Assembly: GCF_030028105.1 (NCBI RefSeq)
Contig: NC_092391.1
Coordinates: 51,929,223-51,993,222, forward strand
Length of the DNA stretch: 64,000 nt
Reading direction: 5' to 3'
Source: Mobula birostris
Lineage: Eukaryota
The position numbers were made by a program, and so were the translations under genes. The notes beneath the pieces were generated by a model. It had not been told where the DNA came from. It saw nothing but the letters and a program-made list of their open reading frames with translations, and searched no databases. Positions 1-64,000 of this stretch are shown piece by piece. Numbering within the stretch: position 1 is the first letter of the stretch; each line of letters begins with the position of its first letter.

Positions 1-19
1 GTGTACTCTGCTCTGCCTG

Positions 20-200
20 TGCATTTCCCCTCCTCTTCCTCCTGACAGTCAGCCAGTTACCTGTCAGGCAACCTCAGGGTGACTACTTCCCTGCAGCTCC
101 TGTCTATCATCTCCTCATTCTCCAGTACAAGTCGAAGGTCATCGAGCTGCAGCTCCAGTTTCTTAATACATTGCAGATGTACATATGTGGGAGACAGCAA
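20..200 (-). mobile_element. CR1 ORF1 remnant
   Basis: IKKLELQLDDLRLVLENEEMIDRSCREVVT leucine-zipper segment typical of CR1 ORF1. Confidence 0.65.
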
Positions 201-1996
201 TGAAAGTTCAAAACACTGCCACTAGGACCAAACCTACTATGCCCGAACAGATAATGACAGGGGAAGGGGAGGAGGGAGAGATAGGGTGGGGGGGATGGGG
301 GGGAACAGAGAAACACACACAGGCAGAGCAGGAGACAGAGGGGCAGAGACAGCAAGCGAGACAGACAGCGACAAGGACAGAGAGTCAGAGAGAAAGACAG
401 AGAGAGAGAGAGGGGGGGAGGGGGAGGGGGAGGGAGGGAGAGACAGCAAGCAAGTCAGAAAGGGAGATAAAAGACAATGTACCTTACCCAAACGTGATGA
501 GCCAAAGCCACTCTGAACATTGGCACACTCAAAAGAATGGCTGCTCCACTTGTACTTGAATTATTCTCATTGGCCCTTTCTAATGAATCTCTCCTGCTGA
601 TTGTTCACTCTTCAAACTAGAGAAACTGCCACAAAGATCTGCCTTTGAAATCTCAATCACCCTCCTGATTAAAAAGTAGCTCTTTTCACACACACCTGCA
701 GTGGATTGTCCAACTCAGAGAAAATTGGCTTGAAGCTCTGCTTTTTATACCTTGAACAGACCTGACTGAAAGGTAGCTCTTTTTACACACTTCCTCTTGC
801 TGACTTGTCGCTCCTCAAATCAGAAAAACTACTGCGAAACCCTGTTTTTGAAATCTCAATCGCTCTCCTGATTAAAAAGTAGCTCTTTTCATGCAGCCCG
901 GTGCACATGTGACTAAGACTTCTACACAGTACTGTATACAAAATGGATATTGAAATCAGACAGTTGAGGAACTGCATAGGGAACAGGTTATTTTCATACC
1001 ATACAACAAGAGATTGCCCTAAATCTTGCTGTAAAGTTCCCAGAAGAAAAAGTGACCATAGTATCATCAATTTCACTTTAAAAACTAAAGCAGAGCAACA
1101 AATTTCAATTTGAACAAAGAAAACTTCATGCTTAGTCAGAAATGAAGCTATAGATACTAATTGAACAGAAACAGAAATTTCTGGAAGTAGTCAGGGTAGG
1201 CTGCATCAGTCGGCAAAGAAACAGAGGTAATATTTCAGATCAGAGACACCTCCCCCATCAGAACCCCATCACACCCCCCCCCACCAGACAAAAAACGTTT
1301 GTAAAGGTGCAGTGTGTGTAGGGATGTAGGGAAATGAATGTCACCCGATACAATCAGAGTGATGTGGGGGTTAAGCTGTTAGACAAGTTATCTGGTCAAA
1401 GAGAGAATGAGAACTATGACTTTACAAGTTCCTTTTGTCTACGTTCTCACTCTCTAACCTTATTACAGCTTGACCCCATGGTCGCCCCATCAGAGATATT
1501 CTCTTTCCCCACCTCCCTGTGACTTTTTTGTCTTTCACAGATCTGATAAATGACTTAGACCTGAAACATAAAATCTGTTTTTCTTCCCACAGATGCGGCC
1601 TGACGGTATTTCTATCATTTTGAGATCTTACTTTGAGCATCCTTTATATACCTTCTTCATCACCTAAACTCCACATGGATAGAAAACGTTTGGAGGGATA
1701 GAGCCAAATGAAGGCAAAGAGGACAAGCTCAGGAAGACACCTTAGTCAGCACAGACAAGTTGGGTTGAAGATGTTAATTCCGTCTAGTATTATTGTATGC
1801 CTCTGTTGGAAATCCACCTGAGCCTACCCTCACATTAACTATTTCTAACTGAAACTAATATTTACTCTTGATTAAATATGAACATTTTTAAAAGATTATT
1901 TTCATCAAATGTTTTCCTTCAAAATAAAGCACTATGGGCTGAGTGGTCCCACAAAAACAACCTCAGTCAATGTCAGCAAGACTAAGGAGCTGATCA

Positions 1997-3415
1997 AAAA
2001 CAGGATTGTTCCGGAAGACTGGAAAATTGCAAATGTCCGTTTCAAGAAGGGAGAAGGGCAAAAGAAAGGAAATTATAGGCCAGTTAGTCTGACCTTAGTG
2101 GGAAGATGTTAAGAGTCGATAGTTAAGGATGTGGTGTCAGGGAACTTGGAGGCACATGATAAAATAGGCCGTAGTCCGCATGGTTTCCTTGAGCGAAAAT
2201 TTTACCTGATAAATCTATTGGAATTCTTTGAAGAAATAACAAGCAGGGTAGACAGAGGAGAATCAGTGGATATTGTGTAATTGGATTTTCAGAAGGCCTT
2301 TGACAAGGTGCCGCACATGAGACTGCTAAACACGTTAAGAGCCCATGGCATTACAGGAAAGATACCAGCTTTGATAGAGCATTGACTGATTGGCAGACAG
2401 TGAAGAGCGGGAATAAAGGGAGCCTTTTCTGGTTGGCTGCCAGTGAATAGTGGTGTTCCACAACAGTCTGTGTTTGGACCGCTTCTTTTTACGTTTTACG
2501 TCAACAATTTGGATGATGGAATTGATAGCTTTATAGTCAAATTTGTGGTTCATACAAAGATAGGTGGAGGGGCAAGTAGTTCTGAGGAAGTAGACAGGCT
2601 ACAGAAGGACTTAGATTAGGAGAATAGGCAAAAAGTAGCAAATGGAATACAATGTCGGAAAGTGTATGGTCATCCAATTTGGTAGAAGGAATAAAAGTGC
2701 AGACTATTTTCTAAATGGAGAGAAAATTCAAAAATCAGAGGTGCAAATGGACTTGGGACTCCTTGTGCAGGATTCCCTAAAGGTTCATTTGCAGGTTGAG
2801 TATGTGGTGAGGAAGTCAAATGCAATGTTAGCATTCATTTCAAGAGGACTAGAATATAAAAGCAAGAATGTAATATTGAGACTTTTTAAAGCACTTGGTG
2901 TACTGTCAGCAGTTTTGGGCCCTTATCTAAGGAAGGATGTGTTGACATTGCAGAGGGTTCAAAGGAGGTTCATGAACATGATTTCAGGATTCAAAGGCTT
3001 GACACATGAGGAGCATTTGATGGCTCTGGACCTCTATTCAAAATCTATTGAATGTTGATAGGCCTCGATAGAGTGAATGTGGAGAGGATGTTTCCTGTGG
3101 TGGGAGAGTCGAAGACCAGAGGACACAGCTTCAGAATAGAGGAACATCCCATTTAGAACAGAGATGAGGAGGAATTTCTTTAGTCAGATGTTGGGAATCT
3201 GTGGAATTCATTGCCATAGATGGATGTGGAAGCCAAGTCATTGGGTATATTTAAGGCAGAAGTTGATAGTTTCTGATTAGTCAGGGCATGAAGGGATATG
3301 GGGAGAAGGCAGGAGATTGAGGCTGAGAGGGAAAATGGGTCAGCCATGATGAAATAGCAGAGCAGATTCAATGGGCCAAATGGCCGAATTCTGCTCCTAT
3401 ATCTTATGGTCTTAT
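1997..3415 (+). mobile_element. decayed CR1 LINE 3' part
   Basis: [33 protein letters not shown]; tail tcttatggtcttat. Confidence 0.92.
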
Positions 3416-4400
3416 AACATTTTAACAATAAAACTTAGTACAAGCAATGTTGCACCCTTATTTTCAAATGCCTTTGATAAAGTCCCTTATTGGAAATTAG
3501 TTACAGCACATGGGCTGAAAACATTCAGACAGAAAAACCAGAGGGTAGAAATTATTGGGACTTCCACATTCTAACTCCTTATGGATGTGGGTGGTAACTA
3601 GTTAGCACAACTGGGATCAGTGTCCAGTAATTCACAAGATAAATTAATTACTTGGATTAGGGAACCAAATGTACCAATGTTCCAAATTTACCAATGATAC
3701 AGATGGGCTTGTGAGCTCTGGAGAAAGATTCAACAAAGCTCAAGGCAATTTGGAAAAGTTAAGTGAGTAGGCAAACATGTGACAGATGCAATATACTGTA
3801 GGCAATTGTGGTTTTCTAGTTTCATAGGGAAAACAGAAAAGCAGAGCATTAACGTAGATGGGTACATGATAATCAGTATGGACATGGTGATTCAAAGGGC
3901 CTGATTCTGCGCTGTCTGACTCTACCAAAGGGCTTATTCCTGCTCTTATTTTCAATTTTCCTAATAGGTATATTGTAAATTGTTTTCCTCCAGACAATTT
4001 GCATTGTGAGATGGTTTAACCACAGCTCTGCAGGCAGCATTTACAGTGATCAATTTAGCTTTCAGCCGCTCTCTGCCCAACATGCTATATGAAAATACAA
4101 GATTAATTCTGTTCTTCTAACTTTGGAGATTTAGGTATCTGATCTGCCTATTTTACAATTCCATATCTGCACAACAGCAATCACACATATCTAGGAATGA
4201 TGGTGAAGGTAACAATGCAACAAAATTACAGATTACCTGTTTCCAGGTTTTAGAAATTAAACAGTTTATAAACTGCCTGATTAGACTTACTACACTGAAT
4301 ACTACAAAATTTACCTCGTTACCAAGAGTACAATATGGATGCTAATATATTTTCAGTCCTCCTTGAAAATGTTGTGTAAAAGGTGCCCTGCCTTTCCTAC

Positions 4401-4521
4401 CTGTGGAATGGTAAAGAGCTCATCTTCACGTCTAACGATAGGATCTCCCTGATGGTAGCCAACAGGAATGTTTACTGTTGTAGACGTGGCCACGCCAAAG
4501 GAAAGTTCCTCAGCAACATCA
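4401..4521 (-). CDS. TCTN2: Tectonic-2 exon 7 (DVAEELSFGV...GYHQGDPIVRREDELFTIPQ); later exons not found in window
   Basis: GYxQGDPI and FTIPQ motifs; atag acceptor, gtagg donor; phase 2-0. Confidence 0.92.
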
Positions 4522-4720
4522 CTATTGAAAGGAAAAAAAAAAAAATCACAAAAAAAGATTAAATTTCAGCAGGGAGAGAATTTTACCACATGGAATCCAA
4601 GAGAGACATTCAACTGCATTCAAAACAAGATCTCCGATTTCAAGGATGCCCCATCTGGTATCAATGTAAATCCATTACCTCTAGGAGACACTGAAAGAAG
4701 TGATATTGATGTGTCTAGGG

Positions 4721-4798
4721 CAAGGGTTTCCAACATGGGCTCCGCGGACCCTTCAGTTAATGGTAAGGCTCCATGCATAAAAAGGTTGGGAACCCCTG
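4721..4798. mobile_element. hAT-like MITE with 8-bp TSD
   Basis: caagggtttccaac..gttgggaacccctg flanked by gtctaggg/atctaggg; relatives at 5616-5680 (ctccacag/ctctacag) and about 17857-17930. Confidence 0.75.
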
Positions 4799-5032
4799 AT
4801 CTAGGGAAAGCTCTCGTCATAAGAAGATGACTGCAAGAACTGTCAGAAACACAACCATCGATATGGCCAAAATGGGGTGTTTCAGTGGCATACACCTGAT
4901 GCAATACTGTTTCTACAGTCATTATCAAATACTTTACCACATTTATCATTCACTCCATCATAAAAGATGCTTCCTTCAAATCCTAACTGCTCAGAACATC
5001 ACTTCTATGTCATTTAGAATTCTTCTTGCCTA

Positions 5033-5475
5033 AACACAGGAGATTCTGCAGATGCCGGAAACCCAGAGCAACACACACAAAATGCTGCAGGCACTCAGCA
5101 GGTTAGGTAGTATCCAAGGAGGAGAATAAACAGTCAACATTTCAGGATGAGACCCTTCATATTTTTCCATTTCCCATTCTAGTTCCCTCTCTCCACTCAT
5201 CTCCCTCTGGTTCCTCTCCTCTTCCCCCTTCCTCCATGGTCCATTGTCTTCTTCTATTAGATTCCTCCTCCTTCAGCTCTTTACCTCTTCTACCTATCAC
5301 CTGCAAGCTTGTCCTCCTCCCCCTCCCCCTCCCCCACCTTCTTATTCTGGCTTCTGCCCCCTTCCTTTCCTGTCCTGGTGAAGGATCCCAGCACAAAACA
5401 CCAACCGTTTATTCCCCTCTGTAACTGCTGCCTGACCTGTAGAGCTCTTTCAGCATCTTCAGTGTATTCTTGGGT
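5033..5475. mobile_element. older Penelope-derived foldback copy
   Basis: arm 5033-5160 is the diverged reverse complement of 5370-5475, pyrimidine-rich spacer between. Confidence 0.7.
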
Positions 5476-6354
5476 AGCTTTTCTCAGTGTCACCTCCCTC
5501 ACAGTTTAAAAGTCGGTATTTATTTACACTCAGCAGACGTTTTCACAAGGACCTTCACGGAGAGTATATCAGCTCTCATATCATCAGAATGAATGGAAAC
5601 ACAGATCCTCCACAGCAGGAGTTCCCAACCTGAGATCCATGGACCCCTCGGTTAATGGTAGGGGTCCATGGGAACCTCTACTCTACAGGAAACCCAAGAG
5701 TTCTTGTTTTTGGCTCTGAGAATGTAATAATCATACTTCTTGGAAGGAGGTTGGGGTGGAGGCAGGTGCATTGATAATGCAATGTGGAACTGTTTGCTGC
5801 AAAGTGTATTATACACCAAGGAAAAGTTTTCTTTTGCTCACTAACTTGAAACAGTGGGCATCAGAGTCAGTTGAGATTAAAGTCAAAATGTACCTCAAAA
5901 AGTACAAGAAAAATATAAGGGGAATATAACCTGTAATGCAGCAAATTTGAATTATGATAAAAAGATACAGGACTGCCAGGACTTGCAAAGATAAAGGCAA
6001 ATTAAGTATTAGCCTAACAAATTAACAAAACATTTCACTGTTCCAGTGGGATCTCTTGTTTGCTTGGTTAAGTGAATTACCAAATTAAATGGGTTAGACT
6101 AGAGTTAGAGGTTAGGTGAAGATGAAAAACACTTGGCATTTTGCACCAATGCACCTTATTAAAGTGCAGATAACTGGAGTCAGAGTGTAGTTAGACTGAA
6201 GTTAGAGTGCAGATGAAGATCAGAAACATTTGGCACTTGACACCAATGCACCATTTTAAAGTATAGATAAACATTCCAACAGCAGCTCAAAGATCAAATA
6301 ATCAAAATCTGAAATAGACCAAAAGCATGTAATATATAGAACGGGGAGGGAGAG

Positions 6355-7548
6355 GAAGACACAAAGAGAGATTGATGAGGGTCGGGCAGTGGATTTTGTC
6401 TACATGAATTTTGGTAAGATATTTGAGGAAGTCTCTCATGGGAGGCTAATCCAGAAGATTGAGATTCATGGGGTCCACAGCGAATTGGCTGTTTGGATTC
6501 AGAACTGGCTTGCACATGGAAGACAGAGGGTGGAGGTTGAAGGGACTTATTCGAGCTGGAGGTCTGTAATTAGTGGAGCTCCGCAGGGACCTCTGCTGTT
6601 AGTGATGTATATAAATGACATGGATGAAAATGTCGATGGGTGGGTAAGTAGGTTTGCGGATGCTACCAAGATTGGTGGAGTTATGGATAGTGTAGAAGAC
6701 TGGTAAAGAACACAGCGTAATAGAAATCAGTTGCAGATATGAACAGAGAAATGGCAGATGGAGTTTAACCCAAATAAATGAGGTGTTGCACCTTGGTAGA
6801 GCAAATACAAGGAGACAGTACACTGTTAAGGGCAAGATCCTTAACAGTGTTGCCCAGTAGAGATCTTGGGATCCAAATTCACAGCTCCTTGAAAGTGGCT
6901 ACATGTCAATACAGTGATTAAGAAGGCTTATGGAATGCTTTTTTTAAATTAGTCGCGGCATTGAGTTGAAAAGTCAAGTGGTTATGTTGCAACTTTATAA
7001 AACTTTGTTTAAGCCACATCTGGAGTATTGCATGCAGTTCTGGTTACCCACAATAGGCTTTGGAGAGGATGCAGAAGAGGTTTACCAGGATGCTGCCTGG
7101 TTTAGAAGGCATGTGCTATCATGAGAGGCTAGATAAACTTGGGTTGTTTTCTCCGGAGCACAGGAGGCTGAGGGGAGATCTGATAGATGTTCATAAGATT
7201 ATGAGAGGCAGAGATAGAGTAGACAGGGAAGTATCTCTCTCCCAGGGTTGAAATGTCGAATACCAGAGGTATTGAAGGTGAGAGGGGGTCGATTCAAGGG
7301 AGATATGAGGGATAAGTTTTTTATTCAGAGAGTGGTGGATGCCTGGAATGCGCTGTCTGGTATGGTGGTACATTAGAGGCTTTTAAGAGACACTTAGATA
7401 GGGACATGAATAGGAGGAAGATGGAGGGATATGGGCATGGTATAGGTAGGAGGGATTGGTGTTCAGGTGATTTTGATTTTCTTTTTAGCTGGTTCAGCTC
7501 AACTTTGTGGGCCGAATGCCCTCTTCCTGTGCTGTATTGTTCTATGCT
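6355..7548 (+). mobile_element. decayed CR1 LINE 3' part (second subfamily)
   Basis: WIQNWLAHGRQRV, FADATKIGG, KRFTRMLPGLE. Confidence 0.9.
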
Positions 7549-7624
7549 GTACAAGCACAAAAGATTATTTAGAAAAATAATTTTACCAATGATGGACTCT
7601 TTGTTTACAATTACATAAACTTAC

Positions 7625-7824
7625 ACAGTATTGCCTTCAAAGAACAGCCCCAAATATGGTGAGTTCTCCAGAGAAGACTGCACACAGAGGAATGGGAACC
7701 AGTCAGGAGATCTCGGCACAGTCTGAACAGAGCATAGCTGGTCAAAGGGTTGGGACACATTGCCACCGAATATTCCTGGAAAGCAGTGGGAATTAAACAG
7801 CTCAATCATGTCAGGTGTGCATTC
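7625..7824 (-). CDS. TCTN2: Tectonic-2 exon 6 (ECTPDMIELFNSHCFPGIFGGNVSQPFDQLCS...PDWFPFLCVQS...)
   Basis: FGGxVxxPFDQLCS and PDWFPFLCVQS are TCTN2 signatures; 200 nt, AG/GT boundaries. Confidence 0.96.
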
Positions 7825-8179
7825 CTGGAAACAAAAAAGGTATATTTATTTAAAAATGCATATTTCAGATTCAATGAGATATGACAGAACACTCACAACA
7901 GAGAAATCTTTTTAAGAATTAAAAAAGTTGAAGGTGATGGAAACGTGAAATACAAACAGAAAATCCTGGAAATACTCAGGTGTTCAGGTAGCATCTGTGG
8001 AATAAGAAACAGTTAATGTCTCACCCTTTCACATATACTGGGAAATGGAGGAAACAAGTTAGGGAAAGTGTAGATGGAGGGGGATATGACAAAGGAGATA
8101 CTGAAAGGGAATAAAAGAGCACAGGGTAATGTTAATACACAGCAGATCAAACAGTATCAATCCTCGTTGTGTTCAACTG

Positions 8180-8545
8180 ACAGAAATTTCCACTTGATGA
8201 AGGGTCTAGGCCTGAAACATCAACTGTTTATTTCCCCTCCATAGATGCTGTCTGATTTGCTAGGTTCCTCCAGTATTTTGAGTGTGCTACTCAAAAATTT
8301 CCACCATCAGTGAAAGGCCTCAGCCCAAAACGTTGATTGTTTATTCCCCTCCATAGATGCTGCCTGATCTGCTGAGTTCCTCCAGAATTTTGAGTGCGTT
8401 ACTCAAAAAGTTCCACTGTTACTGAAGGGTCTTAGCCTGAAACATCAACCGTTTATCCCCCTCTCCCAGTACACGCTGCCCGATCTGCTGCGTTCCTCCA
8501 GTGTTTTCAGTGCGTTACTCAGAAATTTCCACCACCGTTGAAGAG
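8180..8545 (+). repeat. ~113-bp tandem array (3+ units) of the hammerhead-bearing Penelope terminal segment
   Basis: tgaagggtct..cctgaaacatc-like units at 8198, 8311, 8423 and partial 8539. Confidence 0.8.
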
Positions 8546-8797
8546 TGAACATCACAACTGCAGATTTTGAAATGGAGACACCACTTGGCCTCAAATTATT
8601 CCAAATGTCCACCATCCATAAAGGCAGATAAATTTAAACCTGAATAACCCACATGCACAGTTACACACACACACAGATACACCACCAACAGCTGTCATTT
8701 AAATTTAATTTATATATGGTAAAATTTCACAATTTGTGTAAAATGATTAAAAATCCACAGCTGATTGATTAATGTGTAGTATGAAGAACAGGCATAC

Positions 8798-8898
8798 CTT
8801 ATCACAGCAGCATCCTACATCACAAGCTCTTGCGGTTAAGTTGCACGGGCAGGGTCCAAGTGGACGGTACTTTTGTTTTGGAATCTGCATCTTGTTTT
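8798..8898 (-). CDS. TCTN2: Tectonic-2 exon 5 (ENKMQIPKQKYRPLGPCPCNLTARACDVGCCCDK)
   Basis: tectonic CxCNLTxxxCDxxCCCD motif; AG/GT boundaries, 101 nt. Confidence 0.96.
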
Positions 8899-9637
8899 CT
8901 ATTAAAATAAAAACAGAAACATTAAACAGCTCATGATTAACGTGATTCTGAAAACTAAATACCACAAGAAGCAGAACAGCACTGCACTTCTCAAAGTGTG
9001 TCAATCCCACAATGGATCACCCATTCAGATACACCGGTCAATACACATGAGGCCTGTCACAGTGATACTGCATGGGCCTGAGTACCCTCAAAATAGATGG
9101 GGAATTAGCTGGCGTTCCCATCTTCTAACTGTGATCCAGCTGGAAACATCCATGGACAGGCCAAGCAGCCTCAGACTAGACAGTGAATTAGCCAGAGTTT
9201 CCTTCTTCTAATTGTGATCCAGCTGGCAACATCCATTGATAGGCTGAGCAGCCTCAGAGTATATGGTGAATTAACTGGAGTTCCCTTCTTCTAATTGTGA
9301 TCTGGCTGGAAACATCAACGGACAAGCCGAGCAGCCTCAGAGTAAACAGGGAATTAGCTGGCATTCCCTTCTTCTAATTGTGATCCAACTGGAAACATCC
9401 ACAGACAGGCTGAGCAAGCTCAGACTAGAAGATGAATTAGCTGAAGTTTCCTACTTCTGATCGTGATCTGGCTGGAAACATCCATGGACAGCCTGAGCAG
9501 CCTCAGACTAGATGGTAAATTAACTGGCGTTCCCTCCCTCTAATCTTGATCCAGCTGGAAACATCGATGGACAGGCCACACACATCAAAGTTGCTGGTGA
9601 ACGCAGCAGGCCAGGCAGCATCTCTAGGAAGAGGTAC

Positions 9638-9673
9638 AGTCGACGTTTCAGGCCAAGACCCTTCGTCAGGACT
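9638..9673 (-). ncRNA. minimal type I hammerhead ribozyme motif (inverted copy, sense to TCTN2 pre-mRNA)
   Basis: exact reverse complement of 9730-9765. Confidence 0.75.
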
Positions 9674-9729
9674 AGTTTATTGTGGGCCCTCCCCCTTCCA
9701 CTTTCAAATCTCTTACTAACTCTTCAGTT

Positions 9730-9765
9730 AGTCCTGACGAAGGGTCTTGGCCTGAAACGTCGACT
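9730..9765 (+). ncRNA. minimal type I hammerhead ribozyme motif
   Basis: AGTC-CTGACGA-A-GGGT(CTTG)GCCT-GAAA-CG-TC-GACT. Confidence 0.75.
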
Positions 9766-12079
9766 GTACCTCTTCCTAGAGATGCTGCCTGGCCTGCTGC
9801 GTTCACCAGCAACTTTGATGTGTGTTGCTTGAATTTCCAGCATCTGCAGAATTCCTCGTGCTTGCATTATTAGATGGACAGGCCAAGCAGCTTTAGACCA
9901 GACGGTGAGTTAGTTAGCATTCCCTTCTTCTACTTGTGATCCGGCTGGAAAAAATCCATGGACAGACTGAGCAGCCTCAGAATATATGGTGAATTAGCTG
10001 GAGTTCCCTGCTTCCAATTGTGATCAGGCTGAAAACACCAACGGACAGGCCAAACAGCCTCAGACTCAACAGTGAATTATATGGCGTTTCCTTCTGATCA
10101 TGATCTGGTTGGAAACAGCCACTGACAGACTGAGCAGCTTCAGATTAGACGGTGAATTACATCACATCAAACAATTAAAAGATCACAAATAAAAACACAT
10201 TTGTTGTTTAAAAAGGAATTAAGAAATGTAACCCCGTGTTTCATTAATTCACAAATTCAATATGCAGAACAGTAGCCCGCATTGTGGAAACCAAGTCCTC
10301 GCCCTATACATTCAGAACTCATACATTCCAGAGGATTTTTTTAAACATTTACTGTATCATAAACCATTACTGTACCAGGGACATCCCAACTGGTACATCA
10401 TGGGCCGAATGGCCTGTCCGTGCTGTACTGATCCATGCTCAAAGCCTTGAGAAATCATTGGAACTGATACTGGTTTAAAACTGTTAAAACACTCATTCCC
10501 ACTAAATACTAAGTTCAGTCCAGATAATAAAATGACTCAATGCTTTTCCAAATTTCTACTCGAAACACTCAAAACTTGTTTAGTTAACCAATTCAGAGAA
10601 AGTATCCCGAAAGTTGTAAGAATCCTGACTGGCTACATCATTCGAATGCACAGGTACCTCACAAACTGCGGAGAAGTGGACTCTGTCCAATACTTCCCTT
10701 CCCACCATCAGTAACACGTACAGGAGCCACTGCCTCAAAGAAACAGCACCCATCATCAAAGATTCCCACCATCCAAGCCCTGCCACCTCACAGCTACCAT
10801 CAGGCAGAAGGTACAGAAGTCTGCAGTCCCAACACCACGAGGCTCAAGAACAGCTACTTCTCTTCAATCACTCAGTTCTTGAACCAACCAAAACAACCCT
10901 AATCATGACCTCTGCATTGCAAAACTGACCACTTTGTATGTTACTTATTTTTTTCGAATTGTGCTCTTTCTTATAAGGAATTGTGTATCATTTATGTTTA
11001 ATTCATGTCTATCTCGTAAATGCTGCTTATCTGGTGCTATGTATGTTTTACACTGCACATGCATAAGACCTAAGCTATAGGAGAAAAATTAGGTCATTTG
11101 GCCCATCCAGTCTGCTCTACCATTCCATCACGACTGATCCAGTTTCCCTCTCAGCCTAATCTTCTGCCTTCTTCTTGTATCCCTTCATGCCCTGACTAAT
11201 CAAGAATCTATTAAACTCTGCCTTAAACAAACAATAAAATTGACTTTGGCTTGGAAACATTGCTTCATTAAATGCTGACGCACAACCAACCTACAGGCCC
11301 CAATACTGGCATCATACATTACAAAGGGCTCATTTTAGACAGCATAGCATCAAAGCAGCATCTATTCAGAAGCCCACAATGGAACTAATGAAGGAAGTTG
11401 ACCAGAAAAAAATGAAGGTTTCAATTAAGATTCTTCCAGTATTGCTCTCCTATTAACTGCATACCCATCACACCAATGATTACTGTGTGTGATAGCAATC
11501 CATTTAGACCAAACTCCAACAAATGTTTTTCCTTTAGATCAGAGATGAAGAGGAATTTCTTTGGCCAGAGGGTAATGAATCTATGGAACTCATTGCCACA
11601 GACGGCTGTGGAGGTCAAGTCATTGGGTACATTTTAAATGATTAGTCAGGACATCAACGAATATGAATCCCATTTTAATTCATCCTCTCGTCCTCTCCGC
11701 ATTCCCATTAAGCTCTTGTCCAGATTCTGACACTCATCTTCACACTATGGACAATGCAACTAATTAACCGACTCATCCACACATTTTTGGGATGTCAGAG
11801 GAATATGCAAACCCCACACTGACATCGCTAGAGATGAGGATCAAAACCAGGTGTCTGGAGTTTTGAGGTAGCCACACCACCAGCTGCTCCAGTGTGTCAC
11901 CATGTCACAGTCTGCACAATGGGGAGAAACCAGCCTCTGCATATCATTGTGCCCAGACATCACATGGTCTTGACAAGGAAAGAAAGATTTGCATCATTTA
12001 CAGCTGCTTTCATACCCAGAAAAAAAAACAGAAGATCGTTCCAGCATACGAAACACTCACAAGTTGTATGTAAACTGAC

Positions 12080-12290
12080 CATTTATCATTCCTCGGAAAG
12101 TGGAGTTCACATATATTATAGCTTGAACAAGCAGTGTTGCTGAAACATTGCCATTTAGACAGGCAGTTACACGGAGTGTTTCGAGAACGCAGAGAGGTTC
12201 CGAACAGCAGCGGACTTCATCTGATAAATTTTCACAAAGTATGAGTGGTCGGTCCAGAGTCAGCTGCACATTCACCATCAACAGGTCGAA
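12080..12290 (-). CDS. TCTN2: Tectonic-2 exon 4 (FDLLMVNVQLTLDRPLILC...EPLCVLETLRVTACL...LLVQAIIYVNSTFRGMIN)
   Basis: tacag acceptor, gtcagt donor, 211 nt phase 0-1; matches TCTN2 PCILQTLLVSA...LLIQVEIYAN. Confidence 0.9.
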
Positions 12291-12384
12291 CTGTAATAAA
12301 AATTCACAAGAGCTAATTATACCAGTTGATACAGGATATTTTAACAGATCACTCAGCTATTGTTGGTCACAATCTGGCCACACT

Positions 12385-12454
12385 TACAGTACTGTACAAA
12401 AGTCTTAGGCATATATATGAGCTAGGACGCCTAAGACTTTTGCAAAGTACTGTA
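12385..12454. mobile_element. 70-bp palindromic Tc1-like MITE
   Basis: tacagtactgtacaaaagtcttaggc..gcctaagacttttgcaaagtactgta; related copy at about 12867-12920. Confidence 0.75.
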
Positions 12455-14099
12455 TTTTGTCAACAAGGAGCAAAGAGCAAGTTTGCATATCTGGCAGGAG
12501 CAAAGGATGTTGGGAATGGAGAGGAAGGAGTGCTACGGATGGAGTGTGGGACAGGTAGCAGAGGAGTGCCGGGGTGGTGGGGGGGCGGGGTGAGGTTAGT
12601 GTGGGTGCAAACACACCCAGCCCTGAGATACCAGGCTAGGTAATTTGATTCCAAACAACTGGTTTATTGATCATTACAGAATGTCCCTCTGGTGCTTCCT
12701 CCCATCTCCCTTCCCCTTTTCACAACCATGATTCTCCTCTCCCTGTCCCCTTCCCACTCTCAGTCCACAATAGAGACCCATATCAGAATCAGCTTTATCA
12801 TCACTCACATATGTCATGAAATTTTTTTTTTTAGCAGCAGCAGTACAATGCAGTACATAAAATTACTACAGTACTGGGCAAAAGTCTTAGGCACCCTAGA
12901 TACAAGTCTTTTGCACAATATTATATGTTAAAATTTAGAACATGACAGATAAATAATTGAAGTATATTTGGAAATGATCCAAGTTAATTCTAATCTCATA
13001 AGGCTGTCTCTCAGGCACTATTAAAGGTTCAATTATGGTTCAGAGCATTCAAAGTCCAACTGCCAACCACTGCTCAACTACCTGTTCCACTTGAACCTCT
13101 TCACCTGCTGGGGACCCAACTCCAACCAAACACACAACAGCAGCTCAGTGACATGCTAAACTTTCCAAACTGAAGACTCAGCTTCCAGCCATTACCCTCC
13201 GCCTTTACCATCAGACACTCCCATCCTGACTAGTTTTTGACCCATGCTCAAATCCCTCCTGTGCCACAACCCAAGCCTGCAGCTCCCCTCCCAGTGCTAT
13301 CAAAAATCCCTGCTTAATGATATTGGCCCACGGCACAGAAATGTTGAGAACCCCTACCTTAGACCAAACACACAAAACATATGCCACCAAACATTTTTTT
13401 TTCTGAAAGTAGTGATACCACTTTCTTCTGAAGATCTAAGGGAAAGTTAAATATAGAACAGATGCAGCAGGCATGCATCCCTTCAACCTCCTCCTCAAAG
13501 TTCAAAAGTTTAAAGTAAATTTATTAACAAAGTACATATATGGCACCATATACAATCCCAAGATTAATTTTCTTGTGGACAAACTCAGTAAGTCTATAGA
13601 ATAATAACCATAGCAGAATTAATGAAAGACCACGCATCTTGGGCATTCAACCAGAGTGCAGAAGAAAACAAACTGAAAATATAAAAATAAATAAAAAGAA
13701 AAAAATAAGCAATAAGCATGAAATGAAGAGTCCTTGAAAGTGAGTCCATGATTGTGGGAACAGTTCAATGATGGGGCAAGTGAAGTTATCTCCTTTGGCC
13801 CATTCAGTAAGATCACAGTTGATCTTCCACCTCAATGCAATTGTCCTGCCTCCATTCTGAAACTCAGGAGAAGCAGCAGTGGGAAGCTTAGAAAAAGGTC
13901 CTTTCTGACTGGCTAAAACAGCTTTTCAAAAAAAAAAAAGTATTTCTAAGGCTAATTAAGAGACAAATGAGCGAATAAAAGGAAAGCAGGCTCTAGCAGA
14001 GCAGCCATTATGATAACAGGCCAGTATTTGAATGGTAAGTAAAAAGACTCTGTTAAACCAGGTGCAGGTAAGGTTCTCTGAATTTTTAATTCTAAGAGC

Positions 14100-14325
14100 C
14101 TTCACAGTGGTGGTAAGCGTAGTGATGTGCTTCTCCTGCAAAATGTGGGAGATCAGGGAGGCTTCCAGTGTCCTTCAAGACTACGCTTGTGGGAAGTGTG
14201 TCCAGCTGCAGCTCCTGACTAAAGGAGCTAGCTGTGCTCAGGATCATCTGAGGTGCTGAGAGTATTTTAAAGAGGAATTTTAGTGAGGTGGCTACACCTC
14301 CCCCACCCCCCCACCCACCAGGGTT
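14100..14325 (+). mobile_element. CR1 ORF1 zinc-finger remnant
   Basis: CFSCKMWE..DYACGKCVQLQLL. Confidence 0.7.
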
Positions 14326-14888
14326 CAGATACGCCTCTACCAAAGGAGGTGTAAGATAGTCCTTCACTCCACCTTGAGCAAGGTTTTGTACCTGCTTAGC
14401 ACCTCCCCCCGACCTCCCCAATCAGGGTCACGTGAAGCCATGGGAGCAGGTGGTGGATGGTCGTATGAGCAGCTGGTACAGATCACAAGTCCTGGTTAAA
14501 CATAGAACATAGAATAGTACAGCACAGTACAGGCCCTTCAGCCCACATTGTTATGCTGACCCTCAAACCCTGCCTCCCCTATAACCCCCTACCTTAAATT
14601 CCTCCATATACCTGTCTAGTAGTCTCAGACTACTAGATGCAACCACTGATGCCAGGCAGATAATCTCCAAAGAGTGTTGATAATGGATCAGGTTCACCCA
14701 CTTGTGTAGAAAAATTTGCGAAGAACAATTACGGTCGTGACCATGATCACCTACATCATATGACATGGCACAAATGAATGATACGATACCTTTTTGTGCT
14801 ACAACAGGGTTGAAGAAAACTTTTTAATGAGAAGTAAAGAAAGCAAAGCACAAAATCAAGAATGTTTCTATATTTTAAAAAAACTAAC

Positions 14889-14959
14889 CTCATCAACAGA
14901 ACTAGTCAGTATCCAATTATCAGTGCGACTTCTCTCCACACAATTGGACTGCAACAAAC
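14889..14959 (-). CDS. TCTN2: Tectonic-2 exon 3 (GLLQSNCVERSRTDNWILTSSVDE)
   Basis: poly-T aaag acceptor, gttagt donor; 71 nt converts phase 1 to 0 as exon 4 requires; conserved C and W positions. Confidence 0.8.
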
Positions 14960-15294
14960 CTTTAAAAAAAAAGTAAGGTTAACAAAATTGCTTCCTTGTT
15001 TCAAAGTGAGTTGCCCATGCCTTTATTCCCTCTAACTTCCACATCAACAGAATGAATAATAAATTAGTAGAGAAACTGTCCTCAGTTGATGAATAGAAAA
15101 AAAGCAAAAGTCTTCAAAATAAAGATTGTTTCACTATTTTTCTGTTAAGGATATTGTACGTTCAGCCGTACAAGAAATCAGATTGCCATTCAAGATGCAG
15201 GAATGAATTTTAGTAAGACAAATGTACTCAATCTGAGAGGTTCACCAGGGCAGCACGCCACCTCCCCCATTAGCGGTGGGGGGGGGGGGGAATT

Positions 15295-15680
15295 GCTGTG
15301 ACCTCCCTTCCTCCCATTTATGACACTTACCTGAAGCATTGCACACGAAGAGCCAAAGCATTGTTGAGGATCCTTACCACCCATCCCACAATCTACTTGA
15401 CCCGCTGCCATCAGGAAGGAGGTACAGGAGCATCAGGACTAGGACTGCCAGGCTGGGTAACAGCTTCTTCCCTCAGGCTGTGAGACTAATGAATACCCTG
15501 CCAGCACCGAGGTCTCATCACTAGGACACTGAGCTGTTTACTGTACTAACTGTACTGTCTACTTGTGCCATGCAGAGCACATGTATTTAGAATTGTATTT
15601 TTAACTTCTTGCTCAATGTGCGGAGTGTGATATATGTTGTGCACTGTGGTCTAGAGGAATGTTGTTTTGTTTGGTTGTGT
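15295..15680 (+). mobile_element. Rex1/Babar-like LINE 3' end
   Basis: DPYHPSHNLLDPLPSGRRYRSIRTRTARLGNSFFPQAVRLMN; similar ends near 10700-11050, 17000-17445, 20920-21295, 46770-46970. Confidence 0.78.
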
Positions 15681-16570
15681 ACAGAACCTGGCAAAATTAT
15701 TCAGTCCTCAACCCTTTCACATAAATGAGTATTACGTTCAGGGTTTTTGATCAATTTAACTTGAGAATTTTTATTTGTCAATCACATGCTCCTTTTTCTC
15801 CCCCACCAGAGTGGAGCCAAAAAAATAGGGAAAATTGTCAAGCATGAAAAACTACAAGTTCTGAAGCTGAAATGTCAGCAGTTCAGAAGTATTCATCCCT
15901 TTTTGCTCAGTACACAGTTAAACCACCTCTCGCAGCTATTTCAGCCGCTATTCTTTGTGGATAAGTCTCTATTAGCTTTGCACAATGTGATGGAACAAGA
16001 TTTGCCTATTTGTCATTGTAAATTGCTCAAGCTGTGCCAGGTTAGCAATCTTGAAGTCTTGCCAGAGATGTTCAATTGGGTTAAGATCAGGCCACTCGAG
16101 GACATCAATTTTCTTGCTTTAGGGCGTTTTACTGCTGAAAGATGAAGTTCCTCCCCAGTTTAAGCTTTCTGGCAGCGGATAGCAGGTTTTTATCCAAGAT
16201 CTCTGTATCGAGCAGTATTCATCTTCCCATCAATCCTAACTGGATTTTCAGTCCCTGCTGCTGAAAAGCATCCCCATAGCATGATGCTACCCCCACCATA
16301 CTTTACAATAGGGATGTTACCTGGCTGATGTACAGTATTAGATTTATGCCACATATACTGCAGTTCTGAGGCCAAAAGGTTTCACATTAGTCTCATCCAA
16401 CCACATAACCTTCTTGCACATCTTTAGTATCTTCTAAGTGACACTTCGCAAAATCTTTATGGGCAAGGATATGCTACTGTTTTTTTTAAAAAGCCAAGGC
16501 TTCCTCCTTGCCATTCTTCTATAAATGCCCTGTTTATGCAAAACCTTAGATTGTGGAGCCATGAACTTCA
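15680..16570 (-). mobile_element. decayed Tc1/mariner transposon
   Basis: VKYGGGSIMLWGCFSAAG..IDGKMNTARYRD; TA-CAG..CAAAATTATTCA terminal motif at 15680. Confidence 0.88.
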
Positions 16571-17585
16571 TATCCTTCAACTTACAAGACATCACTCAGG
16601 GACTTGGGCTATACATGTTCTTTGGTGTGTGTGACTGTTCACACTATTATATGTGCTGTGTATGACTGTTGGTACTGTGTTTTGCACCTTGGCTCCCAGA
16701 GGACCACTGTTTCATTTGGCTGTATTCCTCTGTATGGTTAAATAGTAATTAAACTTGAATTTTAACTTAAACTTGATGTACCAATTAAAAAGTTAGCAGG
16801 GGCGTGCCAAACTTCTTTAGCCTCTTGAGGAAGTTGAACTTTCTTTGCTCAGGCATCCAGGGTTGAACAAGAAGAGGCTATTGGTGATGTTGAGGTAGGT
16901 TGGATCACTGAAGTGGGGCTTAAACAGATCAATGAATATAGTAGAGTAACCAGAAGTTCAGAGTCATCCACACTGACCGCACGAAGATTTTCCACACGAA
17001 AACTGCACTGCGGCAGACAGGAAGGCTCTACAACGGGTAGTCATCACTGGCACCAGCTTATCCAGCATTAAGGACATGTACAGAAAGTTGCTGGAAAAGG
17101 GTGAGGAACATCATGAAGGATCCCACCCACCCTGCTCATGGTCTGTGTCCCACTCCCATCAACACCGGAACCACCAGACTCAAAAACAGTCACTTTCCCC
17201 AAGCACTAAGGCCGATCAACACCTCCACCACCACTTTATTATTTCCTGTCAAGTCACCTTATGTACACTCTAACATCACTTTATGGACATAAAAATCAAT
17301 ATCTATCAGCTATCTCATGTATTTATATTTATTGCATTTTTAAATTATTGTGTTCTTTATCTGAATGTTTTTTATATGCTGCATTGGAGTTGGGGTAACA
17401 ATTATTTTGTTCTCCTTACACTTTTGTACAGGAAATGACATTGAAGTTAGTGTGGTCAATTAGCATTAAACCCACAACTTTCCAACACAAAGAGCAAATG
17501 TCTCACTAACCAAACTCCAGCTAACATTAGTTATAGCTTCAATTCACTTAATCACTGTTGAAACCAATGTACTTTAAAAACATAC

Positions 17586-17696
17586 CATCAGTAGCTGCAA
17601 CTGTTTCCACGCCAAGTTTAAAAGTAGAACTGTTTTCACCTACAAAGAACACGTTTACTTCAGGACCCGATGCAATCAGGAACGATGGAAGGAACT
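17586..17696 (-). CDS. TCTN2: Tectonic-2 exon 2 (EFLPSFLIASGPEVNVFFVGENSSTFKLGVETVAATD)
   Basis: tttag acceptor, gtatg donor, phase 1-1; resembles TCTN2 FIPPFIRMSGPAV segment. Confidence 0.85.
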
Positions 17697-18508
17697 CTAA
17701 ATAGTGAAATAGTTACATTAGATCAGAAGCTGCCAAGGATCATTGCATCTTACAGCACACAACATCCACCACCTTAGCCAACACATTTATAAAAAAAATC
17801 CTATTTTACATCTAAAGATCAGCAAAAAAAAATGGAAGCTGATGCAACGTCCAGATCAGGGATTCCCAACCTTTTTATACCACAGACCCTTACCATTAGT
17901 TGAGGCGTCCATGGATTCCAGGTTGGGAAGTACAAAACATATTAGTTATATGAAAAATTGGAGGCAATAAATTTTAAGTTCTACACAGCTGAAGGAGGCT
18001 GAAAACAGGAGCTATCAATTTGAACAGAAAAAGGAAGAGCCGGTACTTTCTCAATGGGGGGGGGGGGCGGTGTTAGCAGTGGAAATCCTAAGTTTTGGGA
18101 CACCACGAGCAGAAATTAAAATCTCATAAACGAGATCTAAACCTTTTGTAAGAGACAACAGTGAGTGAAGGGGACTGAAGTCTTCTCTTGGTTAAATAAA
18201 TACATCACTGGTTGGGGCACGCCATGAACAGCTCTGGACTCCACACCACAGACATTGACCAGAGTGACACATGGGCCACAAGGTTTAAATTACAAAGGGA
18301 TATTACTGAAAATCTGAATATTAGAGGCGACTTATTGAAGCTTCACATTCAAGGGAACAAACAGCATACATAACAAGAAAACATATTTCTGCAGGACAGC
18401 TTCCCAGCACTTGTCCCGCTGATGGTCAAAGCCGGAGAGGGTCAGGTAGGCTAAAGTCCCCGGACCCATCCCGTTCCCCTTAGTTCCCACCCCCGGGTGA
18501 GGCCGCAC

Positions 18509-18590
18509 CGACAGTGCCGCAGGATCCGCCGCACACGAAGCCGCACCAAAACAGCGCGAAGGCCCGGCCGAGCGGGTCCCAGCCCGCCAT
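18509..18590 (-). CDS. TCTN2: Tectonic-2 exon 1 (signal peptide, MAGWDPLGRAFALFWCGFVCGGSCGTV)
   Basis: gccATGG start in a CpG-rich island; hydrophobic N-terminus; 82 nt ending phase 1 at donor GTGCGG, in frame with exon 2. Confidence 0.8.
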
Positions 18591-18745
18591 GGCCAAGCTC
18601 CAGACCACTCAGCAAGGCGACGTGCGATTGGTCGGTGGCAAAGGCAAGCCAATGAGACCATACGGTGAATCGTGGTCCCGCAACGACCGGTTGCCATGGA
18701 GCGAGCTGCGGGGTTTTGAGCGCCCACTGGTGGTGAGGGGGCGTC
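18591..18745 (-). promoter_or_regulatory. TCTN2 CpG-rich promoter/5' UTR with two CCAAT boxes and an RFX X-box-like site
   Basis: gattgg near 18626, ccaat near 18649, GTTGCCATGGAGC at 18690-18702. Confidence 0.65.
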
Positions 18746-20096
18746 ATGGTATCCAGGGAGACATTGAGGGAGCGCCGTGGTATCCAGGGAGACATTGAGG
18801 GAGCTCCGTGGTATCCAGGGAGACATTGAGGGAGTGCCATGGTATCCAGGGAGACATTGAGGGAGCTCCGTGGTATCCAGGGAGACATTGAGGGAGCTCC
18901 GTGGTATCCAGGGAGACATTGAGGGAGTGCCGTGGTATCCAGGGAGACATTGAGGGAGCTCCGTGGTATCCAGGGAGACATTGAGGGAGCTCCGTGGTAT
19001 CCAGGGAGACATTGAGGGAACGCTGTGGTATACTGGGAAGACATTGAGGGAGCTCCGTGGTATCCAGGGAAGACATTGAGGGAACGCCGTGGTATACTGG
19101 GAAGACATTGAGGGAACGCCGTGGTATCCAGGGAGACATTGAGGGAGCTCCGTGGTATCCAGGGAGACATTGAGGGAGCTCCGTGGTATCCAGGGAGACA
19201 TTGAGGGAGCGCCGTGGTATCCAGGGAAGACATTGAGGGAGCGCTGTGGTATCCAGGGAGACATTGAGGGAACGCCGTGGTATCCAGGGAGACATTGAAG
19301 GAGCTCCGTGGTATCCAGGGAGACATTGAGGGAGCGCCATGGCATCCAGGGAGACATTGAGGGAGCGCCGTGGTATCCAGGGAGACATTGAGGGAACGCC
19401 GTGGTATCCAGGGAAGAGATTGAGGGAACGCCATAGTATACTGGGAAGACATTGAGGGAACGCCGTGGTATACTGGGAGACATTGAGGGAACGCCGTGGT
19501 ATACTGGGAAGACATTGAGGGAATGCCGTGGTATCCAGGGAGACATTGGGGGAGCTCCATGGTATACTGGGAGACATTGAGGGAACGCCGTGGTATCCAG
19601 GGAGACATTGAGGGAATGCTGTGGTATACTGGGAAGACATTGAGGGAGCACCGTGGTATCCAGGGAAGACATTGAGGGAGCGCCGTGGTATCCAGGGAGA
19701 CATTGAGGGAACGCTGTGGTATACTGGGAAGACATTGAGGGAACGCTGTGGTATACTGGGAAGACATTGAGGGAACGCTGTGGTATCCAGGGAGACATTG
19801 AGGGAACGCTGTGGTATCCAGGGAAGACATTGAGGGAGCTCCGTGGTATCCAGGGAGACATTGAGGGAACGCCGTGGTATCCAGGGAAGAGATTGAGGGA
19901 GCTCCGTGGTATACTGGGAAGACATTGAGGGAGCGCCATGGTATCCAGGGAGACATTGAGGGAACGCTGTGGTATACTGGGAAGGCATTGAGAGAGCGCC
20001 ATGGTATCCAGGGAGACATTGAGGGAGCACCATGGCATCCAGGGAGACATTGAGGGAACGCCGTGGTATACTGGGAAGGCATTGAGGGAGCTCCAC
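18746..20096. repeat. 31/32-bp minisatellite (~43 units) GTGGTATCCAGGGAGACATTGAGGGAGCTCC
   Basis: direct periodicity, e.g. tatccaggg at 18781 and 18812. Confidence 0.98.
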
Positions 20097-20289
20097 AGAG
20101 CATCCTGTTCTGGGCAGATTCCCAAGCTCAGGACTCTACGAAAACATCCCTGACACTTCACAAATCCCTTGCCAGTGTAATTATATCCAAGTTAAATTGT
20201 CCATCATCATTATACTTCTCTCTTGACATGCCTTTGATATTTCCCCATTTAGTCTTTGTCCCACCATGGGGGGCCGTTGACCATTCTTC

Positions 20290-20533
20290 TTAAGCCCATC
20301 ATTCCTACTAGGGCATAGGTCACCAACAGCAGCTCACCAGACTCCTCTGTCCTGGGTCAATAGAAGGTTGATGGGCCCTGTGGCTTCCAGTTTCACTACA
20401 CGATTTTGTACGTCTTCTAGGGATGAGGTCTTTGGAGGTTCTGTTGACATTTCTGTAGCTCGTGTTTTTATGGGATGGGGTTGCTATCCCCATGCCCAAC
20501 CCTCCTCCTTTCGCCATCGGGCTTAGGACCATC
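20290..20533 (-). mobile_element. short bipartite RTE-derived element
   Basis: ggtcctaagcccga..aaaggaggagggttgggcatggggatagcaacccc head joined to a short tail; other copies at 36081-36219 plus 37703-37800, and 49730-49875. Confidence 0.55.
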
Positions 20534-22849
20534 CATTCTACCTGTGCCTTATTTCACCCAATATCTCTGACCTGGACCCAGGATTGAAGTAAACCACAGA
20601 GAGTTGTAAACTTAGTCGGCACTATCATCAGAATCAGGTTTATTATCACCAGCATGTGACGTGGAATTTGTTAACTTAGCAGCAGCAGTTCAATGCAATA
20701 CATAATCTAGCAGAGAGAGAAAAAATATAATAATAAATAAAATAAAACAATAAATAAACAAGTAAATCAATTACATATATTGATTAGATGATTTAAAATG
20801 TGCAAAAACAGAAATACTGCATATTAAAAAAGTGAGGTAGTGTCCAAAGCTTCAAAGTCCATTTAGGAATCAGATGACAGGGGGAAGAAGCTGTTCCTGA
20901 ATTGCTGAGTGTGTGCCTTGGGCATTAGCCTCCGAAGTATACAGGACATCTTCAAGGAGCGATGCCTCAATAAGACACATCCATCATTAAGGACTCCCAT
21001 CACTCAGAACATGCCCTCTCCTCATTGCTACTATCATGGAGGAGGTACAGGAACCTGAAGACACACACTCAGTGATTCAGGAACAGCTTCTTCCCCTCTG
21101 CCATCCGATTTCTGAATGAACCTTGAATTCATGAACACTACCTCACTACTTTTTATTTCTATTTTGTCTGCACTACTTATTTAATTTAACTTTACAGTTG
21201 TATTTACTGTAATTCAGCTTTTTTCTATCATTGTACTGCTGCCGCAAAGTTAACAAATGTCACAAGATATGCTGCTGGTATTAAACCTAATTCCAATTTG
21301 CTTTTTTCTGTTTGCGACAGTTCATTTCTCTCGTTACAACTGCAGCTTGCACTCACATAAAGAGTCTTCAACTTTGATTTTTTTTTAGTGCTTGCTTTCC
21401 CCAGATTCAATGTTTGGCTACACATGATTATTTATATTTATATTTTCTACACTGCTCTCCTTCCCTTCACTATCCTGTGCCCACTTTTCTCTCTTTTGCC
21501 TTCCACCCTTCCCCATTAATTAATTTAAAGCCCTGTCTAAAATCTAGTTGTAGCAGCAAGACTAATCCAAAATCAAAACAAAATTGCCGCCAGCATGCGA
21601 CTGCCACAGGGTTGTTATACTTGCTTAACGCACTCTCCACTCCAATCAAATGATTGTTCCGAAAAGACAAATCCTTTGTTAGCAATTAGCAAACATACAA
21701 TCTTGAAGCGATATTACGTGGTCAGCAAAGATATGACCTCCGCTGGTCCAAAGCCACAAACTGCCAAGAAATAAGGAAGAATACGTAACTTATTCCCTTC
21801 ACTTTTAACACTCATGAGGCTAGTTACCATAATAAATCAGATAAATGCACAACACAGAGAATATGGCTCCTCCACCAGTTATGACAGTCACCAGTCCATT
21901 TGTCTCAGCACTGTTCAGACACACTCAGGATCAGCTTTAATATCACTAGCATATGCCGTGAAATCTGTTGTCTTTGCAGCAGCAATACAGTTCAATATAT
22001 TATAATAATAAAAATAAAACTATAAGACTATGAATTATAATAATTATATAGTTTTTAAATAAATAAGTGGTGTAAAAAGAAAGGGGAAAATGGTGAGGTA
22101 GTTTTCATGGATTCACTGTCCATTCTGAAATCTGAACTGACATTTTAGATCACAGACCTGTCCTCAAGAATTTAGCTCGTTGCTATTCTCTAGGACTCCA
22201 GAGATCCTGCTGAGTAACCCTATGTGATCTCTGGCGCCGGAAGCTCCCTCCTCCCATTCTGAGACACAAGAGCTTCTGCAGATGCTGTTAATCTTCAGCA
22301 ACTTGCACTGAATGCTGGAGGACCCCAGCAAATGATGGAAGGTCTTGACCCAAAACATTGACTGTTTACTCTGCTCCATAGATACTGCCTGACTTGCTGA
22401 GTTCCTCAAGCAGTTGGGGTGTGTTGCAAACTTTCCGTTTGTGATTTCACCAAAGTGCTCGCCTCGTCGTCTCTGTCTGGCTGTCAAGGGCTGGAGTTTC
22501 AACAGTGTGTGTCTGTATCCAGGATCTAACTTGCAGTGACTCAGACAGTTCCTTGTCCTCTGTCCTGGAAGCATCCAGCCTCGAAATAAAACACTGACCT
22601 CCTTAAGATGATGAGCTTGAGGACCCCCTGTAAATAAAATAGGCAAGCTGTTACTTGTTAATCCCTCAGTAATGTTTAACACTGACAAAACAAGTGTTTT
22701 GGCTCACTGCAGATTAAATCCAATTAAAGCCACTTATAAAACATTCAGCCAACTTCCCGTTCCCCTGTGTCCGAACCCTAGCTACAGACTTCACTCCACC
22801 GCAGCTCTTGCCTTAATTCACTCCGTTTTGGACATTGCTAGAACACATT

Positions 22850-23044
22850 ATGCCTATGGAGCACCAGTTGAAACGTCCCTCGGGTCGTTCTTTGAGGAGC
22901 CCAAGTGAGCTAGAAACCAGCCTTCGCCTGTCCTTGTCCTTGTTCAGGAATGATCCGATGTTCTCCTGGTGTGTGGCTGATATAATGACAGCACCCAAGT
23001 CTCTTTGTAACCAACTTATCAAGAACCAGACAGCCCTGATGGAG
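22850..23044 (+). CDS. putative uncharacterised gene, coding exon A (MPMEHQLKRPSGRSLRSPSELETSLRLSLSLFRNDPMFSWCVADIMTAPKSLCNQLIKNQTALME)
   Basis: non-repeat island; ctag acceptor at 22841 preceded by ccttaat; ATGs at 22850/22856; donor GAG|gtacat phase 0; CR1 debris starts about 50 nt later. Confidence 0.55.
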
Positions 23045-23094
23045 GTACATTTGATTGTTTATTTTAGATATTGGTATAAACACCAAATCAGCTC

Positions 23095-23895
23095 ACATAA
23101 AATGGGGGAGATCTTAAATGGATTTTTTTTTGCATCTGTATTTACTTGGGAGACAAACAGAGAGTCTAGAGATGTGAGGAAATGTTCCAGCAATGTCATG
23201 GACCCTATACAGCCTACAGAGGAGGTGTCTGCTACCTTGAGGCAAAGTAGGGTGGATAAATCCCTAGGGCCTGGCAATCTGGTCCCTTGGACCATGTGGG
23301 AGGCAAGTGCTAAAATTGCAAGGGCCCTAGCAGAGATATTTAAAACAACCTTAGCCCAGAGTGAAATACCAGAGGATCAGAGGATAGCTAATGTTATTCT
23401 GTTGTTCAGGAGAGTGTCTAAGAATAAGCAGGTAATTTATAGGCTGCAGACTTGACGTCCATAGTGGGTAAGTATTGGAAGATATTTTAAGGAACCAGAT
23501 ATATAAATTGGCTTAGAGGGAGATATCAGAGAGTGGTAGAAGATAGTTGCCTCTCTGACTAGAGGCCTGTGACTAGTGCCAGGACTTGAAGACCTGAGTC
23601 ATAGTCATAGAAAAATACAGCATAGAAACAGGGTGAAAGGTGAAATGTTTAAGGGGAACCTGAAGGGAAACTTCTTCACTCGAGGGTGGTGAGAGTGTGG
23701 AACAAGCTGCCAGCGCAAGTGGTGCATGTGAGCTCGGTTTCAAAGTTTAAGAGAAGTTTGGATAGGTACGTTGGTGGGGTAGGGGAATGGAGGGCCATGG
23801 TTTGGGTGCAGGTCGATGGGAGGAGGCAGTTTAAATGGTTCAGCATGGACTAGATGGGCTGATGGGTCTGCATCTGTGCTGTATTTTTCTATGAC
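23095..23895 (+). mobile_element. CR1 fragments
   Basis: LNGFFFASVFT, VDKSLGP, IPEDQRIANVILLF and a CR1 3' end. Confidence 0.8.
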
Positions 23896-24823
23896 TCGAA
23901 TAGCTGGACATTTCCGTAGCTTCTGTCAGAAAAGCCTCCAGGAGGTGGTGATCATGACTCTCAGTGACCTGTTCACTCTCTCACACACAACATTTACTTC
24001 ACTATGATCCGTGCTCAGGGCCAGTGAACAAAGCTGGCTTTACTCTCGCCCAGTGTGGTCAACAGGAATTAAGACCAACATCTTTTCTCAGTGTAGTAGT
24101 TTTCACTCTACACTCCCAGTTGTTGTAAGCTTCTGACACAACAACTCACCACAGTGAGTGTGAACAGTTTAATCAGTTGTTATTATGTTCAAAGTACATT
24201 TATTATCAAAGTATATATATGCCACCATATACAACCCTGAGATTCATTTTCCTGCAGGCATTCACAGTAAACACAAAGAAACAACAAAATAATAATAATA
24301 AGTAAGTAATAAATATTGAGAACATGAGATGAAAGTGAGTCCACAGGTTGTGGGAACAGTTCGGTGTTGGTGTGGGTGAAGTTGAGTGAACCTTGGTCAT
24401 CCTCTGTAAATGTCCATATCCACTCTCCATCTTCACAACTTCCCTCATACAAGCAGGTACTGACTCACCTGTTGGACAGCCACTGACATGAGAATGATAT
24501 TGAATAGCTGGGCTTCCTGCACTGGTTTCAAATCAACAATTTTACAGAAGGAGGCTGGTAGAGCAATGACAGAAATCAAGTCTGGAATTTGAAAATAAAG
24601 AACTGCAGGTGCTGGAAACCTGAAATGAAAAAAGATGCTGGAACCACTCAGGTGGTCAGGCAGCATCTGTGAAGAGAGAAACAGTTAATTTTTCAGATCA
24701 AAGAACTCTTTCACACAGATGCTGTCTGAACTACAGAGTGCTTCTAGCATTTTTAATGTAAGAGTTTGAACCAATGACTGGCAGAATCAGCTGAGTAAAT
24801 GGATAATTTGGTATCTGTTCCAG

Positions 24824-25090
24824 AACCTGAGGAGACTGGAACATCAAAGGATAACACGAATGAGGCAGCTTAATGAAGAAAGGCAACACTTTGCTCTTCT
24901 CATGAGGAGGAAGCTGGCTCCCAGGGTCAACAGATGGCCTCCCCTACCTCGCACATCTGCCTGGGTAACTTACTCTAACGAAAACTTCTCTCCCCAAGCT
25001 GGATACAAAGGCACAAGTACAGAACATATGAACCAGTGCAAGACCAATGGGCAGGCAAACCTTGCTGACACCCAATCCAAACTGTTGAAG
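24824..25090 (+). CDS. putative uncharacterised gene, coding exon B (NLRRLEHQRITRMRQLNEERQHFALLMRRKLAPR...SKLLK)
   Basis: tctgttccag acceptor phase 0; open helical frame; ends at GC donor AAG|gcaagt (25090) or alternative TGG|gtaact (24964), both phase 0. Confidence 0.55.
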
Positions 25091-25113
25091 GCAAGTGGAA
25101 CTGAACTGTACAC

Positions 25114-25865
25114 TGAAACCTACTGAATGTTGAAAGGCCTAGGCAGAGTGTATGTAGAGAGGATGTTTCCTATGGTGGGGGAGTCTAAGACCAGAGGAAT
25201 AGAGGGATGTCCATTTAGAATGGAAATGAGAAGGATTTTCTTTGGCTTGAGAGTGGTGAATCTATAGAACTCGTTACCACAGGTGGCTGTGGAGGCCAAG
25301 GTATTGGGTGTATTTAAGACAGAGGTTGATAGATTGTTGATTAGTCAGGGCGTGAAGAGATACGGGGAGAAGACCGGAGGTTGGGGATGAGAGGGAAAAT
25401 GGATCAGCCATGATGAAATGGTAGAGCAGACTCAATTGGCCAACGGCCTAATTCTACTCCTCTGTCTTATGGTCTTTTGACCTTGTGTCCTCACTGGCAT
25501 TCAAAAGAATGAGAGGGGATCTCATCAAAACAAAAATTCTGAAAGGGACTGATAAGATAGAGGCAGGAAAATTGTGTCCACTGGTGAGTGAGACCAGAAC
25601 AAGAGGACATGGGAATAAATTTAGGATGGAGATGAGGAGGAACTGCTTTTCCCAGACAGTAGCAAATCTGTGAAAATTCTCTGCCCATGGAAGTAGTGGA
25701 GGATAGTTCATTAAATGAATTTAAGACACAGATAGATTTTTTGCATAGTAAGAGACTTGAGGGTTATAGGGAAAAGGTAGGTGAAGTTGTCCACAACAAG
25801 ATCAGCCAAGGATTTTACTGAATGGTGGAGCAGGGTCGAAGGGCCAAACAGTCACTCCAGTTCCT
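25114..25865 (+). mobile_element. two tandem CR1 3' ends
   Basis: similar to 3050-3415; first ends tcttatggtctt near 25476. Confidence 0.82.
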
Positions 25866-25951
25866 CTTTCTTACAGTATATAAATCCAAGCAGCACTTAG
25901 TGTTGTAGCACAAATATTCCTCTCTCCACAAGGATTTCTTTTCTTTTGCAC

Positions 25952-26044
25952 TGTAAACCTCAGCATCTACGTGTCCTCCACATTGCCAGGACTCTGATGT
26001 AAACCTCAGCATCTATGTGTCCCCCACATGCCAGGACTCTGATG
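25952..26044. repeat. ~46-bp tandem duplication
   Basis: tgtaaacctcagcatcta..ccaggactctgatg twice. Confidence 0.85.
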
Positions 26045-28561
26045 GGAGGAGAATTTAGTGACCAGTTAACGTATGGAGCAGGGACTTTGACTGAAAGCAG
26101 CCCGGCAGATTTTAACACAACTCCGTGTTTCCTTCAGACACTGCGGAGTCGTCAAAATTCCACCCACCAAACAACTGAAATTCAACTGGAATAGGAATTT
26201 CTGTCTTTAGGGAGGCCGGCGTTTCTGCCTGTCCACGGTCAGTAACTTCTGCTCTCAAGATTTAAGATCATTTAATGTCATTTCCAGTACACAAGTGTAA
26301 AGGAGAATGAGATAATTGTTACTTCAGATCCAATGCAGCACAAAAAAAACACACACACAATGAGATAAAGAACGCACTAATAATAATAATAAAACACAAT
26401 AAATATAAATGCTTAAAGATAGCTTATGTACATAGATTGATTGTATGTCCATAAAGTGCTGCTAGACACAGGGGTGCCTGTACATAAGTTGGCTGACAGG
26501 AAATGATAAAGTAGTGGTAGCTGGGGGTGTGGAGGGGTGGGTTACTGGATGGAGGTGTTAATCAGCCTTGCTGCTTGGGGAAAGTAACTTCTTGAGTCTG
26601 GTGGTCCTGGCGTGGAAGCTACTGTACGTAGTGGTGTCAATGCTGTGAAGCCTCCACCCTGACGGGAGCGGGACAAACAGTCCATGAGCAGGATGGGTGG
26701 GATCCTTCATGGTGTTACTGGCCCATTTCCATCACCTTTCTGGATATACAGTATGTCCTGATAAGTTCTGATAGCTACCTGCAGGTACAATTAAGAAACA
26801 AATGGCCTGATTCAGGCCATGACCCCTGAAGCCTGATTTCCTCTATCATTGAGACACACACTTTCTCACAACATTCATCCTCCTCCTCACACATTCACCA
26901 ACTCTGCCTTCACGGTTTTCTCAGGTACAGAATTCCAGAGATGCACAATTGTTCAAGAGAAGGTGGTCTCCCTTACCTGGATCCTTGATTAGGGGGTCCA
27001 TCATTCTGAAATTATGATCCTCCAGAAGAAACATCCTCTCAGCTTCCCCGACTGATGTGTCTTCAACTCCAGTAAGGATAAGCCAAATGGCCTTAGTAAA
27101 TCAAAGTACTGAGTACAAGAGATGGGATGTTATGTTGAAGCTGTATAAGATGTTGGTAAGCCTAATTTAGAGAATTGTGTGCAGTTTTGGTCACCTACCT
27201 ACGGGAGATATATCCTAACACTAAGATTGAAAGAGAGCAGAGAAAATTTACAAAGATATTGCCAGGACTTGGGGACTTGAGTTATAAGGAAAGGTTGAAT
27301 AGTTAGGGTTTATTCCCTAGAGTGTAGCAGAATGAGAGATTTGGTAAAGATATAGAAAATTAAGGGGTATAGATAGGATAAACACAAGAACCTCCTTTGA
27401 ACCCTCTCCAATGTCAGTACATCCTTTCTTAGATAAGGGACGTCAAACTGCTCACAATACTCCAAATGAGGCCTCACCAGTGCTTTATAAAGCCTAAATT
27501 ACATCCTTGCTTTTATGTTCTATTCCTCTTGAAATGAATGCTGATGTTGCATTTGCCTTCCTCGCCATAGACTCAACGTGCAAATTAACCTTTAGGGAAT
27601 CCTGCACGAGGCTTTCTCCACTGGCATTGAGTGAGACTATAACTAGAGGTCATGGGTTAAGAGTGAAAGAAATTCCCATTTCTCTCTCTCACCTTATCTC
27701 CTTACCTGCCTATGTCCCTTACTTCCATGTCCCTCTGTCCTCTCCTATCAGATTCCCCCTTCTCCTGTCCTTTATTTCTTTCACGATTCGACTTCCCAGC
27801 TCTTTATTTCACCCCTCACAACAAGCTGGAGGAACTCAGCAGGTCAGGCAGCATCCGTGGAAAAGATTGGTTGCTGCCCGACCTGCTGAGTTCCTCCAGC
27901 TTGTTGTGAGTGTTGCTTTGGCCCCAGCATCAGCAGATTATTTTGTTTATTTCACCCCTCCCCCACTCCCGGTTTCATCTATCACCTACTACCTCGTATT
28001 TCTTCCTCCCCTCCCTCTACCTTCTTATACTGACTTCTCAGCCCAAAACATCGGCTGTTCACTCTTTTCCATAGATGCTGCCTGGCCTGCTGATTTCCTC
28101 CAGCATCTTGTGTGTGTTGCTTACATTTCCAGTACCGGCAGATATTCCCTTGTGTGGAATGAGATGCAAGAGGAGGAGGTGGACGTGTGTTTGATTTCAA
28201 CATTTAAATGAAATTTGGATAGGTACATGGCTGGGAGGGATATGGCGGGCTTTGGTGCAGGTGCAGGTTGATCAGACTAGGCAGATTAATGGTTTGGCAG
28301 AGACTAGGTGGGCCAAACGGCCATTTTCTTTGCTGTAGTGTTCTATGATTCCAATCTGGTCAATATTTCCTCATTAAAACTACCCCTTCATCCCAGGAAG
28401 CACCAAGGGAACCTTCTCTGCATTATCTCAAATAGAAGTACAGTACATCCTCCTTAAATAAGGTCCCCAAAATTTCACACAATAATCCGGGTGTGATCTC
28501 TTTGGCATCTCAACGTTTTTGCAAAACATTACTGCTTGTGTACTTAATTATCTTGGTAAAA

Positions 28562-28999
28562 AATTTTGAAAGGTTTATCATATGAGGGGTGTTTGATGTC
28601 TCTAGGCCTGTACTCACTGGAATTCAGAAGAATGAGAGAGGATCTTATTAAAACCTATAGAATGTTGAATAGCCCCAATAGAGTGAATGTGGAGATGTTT
28701 CCTATGGTGGAGGAGTTTAAGACCAGAGGATACAGCCTCTGAATAGAGGGTCTTCCATTTAGACCAGGAAGAGGAATTTCTTTAGCCAGAGGCTGGCAAA
28801 TCCGTGGAATTTATTGCCACAGGCAGCTGTGAAGGCCAAGTCATTGGGTATACTTAAGGGGAAGGTTGATAGATTCTTGATTAGTCAGGGCATGAAAGGA
28901 TACAGGGAGAAAGCAGGAAATTGGGGCTGAGAAGGAAATGGTGGAGCAGACTTGATGGGCCAAATGGCCTACTTCTGCTCCTATATCTTATGGTCTTAT
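28562..28999 (+). mobile_element. CR1 3' end
   Basis: LGLYSLEFRRMR remnant; tail tcttatggtcttat. Confidence 0.85.
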
Positions 29000-29023
29000 A
29001 AACCACCTTCTTCTTCATTTCAG

Positions 29024-29146
29024 GGTTCAACCACTCACCTCACTACGGCAACCAGAAATGTCTGCACCTGCTCGTGCATGAAGCTTCCAAGGCGAGCACA
29101 TTCCCTCCCAAATCTCTGGTCTGGCTCCTCAGATCCTGCACTGTAA
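29024..29146 (+). CDS. putative uncharacterised gene, terminal exon C (GSTTHLTTATRNVCTCSCMKLPRRAHSLPNLWSGSSDPAL*)
   Basis: strong acceptor ccttcttcttcatttcag; phase 0 frame to TAA; AATAAA at 29336-29341. Confidence 0.5.
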   Translation, partial: GSTTHLTTATRNVCTCSCMKLPRRAHSLPNLWSGSSDPAL

Positions 29147-29449
29147 AATGAAGCAGCAGAAGCCTCATCTGGGCTGTGTGTGTTGTAGGAAATAGCTGTG
29201 GTATCACCGGCCAATGTTACTGCAGACTCTCAAAGGTTTCCTGGTTAATTTCTGATGTCCAGCTTCACTTGCATAAATCTGGTGTGACCCATATATTAGC
29301 CACAGGCCACACTCCGCTAGTACTTCAGATTAGTAAATAAACATGAACACTTCATTTCTGGAGCAAATGCAGTAAATATTAATAATATTTGTGCAATTTA
29401 TCCTAAAAAAAAAGCTTGTGGTGTTGATGGTTTTAAAAGATGAGACCTG

Positions 29450-29670
29450 ACAAAGGTTGGAGGGTTCATTTCATCGAGTACCCATTCCAGTCAGGTTATC
29501 CCGGTGGCCAGCATTTAAATTCTGCTTCCCATTCCCATACCAACATGTCTGTTCATGGCAATCTCTACTGCCAAGTTGAGGCTAGATGCACCTTAGAGGA
29601 ACACCTCATATTCTGCCTTAGTAGACTCCAACCTGACAGCATGACATTCAGTTTTTTAAACTTTTGGTAA
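29450..29670 (+). mobile_element. Penelope-like GIY-YIG C-terminal remnant
   Basis: HLNSASHSHTNMSVHGNLYC..LEEHLIFCLSRLQPD. Confidence 0.75.
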
Positions 29671-29774
29671 CTACTTTGTTTTCCCTTACCCTACCAGACT
29701 CATCACCCGATCTCTTCCTCCTCCTCCACATTCTTGATCTGCCTTCACCTATACAGTCATCCATCCAATTCATA

Positions 29775-30665
29775 CGACATTGGAGCAGAATTAGGCCATT
29801 TGGCCCATCGAGTCTGCTCTGCCATTTCATCATGGCTGATCCATTTCCCCTCTCAACCCCATTCTCCTGCCTTCTCCCCATACCCCTTCATGTCCCGACT
29901 TCTCAAACATCTATCAACCTCCGCTTTAAAAATACTCAATGACCTGGCCTCCACAGCTGTCTGTGGCAACAAATTTTACAGATTCACCAGCCTCTGGCTA
30001 AAGAAATTCCTCATCTCCGTTCTAAGTGGCTGTCCCTCTATTCAGGGGTTGTGTCCACTGGTCTGAGACTCTCTCACTATGGGAAGCATCCCCTCCACAT
30101 CCACTCTGACTAGCCCTTTCAACATTCAATAGGATTTCCCCCCATTCTTCTGAATTCCAGTGAGTACAGGCCCAGAGTCATCAAATGCTCTTCATACGAT
30201 AAGCATTTATATCCTGGAATAATTCTCGTGAGCCTCCTTTGAACCTTCTCCAGTGTCAGCACATCCTTTCTTAGATAAGAAGCCCAAAACTGCTTACAGT
30301 ACTCCAAGTGAGGCCTCACTAGTGCTTTATAAAGCCTCAAATTACATCCTTGCTTTTACATTCTAGTCCTCTCAAAATGAATACTAACATTGCATTTGCC
30401 TTCCTCACCACAGACTCAACCTGCAAGTTGACATGCACTTGGGTTCCCAAGTCCCTTTGCACCTCAGATTTTTAAAACTTTCTCCTTTTATTCCTTCTAC
30501 CATACACTTCCCGACACTGTATTCCATCTGCTACCTCTTTGCCCATTCGCTAATCTAAGTCCTTCTGCATCCTCCCTGCTTCCTGAACATTACCTGCCCC
30601 TGCACCTACCCTCATATTGTCCACAAAGCCATCACTTCCATCACCCAAATCATTGACATACAAGA
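29775..30665 (-). mobile_element. CR1 LINE 3' part
   Basis: [24 protein letters not shown] on minus strand. Confidence 0.88.
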
Positions 30666-31314
30666 AGTGGTCCCATTAATCACTTTTCTCTCCTTTGTCT
30701 CTTCCACGTATCACCACCCAGTTTCTGACAACATTCCCACTCCTCCCTCTCCCACCTGGACCCACCTATCACCTACCAACTCTTGCTCCAAACTCACTTT
30801 CCCTACTCCCCAATCTTTGTATGCTGGCTATCTCTCCTCTTCCTTTCCCATCAGATGAAGGGTCTTGACCTGAAACGGTAACTGTCTACCCCCCTTCCAT
30901 AGATGCTGCCTGACCCAGTTCCTCCTGCACTGAAAGTGTTGCTCCAGATTCAGTATCTGCAGTCTCCCGTGTACCAACATTTGAAAGGTTTTTAGGCCAA
31001 ACGGGACTTGCTGATGTGGGAACCTTGATCAGAAGGATGAGTTGGTCTAAAGGGCCTGTCGCTGTGCGAGACAAACAGTACTTTATACTTTATTGTCGCC
31101 AAACAATTGGCACTAGAACGTACAATCATCACAGTGACAGTTGATTCTGCGCTTCACACTCCCTGGATTACAAATATTAAATATTAAAAATAGTTAAAAT
31201 TAGTAAATATTGTGTAAAATCTTGTAAACACAGGGAGGGTTTCTCTTTCCATCCATGCATTCTGCATGAGACACTTTTGATTGATGTTTGTGTACAAGGA
31301 TAAAGCTGTATCAT

Positions 31315-31855
31315 AAACACAAGATAGTCTGCAGATGCTGGAAATCCAAAGCAACACACACAAAATATTGGAGGAACTCAGCAGGTCAGTTAGCATCAAT
31401 GGATACGAATAGTCGTTGTTTCGGGCGGAGACCCCTCATCAGGACTGAGAAGGAAGGGGAGATGCCAGAATAAGATGGAGGGGGGAGGGGGGAAAGGCGA
31501 GCTGGAACATGATTTGTGAACCAGGAAGGTGGGAAAGGTAAAGGCTGAAGGAGGAGTCTGATAGGGGAGGGGAGTGGACCACAGGAGAAGGGGAAGGGGG
31601 GGACCCAGGAGGCAGAAACAGGCAAGTGAGAGGAGGTAAAAGGTCAGAGCGGAGAATAGAGGAAGTGGGGGGGGGGGGCAATTTGTTTAACAGAATGAGA
31701 AATCGATTTTCATGCCATCAACTTAGAGGCTACCCAGATGGAATACTGCATATGATTTTGTTTCTTCACCCTGAGGGTGGCCCCATCTTGGCACAAGAGG
31801 AGGCTGTGGACGGACATATTGGAATGGGAATGGGTATTAAAATGTTCCACTTGTG
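31315..31855 (-). mobile_element. Penelope-like 3' fragment with mutated hammerhead
   Basis: HFNTHSHSNMSVHSLLLCQDGATLRV matches the GIY-YIG tail; agtcctgatgaggggtctccgcccgaaacaacgact at about 31411-31446. Confidence 0.8.
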
Positions 31856-32705
31856 ATGGATGGTGTGGAGGTGTTAGACAAAGCAGTATCACTGGGGCTG
31901 GTCTACAGCTGTACTGGTCAAATTCTGATCCAGCCTCTTGTTGGATTAGGGTGCAGAACTGTTATTTTTATAGGATTTTCCTCATAGTTTAACTTTCCTT
32001 GCTATGCTTGCTTATAATTTTATATAATCACCTATAAACACGTAATTGCTCAATGAATTTCCCAATGATTATAATACAGCCAATTATGCATTTTCTAGAA
32101 GTTTCTCAGTTCTCCTGCAGCAGGTGTCACACCACTTGAAAATGGTTATTTTATATAGGCTAATTGTTATCACTGGAATGGTGTTCTCTCTCGTCTATGA
32201 GATGACGACGACTTTTTTTTTCTTTTTTGTTCTTTGTTCTTCTAACACTCAATAAAACAACCGGAAGCAATGATTTTTATGCCTCATTCTTAACTTCTGA
32301 ACCTCTGGATCGCAGACACACCAGGATCCAACGATCTGGTAATCCAGGAATTTCCAGAAGCAATGTATATGTTACGTATTTCTTCCCCTCACGTGAAAAA
32401 GCGAACTAGTGGTAAGTGATCCTGCTCAGCAGAACATACTGCGTACCTTGATCCAGAACCTTTCATGGAATTCATGATCAGAACTCACCCCCCACCCCGC
32501 TTTGGTCTTCAGGCCAAGGGACAGAAATCTCCTGTCTGTGTTTAGTTCCACGTCTCCCTCGCTAGTGTTAGCTGGAAGGTGACTCTGGGCAGTATCACTG
32601 GTACCAGCCTCACAGCCTCCTCCACTTTACAAAGTAGAAGGGAGCAGGGAGCAGAGGTCATTCTAACTCTGGATGCAGGGGCAAATTTCCAAAATCCTCT
32701 CTGCA

Positions 32706-32711
32706 TTTATT
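32706..32711 (-). terminator. candidate polyadenylation signal AATAAA of GTF2H3
   Basis: tttatt on plus strand about 255 nt past the stop codon. Confidence 0.5.
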
Positions 32712-32964
32712 ACAAATGTGAGCATTTACAAAAGGGCACAAATTGGTCAAAAGAGACCCAAAGTTTGCGGGTTTGTTCTCATTCCACCAACGGCACAACA
32801 TCTGGAGTTTAAAACTGTGTCACAACTCCTTATATCGGCAACCGAAAGGAGTGTGTGAGCTTTGCCAGTGGATTATCGCACCGATTGCACAGGCTCCAGA
32901 GGCAGCTGGAAGAGCAGAAGTCCCAGTGGAAGGAAGGGCTTGAATCGAGTTCAGTCCGCTGGTG

Positions 32965-33052
32965 TCAGCTCGCCAGGTAATTCAGTGTTGGGGGTCTTGG
33001 CTTCTTCTTCTTGGCTTTCAGTACAGGTGGCAGGGCAATTCTGAAGGCAGTT
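32965..33052 (-). CDS. GTF2H3: TFIIH p34 exon 13, terminal (TAFRIALPPVLKAKKKKPRPPTLNYLAS*)
   Basis: LPPVLKAKKKK basic tail; TGA at 32965-32967; the 13 exons sum to 945 nt, open throughout. Confidence 0.96.
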
Positions 33053-33140
33053 CTGAACGTAAAATGAAAAGACACTATCAGCACTCACAATGGGTCCACC
33101 ATAATGGAATCAAACCACTGAACCCTCCCCCAATACTCAC

Positions 33141-33177
33141 TCGCATGTCGTACAAATAGGGCTAAAGTTGCAAAATA
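33141..33177 (-). CDS. GTF2H3: TFIIH p34 exon 12 ([13 protein letters not shown])
   Basis: matches p34; ttag/gtgagt boundaries, 37 nt. Confidence 0.97.
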
Positions 33178-33262
33178 CTAAAAATTAAAAAGAGAAATTC
33201 ATTAGAGACTGAACAATGTACAATTAAAAGTTTCAACAACCGAGAAAGTGTTTGAGACTCAC

Positions 33263-33398
33263 TGGATAAGCAGACAGAACACACGTAGCCAATTTCGATC
33301 AGGTTTCGGTGGCAGAAGCAGGCAGCTCTGTAATCCACATGAACTGGGGGAGGGAGGACGAGCTGGGACCTCTGCTCTGGCGCTGGCAGGAACATCCA
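33263..33398 (-). CDS. GTF2H3: TFIIH p34 exon 11 (WMFLP...[25 protein letters not shown])
   Basis: zinc-finger region of p34; ccag/gtgagt boundaries, 136 nt. Confidence 0.98.
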
Positions 33399-34372
33399 CT
33401 GGAGGTGAGAGGTGAGAGGTGGGGCGGGGCAAGGAGGAGAGAGAAACAGCCAGAGAATTACATTCAGAGCCTCAACAACTCCTCTCAGCTGAGGACTTTC
33501 TGTTCAGAAGGGTGTCAGGGAATGTGGGCCTAATATAGACTGAGATGCAGGTCCAACTGAACAACGGGATGGGCTTCCTGGGATACCCACGTCACGATAA
33601 AATTGTGTGGAACAGAAGTTTCTCTCTGGACTTTCTCATCAGGGTTCATGGAGGGTGTCTCAGTCCCTCATCACTGCCATGATTAGCACGAACACAGTGA
33701 TACGAACCACCCCATTCCCTGCTGAGGAAACACAACACATCACAGGACGCAGCCCACCAAGCCACTGTGTTAAACTTACAAATTTCTGGTGAGAGTTGAA
33801 CTTTGACCTGCCCAGGAGGCAGACCAAAGCAGCAGTAAAGCAGACTGGGACCCATCTCTGGGAGGGACCTTCACCAGGCAGGGTGGATGCAAGGTCGAGG
33901 TGGCGTTACCATGCCAGAGAGGATCTTTACTCTTCACAGAATGTTTAATTCCCAGTGTCTGAGTTCTCAACATCCTGAAGTTCAACAGAGGTTCTGGTGG
34001 ATCCCAACCCCACCCACCCTGTTACCCACCAACCCTCCCTCTCCCATACACGAACACCCAACCCCGGCATCACACACACACTCCCGTCTCCCCTACATGC
34101 AACTGTCCCAATCACATCACATCACACCCCACACACACACACACTCACTCACTCACAGACACAGTCTCACTCACAACACACATCACCACGCACACTCCGA
34201 TAAAGACACACGCCGACACAGATACAGGCACAATCATTCACACACTCACAGGCACAGTCTCACTCGCGCACGTGCACACACACCTGTCTCCTGCTCCTGC
34301 CCCTGCCCCCTGATGGAGAACCACTGAACAAGTCAGGCACCAGCAAACTCCATGTTTAAGGAATCACCTTAC

Positions 34373-34441
34373 CAGCAGATACTGGGTGATTGCTGACAGC
34401 TGTGGTATTTTTAAATATAATCCGCCGGTTATATCCGCAGC
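34373..34441 (-). CDS. GTF2H3: TFIIH p34 exon 10 (AADITGGLYLKIPQLSAITQYLL)
   Basis: DITGGLYLK motif; atag/gtaagg boundaries, 69 nt. Confidence 0.97.
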
Positions 34442-34809
34442 CTATGGACAGAGAGAAAACCCCAATTAAGCAGACCCAAATGGGTTCCACAATCCCTGTA
34501 CACCGGGTACAGAACCTCGGACTGATCAGCACAGAGAGAGTACAGCTCTCAGTGTCCTGGTGACAGGAAAGAGACCAAAACCTCCCAGACTCACACATTC
34601 CCAAGCTGAGACAGTCTGGGTGGGCGGGAGGGAATGCCCAAATGATACTGTGCCAAAGGATCACTTCAGCTGAGACGGGGGGCAGCACGGCTCCACAACA
34701 CAGAGCCAACAGCAGCTGCAATAACCAAGAGGCAGCGACATTGGAGTAACACAGAGAACACCAGGGTGACATCAACAGATCTAGCTCCACGACGCAAAGA
34801 CCACCAGAG

Positions 34810-35790
34810 CAGTTACTTGAGGATGTGACAAAGCAGATTGATGAAGGTAGAGCAGAGAATATGGTGTATATGGATTTCAGTAAGGTGTTGGATAAGTTTC
34901 CCCATGGTAGGCTCATTCAGAAGGTCAGGAGGCTTGGGATCTAGGGAAACCTGGCTGAGTGGATTCAGAATTGGTTTGTCCACAGAAGTCAAAGGGTGGT
35001 TGTAGATGGAATGTATTCTCCCTGGAGGTCGGTAACCAGGGGTGCTCCACCTGAATCTGTTCTGGGACCCCTGTTCTTGGTGATTTTTATAAATAATTTG
35101 GATGAGGAAGTGGAAGGGTGGGTTAGTAAGTTTGCAGATGACACAAACCTTGCCAGGGTTGTGGAGAGCGTAAAAGATTGCCGTAGATTACAATGGGATA
35201 TTGATAGGATGCAGAGCTGGGTGGAGGAGTGGCAGATGGAGTGCAGTCTAGAAGACTGTGAAGTGATTCACTTCAGAAAATTTAATTTGAAGGCAGAGTA
35301 CAGGCTAATGGCAGAAGTCTTAGCAGCTCGGAAGAACAGAGGGATCTTGGCGTCTAGAGTCTACAGATCAAGGTTGTCACACAAGCTGATAGGGTGGTTA
35401 AGAAAGCGTATAATGTGTTGGCCTTCAGAAGTTGGGGGACTGAGTTCAAGAGTTGTGAGATAATGCTGCAGTTCTATAAAACTCTGGTTACACTAAACTT
35501 GGAGTATTGTCTTCACCTCTGGTCGCCTCATTATAAAAAGGATGTCGAAGCTTTAGAGAGGGCTCAGAGGAGATTTGAGAAAGGCTGAGTGAGCTAGGGC
35601 TTTTTTCTTTGGAGTGGGGCACGAGAGGAGACTTGATAGAGGTGTAACAGATTAAGGCAGGCATAGATAGAGAGAACAATCAGCACTTTTTCCTCAGGGT
35701 GACAATGGCCAATACCGAAGGACATCCATTTAACGGTGTGGAGGAAAGTTCAGGGGAGATGTCAAGTTGTATTTCACAGAGCATGGAATG
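34810..35790 (+). mobile_element. decayed CR1 LINE
   Basis: SVLGPL, FADDTN, LEYCLHLWSPHYKKD. Confidence 0.85.
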
Positions 35791-36219
35791 ACTGCATGGA
35801 ATGGAGCACCCAAGGTTCACAAGAACAGCATTAATAGATTTTAAATGTAATTAATAATGTCACACACATCAATGCTGGTGCCAGAGGGACAGAGTATTTC
35901 AAGCGATGGATGTGGTATCAATCAAGCTGCAATTCTTGATGGATGAAATCCAAAACTTGATAGAGGTTAGGAAGCTTAGATCAAGTGCACAGCCAGACTT
36001 ATCTCAGGGCAGAACTGGCTAAGTTGAAGGGGCATAATTTTAATGTAATTGGAGGAAAGTATAGGGGGAATGTAACAGAGGGGATGGTCTCAAGCCCGGC
36101 TGCAAAAGGAGGAGGGCTGGGCACGGTGCTAGCAACCCATAAAACCCAGAGCTATAGAAATGGCAACAGAAGCTCCAAAGACCTCATCCCTGGGAGAGGA
36201 AGGATCTTCGAAGATGGGG

Positions 36220-37702
36220 CTAGATTCTGGACTAGTTCCTGAGGATTGGAGGGTGGCTAATGTAACCCCACTTTTTAAAAAAGGAGGGAGAGAGAAACCG
36301 GGGAATTATAGACCGGTTAGCCTAACGTCGGTGGTGGGGAAACTGCTGGAGTCAGTTATCAAAGATGTGATAACAGCACATTTGGAAAGCGGTGAAATCA
36401 TCGGACAAAGTCAGCATGGATTTGTGAAAGGAAAATCATGTCTGACGAATCTCATAGAATTTTTTGAGGATGTAACTAGTAGAGTGGATAGGGGAGAACC
36501 AGTGGATGTGGTATATTTGGATTTTCAAAAGGCTTTTGACAAGGTCCCACACAAGAGATTAGTGTGCAAACTTAAAGCACACGGCATTGGGGGTAAGGTA
36601 TTGATGTGGATGGAGAATTGGTTAGCAGACAGGAAGCAAAGAGTGGGAATAAACTGGACCTTTTCAGAATGGCAGGCAGTGACTAGTGGGGTACCGCAAG
36701 GCTCAGTGCTGGGACCCCAGTTGTTTACAATATATATTAATGACTTGGATGAGGGAATTAAATGCAGCATCTCCAAGTCTGCGGATGACACGAAGGCAGT
36801 GTTAGCTGTGAGGAGGATGCTAAGAGGATGCAGAGTGACTTGGATAGGCTGGGTGAGTGGGCAAATTCATGGCAGATGCAATTTAATGTGGATAAATGTG
36901 AAGTTATCCACTTTGGTGGCAAAAATAGGAAAACAGATTATTATCTGAATGGTGGCCGATTAGGAAAAGGGGAGGTGCAACGAGACCTGGGTGTCATTAT
37001 ACACCAGTCATTGAAAGTGGGCATGCAGGTACAGCAGGCGGTGAAAAAGGCAAATGGTATGCTGGCATTTATAGCGAGAGGATTCGAGTACAGGAGCAGG
37101 GAGGTACTACTGCAGTTGTACAAGGCCTTGGTGAGACCACACCTGGAGTACTGTGTGCAGTTTTGGTCCCTTAATCTGAGGAAAGACATCCTTGCCATAG
37201 GGGGAGTACAAAGAAGGTTCACCAGATTGATTCCTGGGATGGCAGGACTTTCATATGAAGAAAGACTGGATGAACTGGGCTTGTACTCGTTGGAATTTAG
37301 AAGATTGAGGGGGGATCTGATTGAAACGTATAAAATCCTAAAGGGATTGGACAGGCTAGATGCAGGAAGATTGTTCCCGATGTTGGGGAAGTCCAGAACA
37401 AGGGGTCACAGTTTGAGGATAAAGGGGAAGCCTTTTAGGACCGAGATTAGGAAAAACTTCTTCACACAGAGAGTGGTGAATCTGTGGAATTCTCTGCCAC
37501 AGGAAACAGTTGAGGCCAGTTCATTGGCTATATTTAAGAGGGAGTTAGATATGGCCCTTGTGGCTACAGGGATCAGGGGGTATGGAGGGAAGGCTGGGGC
37601 AGGGTTCTGAGTTGGATGATCAGCCATGATCATAATAAATGGTGGTGCAGGCTCAAAGGGCCGAATGGCCTACTCCTGCACCTATTTTCTATGTTTCTAT
37701 GT
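36220..37702 (+). mobile_element. young 5'-truncated CR1 LINE (RT and 3' UTR)
   Basis: [45 protein letters not shown], then long open C-terminal frame; tail ttctatgtttctatgt. Confidence 0.95.
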
Positions 37703-38150
37703 TACACCTTAAAAGAGTGGCCCAGAACAGAGGACTCTGGTAAGCTGCTGTCAGCAGCCTGAACCCCAGTAGGGGTGATGGCCTGAAGAAGATGATGGTG
37801 ATGGTTGGATGTCAGAGATAAGTGTTTTTTTTTTACACACACAGAGAGGCGGGCATCTGGAAAATACTGCCAGGTGGTGGAAGAGTCAGATACTGAAGTG
37901 GCATTTAAGGGACTTCTAGATCGGCACATGATTGTAAAAAAAAAAACACAGTTATGGGGCATGGAGGAGGAAAGGATTAGATTGAGGTTTATATAGGTCG
38001 GTACTGTACATGGTAGAAAAAAGGACCCATACTGTGCTGTACTACTCAATGATACATGTGATAAAAGGTATTTTTATGAGGTGCACTCTAATACAGAGAT
38101 ACTTTACATGAAGCAGACAGTCTCAATCTAAAGCATCAACCCTTACTTAC

Positions 38151-38204
38151 CTGCTGCAGGAGTCCAGAATCAGAGTCCAGAACGCATGCATCAATCAGAA
38201 TATT
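38151..38204 (-). CDS. GTF2H3: TFIIH p34 exon 9 (NILIDACVLDSDSGLLQQ)
   Basis: matches p34; ttag/gtaagt boundaries, 54 nt. Confidence 0.97.
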
Positions 38205-38604
38205 CTAAGAGAGAAAGAATCCAGATATTTGTATTACACACTGCCTGGATTATTCCCATTGTTAACAGTCTCTCCCTCCACTCTCACCACCAGAAATGTA
38301 CCATCTATAAATGTACAACAAACTGCCTGGAATATTCCCCACTGTAAACAGTCTCTCTCTACCCCACCACAGAACTATACCATCTATTAATGTACATCAG
38401 TTATCCAAACCGCTTTGTCTCCAGTCTCCATTTCTCACATACCCAAGTGATCTCAATCAAGGGGAGGAGTCAGCAGGTGCACTGTGCACCACGGCCACAT
38501 ATCCCCATTGCTGGATTAAACTCTTTAATTGTTATTTTATTCCAGTTTAACAATCAATTAACTGCTTGTATGTTATATAACAACTTATATACATGTAACT
38601 GTTT

Positions 38605-38755
38605 AGTATGTTTCCTAGTGGTCACAGTATGTATATGTAGTTGTTCAGTGTGTCCCCTAGTGGTCACAGTATGTATATGCAGTTGTTCAGCATGCTCCCT
38701 AGTGGTCACAGTATGTATATGCAGTTGTTCAGTGTGTCCCCTAGTGGTCACAGTT
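38605..38755. repeat. 42-bp tandem repeat (~3.5 units)
   Basis: ctagtggtcacagt recurs at about 38615, 38657, 38699, 38741. Confidence 0.9.
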
Positions 38756-39100
38756 CTCTGTATTCTACTGAAGGCTTCTCTTGGTATTGCATTATCTGAA
38801 TACTGGGTATCTGACTGCTTGACTCTTTTCTGCAAATTTAAAAGGAATGTTTCTTATCTTTGGGTGTAAAATGAGACACCACATGGCAGCACCATTTTTT
38901 TTTGTCTTCTCTCCCTTCATTTTCAAGACCATTATCACTGTCCGTTTCTCAATTTTCTTTGCTCTATTGACCCTTAATAAACAACAAAATTTGTGCCTCC
39001 TTCCTGGCCTCCAAAAGAACCGTGGATTAAAAACGTGACAGCCACACCGTGACATCCTGGAAATACACTTCTATTCCATCAACACTATCAGAACTCTCTC

Positions 39101-40498
39101 CTCAACTTTGCCTCCAACTTTCACCCTGCCCTCAAGTTTACCTGGTCCATTTCTGACACCTCCCACCCCTTTCTAGATCTTTCTGTCTCTATCTCTGGAG
39201 ACAGCTTATCCACTGATGTCTACTATAAGCCTACTGACTCTCACAGCTATCTGGACTATTCCTCTTCTCACCCTGTCTCTTGCAAAAATGCCATCCCCTT
39301 CTCGCAATTCCTCCGTCTCTGCTGCATCTGCTCTCAGGATGAGGCTTTTCATTCCAGGACGAGGGAGATGTCCTCCTTTTTTAAAAAAAGGGGTTTCCCT
39401 TCCTCCACCATCAACTCTGCTCTCAAACGCATCTCCTCCATTTCACGCACATCTGCTCTCACTCCATCCTTCCGCCACCCCACTAGGAATAGGGTTCCCC
39501 TGGTCCTCACCTACCACCCCACCAGCCTCCAGGTCCAACATATTATTCTCCGTAACTTCCGCCACCTCCAATGGGATCCCACCACTAAGCACATCTTTCC
39601 CTCCCCCCCCCTCTGCTTTCCACAGTGATCGCTCCCTACGCGACTCCCTTGTCCTTTCGTCCCCCCCATCCCTCCCCACTGATCTTCCTCCTGGCACTTA
39701 TCCTTGTAAGCGGAACAAGTGCTACACATGCCCTTACACTTCCTCCCTTACCACCAATCAGGGCCCCAGACAGTCCTTCCAGGTGAGGCGACACTTCACC
39801 TGTGAGTCGGTTGGGGTGATATACTGCATCCTGTGCTCCCAATGTGGCCTTCTATATATTGGCGAGACCCAACGCAGACTGGGAGATCGTTTTGCTGAAC
39901 ACCTACGCTCTGTCCGCCAGAGAAAGCAGGATCTCCCAGTGGCCACACATTTTAATTCCACATCCCATTCCCATTCTGACATGTCTATCCATGGCCTCCT
40001 CTACTGTAAAGATGAAGCCACACTCAGGTTGGAGGAACAACACCTTATATTCCATCTGGGTAGCCTCCAACCTGATGGCATGAACATTGACTTCTCTAAC
40101 TTCCGCTAATGCCCCACCTCCCCCTCGTACCCCATCTGTTACTTATTTTTACACACACATTCTTTCTCCCACTCTCCTTTTTCTCCCTCTGTCCCTCTGA
40201 CTATTCCTCTTGCCCATCCTCTGGGTTTTCTCCTCCCCCCTTGTCTTTCTTCCTGGGCCTCCTGTCCCATGATCTTCTTGTATCCCTTTTGCCAATCACC
40301 TGTCCAGCTCTTGGCTCCATCCCTCCCCCTCCTGTCTTCTCCTATCATTTCCCCCTCCCCCTCCCACTTTCAAATCTCTTAGTAACTCTTTCTTCAGTTT
40401 GTCCTGACGAAGGGTCTCGGCCCGAAACGTCGACTGTACCTCTTCCTAGAGATGCTGCCTGGCCTGCTGCGTTCACCAGCAACTTTGATGTGTGTTGC
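39101..40498 (+). mobile_element. 5'-truncated Penelope-like retroelement (RT C-terminus, GIY-YIG endonuclease, 3' repeat with hammerhead motif)
   Basis: FHPALKFT..FLDLSV..TDVYYKPTDSHSYLDYSSSHP, then VIYCILCSQCGLLYIGETQRRLGDRFAEH..PDGMNIDF; one frameshift at C-run 39603-39611. Confidence 0.92.
40401..40434 (+). ncRNA. minimal type I hammerhead ribozyme motif
   Basis: GTC-CTGACGA-A-GGGT(CTCG)GCCC-GAAA-CG-TC-GAC: intact core, stem I, stem II, palindromic ACGT stem III, GUC cleavage triplet ending at 40431. Confidence 0.8.
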
Positions 40499-40862
40499 CA
40501 GGAGAGATTTGATTTATTACTGGAGTCACCTGTAAGTCAAGTCAGTATGACATCTGGAAATCGTGGTTTGGAGGGTTCAGAGGAATCATTAAATAATAGC
40601 CAACCTTACAGTCTCCTCTAGGCATAAAGGATCCCAGGACAGTATATCATGGAAACATAGAAGTTATCTTCAGTGAACTGACCAACATGCATTCCTGAGT
40701 TGATGCCACTAAAAACCATTGACCTGTCGCCAGCACATTGGCCCGTATGAAGCCTGCAGCTTACTGCACAGCAGTGACTCAGATTTCACAATATAGTTCA
40801 TGGCTGTGAAACCTTAATGAACAGATTAACAAACCTTAATTAATCAGTGTTAAGAGTTCTCA

Positions 40863-41033
<171 letters not shown>

Positions 41034-41262
41034 TCATGGCTAATTTATTATCCATCTTAATCCCATGATCCTGCCTTCTCCCCATAACCTTTGATACCCT
41101 GACCTATCAACCTCCGCTTTAAACATGCTCAATGACTTGGCTTCTCTGGCTAAAAAAATTCTTCCGCATCGCTGTTCTAAATGGACGTCCCCGTCTACAG
41201 CAATAAATTCCACACATTCGCTACCCTCTGGCTAAAGAAATTCCTGCTCACGGCCAGAGGTG

Positions 41263-41720
41263 CAGTCAAGGTCACCTGTTCCCCACCCCCTGCCGCTCCA
41301 GAATCAAGGTCACCTGTTCCCCACCCCCTGCCGCTCCACAGTCAAGATCACCTGTTCCCCACCCCCTGCCGCTCCAGAATCAAGGTCATCTGTTCCCCAC
41401 CCCCTGCCGCTCCACAGTCAAGGTCACCTGTTCCCCACCCCCTGCCACTCCACAGTCAAGGTCACCTGTTCCCCACCCCCTGCCGCTCCAGAATCAAGGT
41501 TACCTGTTCCCCACCCCCTGCCACTCCACAGTCAAGGTCACCTGTTCCCCACCCCCTGCCACTCCACAGTCAAGGTCACCTGTTCCCCACCCCCTGCCGC
41601 TCCACAGTCAAGGTCACCTGTTCCCCACCCACTGCTGCACCACAGTCAAGGTCACCTGTTCCCCACCCCCTGCCGCTCCACAATCAAGGTCACCTGTTCC
41701 CCACCCCCTGCTGCTCCATA
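41263..41720. repeat. 38-bp C-rich minisatellite (~12 units)
   Basis: cagtcaaggtcacctgttccccaccccctgccgctcca repeated. Confidence 0.96.
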
Positions 41721-41884
41721 GTCCCCAGGCCGACCCGTGTCCAGACCGGCACTCCCAGGCTCACAGCTATATGTCCCCCTGGGTCACCCTTGCCAGGGCT
41801 CAGGTGGGCCACAGGTTTCTCAGGCTCCCAGCCAACAGCAGAACATCACCCCACATCTTACAAGAAGTGGGGGGGGGGGGGGGA

Positions 41885-42135
41885 CATGGTAACGTAGTGA
41901 TTAGTGTAATGCTCTTTCTGCACCAGTGATCCAGGTTCAATTCTCACTGCTGCCTGTAAGGAGTTTGCACGTTCCCCCCCCGCCACCTCCGACCACGTGC
42001 ATTTCCTCCAGAGCCTCAGTTTCCTCCCACACTCCAAAGACAGACGGGTTTGTAGGTTAATTGGTCGCACGGTAAAATTGAGCAGCGTGGGATCAAGGGC
42101 TGGAAGAGCCTGTCATTGTGTTGTATCTTCAAATA
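41885..42135 (+). mobile_element. tRNA-derived SINE
   Basis: A-box-like ggtaacgtagtgattag, B-box-like ggttcaattc, then gagtttgcacgtt core; relative near 53200-53340. Confidence 0.6.
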
Positions 42136-42187
42136 TAAAAAAAACAGATCAACAAGTAATCTTTGACAGTAGCTACAGAAAACTCAC

Positions 42188-42216
42188 CAATATTCGGGAC
42201 TTTAGCTCGTGGCTGG
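42188..42216 (-). CDS. GTF2H3: TFIIH p34 exon 7 (ASHELKSRIL)
   Basis: 29-nt exon, KSRIL motif; gcag/gtgagt boundaries, restores phase 0. Confidence 0.92.
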
Positions 42217-43439
42217 CTGCATTTTGTGGGAACAGAAGGGAAAATATTGTGACATCAAGTTACAAATCGAACTTAAGCTGTTCCTCAGTGTGTAACACGG
42301 CACATTTACTGAACTATCACAGGAAGGGGGTAGGAATTCTGCTCCTCTCTGTACATTATGACTTGGCAGATCATCACCTGAACTCCGGTGTTCAAAAGAA
42401 AAACAGTGAGGTGATGTAATCCTGAAATAAAAATTCGGAATTCTGGAAATACACACTCAACATTTCAGAAACAGAGTCTTCCCCTCTGCCATCAGATTCC
42501 TGAATGGACATTGAACCCACGAACACTACCTCACTCTTTTTTGCTCTCTTCGCACTACTTGTTTCATGTAATTTGTAAAAAAATATTTCTTACTGTAATT
42601 TATAGTTTTTTATTATTATATATTGCAATGCCCTACTGCTGTAAAACAACATATGCCAGTGTCATTAAACCTGATTCTGATCCTGAATCAGGTCAGGCAG
42701 CCAGAAGCTACAGGGGTGTTTGAGGAGATCTTTCGTCTGAGGTTTATTTACCCACCACAGTTCCATAACCTCTGAAAACCGTAATTACAAAACCCATCCT
42801 TTTCGGCTTTAAAATGTTCATGTGAACCCAGGATCAGGATAACACAACTTCTAGAGCAGGGATTTTGATTTCAATTTGGACGCCCCTATCAGAGGCATGG
42901 TTTCTCTTTAACCCTTAAACTCCTGTAATCACCGAATTTTTAAAGTTTAAGAGTGTTTTAGGCAGCTGGGATGGACAAATCCCTTGCGTATGAGGATATA
43001 GAGTATACGGTAAGGCAATCAGAACAAAAAGGGTACATGAGTCATCCTTGGCAGTTCAGATAAAGGAGAATACTAAAAGCTACAACGTTCAAAGTAAATT
43101 TAATATCAAAGTACACATATATCACTATTTACAAGTCTGAGATTAATTTTCTCGCGGGCATACTTAACAAATCTATAACTATAACAGGACCTGAAAGTAT
43201 ATTAACATTCTGTTAGTATATTAAGGGCAAAAGAGCAACTGGAAAGTGAACAGGATGAGAATGGATGCCTATGTGTAGACCCAAGGATGAGGATTTAAAT
43301 GCCGAGAAAGTCGTGGGGGAGACAGAATTCAGAGAAGAGAGCAATGATGTCCTGAAACATATTTATATGATGAATATCAATAGGAATACGGCAGGCCATT
43401 CTGTTCTTCTGATGTTAATTTTGATCTGACAGATCATCC

Positions 43440-45120
43440 AGATTGTCTTCAGGCGCACAGTGGATAAATCCCCAGGGCCTGAGCAAGTATATGCTCGGAC
43501 ATTGTGGGAAGCCAAGAAGAAACTGCTGGAGCCCTGGCAGAGATACTCATACCTTTATCACCCAGGGGTCTGTACCGCAGCATCGGAGAGTGGCTGATGT
43601 TGAACTTTTATTTAAGAAGGACTGTACGGGTAAGCCATGGGACCACAGGCCAGTGAACCTAACATCAGTGGTGGTAAAGTCACAGGAGGGAATTCTGAGG
43701 GAGAGGATCTACCAGTATTCGGAAAAACAAAGACTTATTGTGTGTGGAAAAATCATGTCTCATGAATTTGAGAGAAGTTTCTGATGAAATGACCAAAGAG
43801 GACTGATGAAGGAAGGGTGGTAGATGTTGTCTACATGGAGCTCAGCAAGGCCTTTGGTAAGGTCCTGCATAGAAGGCTAGTCTGGAAGGTTACATCGCAT
43901 GAGATCCAGGGTGAATTGTGGTAAGTCTCGAAACCCAATTATCCAACAGCCCACATGGAGAGAACAAACGTAACATACCAAATCCAACTGCTCCAAACAC
44001 TACGTAGGACAGACAGAGAGAAAACTATCCACAAAACTGCATGAACATCAACTGGCCGTAAGAAGACACAATCCTCTGATACATCTCAGCACATGAAAAC
44101 CAAGAAGGACACAAGTTCATGTGGGAACCTACAAAAATACTGGCAGAAGTACAAAGCAAGAAGCTTGGCTCTCAACGGAAGACTCTATCAACAAGCATAC
44201 TGAACTGGGCACGATTTGCCAACCTGTGCATATGCAAGATCAGCACCAAGAGGTGAGCCATGGTCACCCGAGCAGTCAACGCTCACAACGACTGATGACC
44301 AGGGATACAGGCTAGTGGAGATCACTTAGCAAACCAGTTGGCTGGGACCCAGTGGAGACTAGCAGCCAGTGCGACAGTAAACCAATCAGAACAAGTCGGA
44401 CCAATATAAACCTGTGCACTCAGCAAAAGCAACGCTCAATTGTGCACCGATGATGTCACCTCGACTGATGAAACGTCTGCAATCCTGCAAACAAATTTGG
44501 CTTCGCGGTAGGAGTGATGGGGGGGGGGGGGAGTGTCGCAGAGGGTTGTTTTTATTAGACCAGAGGCCTGTGACCAGTGGTGTGCCACAGGGATCAGCGT
44601 TGGGTCCACTGTTGTTTGTCATATATGTGAATGATTTGGCTAAATTTGTGGATGACACCAAAATCAGTGGTATACTGGGACAGTGAAGAAGGTTGTCTTG
44701 GGTTACAACGGGATTTAGATCAACTATTGTGCACAGTTCTGGTACCCACCTACAGAAAAGATATCAATAATGAAAGTTGCAGAGAAAATCTTCAAGGATG
44801 TTACGAGGGCTCGAGGGCCTGAGTTATAGGGAAAGGCTGAATAGGTTAGGACTTTTTCTCTGGAGTTCAGGAGAATGAAGGAAGATCTTAGAGAGGGATA
44901 CAAAAATATAGGGGTATAGATAGGGTAAATGGATGCAGGCATTTTCCCCTTACACTGGGTGAGACTACAACCTGAGGTCATAGACATAGGGTGAAAGGTG
45001 AAATATTGAAGGGAAATCTGGGGGAGCTTCTACACTCAGGGGGTGGTGTGAGTGCAGAACAAGCTGCCAGCAGAAGTGGTGGATTGTCACCCTTAAAACA
45101 AGTTTAGATAGGTACAAAGA
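43440..45120 (+). mobile_element. decayed CR1 LINE interrupted by the Penelope fragment at 43925-44500
   Basis: RVADVELLFKK..RPVNLTSVV on the left; [21 protein letters not shown] on the right. Confidence 0.8.
43925..44500 (+). mobile_element. decayed Penelope-like element of a second family (GIY-YIG remnant plus variant hammerhead), inserted in a CR1
   Basis: YVGQTERKLSTKLHEHQLAVRRH remnant; TGCA-CCGATGA-T-GTCA..TGAT-GAAA-CGTC-TGCA at 44443-44481; CR1 RT continues on both sides. Confidence 0.75.
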
Positions 45121-45164
45121 AGGCAAGACAGTGGCAATCCTCACTAGGGGTTTGAGGAGATTTG

Positions 45165-45690
45165 GTACGTCACAGATACACCTTGGAGAGCGTTCTAACT
45201 GGCTGTATCACCGTCTGGTATGGAGGGGCCACTGCACAGGACTGGAATAAGCTGCAGAAAGTTGTGAACTCAGTCACCTCCATCATGGGCAGCAGCCTCC
45301 CCTGCATCCAGGACAGCTTCAAGGAGCGATGCCTGAAAAAGACGGCACCATTCATTAAGGACCCCCATCACCCGGGACATGTCTTCTTCTCATTGCTACA
45401 ATCAGGAAGGAGGTACAGGAGCCTGAAGACATAGACTCAGTGATTCAGAAACAGCTTCTTCCCCTCTGTCATCCGATTTCTGACTGGACATTGAACCCAT
45501 GAACATCACCTCACTGCATTTTTATTTGTTTTTTTTGCACTACTTATTTAATGTAACTGTCTAAATATATAGTAAGATGTAAAATTACATCTTACTATAA
45601 TTTATAGTTTTTATGATTATGTATTGCAATGTACTGCTGCTACATAACAACAAATTTTGTCTGCCAGTGATATTAAACCTGATTCTGATA
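45165..45690 (+). mobile_element. Rex1/Babar-like LINE 3' end
   Basis: ESVLTGCITVWYG..LQKVV..IKDPHHPGH..SGRRYRSLKT. Confidence 0.8.
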
Positions 45691-46587
45691 CATGGATGAG
45701 AGAGGTATGGAGGGCTATGGTAGGGGTGCAGGTAGACGGCACTAGGCAGAGACCAGGCTGGCACAGACTAGATGGACTGAAGGGCCTCCTTCTGTGCTGT
45801 AGTGCTCTTGGAAAGTGGACAAAGCAATGGGAGATGGAGTCTAACTGTGACTAACATTAACAGTTACAAACACAGAAGATGCTGCTGACACTCAGCAGGT
45901 TAGGCAATATAAAATATAGGAGCAGAATTAGGCCACTCAGCCCATTGAGTCTGCTCCAAATGAACGTTTCAACTCATGGGGAAGGCTTTGGGAGTAAACC
46001 TCGAGGGAAAATTATGGAGCTGGTGTCCCTGAAGCAGTCCTATGTTGAGTTCGACACTGTCTGGCAACTCCTGCGCTGCCGCAGGTAACAAACCATTGGT
46101 CTCTGTCATTCCCTCAGATCCAACGGCTGTGTGGAAAGGGGAGCCTGCTACATGGGCAGCAGCTTACCATACTGCCCTGGCTTGTATATCACGCAGACAG
46201 CCGGGAGACAACATCAGTGGTCGACCCTGACCAACGGAGGGGCCTCACTGGCCTTTGTACTTACTGTGAATGCCCACAAGAAAATGAATCTAAAGGTTGT
46301 ATATGGTGACGAAAATGTACTTTGATAATAAGTGTATTTTGAACTTTGAACTCGATAATTTAAACCACTCTCACTTGTAACCAAGTGGTGGAAGTCTACA
46401 AGTGGTTTCTGCAATCCCCACATAGTTATAGAAAAGTACGACACAAAATGCCGAACTCCCACGTGCTCTGTAAGGGGAATGGAGTGACCTTCCATTATCG
46501 CGGAGCTAAGATTCGTTAACTCAATCAGATATCTCACTCTGCAATCTCAGCTAACGAAGATAAGTCGTACCTCACTCTCCTACTTAC

Positions 46588-46617
46588 CATTCATCTCCTT
46601 ATTCACTTTGTGAATAT
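46588..46617 (-). CDS. GTF2H3: TFIIH p34 exon 6 (YIHKVNKEMN)
   Basis: 30-nt exon, matches YIHRMNKE; tcag/gtaagt boundaries. Confidence 0.93.
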
Positions 46618-48522
46618 CTGACATCCGAAGTGTTAAGAGAAAAAAGCAACAGGTGAGAAGCAGAGTCAGACAAGTGGCAATGGAATTCAAACCTTCACTC
46701 GTCTAATTAAATCAGACTGGAAGTGAATGACCAGCAGCACACAGATAGGCATTTTGCTCATCTCTCGCCACCATCAGCAGCATCTACAAGAGGCACTGCC
46801 TCGAGAGGGCAACATCTATTATCAAAGAGGTCCCCACCATCCGAGCCGTGCCAGCTTTTCACAGCTCCAATTGGGCAGGAGGTACAGAAGCCTCAAGTCC
46901 AACACCACCAGGTTCAAGAACAGCTACTTCCCTTCAACCATTTGGTGCTCTAACCAGCCGGCACAACCCCAATCACTAGAGTTTGGCAACACTATGACCA
47001 CAGGCGTGGTGGGATGGAGATACAAAGAAGGTATCAGGCACTCCTTCTCTCCAGTAACGTACGGTTCACCCTTGGGTAAGGTGTAGCACCTGTTTAGCCC
47101 CGCCCCCCCACCCCCACCCGATCAGGGTCGCATGAAGCCACGGGAGCTGTGGTGGACGGTCGTATGAGCAGCTGGTACATATCACAAGTCCTGGTTATGT
47201 GACCACTGACACCAGGCAGACAATCTCTGAACGGTATTGAAAATGGCTGGGTCACCCATCTTTATAAAGGCACTGCCCAGAAGAAGGACTTCTGTGGAAA
47301 AATTTGCCAAGATCAATCACGGTCATGTCATACAACACATACAAACAGACAATGACCACTTGCCACTAAACTAACTGTTTGCTTTGTTCTAATTATGTTC
47401 TTCCTTGTAACTATTGTGTTTAATTTGTTTGTGTTTCTTGCGAATGCTGCTTATCTGATGTTCTGCGGCTGTGATGCAGCGCCAATAAGTTTTTTGTTGC
47501 AGCTGCGCACACGTAGACCTGTGCAGATGACATTAAACTCGACTGTGGCCTGACCGGATGCTCCAATCTGTGCTGGTTAGAGGGCGGTGAAACAGAATTC
47601 TGTGAGGAACAATATCTCCTCTACAATGTTCACATTGACAAGATTGAAATTTAGGCCTAAAACTGACAGACTTCCCTCCATATCTGCCCAGAAACCTCTT
47701 AATAATGAGATGTTTACAATCTATCTACCAGAGAAATGTTGTAAATGTTGGGCAAGAGTCACCTGTTTAAGAATGTAGCATGAGGAAGCTTCTCTTATGT
47801 GGACAATAGTGAAACTCTGCAAATTATAGCAATAATAATGAAATCTTACAAAAATATAGACCATAAGAGCAAAATTAGGCCATTCAGCCCATTGAGTCTG
47901 CTTCACCATTTCATCGTAGCTGATTTATTATCCCTTTCAACCCCATTCTCCTGCTTTGTTCCCATAACCTTACAAATCAAGAACCTACCAACCTCTGCTT
48001 TAAATATACCCCCAGCTGTCTGTGGCAATGAATTCTACCGATTCACCACCCTACAGCTAAATAAATTCCTCATCTCTGTTCTAAAGGGACATCTTTCTAT
48101 TCTGAGGCTCTGCCCTCTGTCCTAGACTGACTCACTATAGGAGACATCCTCTCCACATCCACTCTATCCAGCCCTTTCAATATTCGATAGGTTTCAATGA
48201 GATCCCCGCTCATTCTTCTCATCTCCAGTGAGTAGAGGCCCAGAGACAACAAATGCTCCTCATACATTAACCCTTTAATTCCCGGGATCATTCAGGTGAA
48301 CCTCGTCCAGATACTCTCCAATGCCAGCACATCGTTTCCTAGGTAAGGGGCCAAAAACTTGTTCACAATACTCCAAGTAAGACCAATAGCTTATAAAGCC
48401 TCAGCATTTCAATTCCATTACTAACAGATGGAAGTCTGCAAATTATGGCGCTTGAGAGTGAAACACTAGCCACGCCATCACTAGCTCAAACAGACTTGGA
48501 ATGAATTCTGGAGCAAGGATAC
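46618..48522 (-). other. U12-type (minor spliceosome) GT-AG intron 5 of GTF2H3
   Basis: donor GTATCCTT; branch-like TTCTCTTAAC at 46632-46641, 12 nt before the AG, with no pyrimidine tract in between. Confidence 0.9.
47860..48410 (-). mobile_element. CR1 LINE 3' part inside the U12 intron
   Basis: IPGIKGLMYEEHLLSLGLYSLE..DLIETY. Confidence 0.88.
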
Positions 48523-48585
48523 AGCACAGAGCTTTTGCCAAAGATCCAGCCAGCAAGGTTTCCGTTAGATGGGCTCTCACCTCAG
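48523..48585 (-). CDS. GTF2H3: TFIIH p34 exon 5 (EVRAHLTETLLAGSLAKALC)
   Basis: TETLLAGSLAKALC motif; ends at U12-type donor GTATCCTT. Confidence 0.96.
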
Positions 48586-48674
48586 CTGCAATGCAGAGAA
48601 GGAAGATGTCATGGTGCTCCAGTGCAGCAACACAAATGCACAGCAATGCATCATCGGTCCGACAGGACACTTAC

Positions 48675-48841
48675 TTTTTGCCATCAGCTCTTTGATCTCC
48701 TCGGTGACAATGTCGTTTTCCAATGCCAGGAGCTCGAACTTACCGTCCTTGTTGCTGGACAGAGTCGATTCGGCAAAGCTGGCACCACCACTATCGGAAA
48801 AGCTTCCCGATTTCCACTGTTTACTTGGGTATAGGAAACGA
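48675..48841 (-). CDS. GTF2H3: TFIIH p34 exon 4 (RFLYPSKQW...KDGKFELL...EEIKELMAK)
   Basis: p34 homology; gcag/gtaagt boundaries, 167 nt. Confidence 0.96.
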
Positions 48842-49545
48842 CTGCAGGAACAAGAGGTAAATGCAGGACACGGTTGGAAACCACTCTTTTTAAAATACTT
48901 TTTATATTCTGGAGGGAAATCGTCTGCCAACTGGAGAAACTCCAGACGCGACGTACCTTTCCTTTCCTTTTTATAAGATGAATTAATGTAAGGCAAAAGT
49001 TGTAGTTTAATCATTTGTACTTTTTAACAAACTCATGTATTTTTCACTGTATGTGGTGGTTCATCCCCACTCACTGGCAGAAAACTATATAGCTGTTAAA
49101 CTAAGGGTTCATCCCTTTCTCATTTTTCATTAGCTATGTAATTAGCAATGTAATTGTGCATCAGTGATTGATTTATTTTATCTCAGGAATTTCTCGTCTC
49201 GATTATAAAAGTGATGTATTTTTCAGAGGCGCCATCTTTTATCTTCGCTGTCTCTGCTGTTCAGTTATCTCTCTGCTTTGTTTCTCAGCTCTTTACTTAG
49301 TTCGCTTAGTATATGTTTGTTGTTTAAACTTTAAAATAAACGATCATTATGAATTAAGACTGCTTGCCGTTCTTGACTCCTGGAACAACCCTAAGGATCA
49401 GAAAATAACAGAGATCCAACAAATAGAATTCCTGATTTCTGCTGTTTGCGGCTGCAGAAACAAAAGGTAAATGGAGTACCACGTTAACATTGCCACTTTG
49501 CAGAGGTCAAGTCAGCCGGTAACAGGCTCTCGCGCATACGCTTAC

Positions 49546-49652
49546 CTCTCCTGACTGTGACTCGCTATCATCGCCAGCTTGTTACTGCGGCTCATCACTA
49601 GGTGTGAGTTTCCCATCACCATCACTGCATCCATACATTTCGAGAGGGTGAA
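49546..49652 (-). CDS. GTF2H3: TFIIH p34 exon 3 ([35 protein letters not shown])
   Basis: p34 homology; ccag/gtaagc boundaries, 107 nt. Confidence 0.96.
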
Positions 49653-49884
49653 CTGGAAAACAGGGCAGAAACAACGCCACAACAAAATCAATTCAGAGCT
49701 AGTATGATCACCTGTCAACTCCGCCATTAATGGTCCCAAGCCCGGCTGCCAAAGGAGGAGGTTTGGGTGGGTGGGGCTAGCAACCCCATCACATAAAAAC
49801 CCAGAGCTACAGAAACACCAACAGAAGCTCCAAAGACATCATCCCTGAGAGAGGCAGGATCTTAATCTAGAAGACGTATGAAAT

Positions 49885-50790
49885 CATGCATGGGAGTGGT
49901 AGTAGATGATTGCCTCTCTGACTGTAGGCCTATGACTACTGGAGTGCTGCAGGGATCGGTGCTGGGTCTGTTGTTGTTTGTCATCTATATCAATGATCTG
50001 GACGATAATGTGGTAACCTAGATCAGCAAATCTGTGGATCACACCAAGATTGGACAGCGAGGAAGGCTATCATGGCCTGTACCAGGACCTGGACCAGCTG
50101 GAAAAAGGGCTGAAAAATGGCAGACAAGTGTGAGGAAGGTAGGACCAACCAGGGTAGGCCTTACACAGTGAATAGAGGCACTGAGGAGTGTGGTCTAACA
50201 AAGGGATCTGAAAATGTGGGTCCATCATTCATTGAAAGTGGTGTCGCAGATAGATAGATTCGTAAAGAAAGCTTTTGGCACACTGGCCTTCATAAATCAA
50301 TGTATTGAGTGCAGGAGGTGGGATGTTACGCTGAAGTTGTATAAGATGTTGCTGAGGTCTAATTGGAGTAGAATGCGCAGTTTTGGTCACCTACCTGCAA
50401 GAAAGAGTACAGAGAAAATTTACAAGGATATTGTCCTGATTGGAGGACCTGAGTTATAAGGAAAGATTGAAAAGGTTAGGACTTTATTCCTTAGAACATA
50501 GAAGATTGAGAGAAGATTTGATAGAGGTATACAAAATTATGAGGGGTGTAGAGAGAGTAAATGGAAACAGGCTTTTTCCACTGAGACTACAACCAGAGGT
50601 CATGGGTTAAGGGTGAAAGATGAAAAGTTTAAGGGGAACATGAGGGGAAACTTCTTCACTCAGATGGTTGTGAGAGTGTGGAACAAGCAGCCAGTGCACG
50701 TGGTGTCAATTGAGCTCGATTTCAACATTTAAGGGAAGTTTGGATAAATACATGGATGGTAGGGTTGTGGAGGTGTGGGTCCCTGATGAT
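49885..50790 (+). mobile_element. decayed CR1 LINE
   Basis: QGSVLG remnant, VHHSLKVVSQIDR..LAFINQ, typical 3' end. Confidence 0.82.
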
Positions 50791-51064
50791 GATGTGTTTG
50801 ATACAACATCGTGGGCTGTACGGCACTGCACTGTTCTACATTCTAATACGCAGGGCGGAGAGGGATATAGACCACTGTTTTTAATTGTGAATATTGTGTA
50901 TCTGATGCTCAGTGCCGGAGATGCTGCAGTAAGTACACTTTTAATTGCTTTTGGCTTTGATGTTCTGGATTTCCAGAATCTGCAGAATATCTTGTGTTTA
51001 AATTTCAGATATGTTTATTGTGCATATGACAATAAATTTGACTCTCTGTGTACAGGCAGAAGGG

Positions 51065-51710
51065 ATTTAGAGTCATACAATCAGGCCGTTCGGCCCATCC
51101 CATCCATGCCGAACCAGTTAAACTGCCTAGTCCAGTCCCATCGACCATATTCCTCCACAACCTTCCCATCCAAACTCCTCTGAAATGTTGAAATCAAAAT
51201 TGCACCCATTTGCACTGGCAACTCGTTCCATGCTCCCACTATTTTCTGCGAGAAGTTTCCCCTCATGTTCCCCTTAAACTTTTCACCTTTCAGCCTTAAC
51301 CCATGACCTTAATTGTAGTCCCACCCAACCTCAGTGGAAAAAGGCTATTTGCATTTACCCTATCTATACTCCTCATAATTTTGTATACCTCTATCAAATC
51401 TCTCAATCTTCTACATTCTAGGGAATAAAGTCCTTCAATCTTTCCTTATAACTCAGGTCTTCCAGTACCAGCAACATACTTGTAAATTTTCTCTATACTT
51501 TCAACCTCATTTACATTTTTCCTGTGGGTAGGTGACCAAACAGCACACAATACTGCAAATTAGGCCTCACCAACATCTTGTACAACTTCAACATAACATC
51601 CCAACTTCAATACTCAGTACATTGATTTATGAAGGTCAATGTGCCAAAAGCTCTCTTTACAACCCCATCTATCTGTGACGCCGCTTCCAATGAATTACGG
51701 ATCTGTATCA
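51065..51710 (-). mobile_element. decayed CR1 LINE
   Basis: RGNFSQKIVGAWNELP and upstream RT tail on minus strand. Confidence 0.8.
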
Positions 51711-53447
51711 TATATGGATTTGTTTCATATACATAAGACAATAAACTCGACTCTCTATGTACAGGGAGGAGAAATTTTAATTAGGTGCCATTAGTTATAA
51801 TTAGTTCAAAACAACATTGATGGTCCATGTTCTAAACCATATCTAACAAACCAATTTCCCCCGGGATCAATAAAATATGACTACTACTACTACTACTACA
51901 ACAACATAACGGTGATGCTGTGGTTTTCTGAAGTAACAGGGAGGGCTGAAAAGGGAGATGCAGTGATGTAGTCTATATGGATTTCCAAAAGGCTTTTCAC
52001 AAGATACCACACTGAGGACGTTTGCCTTCAAGCCTAATTATCCTGTAACAGCAGTGACAGTTCTGGTTTAGGATGCCACTGTGAATCTCAGCGACTTCTG
52101 GCTGGTGACCGATGAAACAAGAAAAACATCTAAATACGTTGTTATTCACACTTCTTTTCTGGTAAATGATCATCACAAGCAATAGCCTGTAACTTCCCTT
52201 TGGACTGGGAGGCGATCCGACGTGGCAGAACCGGGGTGAGGCGAGGCAGCAGGCCTGTTGCCAAGATCGGGGAAGACCCGAGGTTCAATGGACTTAAGAG
52301 CTGGGCCGAATCAGAAAGGTCCTGTACAGGCTGAATCAAGGCAACAGGGTCCAGATCCCACAGCACGTCAAAGCCACTGAACCCGATGTTTGGACGGTGA
52401 CTTAGGTGCAGGGCCGAATTGAAAAGGTCACGGCGAGATGAGGGATGGGCTGTTTCTGCAGCCTGCTCCGCTCTTGCACTGAAGAAAGGATCTGTGGCCC
52501 AGACCCACTGTGGACCAGCTCAGAACAATATTTGCTTGTGCTGGCATTTTTTTTATTCTCTGCACATTGGGGAGACTTCCTTTGTTTTTTTTTTTGAGTT
52601 TCTTTGTTTGTGGCTGTCTGTTAGGAGACAAATCACTATTTTTGAACGTTTTGTACCCAGGCCCCAGAAGAACACTGTCTAATTCAGCTGTATCTATGTA
52701 TAGTTTGAATGATAATTAAACTTTTTGATTTGACTTGAATCTCAAGATTGTATAATATATACTTATTTCGATAATAAGTGTATTTTGAACTTTGAAAGAG
52801 GATGAGAGTACAAGTAAATGGAGAGTTTCAGAGTTGACAGGTCGGTGCAAAGACCACTGGGGAGCCTTTTCTCCTACATACTAATGACTTTAACAACAGA
52901 AGAACACTTTGGAACTGAGACGAGATTGTGTTTCAGGGAATGCTTCCGTGTCAGCTGTCGCCTGGAAACCAGCTGCACTGGGTTATCACGCCGGGCACTC
53001 ACACGGGTCACAATGCTCACGGCAGAAGGACTCATCAGAATAACTCCAGGGCCAGTGGGAGGGTGGCGGGCGGCGGGCGGCAGGATGGATCAGTGATATC
53101 TGTTTTCTCTTGAATGTGGAAGGTGAAGAGATGATCTAATTGAGAGATGGAAGGATAATTGAAGAATGTTTGGGGATGTTTTTATAGAGGGCACAGAGAT
53201 GTTGGTGGTAAAACTGCTGCATCACAGAGACATCAGTCCAATCCTGGCCTCATCTGCTGTTTATGTGGAGTTTGCACGCTCTTCCCATCACTTCATGAAT
53301 TTTCCCCAGGTGCTCCAAATCCCTCTCCCGCCCCACTGCCCACATGCTGTGGCACAGATTCCTGAGCTATCGGATTCCAAGGTGCTATTTTCCAAAAGAA
53401 AATTCCATTTAAGTGGAGGATTGTCTGCCTTCAATTTGAATCCTTAC

Positions 53448-53527
53448 CTGGGATTCTTTCAGGATCTGCTGGCCCCACCAAACGGGGTTGACATCCACCA
53501 CGATAACCAGGAGGTTCACATCTTCAT
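53448..53527 (-). CDS. GTF2H3: TFIIH p34 exon 2 ([27 protein letters not shown])
   Basis: near-identical to Tfb4/p34 N-terminus; acag/gtaagg boundaries, 80 nt. Confidence 0.96.
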
Positions 53528-53985
53528 CTGTTCGGAAAATTAAAGGAAAATGTGGTCACCAATGACTGGCTGTTGAATATTGTGGTATGCCTTCAGAGAG
53601 CAACAGTATAATAGGCTCTTGATATCAGGGTGTCTGCGAGGCTCCAGTGCCAGGAATCAGTCCTGTTCCAGGATGAGATGGAAGTTATTGGGCAGGGTGC
53701 TGAGAGGATAATAATGAAGAAGTGGCATTTGCCCTCACAGAGACTACAGCACTGATGTGACCCCACATCCAAGTGTCGGGCTCTGGTGGTCTCAGAACCT
53801 CCTAACCATTCAGATTCTCCAATTCCAATCCCTTACACATAACTCATTCCTTTCGCTCCAGCCCGATAACTCAAAGTTCAAAGTAAGTTTATTATTAAAT
53901 GACATATATCTCGCCATATACAACCCTCAGATTTGTTTTCTTGCGGGCATACTCCGTAAATCCAATAACCATAATGGAATCAATT

Positions 53986-54218
53986 AAAGCAACACACACA
54001 AAACGCTGGAGGAACTCAGCAGGCCAGGCAGCATCAATGGAAAAGATTGCAGTCGACATTTCGGGCCAAGACCCTTCAGGACAGTCCTAACAAAAGGTCT
54101 TGGCACAAAGCGCTGACTGTACTCTTTTCCACAGATGCTGCCTGGCCTGCTGGGTTCCTCCAGCATTTTGTGTGTGTTGCTTGGATATCCAACATCTGCA
54201 GATTTTCTCTAGTTTGTG
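53986..54218. mobile_element. Penelope-derived foldback copy with almost no spacer
   Basis: aagcaacacaca..ttcaggac | agtcct..tgtgtgttgctt inverted arms meeting near 54081. Confidence 0.8.
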
Positions 54219-54659
54219 ATAGAATCGATGAAAGACTGCACCCAACAGGATGGACAAACAGTACAATACAAAAGACATAAACAGTACAAATACAAATGAA
54301 AAGAAGAAAATAATAATAGTAAATAAATAAGGAATAAATATTGAGACCATGAGATGAAGAGCCCTTGAAAGTGAGTTTACTGGCTGTGGAAACAGTTCAG
54401 TGACGGGGCGAGTGAAGTTATCCCCACTGGTTCAGCAGCCTGATGGTTGAGGGGTAATAACTGTTCCCGAACCTGGTGGTGTGACTCCTGTACCTTGTTA
54501 CCACACAATCCTCACAACTTATGCTCTCCTTTCAACACAACCCTTTAAAATCCATTAAAGAACTTAGTGGGTCAGGCAACATCTTTGGAAGGAAATGGAC
54601 AGTCAGTATTTCAGGCTAAGACCCTTCATCTGGCCTTTTATTCAGGCAAAGAAAGAGGT

Positions 54660-55325
54660 ATGTTTAATGTCATTTCCAGTACACAAGTGTAAAGGAGAAT
54701 GAAATAACTGTTACTCCAGATTCAATGCAGCACAAAAAAAACACACAATAAGATAAAGAACCCAATAATAATAAAAAGCACAGTAAATATAAATACATGA
54801 GATAGCTAATATACATAGATTGACTGTATGCCCATAAAGTGATGCTTGACACAGGAGTGTCTGTACATAAAGTGACTCAGACAGGAAAAGATAAAGTAGT
54901 GGTGGTTGGGGTTGCGGAAGGGTGGTCTAGTGGGTGGAGGTGTCAATCAGCCTTACTGCATGGTGAAAGTAACTGTTTTTGAGTCTGGTGGTCCTGGTGT
55001 GGATGCTACGTAGCCTCCTCCCTGAAGGGAGAGGGACAGACAGTCCATGAGCAGGGTGGGTGGAAGCCTTCATGATGTTACTGGCTCTTTTCTGCATTTA
55101 TGTCCATGATGGTGGGTAGGCTGGTGCTGGTGATGTGTTGGGCAGCTTTGACAACCCGTTGTACAGCCTTCCTGTCTGCCGCAGTGCAGTTTCCATACCA
55201 TAGGGTGGTACAGCGGGTTAGAATGCTCCAAACTACAAATGTAGAATGATCAGTAGGGATATGCAAAGTCCATCTGTCTTCAGCCTCCTCAGGAGGTAGA
55301 GGCATAGGTGAGATTTCCTGACTGT
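54660..55325 (-). mobile_element. Rex1/Babar-like LINE 3' end
   Basis: SILTRCTTLWYGNCTAADRKAVQRVVK on minus; same 3' UTR as about 26270-26750. Confidence 0.78.
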
Positions 55326-55329
55326 GTGG

Positions 55330-57957
55330 GATGTATTCTGGGGCAGTGGGTGAGGGTCAGAGAATGTCGAATCTTTGTTGGTGGAGTTAAGAAATTGCAA
55401 GGGTTAAAAAACCATTATGGGAATCAAATAGTAGCCAAGATGTGGGGCTGAGATTGCAAAGGGAGCTGGAAAAGGCATGTAATAAGCGTAATGTCACAAT
55501 TGTAATGGGGGACTTACAATATGCAAGAGGATCGGGAAAATCAGGTTGATATAGGATCGCAAGAGAGGGAATTTGTTGAATCCTTATGAGATGGCTTTTT
55601 AGAGTAGCTTGTGTTTGAGCCTACTCAGGGAAAGGCTATCTTAGATTGGCTGTTGTATAACAACCCAGATCTTATTAGGAACCCTTAGGAAACCGTGATC
55701 ATAATGTGATTGACTTCATACTGCAACTAGAGAGGGAGAAGTATAAGTCAGAGGCATCAGTATCACAATGGAATAAAGGGAATTCCAGAGGCACGAGAGA
55801 GGAGCTTGCCCAGGTGGATTGGTGGAGGATACTGGCAGGGATGATGACACAGCAGAGATGACTGAAGTTTCTGGGAACAGTTCACAAGGCGCAGGATAGA
55901 GATGTCCCACAGAGGAAGAAGTTCTCAAATGGCAAGGGTAGGCAACCATGGTTGTCATAGGAAGTTAAGGACTGCATAAAGGCCAAGGAAAGTGCATATA
56001 AGGTAGCAAAAGTGAGTGGGAAATTGGATGATTAGGAAGCTCTGAAAATCCAAAAAAAAGCAACTAAAAAAAGCTATAAGAAGGGAAAAGATGAAATATA
56101 AGGGCAGACTAGCCAATAATATAAAGCAGGATACCAAAAGTTATTTCAGTTATATAAGGAGTAAAAGGGAGGTGAGAGTTGATATTGGACCACTGGAAAA
56201 TGATGCTGGTGAGGAAGTATTGGGGACAAAGAAATGGTGGATGAACTTAATGAGTATTTTGTATCTGCCTTCACTGTGGAAGGCACTAGCAGTGTGCCAG
56301 AGGTCTGTGAGTGTCAGGGAGCAGGACTGAGTGCCATCGCTATTACAAAGGAAAAAGTGCCAGGCAAACTCAAAGGTCTTAAGGTGGATAAGTCACCTGG
56401 GCCAGATGGACTACATCCCAGAGTCCTGAGATAGGTTGCTGCAGAGATATTGGGTGCATTGGTCATGATCTTTCAAGCATCACTTGATTCTGGCATGGTC
56501 TCGGAGGACTGGAAGATTGCAAATGTCATTCCACTCTTCAAGAAGGGAGGAAGGCAAAAGAGAGGAAATTATAGGCCAGTTTGCCTAACCTCAGTGGTTG
56601 GGAAACTGTTGGGGTCTACTATTAAGGATGCGGTTTCAAGGTACTTGGAGACTAGTGATAAAATAAGTCAAGGTCAGCATGGTTTCTGTAAAGGGAAATT
56701 TTGCCTGACAAATCTGTGAGAGTTCTTCAAGGAAGTAACAAGCAGGGTGGACAAAGGAGAGGCAGTAGATGTCACTTACTTAGATCTTCAAAAGGCATTT
56801 GAGAAAAGGTACCACATGAGGCTGCTTAACAAGATAAAATTCTATGGTGTAACAGGAAAGATACTGACATGGATAATGGAATGGCTGACAGACAGGAGGC
56901 AGTAAGTGGGAATAAAAGGGTTTTTTTCTGGTTGGCTATGAGTGACTAGTGGCGTTCCTCAGAGGTCAGTATTGGGACCGCTACTTTTCACATTGTTTGT
57001 CAATGATTTGGATATTGGAATTGATGGCTTTGTGGCAAAGTTTGCAGATGATACAAAGATAAGTGGAGGGATAGGTAGTGCTGAGGAAGCAATGTGATTG
57101 CAGCAGGACTTAGACAAATTGGAAGAATGGGCAAAAAAGTGGCAGGTGGAATATTGGGAAATGTATGATAATGCATTTTGGTAAAAGGAATAATAGTGTG
57201 GACTATTACCAACATGTGGAGAAGGTTCAAACATCAGAGGTACAGAGGGACTGGGAGCCCTCATGCAAGACTCCCAGAAGGTTAATTTACAGGTTGAGTC
57301 TGTGGCAAAGAAGGCAAATGCACTGTTGGCCTTTATTTCAAGGGGAATAGAATATAAAAGCAAGGAGAGAATGCTGAGCCTTTATAAGACCCTAGTCAGG
57401 CCGCACTTGGAGGATTGTCAACAGTTTTGGGCCCCATATCTCAAAAAGGATGTATTACCATTGGAGGGAGTCCAGAGGAGGTTCATGAGAATTATTCTAG
57501 GAATGAAGAGGTTAACGTATGAGGAGCGTTTGGCAGCTTTAGGCCTGTACTCACTGGAACTTAGAAGAATGCAGGGGATCTCATTGAAACCTACCGAATG
57601 TTGAAAGGACTAGATAGGGTGGACGTGAAGAGGATGTTTCCTTTGATGAGGGGATCCAGAACTAGAGGGCACAGCCTCAAAATTGAGGAGCGACCCTTTA
57701 CAACAGAGGTAAGGAGGAATTTTCTTTAGCCAGAGAGCAGTGAATCTGTGGAATGCTCTGCCACGGACTGTGGTGGAGGACAAGTCTGTGAGGATACTTA
57801 AGGCGGAAGATGATTTTTTCCTGATTGGTTAGAACAACAAAGGATATGGCGAGAAGGCAGGTGTATGGGGTTGAGTGGGATCCAGGATCAGCCATGATGG
57901 AATGGCGAAGCAGACTCGAAAGGATGAATGGCCTAATTCTGCTCTATGTCTTATGGA
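55330..57957 (+). mobile_element. decayed CR1 LINE (part of endonuclease, RT, 3' UTR)
   Basis: DKSPGPDGLHPRVL, EDWKIANVIPLFKKG, FADDTK, LVRPHLE with stops and frameshifts. Confidence 0.92.
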
Positions 57958-58339
57958 CCATACTGTGATTGGGAATTCTAACTGGTTATTTAGTGAGATC
58001 TGTGATCTTCATTAGATTTCAACCAACTCTCACTGGAAGTAAATTCCCCAAGTGCAGGCAAACATCAGTGTGGAGGGGTTATCAGAGGGAGGGAATGTGA
58101 GGAGAAGAGCAATGAAGATGGGGGGATAGAGGGAGGGGAGGGTGGGGGAGATGGAAGGGATAAGGTGGATGAAGGTGTATGGAGGATGAAGAAGAGGGGT
58201 AATGAAGGGGTGTGGGATTAGGGGTAGGGGAATGGGGTAGGGAGTAAGGCAGGGGAGGGGAGCGTGGTGAGAGGGAAGGAGTGGAGAGAGGAGATGAGGT
58301 GGTTGATGGAAGGAGGGAGAGGGTGAGGTGAGAGTGTGC

Positions 58340-61300
58340 AAGGGATGTAGGGAATGAGGCAGGGGATGGGAATGTGGTGGAGAGGGGATGAGATGGTGAG
58401 AGTGTGCAGGGATGAAGAAAGGGGTGTGATTTAAGGGATTGGGTGGGGTATAGGAGGCAGGGGAGGGGAATGTGGTGGTGAGAGTGTGCGGGGATGAAGA
58501 AAGGGGTGTGATTTAGGGGAATGGGTGGGGTACAGGAGGCAGGGGAAGGGAATGTGGTGGTGAGAGTGTGCGGGGATGAAGAAAGGGGTGTGATTTAGGG
58601 GAATGGGGTGGGGTATAGGAGGTGGGGGAGGGGAATGTGGTGGAGAGAGGGGATGAGATGGTGAGAGTGTGCGGGGATGAAGAAAGGGGTGTGATTTAGG
58701 GGAATGGGTGGGGTATAGGAGGCAGGGGAGGGGAATGTGGTGGTGAGAGTGTGCGGGGATGAAGAAAGGGGTGTGATTTAGGGGAATGGGCTGGGGTATA
58801 GGAGGCAGGGGAGGGGAATGTGGTGGTGAGAGTGTGCGGGGATGAAGAAAGGGGTGTGATTTAGGGGAATAGGCTGGGGTATAGGAGGCAGGGGAGGGGA
58901 ATGTGGTGGTGAGAGTGTGCGGGGATGAAGAAAGGGGTGTGATTTAGGGGAATGGGTGGGGTATAGAGGCAGGGGATGGGAATGTGGTGGAGAGAGGGGA
59001 TGAGATGGTGAGAGTGTGCGGGGATGAAGAAAGGGGTGTGATTTAGGGGAATAGGCTGGGGTATAGGAGGCAGGGGAGGGGAATGTGGTGGTGAGAGTGT
59101 GCGGGGATGAAGAAAGGGGTGTGATTTAGGGGAATGGGTGGGGTATAGGAGGCAGGGGAGGGGAATGTGGTGGTGAGAGTGTGCGGGGATGAAGAAATAG
59201 GTGTGATTTAGGGGAATGGGTGGGGTATAGGAGGCAGGGGATGGGAATGTGGTGGAGAGAGGGGATGAGATGGTGAGAGTGTGCGGGGATGAAGAAAGGG
59301 GTGTGATTTAGGGGAATGGGTGGGGTATAGGAGGCAGGGGAGGGGAATGTGGTGGTGAGAGTGTGCGGGGATGAAGAAAGGGGTGTGATTTAGGGGAATG
59401 GGCTGGGGTATAGGAGGCGGGGGATGGGAATGTGGTGGAGAGAGGGGATGAGATGGTGAGAGTGTGCGGGGATGAAGAAAGGGGTGTGATTTAGGGGAAT
59501 GGGTGGGGTATAGGAGGCAGGGGAGGGGAATGTGGTGGTGAGAGTGTGCGGGGATGAAGAAAGGGGTGTGATTTAGGGGAATGGGCTGGGGTATAGGAGG
59601 CAGGGGATGGGAATGTGGTGGAGAGAGGGGATGAGATGGTGAGAGTGTGCGGGGATGAAGAAAGGGGTGTGATTTAGGGGAATGGGTGGGGTATAGGAGG
59701 CGGGGGAGGGGAATGTGGTGGTGAGAGTGTGCGGGGATGAAGAAAGGGGTGTGATTTAGGGGAATGGGTGGGGTATAGGAGGCGGGGGAGGGGAATGTGG
59801 TGGTGAGAGTGTGCGGGGATGAAGAAAGGGGTGTGATTTAGGGGAATGGGCTGGGGTATAGGAGGCGGGGGAGGGGAATGTGGTGGTGAGAGTGTGCGGG
59901 GATGAAGAAAGGGGTGTGACTTAGGGGAATGGGTGGGGTATAGGAGGCGGGGGAGGGGAATGTGGTGGTGAGAGTGTGCGGGGATGAAGAAAGGGGTGTG
60001 ATTTAGGGGAATGGGCTGGGTATAGGAGGCGGGGGAGGGGAATGTGGTGGAGAGAGGGGATGAGATGGTGAGAGTGTGCGGGGATGAAGAAAGGGGTGTG
60101 ATTTAGGGGAATGGGTGGGGTATAGGAGGCAGGGGAGGGGAATGTGGTGGTGAGAGTGTGCGGGGATGAAGAAAGGGGTGTGATTTAGGGGAATGGGTGG
60201 GGTATAGGAGGCAGGGGAGGGGAATGTGGTGGTGAGAGTGTGTGGGGATGAAGAAAGGGGTGTGATTTAGGGGAATGGGTGGGGTATAGGAGGCAGGGGA
60301 TGGGAATGTGGTGGTGAGAGTGTGCGGGGATGAAGAAAGGGGTGTGATTTAGGGGAATGGGCTGGGGTATAGGAGGCAGGGGATGGGAATGTGGTGGAGA
60401 GAGGGGATGAGATGGTGAGAGTGTGCGGGGATGAAGAAAGGGGTGTGATTTAGGGGAATGGGTGGGGTATAGGAGGCAGGGGAGGGGAATGTGGTGGAGA
60501 GAGGGGATGAGATGGTGAGAGTGTGCGGGGATGAAGAAAGGGGTGTGATTTAGGGGAATGGGCTGGGTATAGGAGGCAGAGGATGGGAATGTGGTGGAGA
60601 GAGGGGATGAGATGGTGAGAGTGTGTGGGGATGAAGAAAGGGGTGTGATTTAGGGGAATGGGCTGGGGTATAGGAGGCAGGGGATGGGAATGTGGTGGAG
60701 AGAGGGGATGAGATGGTGAGAGTGTGTGGGGATGAAGAAAGGGGTGTGATTTAGGGGAATGGGCTGGGGTATAGGAGGCAGGGGATGGGAATGTGGTGGA
60801 GAGAGGGGATGAGATGGTGAGAGTGTGTGGGGATGAAGAAAGGGGTGTGATTTAGGGGAATGGGTGGGGTATAGGAGGCAGGGGATGGGAATGTGGTGGA
60901 GAGAGGGGATGAGATGGTGAGAGTGTGTGGGGATGAAGAAAGGGGTGTGATTTAGGGGAATGGGTGGGGTATAGGAGGCAGGGGATGGGAATGTGGTGGA
61001 GAGAGGGGATGAGATGGTGAGAGTGTGTGGGGATGAAGAAAGGGGTGTGATTTAGGGGAATGGGTGGGGTATAGGAGGCAGGGGATGGGAATGTGGTGGA
61101 GAGAGGGGATGAGATGGTGAGAGTGTGTGGGGATGAAGAAAGGGGTGTGATTTAGGGGAATGGGCTGGGGTATAGGAGGCAGGGGATGGGAATGTGGTGG
61201 AGAGAGGGGATGAGATGGTGAGAGTGTGCGGGGATGAAGAAAGGGGTGTGATTTAGGGGAATGGGCTGGGGTATAGGAGGCAGGGGATGGGAATGTGGTG

Positions 61301-62160
61301 GAGAGAGGGGATGAGATGGTGAGAGTGTGTGGGGATGAAGAAAGGGGTGTGATTTAGGGGAATGGGTGGGGTATAGGAGGCAGGGGATGGGAATGTGGTG
61401 GAGAGAGGGGATGAGATGGTGAGAGTGTGTGGGGATGAAGAAAGGGGTGTGATTTAGGGGAATGGGTGGGGTATAGGAGGCAGGGGAGGGGAATGTGGTG
61501 GTGAGAGTGTGCGGGGATGAAGAAAGGGGTGTGATTTAGGGGAATGGGCTGGGGTATAGGAGGCAGAGGATGGGAATGTGGTGGAGAGAGGGGATGAGAT
61601 GGTGAGAGTGTGTGGGGATGAAGAAAGGGGTGTGATTTAGGGGAATGGGTGGGGTATAGGAGGCAGGGGATGGGAATGTGGTGGAGAGAGGGGATGAGAT
61701 GGTGAGAGTGTGTGGGGATGAAGAAAGGGGTGTGATTTAGGGGAATGGGCTGGGTATAGGAGGCAGGGGAGGGGAATGTGGTGGAGAGAGGGGATGAGAT
61801 GGTGAGAGTGTGCGGGGATGAAGAAAGGGGTGTGATTTAGGGGAATGGGCTGGGGTATAGGAGGCAGGGGATGGGAATGTGGTGGAGAGAGGGGATGAGA
61901 TGGTGAGGGTGTGCGGGGATGAAGAAAGGGGTGTGATTTAGGGGAATGGGTGGGGTATAGGAGGCAGGGGATGGGAATGTGGTGGTGAGAGTGTGTGGGG
62001 ATGAAGAAAGGGGTGTGATTTAGGGGAATGGGCTGGGGTATAGGAGGCAGGGGATGGGAATGTGGTGGAGAGAGGGGATGAGATGGTGAGGGTGTGCGGG
62101 GATGAAGAAAGGGGTGTGATTTAGGGGAATGGGTGGGGTATAGGAGGCGGGGGAGGGGTG
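58340..62160. repeat. G-rich satellite with 82-bp and 100-bp unit variants in GTF2H3 intron 1
   Basis: period 82 (60121 to 60203) and 100 (60841 to 60941); long unit adds GAGAGAGGGGATGAGATG. Confidence 0.98.
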
Positions 62161-62342
62161 AGGAATAAAGGAGAGGGTGATGAAAGGGGTATGAGGCTGG
62201 GGAGGGGAAGGAGAGGGTATGAAGGATGGGTGTAGGTCAGGCGGGAAAGGGGAATAAAGGAGAGGGTGATGAAAGGGGGGACATAGGAGGCGGGGAGGGG
62301 ATCAGGGTAACTGCGGGGCGGACACCGCCGTCACTCACTCAC

Positions 62343-62352
62343 CCGCCGCCAT
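62343..62352 (-). CDS. GTF2H3: TFIIH p34 exon 1 (ATG GCG GCG G)
   Basis: ATG in CpG island followed by GTGAGT donor; phase 1 matches exon 2. Confidence 0.88.
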
Positions 62353-62487
62353 CACTACCCCGCCTTTCCAACGCCGCCGCTGGTGCAGCGATGTAACACG
62401 TCCGGGTGCCGCCGGCCCGGAACGATGAGCGGCGGCTCCTAGTCGCGGGGGAAGAGTTGTAGGCGGTGGTCACGGTGGACCGGCGCG

Positions 62488-62500
62488 ATGGATGAGGAGG
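62488..62500 (+). CDS. EIF2B1: eIF2B alpha exon 1 (ATG GAT GAG GAG G)
   Basis: gcgATGG start, MDEE, donor GTGGGT, phase 1 matching exon 2. Confidence 0.9.
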
Positions 62501-62929
62501 GTGGGTATTGAGCAGGGAGGGGGCTGGTATTTGGGTTCCCGGGAGATGTGGGGCCGACCGGGAGGGGGACCTAGGCCGTGACACCCTGGTAGGTCGGGCA
62601 GTGTCTGTGGGAGGCTGAGGAAACAGGGATGTTTCAGTATGGGTGAATTTGATCCATTTTGACAGTGTTGGCCCTACACTCACCCTGACAGGTGGTGTAT
62701 GCTCATCACACTCTTGTAGGTGGAGGCAAGAACTCGGAGAGTTACTCAGCACCAGACACCCTGCTCCTGTACATATGGTATTAACGTGACTGGTCTAGTT
62801 GAGTTCATGGTAATGACTTCCTTAGGGTTTTGGTGGTGAAGGAGCCAGCGATGATAATGTCCGAGAATCCATGAGGATCAGCGTTATTTTTTGATGGAGA
62901 CGGCCAATGTGGCACAGCTGGTGAGGAAC

Positions 62930-63205
62930 CTTATCTAAGAAAGGATGTGCTGACTTGGAGAGGGTTCAAAGAAGATTCACGAAAATGAATCTGGGATTGA
63001 AAGGCTTGTCATATGAGGAGCGTTTGATAGTTCTGGGTCTGTACTCACTGGAATTCAGAAGAATGGGGGGGGGGTCTCATTGAAACCTATCGAGTGTTGA
63101 AAGGCCTCGATAGAATGGATGAAGAGAGGGTATTTCCGATGGTGAGGGAGTCCAGGACCCGAAGGCACAGCCTCAGAATAGAGACTCCTATATCTTGTGA
63201 TCTAA
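62930..63205 (+). mobile_element. CR1 fragment in EIF2B1 intron 1
   Basis: YLRKDVL, LGLYSLEFRRM, LKGLDR remnants. Confidence 0.82.
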
Positions 63206-63385
63206 TTGTGAACTGTCATTCTGTAGCCAGAGTGTTGTCTCAGCTTCAGTGTTTACAGGCCTGGGTTCCTGTACTTGCTGACAGAGTTATGCACGGAATT
63301 GATTACGTATGCTGATTAAGTATGTATCCTAAATAAGTAATTATCTGTTCCTCAACCAAACGGCAAATTAATTTGACTTTTACAG

Positions 63386-63487
63386 AGCTTGTGGACTATT
63401 TCAAAAAGCAAATGAAGGAGAATGAAGATGTGGCTTCTGCAGTTGCCGCAATCCGTACCTTGCTGGAGTTTTTGAAGAGAGATAGAG
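63386..63487 (+). CDS. EIF2B1: eIF2B alpha exon 2 ([34 protein letters not shown]); gene continues past window
   Basis: [17 protein letters not shown] signature; tacag/gtaaaa boundaries, 102 nt. Confidence 0.96.
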
Positions 63488-64000
63488 GTAAAAGAAATCT
63501 GAGGATCAGGTTTAGTATGTCACGAAATTAGTTGTCTTTGTGGCAGCAGTGCGTAATAGTAGAGAAAAAAGAGCCGTGAATTACAGTAAGTGTATAAATA
63601 TTAAATAGTTAGGTAAGTAGTGCAAAGATAGGAATAAAAAGGGAGTGAGGTAGTGTTCATGGATTCAATGTCCATTCAGAAATCTAATACCTAATGAGGT
63701 TTAGGATAACTTCCTGCACCTGTGTTTTATTTCACTGAGTCTTAAATGAAACTGTCCATTCTCCCAAACTTAATTCTCCAGTTAAATGTATAAACTGTAT
63801 AATGTTTAGGTGCAAGGCAGGATATTATCAAGTATTTTTAGAGTTTTGTCAGTGGATTGACATCCTCAGATTATTGCTGTGTTTTGATAGCCTGTTACAC
63901 ATAGAAAGCTGAACTGACTACTTCTCTCTCCTACATATACATTGAATATTTCTATTGATGCTGAAAGATATAGGAGCAGAATTAGGCCATTTGGCCCATC

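What the first reader, a model, noticed from the sequence alone, without database searches (positions are those of the whole stretch)
22842..29341. Unrecognised three-exon plus-strand gene between TCTN2 and GTF2H3
Seen: the main non-repeat islands in this transposon-filled gap each carry splice sites and join in phase 0 (22850-23044, 24824-25090 or -24964, 29024-29146), giving 194 or 152 aa, then AATAAA at 29336. The A/B junction reads as one continuous charged amphipathic helix (QLIKNQTALME|NLRRLEHQRITRMRQLNEERQHFALLMRRKL) and the tail has RRAHSLP, an RxxSxP phospho/14-3-3-type motif. Established: in human, GTF2H3 and TCTN2 are neighbours and I recall no named coding gene between them. Inference: an uncharacterised gene, divergent from the ciliary gene TCTN2, possibly lost in mammals. 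I cannot assign a family, and it may already exist as an automated uncharacterised model.
Basis: partly seen in the sequence, partly recalled or inferred. Interest (0 to 1): 0.78.

Follow-up and report, generated by a model that had tools for sequence, protein, structure and literature searches.

The report
Unnamed ancient vertebrate gene beside TCTN2
This is a real three-exon gene for a small, basic, still unnamed protein found from lamprey to lizards; it lies between the same two neighbours (GTF2H3 and the cilia gene TCTN2) in a lizard, likely shares TCTN2's promoter, is predicted to act as a docking helix in cilia or sperm tails, and may have been lost in mammals and birds.

Summary
The gene is real. 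The long form (192-194 aa, with a GC-AG second intron) aligns end to end with an uncharacterised horn shark RefSeq protein (107/197 identical). A full HMMER scan found 31 relatives. The named ones are 'uncharacterized' models from lamprey, sharks, skate, bichir, gar, several teleost lineages, lungfish, amphibians and squamates. None is from a mammal, bird, turtle or crocodilian. Both intron positions recur in frog or teleost fragments. In the lizard Sceloporus the orthologue lies between GTF2H3 and TCTN2, 46 bases from TCTN2, on the X chromosome, so the gene order is conserved. The conserved part is a 75-residue helical domain ending in a 47-residue amphipathic helix; the tail is basic and disordered. 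No Pfam family passes its cut-off, and six gene ids gave 0 papers. The 14-3-3 motif is not conserved (7 of 33). Best reading: a non-enzymatic adaptor co-transcribed with TCTN2 under RFX control and working in cilia or sperm flagella (about 40%; no expression or localisation data). Loss in mammals and birds is suggested, not shown. Two look-ups in this scan's earlier findings gave nothing on this gene.

The parts
22856..23044 (+). Coding exon A (63 codons from the ATG that aligns with the shark start; an in-frame ATG lies at 22850, and an AG at 22840-22841 could make this an internal exon)
   Evidence: 36 of 63 residues identical to horn shark P0001; tblastn E 1e-16; GT donor; acceptor context
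24824..25090 (+). Coding exon B: second half of the conserved helix plus a low-complexity linker; ends at a GC donor
   Evidence: 33 of 38 identical to P0001 in the 5' part, 20 of 51 in the 3' part; donor fits 8 of 9 consensus positions; frog single-exon ORFs leave the spliced protein at about the same place
24965..24970 (+). Possible alternative GT donor (short, 152-aa form); not the orthologous main form
   Evidence: In frame, 6 of 9 consensus positions; removes 42 residues that align with shark and skate and scores lower
29024..29146 (+). Coding exon C with a CxC and a basic-x-x-Ser motif, and the stop codon
   Evidence: 20 of 40 identical to P0001; also hit by skate-like P0052, E 3e-07; acceptor has 16 of 20 pyrimidines
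29147..29341 (+). Likely 3' UTR ending at the first AATAAA (29336-29341)
   Evidence: Sequence; use of the signal not tested
18400..18799 (.). CpG island at the TCTN2 5' end; candidate shared (bidirectional) promoter, with an X-box half-site at 18690-18699 about 100 bases upstream of the probable TCTN2 ATG (18590, minus strand)
   Evidence: GC 0.61-0.68, CpG o/e 0.81-0.85; the only such 10-mer in the window, but 16 of 100 shuffles also have one; the lizard orthologue lies 46 bases from TCTN2
18734..20091 (.). 31-bp minisatellite (43 copies) between the CpG island and exon A; its unit resembles an X-box
   Evidence: Tandem Repeats Finder; 23 of the window's 42 two-mismatch matches to a recalled X-box consensus fall in it
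8750..9016 (-). Flank: tectonic (TCTN2-type) exon
   Evidence: Pfam DUF1619_N, 44.6 bits, cut-off 22
33258..33395 (-). Flank: GTF2H3 zinc-finger exon
   Evidence: Pfam Tfb4, 75.4 bits, cut-off 27

Best explanation
This three-exon gene is the single-copy orthologue of an unnamed vertebrate family, and it likely shares an RFX-controlled promoter with TCTN2 and is predicted to encode a non-enzymatic adaptor that docks through one long amphipathic helix onto a partner in cilia or sperm flagella. Shown: exon structure, orthology, family range, conserved gene order in a lizard, a conserved N-terminal domain and a variable, basic, Ser/Thr-rich tail. Predicted: two short helices and a 47-residue helix whose hydrophobic face repeats every 99 degrees (3-4-4 spacing), which suits a straight helix lying along a surface or a non-canonical coiled coil rather than a leucine zipper. 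Inferred: co-transcription with TCTN2; ciliary or flagellar location; tail binding to acidic surfaces such as microtubules and regulation by basophilic kinases; loss in mammals, birds and many teleosts. Odds by step: real gene 0.97, orthologue at a conserved locus 0.95, shared promoter 0.65, ciliary or flagellar structural role 0.4.
For: Horn shark XP_067910614.1 aligns end to end, 107 of 197 identical. 31 representatives at E up to 1e-3, 26 up to 1e-10, with names from lamprey to squamates. Core residues 23-96: mean modal identity 0.65-0.76 against 0.20-0.32 elsewhere; L29, D33, E81, E82, F86, M90 and L94 are invariant in 33 of 33 rows; pI 9.4-11.5 in the 32 relatives; hydrophobic period peaks at 99 degrees; the window protein groups with shark and skate rows at 100/100. 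AlphaFold2 on 25 sequences: helices 16-33, 35-46 and 49-95, 68 residues at pLDDT 90 or more, no secondary structure after residue 95. One locus only in the own genome. Single-exon ORF fragments of frogs and teleosts break at the window's splice points. P0052, a 204-aa skate-like protein from a 1,255-base sequencing-run contig, covers all three exons, which implies a spliced transcript in a relative. Sceloporus LOC121916494 (the gene of P0012) lies at 3,803,422-3,806,808 between GTF2H3 (ends 3,803,004) and TCTN2 (starts 3,806,855) (PMC13642048, Table S2 rows). RFX2 binds Tctn2 in mouse testis (PMC4498915, passage), and TCTN2 falls in RFX2-null human neurons (PMC10900739, passage). An X-box half-site lies in the window's TCTN2 CpG island.
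Against: There is no expression, localisation or interaction evidence for any family member, and no RNA reads were laid on this locus. The ciliary reading rests on neighbourhood and on general protein properties. The lizard table gives no strand, so head-to-head orientation there is inferred from the window. In the window exon A is 4.1 kb from the TCTN2 CpG island, and no upstream exon was shown. The X-box half-site is not significant window-wide (16 of 100 shuffles). The same RFX2 paper says RFX2 binds core ciliary promoters without a dominant role in their expression. Head-to-head partners are often functionally unrelated (general knowledge). A core ciliary part would be expected in mammals and birds, where no hit was seen. 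The tail motifs are only partly conserved: CxC in 16 of 33, RxxSxP in 7 of 33, CxC followed by basic-x-x-Ser in 10 of 17.
Confidence: 0.4

Rival explanations
1. A conserved helical adaptor with a non-ciliary job (for example a nuclear or cytoplasmic partner-binding protein, possibly of germ cells) that is only a neighbour of TCTN2.
For: Same sequence evidence as the best reading. Basic pI and a long helix are also typical of nuclear proteins (general knowledge). No hit in mammals or birds, which keep their cilia genes.
Against: The 46-base spacing from TCTN2 in a lizard and RFX binding of Tctn2 make shared control in ciliated cells and testis likely. No nuclear or nucleic-acid-binding family passes a Pfam cut-off in 25 members.
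Confidence: 0.38
2. A remote paralogue of a named small coiled-coil family (CCDC190/CC190, or DUF5528), so not a separate family.
For: The own genome's CC190 N-terminal exon aligns to the core profile in the register seen by eye, at 6.2 bits, reached by 101 of 2000 shuffles. The ESM Atlas feature search gave DUF5528 at 0.76.
Against: The CC190 member of this genome lies on another contig. hhalign probability 0.9% (one side is a single sequence). Neither family is listed for any of 29 or 25 members. An Atlas score under 0.9 is a lead only, and no DUF5528 match passes the cut-off in the own genome. Generic helices give such scores.
Confidence: 0.12
3. A real but decaying or lineage-variable gene with little function left in this species.
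For: The window protein departs from the family mode at several well-conserved positions in exon A (5 of 17 modal residues in region 47-63; for example positions 36, 38, 54 and 57), and the family seems to have been lost in several lineages.
Against: The frame is intact over 192 codons and three exons, all seven invariant residues are kept, and the end branch is short (0.16).
Confidence: 0.06
4. Exon B is an exapted fragment of a CR1-type LINE ORF2, or the three exons are a chance join.
For: The three weak own-genome hits of exon B (E 3-9) are LINE ORF2 C-terminal fragments, and the window protein scores 8.3 bits on a profile of 26 window LINE fragments (1 of 1000 shuffles).
Against: The family core profile does not recognise a LINE copy (-0.1 bits, 499 of 2000 shuffles). 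Newt and gar members score like shuffles (221 and 194 of 1000); the shark is at 12 of 1000. The lead was picked after the fact from a 4-Gb search. The family reaches lamprey and its helix spans an intron.
Confidence: 0.02

Closest known systems
RefSeq/GenBank automated models: Heterodontus francisci XP_067910614.1; Rhinoraja LOC144605885; Petromyzon LOC116957776; Lepisosteus LOC107079560; Protopterus LOC122799471; Xenopus laevis LOC108705565; Sceloporus LOC121916494
   Same: Orthologues: same core domain and, where fragments show them, the same intron positions; same neighbours in Sceloporus.
   Different: All are named 'uncharacterized' or 'hypothetical' (one Varanus GenBank model carries an unrelated enzyme name). 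No Pfam family, and no paper found for six of the ids. The window gene uses a GC donor at intron 2.
CCDC190 (Pfam PF15768 CC190)
   Same: Small vertebrate protein with an N-terminal long charged helix and a variable tail; loosely similar helix register.
   Different: Separate locus in this genome; no significant profile match; no counterpart of the invariant L29 and D33 region was seen in the CC190 exon.
Microtubule inner proteins and other long-helix axonemal or sperm-tail proteins (as a way of working; properties recalled)
   Same: Small, basic, one long helix with a non-heptad period, the rest disordered.
   Different: No sequence match was seen in the PDB with either profile; no localisation data; membership not shown.
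DUF5528 (Pfam PF17666; that its human member is C5orf52 is recalled)
   Same: Chordate family of similar length; second hit of a language-model feature search (0.76).
   Different: Score below the usable mark; no HMM match in any member.

Membership tests
Unnamed vertebrate family of XP_067910614.1 / LOC108705565 / LOC121916494 | Full-length alignment to a member | tested here: met
   107 of 197 identical to P0001, E 3e-71; 151 bits on a 25-sequence profile that holds no window sequence
Unnamed vertebrate family of XP_067910614.1 / LOC108705565 / LOC121916494 | Invariant core residues (L29, D33, E81, E82, F86, M90, L94) | tested here: met
   33 of 33 rows, the window protein included
Unnamed vertebrate family of XP_067910614.1 / LOC108705565 / LOC121916494 | Position between GTF2H3 and TCTN2 | tested here: met
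   Window and Sceloporus; only these two species could be checked
Unnamed vertebrate family of XP_067910614.1 / LOC108705565 / LOC121916494 | Shared intron positions | tested here: met
   P0028 and P0030 end at the exon A boundary; P0029, P0031 and P0054 begin at the exon B boundary; P0029 and P0031 read through near the exon B end. Inferred from protein fragments, not from their DNA.
Protein-coding gene expressed in this species | Spliced RNA reads across both junctions | not testable with these tools
   No sequencing runs were obtained for this stretch; only indirect support from a relative's short contig (P0052)
CCDC190 (PF15768) | Match to the CC190 HMM above its 27-bit cut-off | tested here: not met
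   Not listed for any of 29 or 25 members; the genome's CC190 matches lie on C16, not here
CCDC190 (PF15768) | Remote homology of the N-terminal helix | tested here: inconclusive
   6.2 bits, 101 of 2000 shuffles; hhalign 0.9% against a single sequence
DUF5528 (PF17666) | Match to the DUF5528 HMM above its 28.9-bit cut-off | tested here: not met
   Not listed for any member; this locus is not among the 2 weak own-genome matches
Canonical heptad coiled coil (leucine-zipper type) | Hydrophobic period near 103 degrees | tested here: not met
   Family-averaged moment 0.98 at 99 degrees against 0.62 at 103; single sequences peak at 98-100
Axonemal or sperm microtubule inner proteins | Sequence or fold match to a solved axonemal chain | tested here: inconclusive
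   only generic long helices, which cannot discriminate
Axonemal or sperm microtubule inner proteins | Location on axonemal microtubules | not testable with these tools
   Needs imaging, proteomics or cryo-EM in a species that keeps the gene
14-3-3 client (mode-1 RxxSxP) | Motif conserved across orthologues | tested here: not met
   7 of 33 in the last 70 residues; one of the 7 (lamprey) is not at the tail position (sequence)
CR1-type LINE ORF2 derivative | Reciprocal profile match across the family | tested here: not met
   core profile against a LINE copy 499 of 2000 shuffles; newt and gar at shuffle level

The most novel reading that the evidence does not exclude
A vertebrate-specific, more than 500-million-year-old partner gene of the Joubert/Meckel gene TCTN2, driven from the same RFX promoter, that encodes an undescribed ciliary or sperm-tail structural protein and was lost independently in mammals, in birds and their relatives, and in major teleost lineages. 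It would be a cilium component that human, mouse, chicken and zebrafish work cannot see, and it is X-linked in iguanian lizards.
Probability: 0.25. Interest if true: 0.7.

Novelty: new member of a known kind. Interest (0 to 1): 0.47.

Why it matters
The gene is predicted automatically in many genomes but, by the searches run here, has no name, no Pfam family and no literature. It defines a conserved 75-residue domain as old as vertebrates. If it shares TCTN2's promoter and works in cilia or sperm, it is a part of the ancestral vertebrate ciliary toolkit that the main model animals appear to lack, and it can be tested directly in Xenopus (LOC108705565). The patchy distribution would make it a clean case of repeated gene loss at a locus whose neighbours stayed in place. 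If it is only a neighbour, it remains a well-supported annotation: an uncharacterised conserved gene with a GC-AG intron.

Tried and rejected
Pfam on the three exons, on P0001, on 29 relatives and on 25 aligned members: no family over its cut-off. PDB sequence searches with both profiles: best E 0.055 and 0.55, unrelated chains. Foldseek against the PDB: 1 match at E 9.2. VIA-align over 48,161 chains: none at Z 8 or more, best Z 5.7 on residues 48-101, all generic long helices, axonemal and non-axonemal tied; the short N-terminal helices were barely tested. Complex prediction of two copies of residues 16-100: no answer, score 0.00, alignment not used; no evidence either way. ESM Atlas: no usable feature hit for the whole protein; 0.77 and 0.76 for residues 15-105. 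CCDC190, DUF5528 and LINE ancestry: see rivals. The amphioxus hit P0025 was dropped: it does not match the core profile and the matched stretch is a repeat. Expression data in supplements: none found. The Xenopus atlas PMC9314398 uses Xelaev ids that I could not map to LOC108705565 (one file not readable). PMC10081853, PMC5655803, PMC6403364, PMC8282838 and the lamprey paper PMC9090840 gave no row for the gene (in the last, 4 files were not searched and no control gene was found, so these blanks say nothing about expression). The X. laevis genome paper is not held. Paper searches: TCTN2 with GTF2H3, 13 listings, none on this gene by title or start of abstract; six LOC ids, 0 papers; TCTN2 with head-to-head or loss terms, 45 papers, 12 listed, none of the 12 holds TCTN2; C5orf52, 15 listings, none bearing on this. 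This scan's earlier findings: nothing by sequence, unrelated archaeal notes by words. dN/dS could not be computed, because no orthologous DNA was available.
Full report
Observation. They are 195, 267 (or 141) and 123 bases long, join in phase 0 and give 194 or 152 residues with one terminal stop; AATAAA follows at 29336. Each lies in a stretch that is unique in a self-comparison of the window, 44% of which is repeated. The donor of the long exon B is GC, with the other eight consensus positions met, as expected of a GC-AG intron (general knowledge). The flanks are a tectonic gene (DUF1619_N at 8750-9016, minus) and GTF2H3 (Tfb4 at 33258-33395, minus), so the plus-strand gene points away from TCTN2 and towards the 3' end of GTF2H3. 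That the tectonic gene is TCTN2 and not a paralogue rests on gene order, not on a test of its own.

The gene is real. A search with exon B alone found one protein among 11 candidates, an uncharacterised horn shark RefSeq model of 200 aa. It hits all three exons in order and aligns with the long form at 107 of 197 identities: 36 of 63 in exon A, 33 of 38 and 20 of 51 in the two parts of exon B, 20 of 40 in exon C. Its start lines up with the second ATG (22856), giving 192 aa. The short form leaves a gap of about 42 residues and scores lower on both profiles tried (133 against 151 bits, and 158 against 216). It may be a minor isoform but is not the orthologous form. No RNA reads could be laid on this locus, so expression in this species is not shown. 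Indirect support: P0052, a skate-like 204-aa protein from a sequencing-run contig of only 1,255 bases, covers all three exons, which is hard to explain unless the contig is a spliced transcript.

Family. A 4-row profile run over 1.84 billion cluster representatives gave 31 hits at E up to 1e-3. 26 of the 31 could be named. One, a 3,239-aa amphioxus protein, is spurious. The other 25 come from lamprey, two sharks, a skate, bichir, gar, arapaima, tarpon, conger, an anchovy, whitefish, Dallia, lungfish, a newt, four frogs and six squamates. The 5 unnamed ones are nearest to frog or teleost members. A word-seeded search with 25 sequences gave 21 hits, 17 of them named, adding paddlefish, eels, salmon, Umbra and another newt; it missed the frog and lizard members of its own query, so its blanks mean little. 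No named hit is a mammal, bird, turtle, crocodilian, carp relative or percomorph. Squamates alone gave six clusters, so hundreds of mammal and bird genomes giving none points to loss (inference). But close relatives can hide inside a 50% cluster, and fast-evolving ones can fall below a 4-row profile, so loss is not shown. In a tree of the 77-column core (33 rows, no fragments, amphioxus left out) the window protein sits with shark and skate rows (100/100) and squamates form a clade (99/99); deep branches are weak. The own genome holds one locus. The window therefore most likely comes from a ray (inference).

Gene structure and order are conserved. Unspliced single-exon ORFs of teleosts end at the exon A boundary, those of frogs and one teleost begin at the exon B boundary, and two frog-like ones read through near the end of exon B. 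In Sceloporus undulatus the orthologue LOC121916494 occupies NC_056531.1:3,803,422-3,806,808, between GTF2H3 (3,793,321-3,803,004) and TCTN2 (3,806,855-3,820,421) (PMC13642048, three rows of supplementary Table S2). Only 46 bases separate it from TCTN2. The table gives no strand; if the orientation is as in the window, the two genes are head to head. That chromosome is the iguanian X (passages of the same paper), and the gene's log2 male/female DNA coverage is -0.83. This is the only other species in which gene order could be checked.

Protein. Conservation is confined to residues 23-96 (mean modal identity 0.65-0.76 against 0.20-0.32 elsewhere), with seven residues invariant in 33 of 33 rows. 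AlphaFold2 with 25 sequences gives the shark protein helices at 16-33, 35-46 and 49-95 at high confidence and no secondary structure after that (pTM 0.39; a 4-row model was poorer). Its hydrophobic face has a period of 99 degrees, not the 103 of a heptad, which suits a straight helix lying on a partner or a 3-4-4 coiled coil (general knowledge). All 32 relatives measured are basic (pI 9.4-11.5), with tails of 18-33% Ser/Thr in the 8 counted. The tail keeps a loose CxC and basic-x-x-Ser pattern in about half of the family; the RxxSxP motif is in 7 of 33. I saw no catalytic motif. No Pfam family passes its cut-off for any member scanned.

How it likely works. The conserved element is a binding surface, not an active site, so I read the protein as an adaptor or structural part (inference). 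Which compartment? The lizard spacing suggests a promoter shared with TCTN2. RFX2 binds Tctn2 in mouse testis, though without a dominant effect on core ciliary genes (PMC4498915, passages), and TCTN2 drops in RFX2-null human neurons (PMC10900739, passages). In the window the TCTN2 CpG island (18400-18799) carries the only copy of an X-box half-site 10-mer, about 100 bases upstream of the probable TCTN2 ATG; by itself that is not significant (16 of 100 shuffles). Exon A has a plausible acceptor at 22841/22842, so a 5' exon from the island, 4.1 kb away, is possible but not shown. A small, basic protein with one non-heptad helix and a disordered tail, made under RFX control, would fit a microtubule-associated part of cilia or sperm tails (properties of such proteins recalled). 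I put this at 0.4, a non-ciliary adaptor that merely neighbours TCTN2 at 0.38, a remote CCDC190 or DUF5528 paralogue at 0.12, a decaying gene at 0.06 and a LINE-derived or chance join at 0.02.

Results against the reading. There are no expression or localisation data. Supplement searches in six Xenopus and lamprey papers gave no row for the gene, mostly because the ids could not be matched or the tables were partial; files that were cut or unreadable there may bear on expression. Apparent absence from mammals and birds argues against a core ciliary role. The window protein departs from the family mode at several conserved positions of exon A.

Novelty. Orthologues exist as automated models, so the gene is not unrecognised in the strict sense. 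But I found no name, no family model and no paper: six gene ids gave 0 papers in the held library, and two further searches showed none on this gene among the listings seen; subscription journals and most supplements are not covered. I file it as a new member of a known kind (a conserved small helical protein of unknown function), with the family itself undescribed. Interest 0.47; about 0.7 if the TCTN2-coupled ciliary role and the repeated losses hold.

Papers seen: PMC13642048 (passages and three supplement rows); PMC4498915 and PMC10900739 (passages); PMC9314398, PMC10081853, PMC5655803, PMC6403364, PMC8282838 and PMC9090840 (supplement searches only); all others as search listings only. 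Recalled and from no call: the human GTF2H3-TCTN2 order, TCTN2's link to Joubert and Meckel syndromes, the X-box consensus, the CR1 label of the LINE fragments, the C5orf52 label of DUF5528, and the age of the lamprey split.

Noticed in passing
window 18734-20091: A 31-bp minisatellite of 43 copies starts right at the edge of the TCTN2 CpG island. Its unit matches a recalled RFX X-box consensus with two mismatches; 23 of the window's 42 such matches lie in it. It could be an amplified promoter element or chance; not tested.
   Followed up: partly
window 25090-25096 and 25112-25297: Intron 2 has a GC donor, and a LINE ORF2 fragment begins about 20 bases downstream of it. Frog-like fragments appear to have GT at this intron (they read on with Val).
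   Followed up: partly
L011:1468-1662 and L010 (G000:C16:82525043-82539299): The genome's CCDC190-type gene: both ends pass the CC190 cut-off (37.8 and 40.2 bits).
   Followed up: partly
Sceloporus NC_056531.1:3.79-3.82 Mb (PMC13642048, Table S2): GTF2H3, the unnamed gene and TCTN2 all show male/female DNA coverage near log2 -0.8, so the block is X-linked and hemizygous in males of this lizard.
   Followed up: no
P0013 (GenBank KAF7240740.1, Varanus komodoensis): This family member is labelled 'Succinate--CoA ligase subunit beta' by its source, which looks like a misannotation; the RefSeq member of the same cluster is 'uncharacterized' and Pfam finds nothing.
   Followed up: no
window 58382-62183: A 3.8-kb G-rich compound satellite with 82-, 100- and 183-bp periods.
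   Followed up: no
window 18731-18738: A plus-strand donor-like site lies between the X-box half-site and the minisatellite (seen in the sequence); it could end a short 5' exon that splices to 22842, but nothing here tests that.
   Followed up: no
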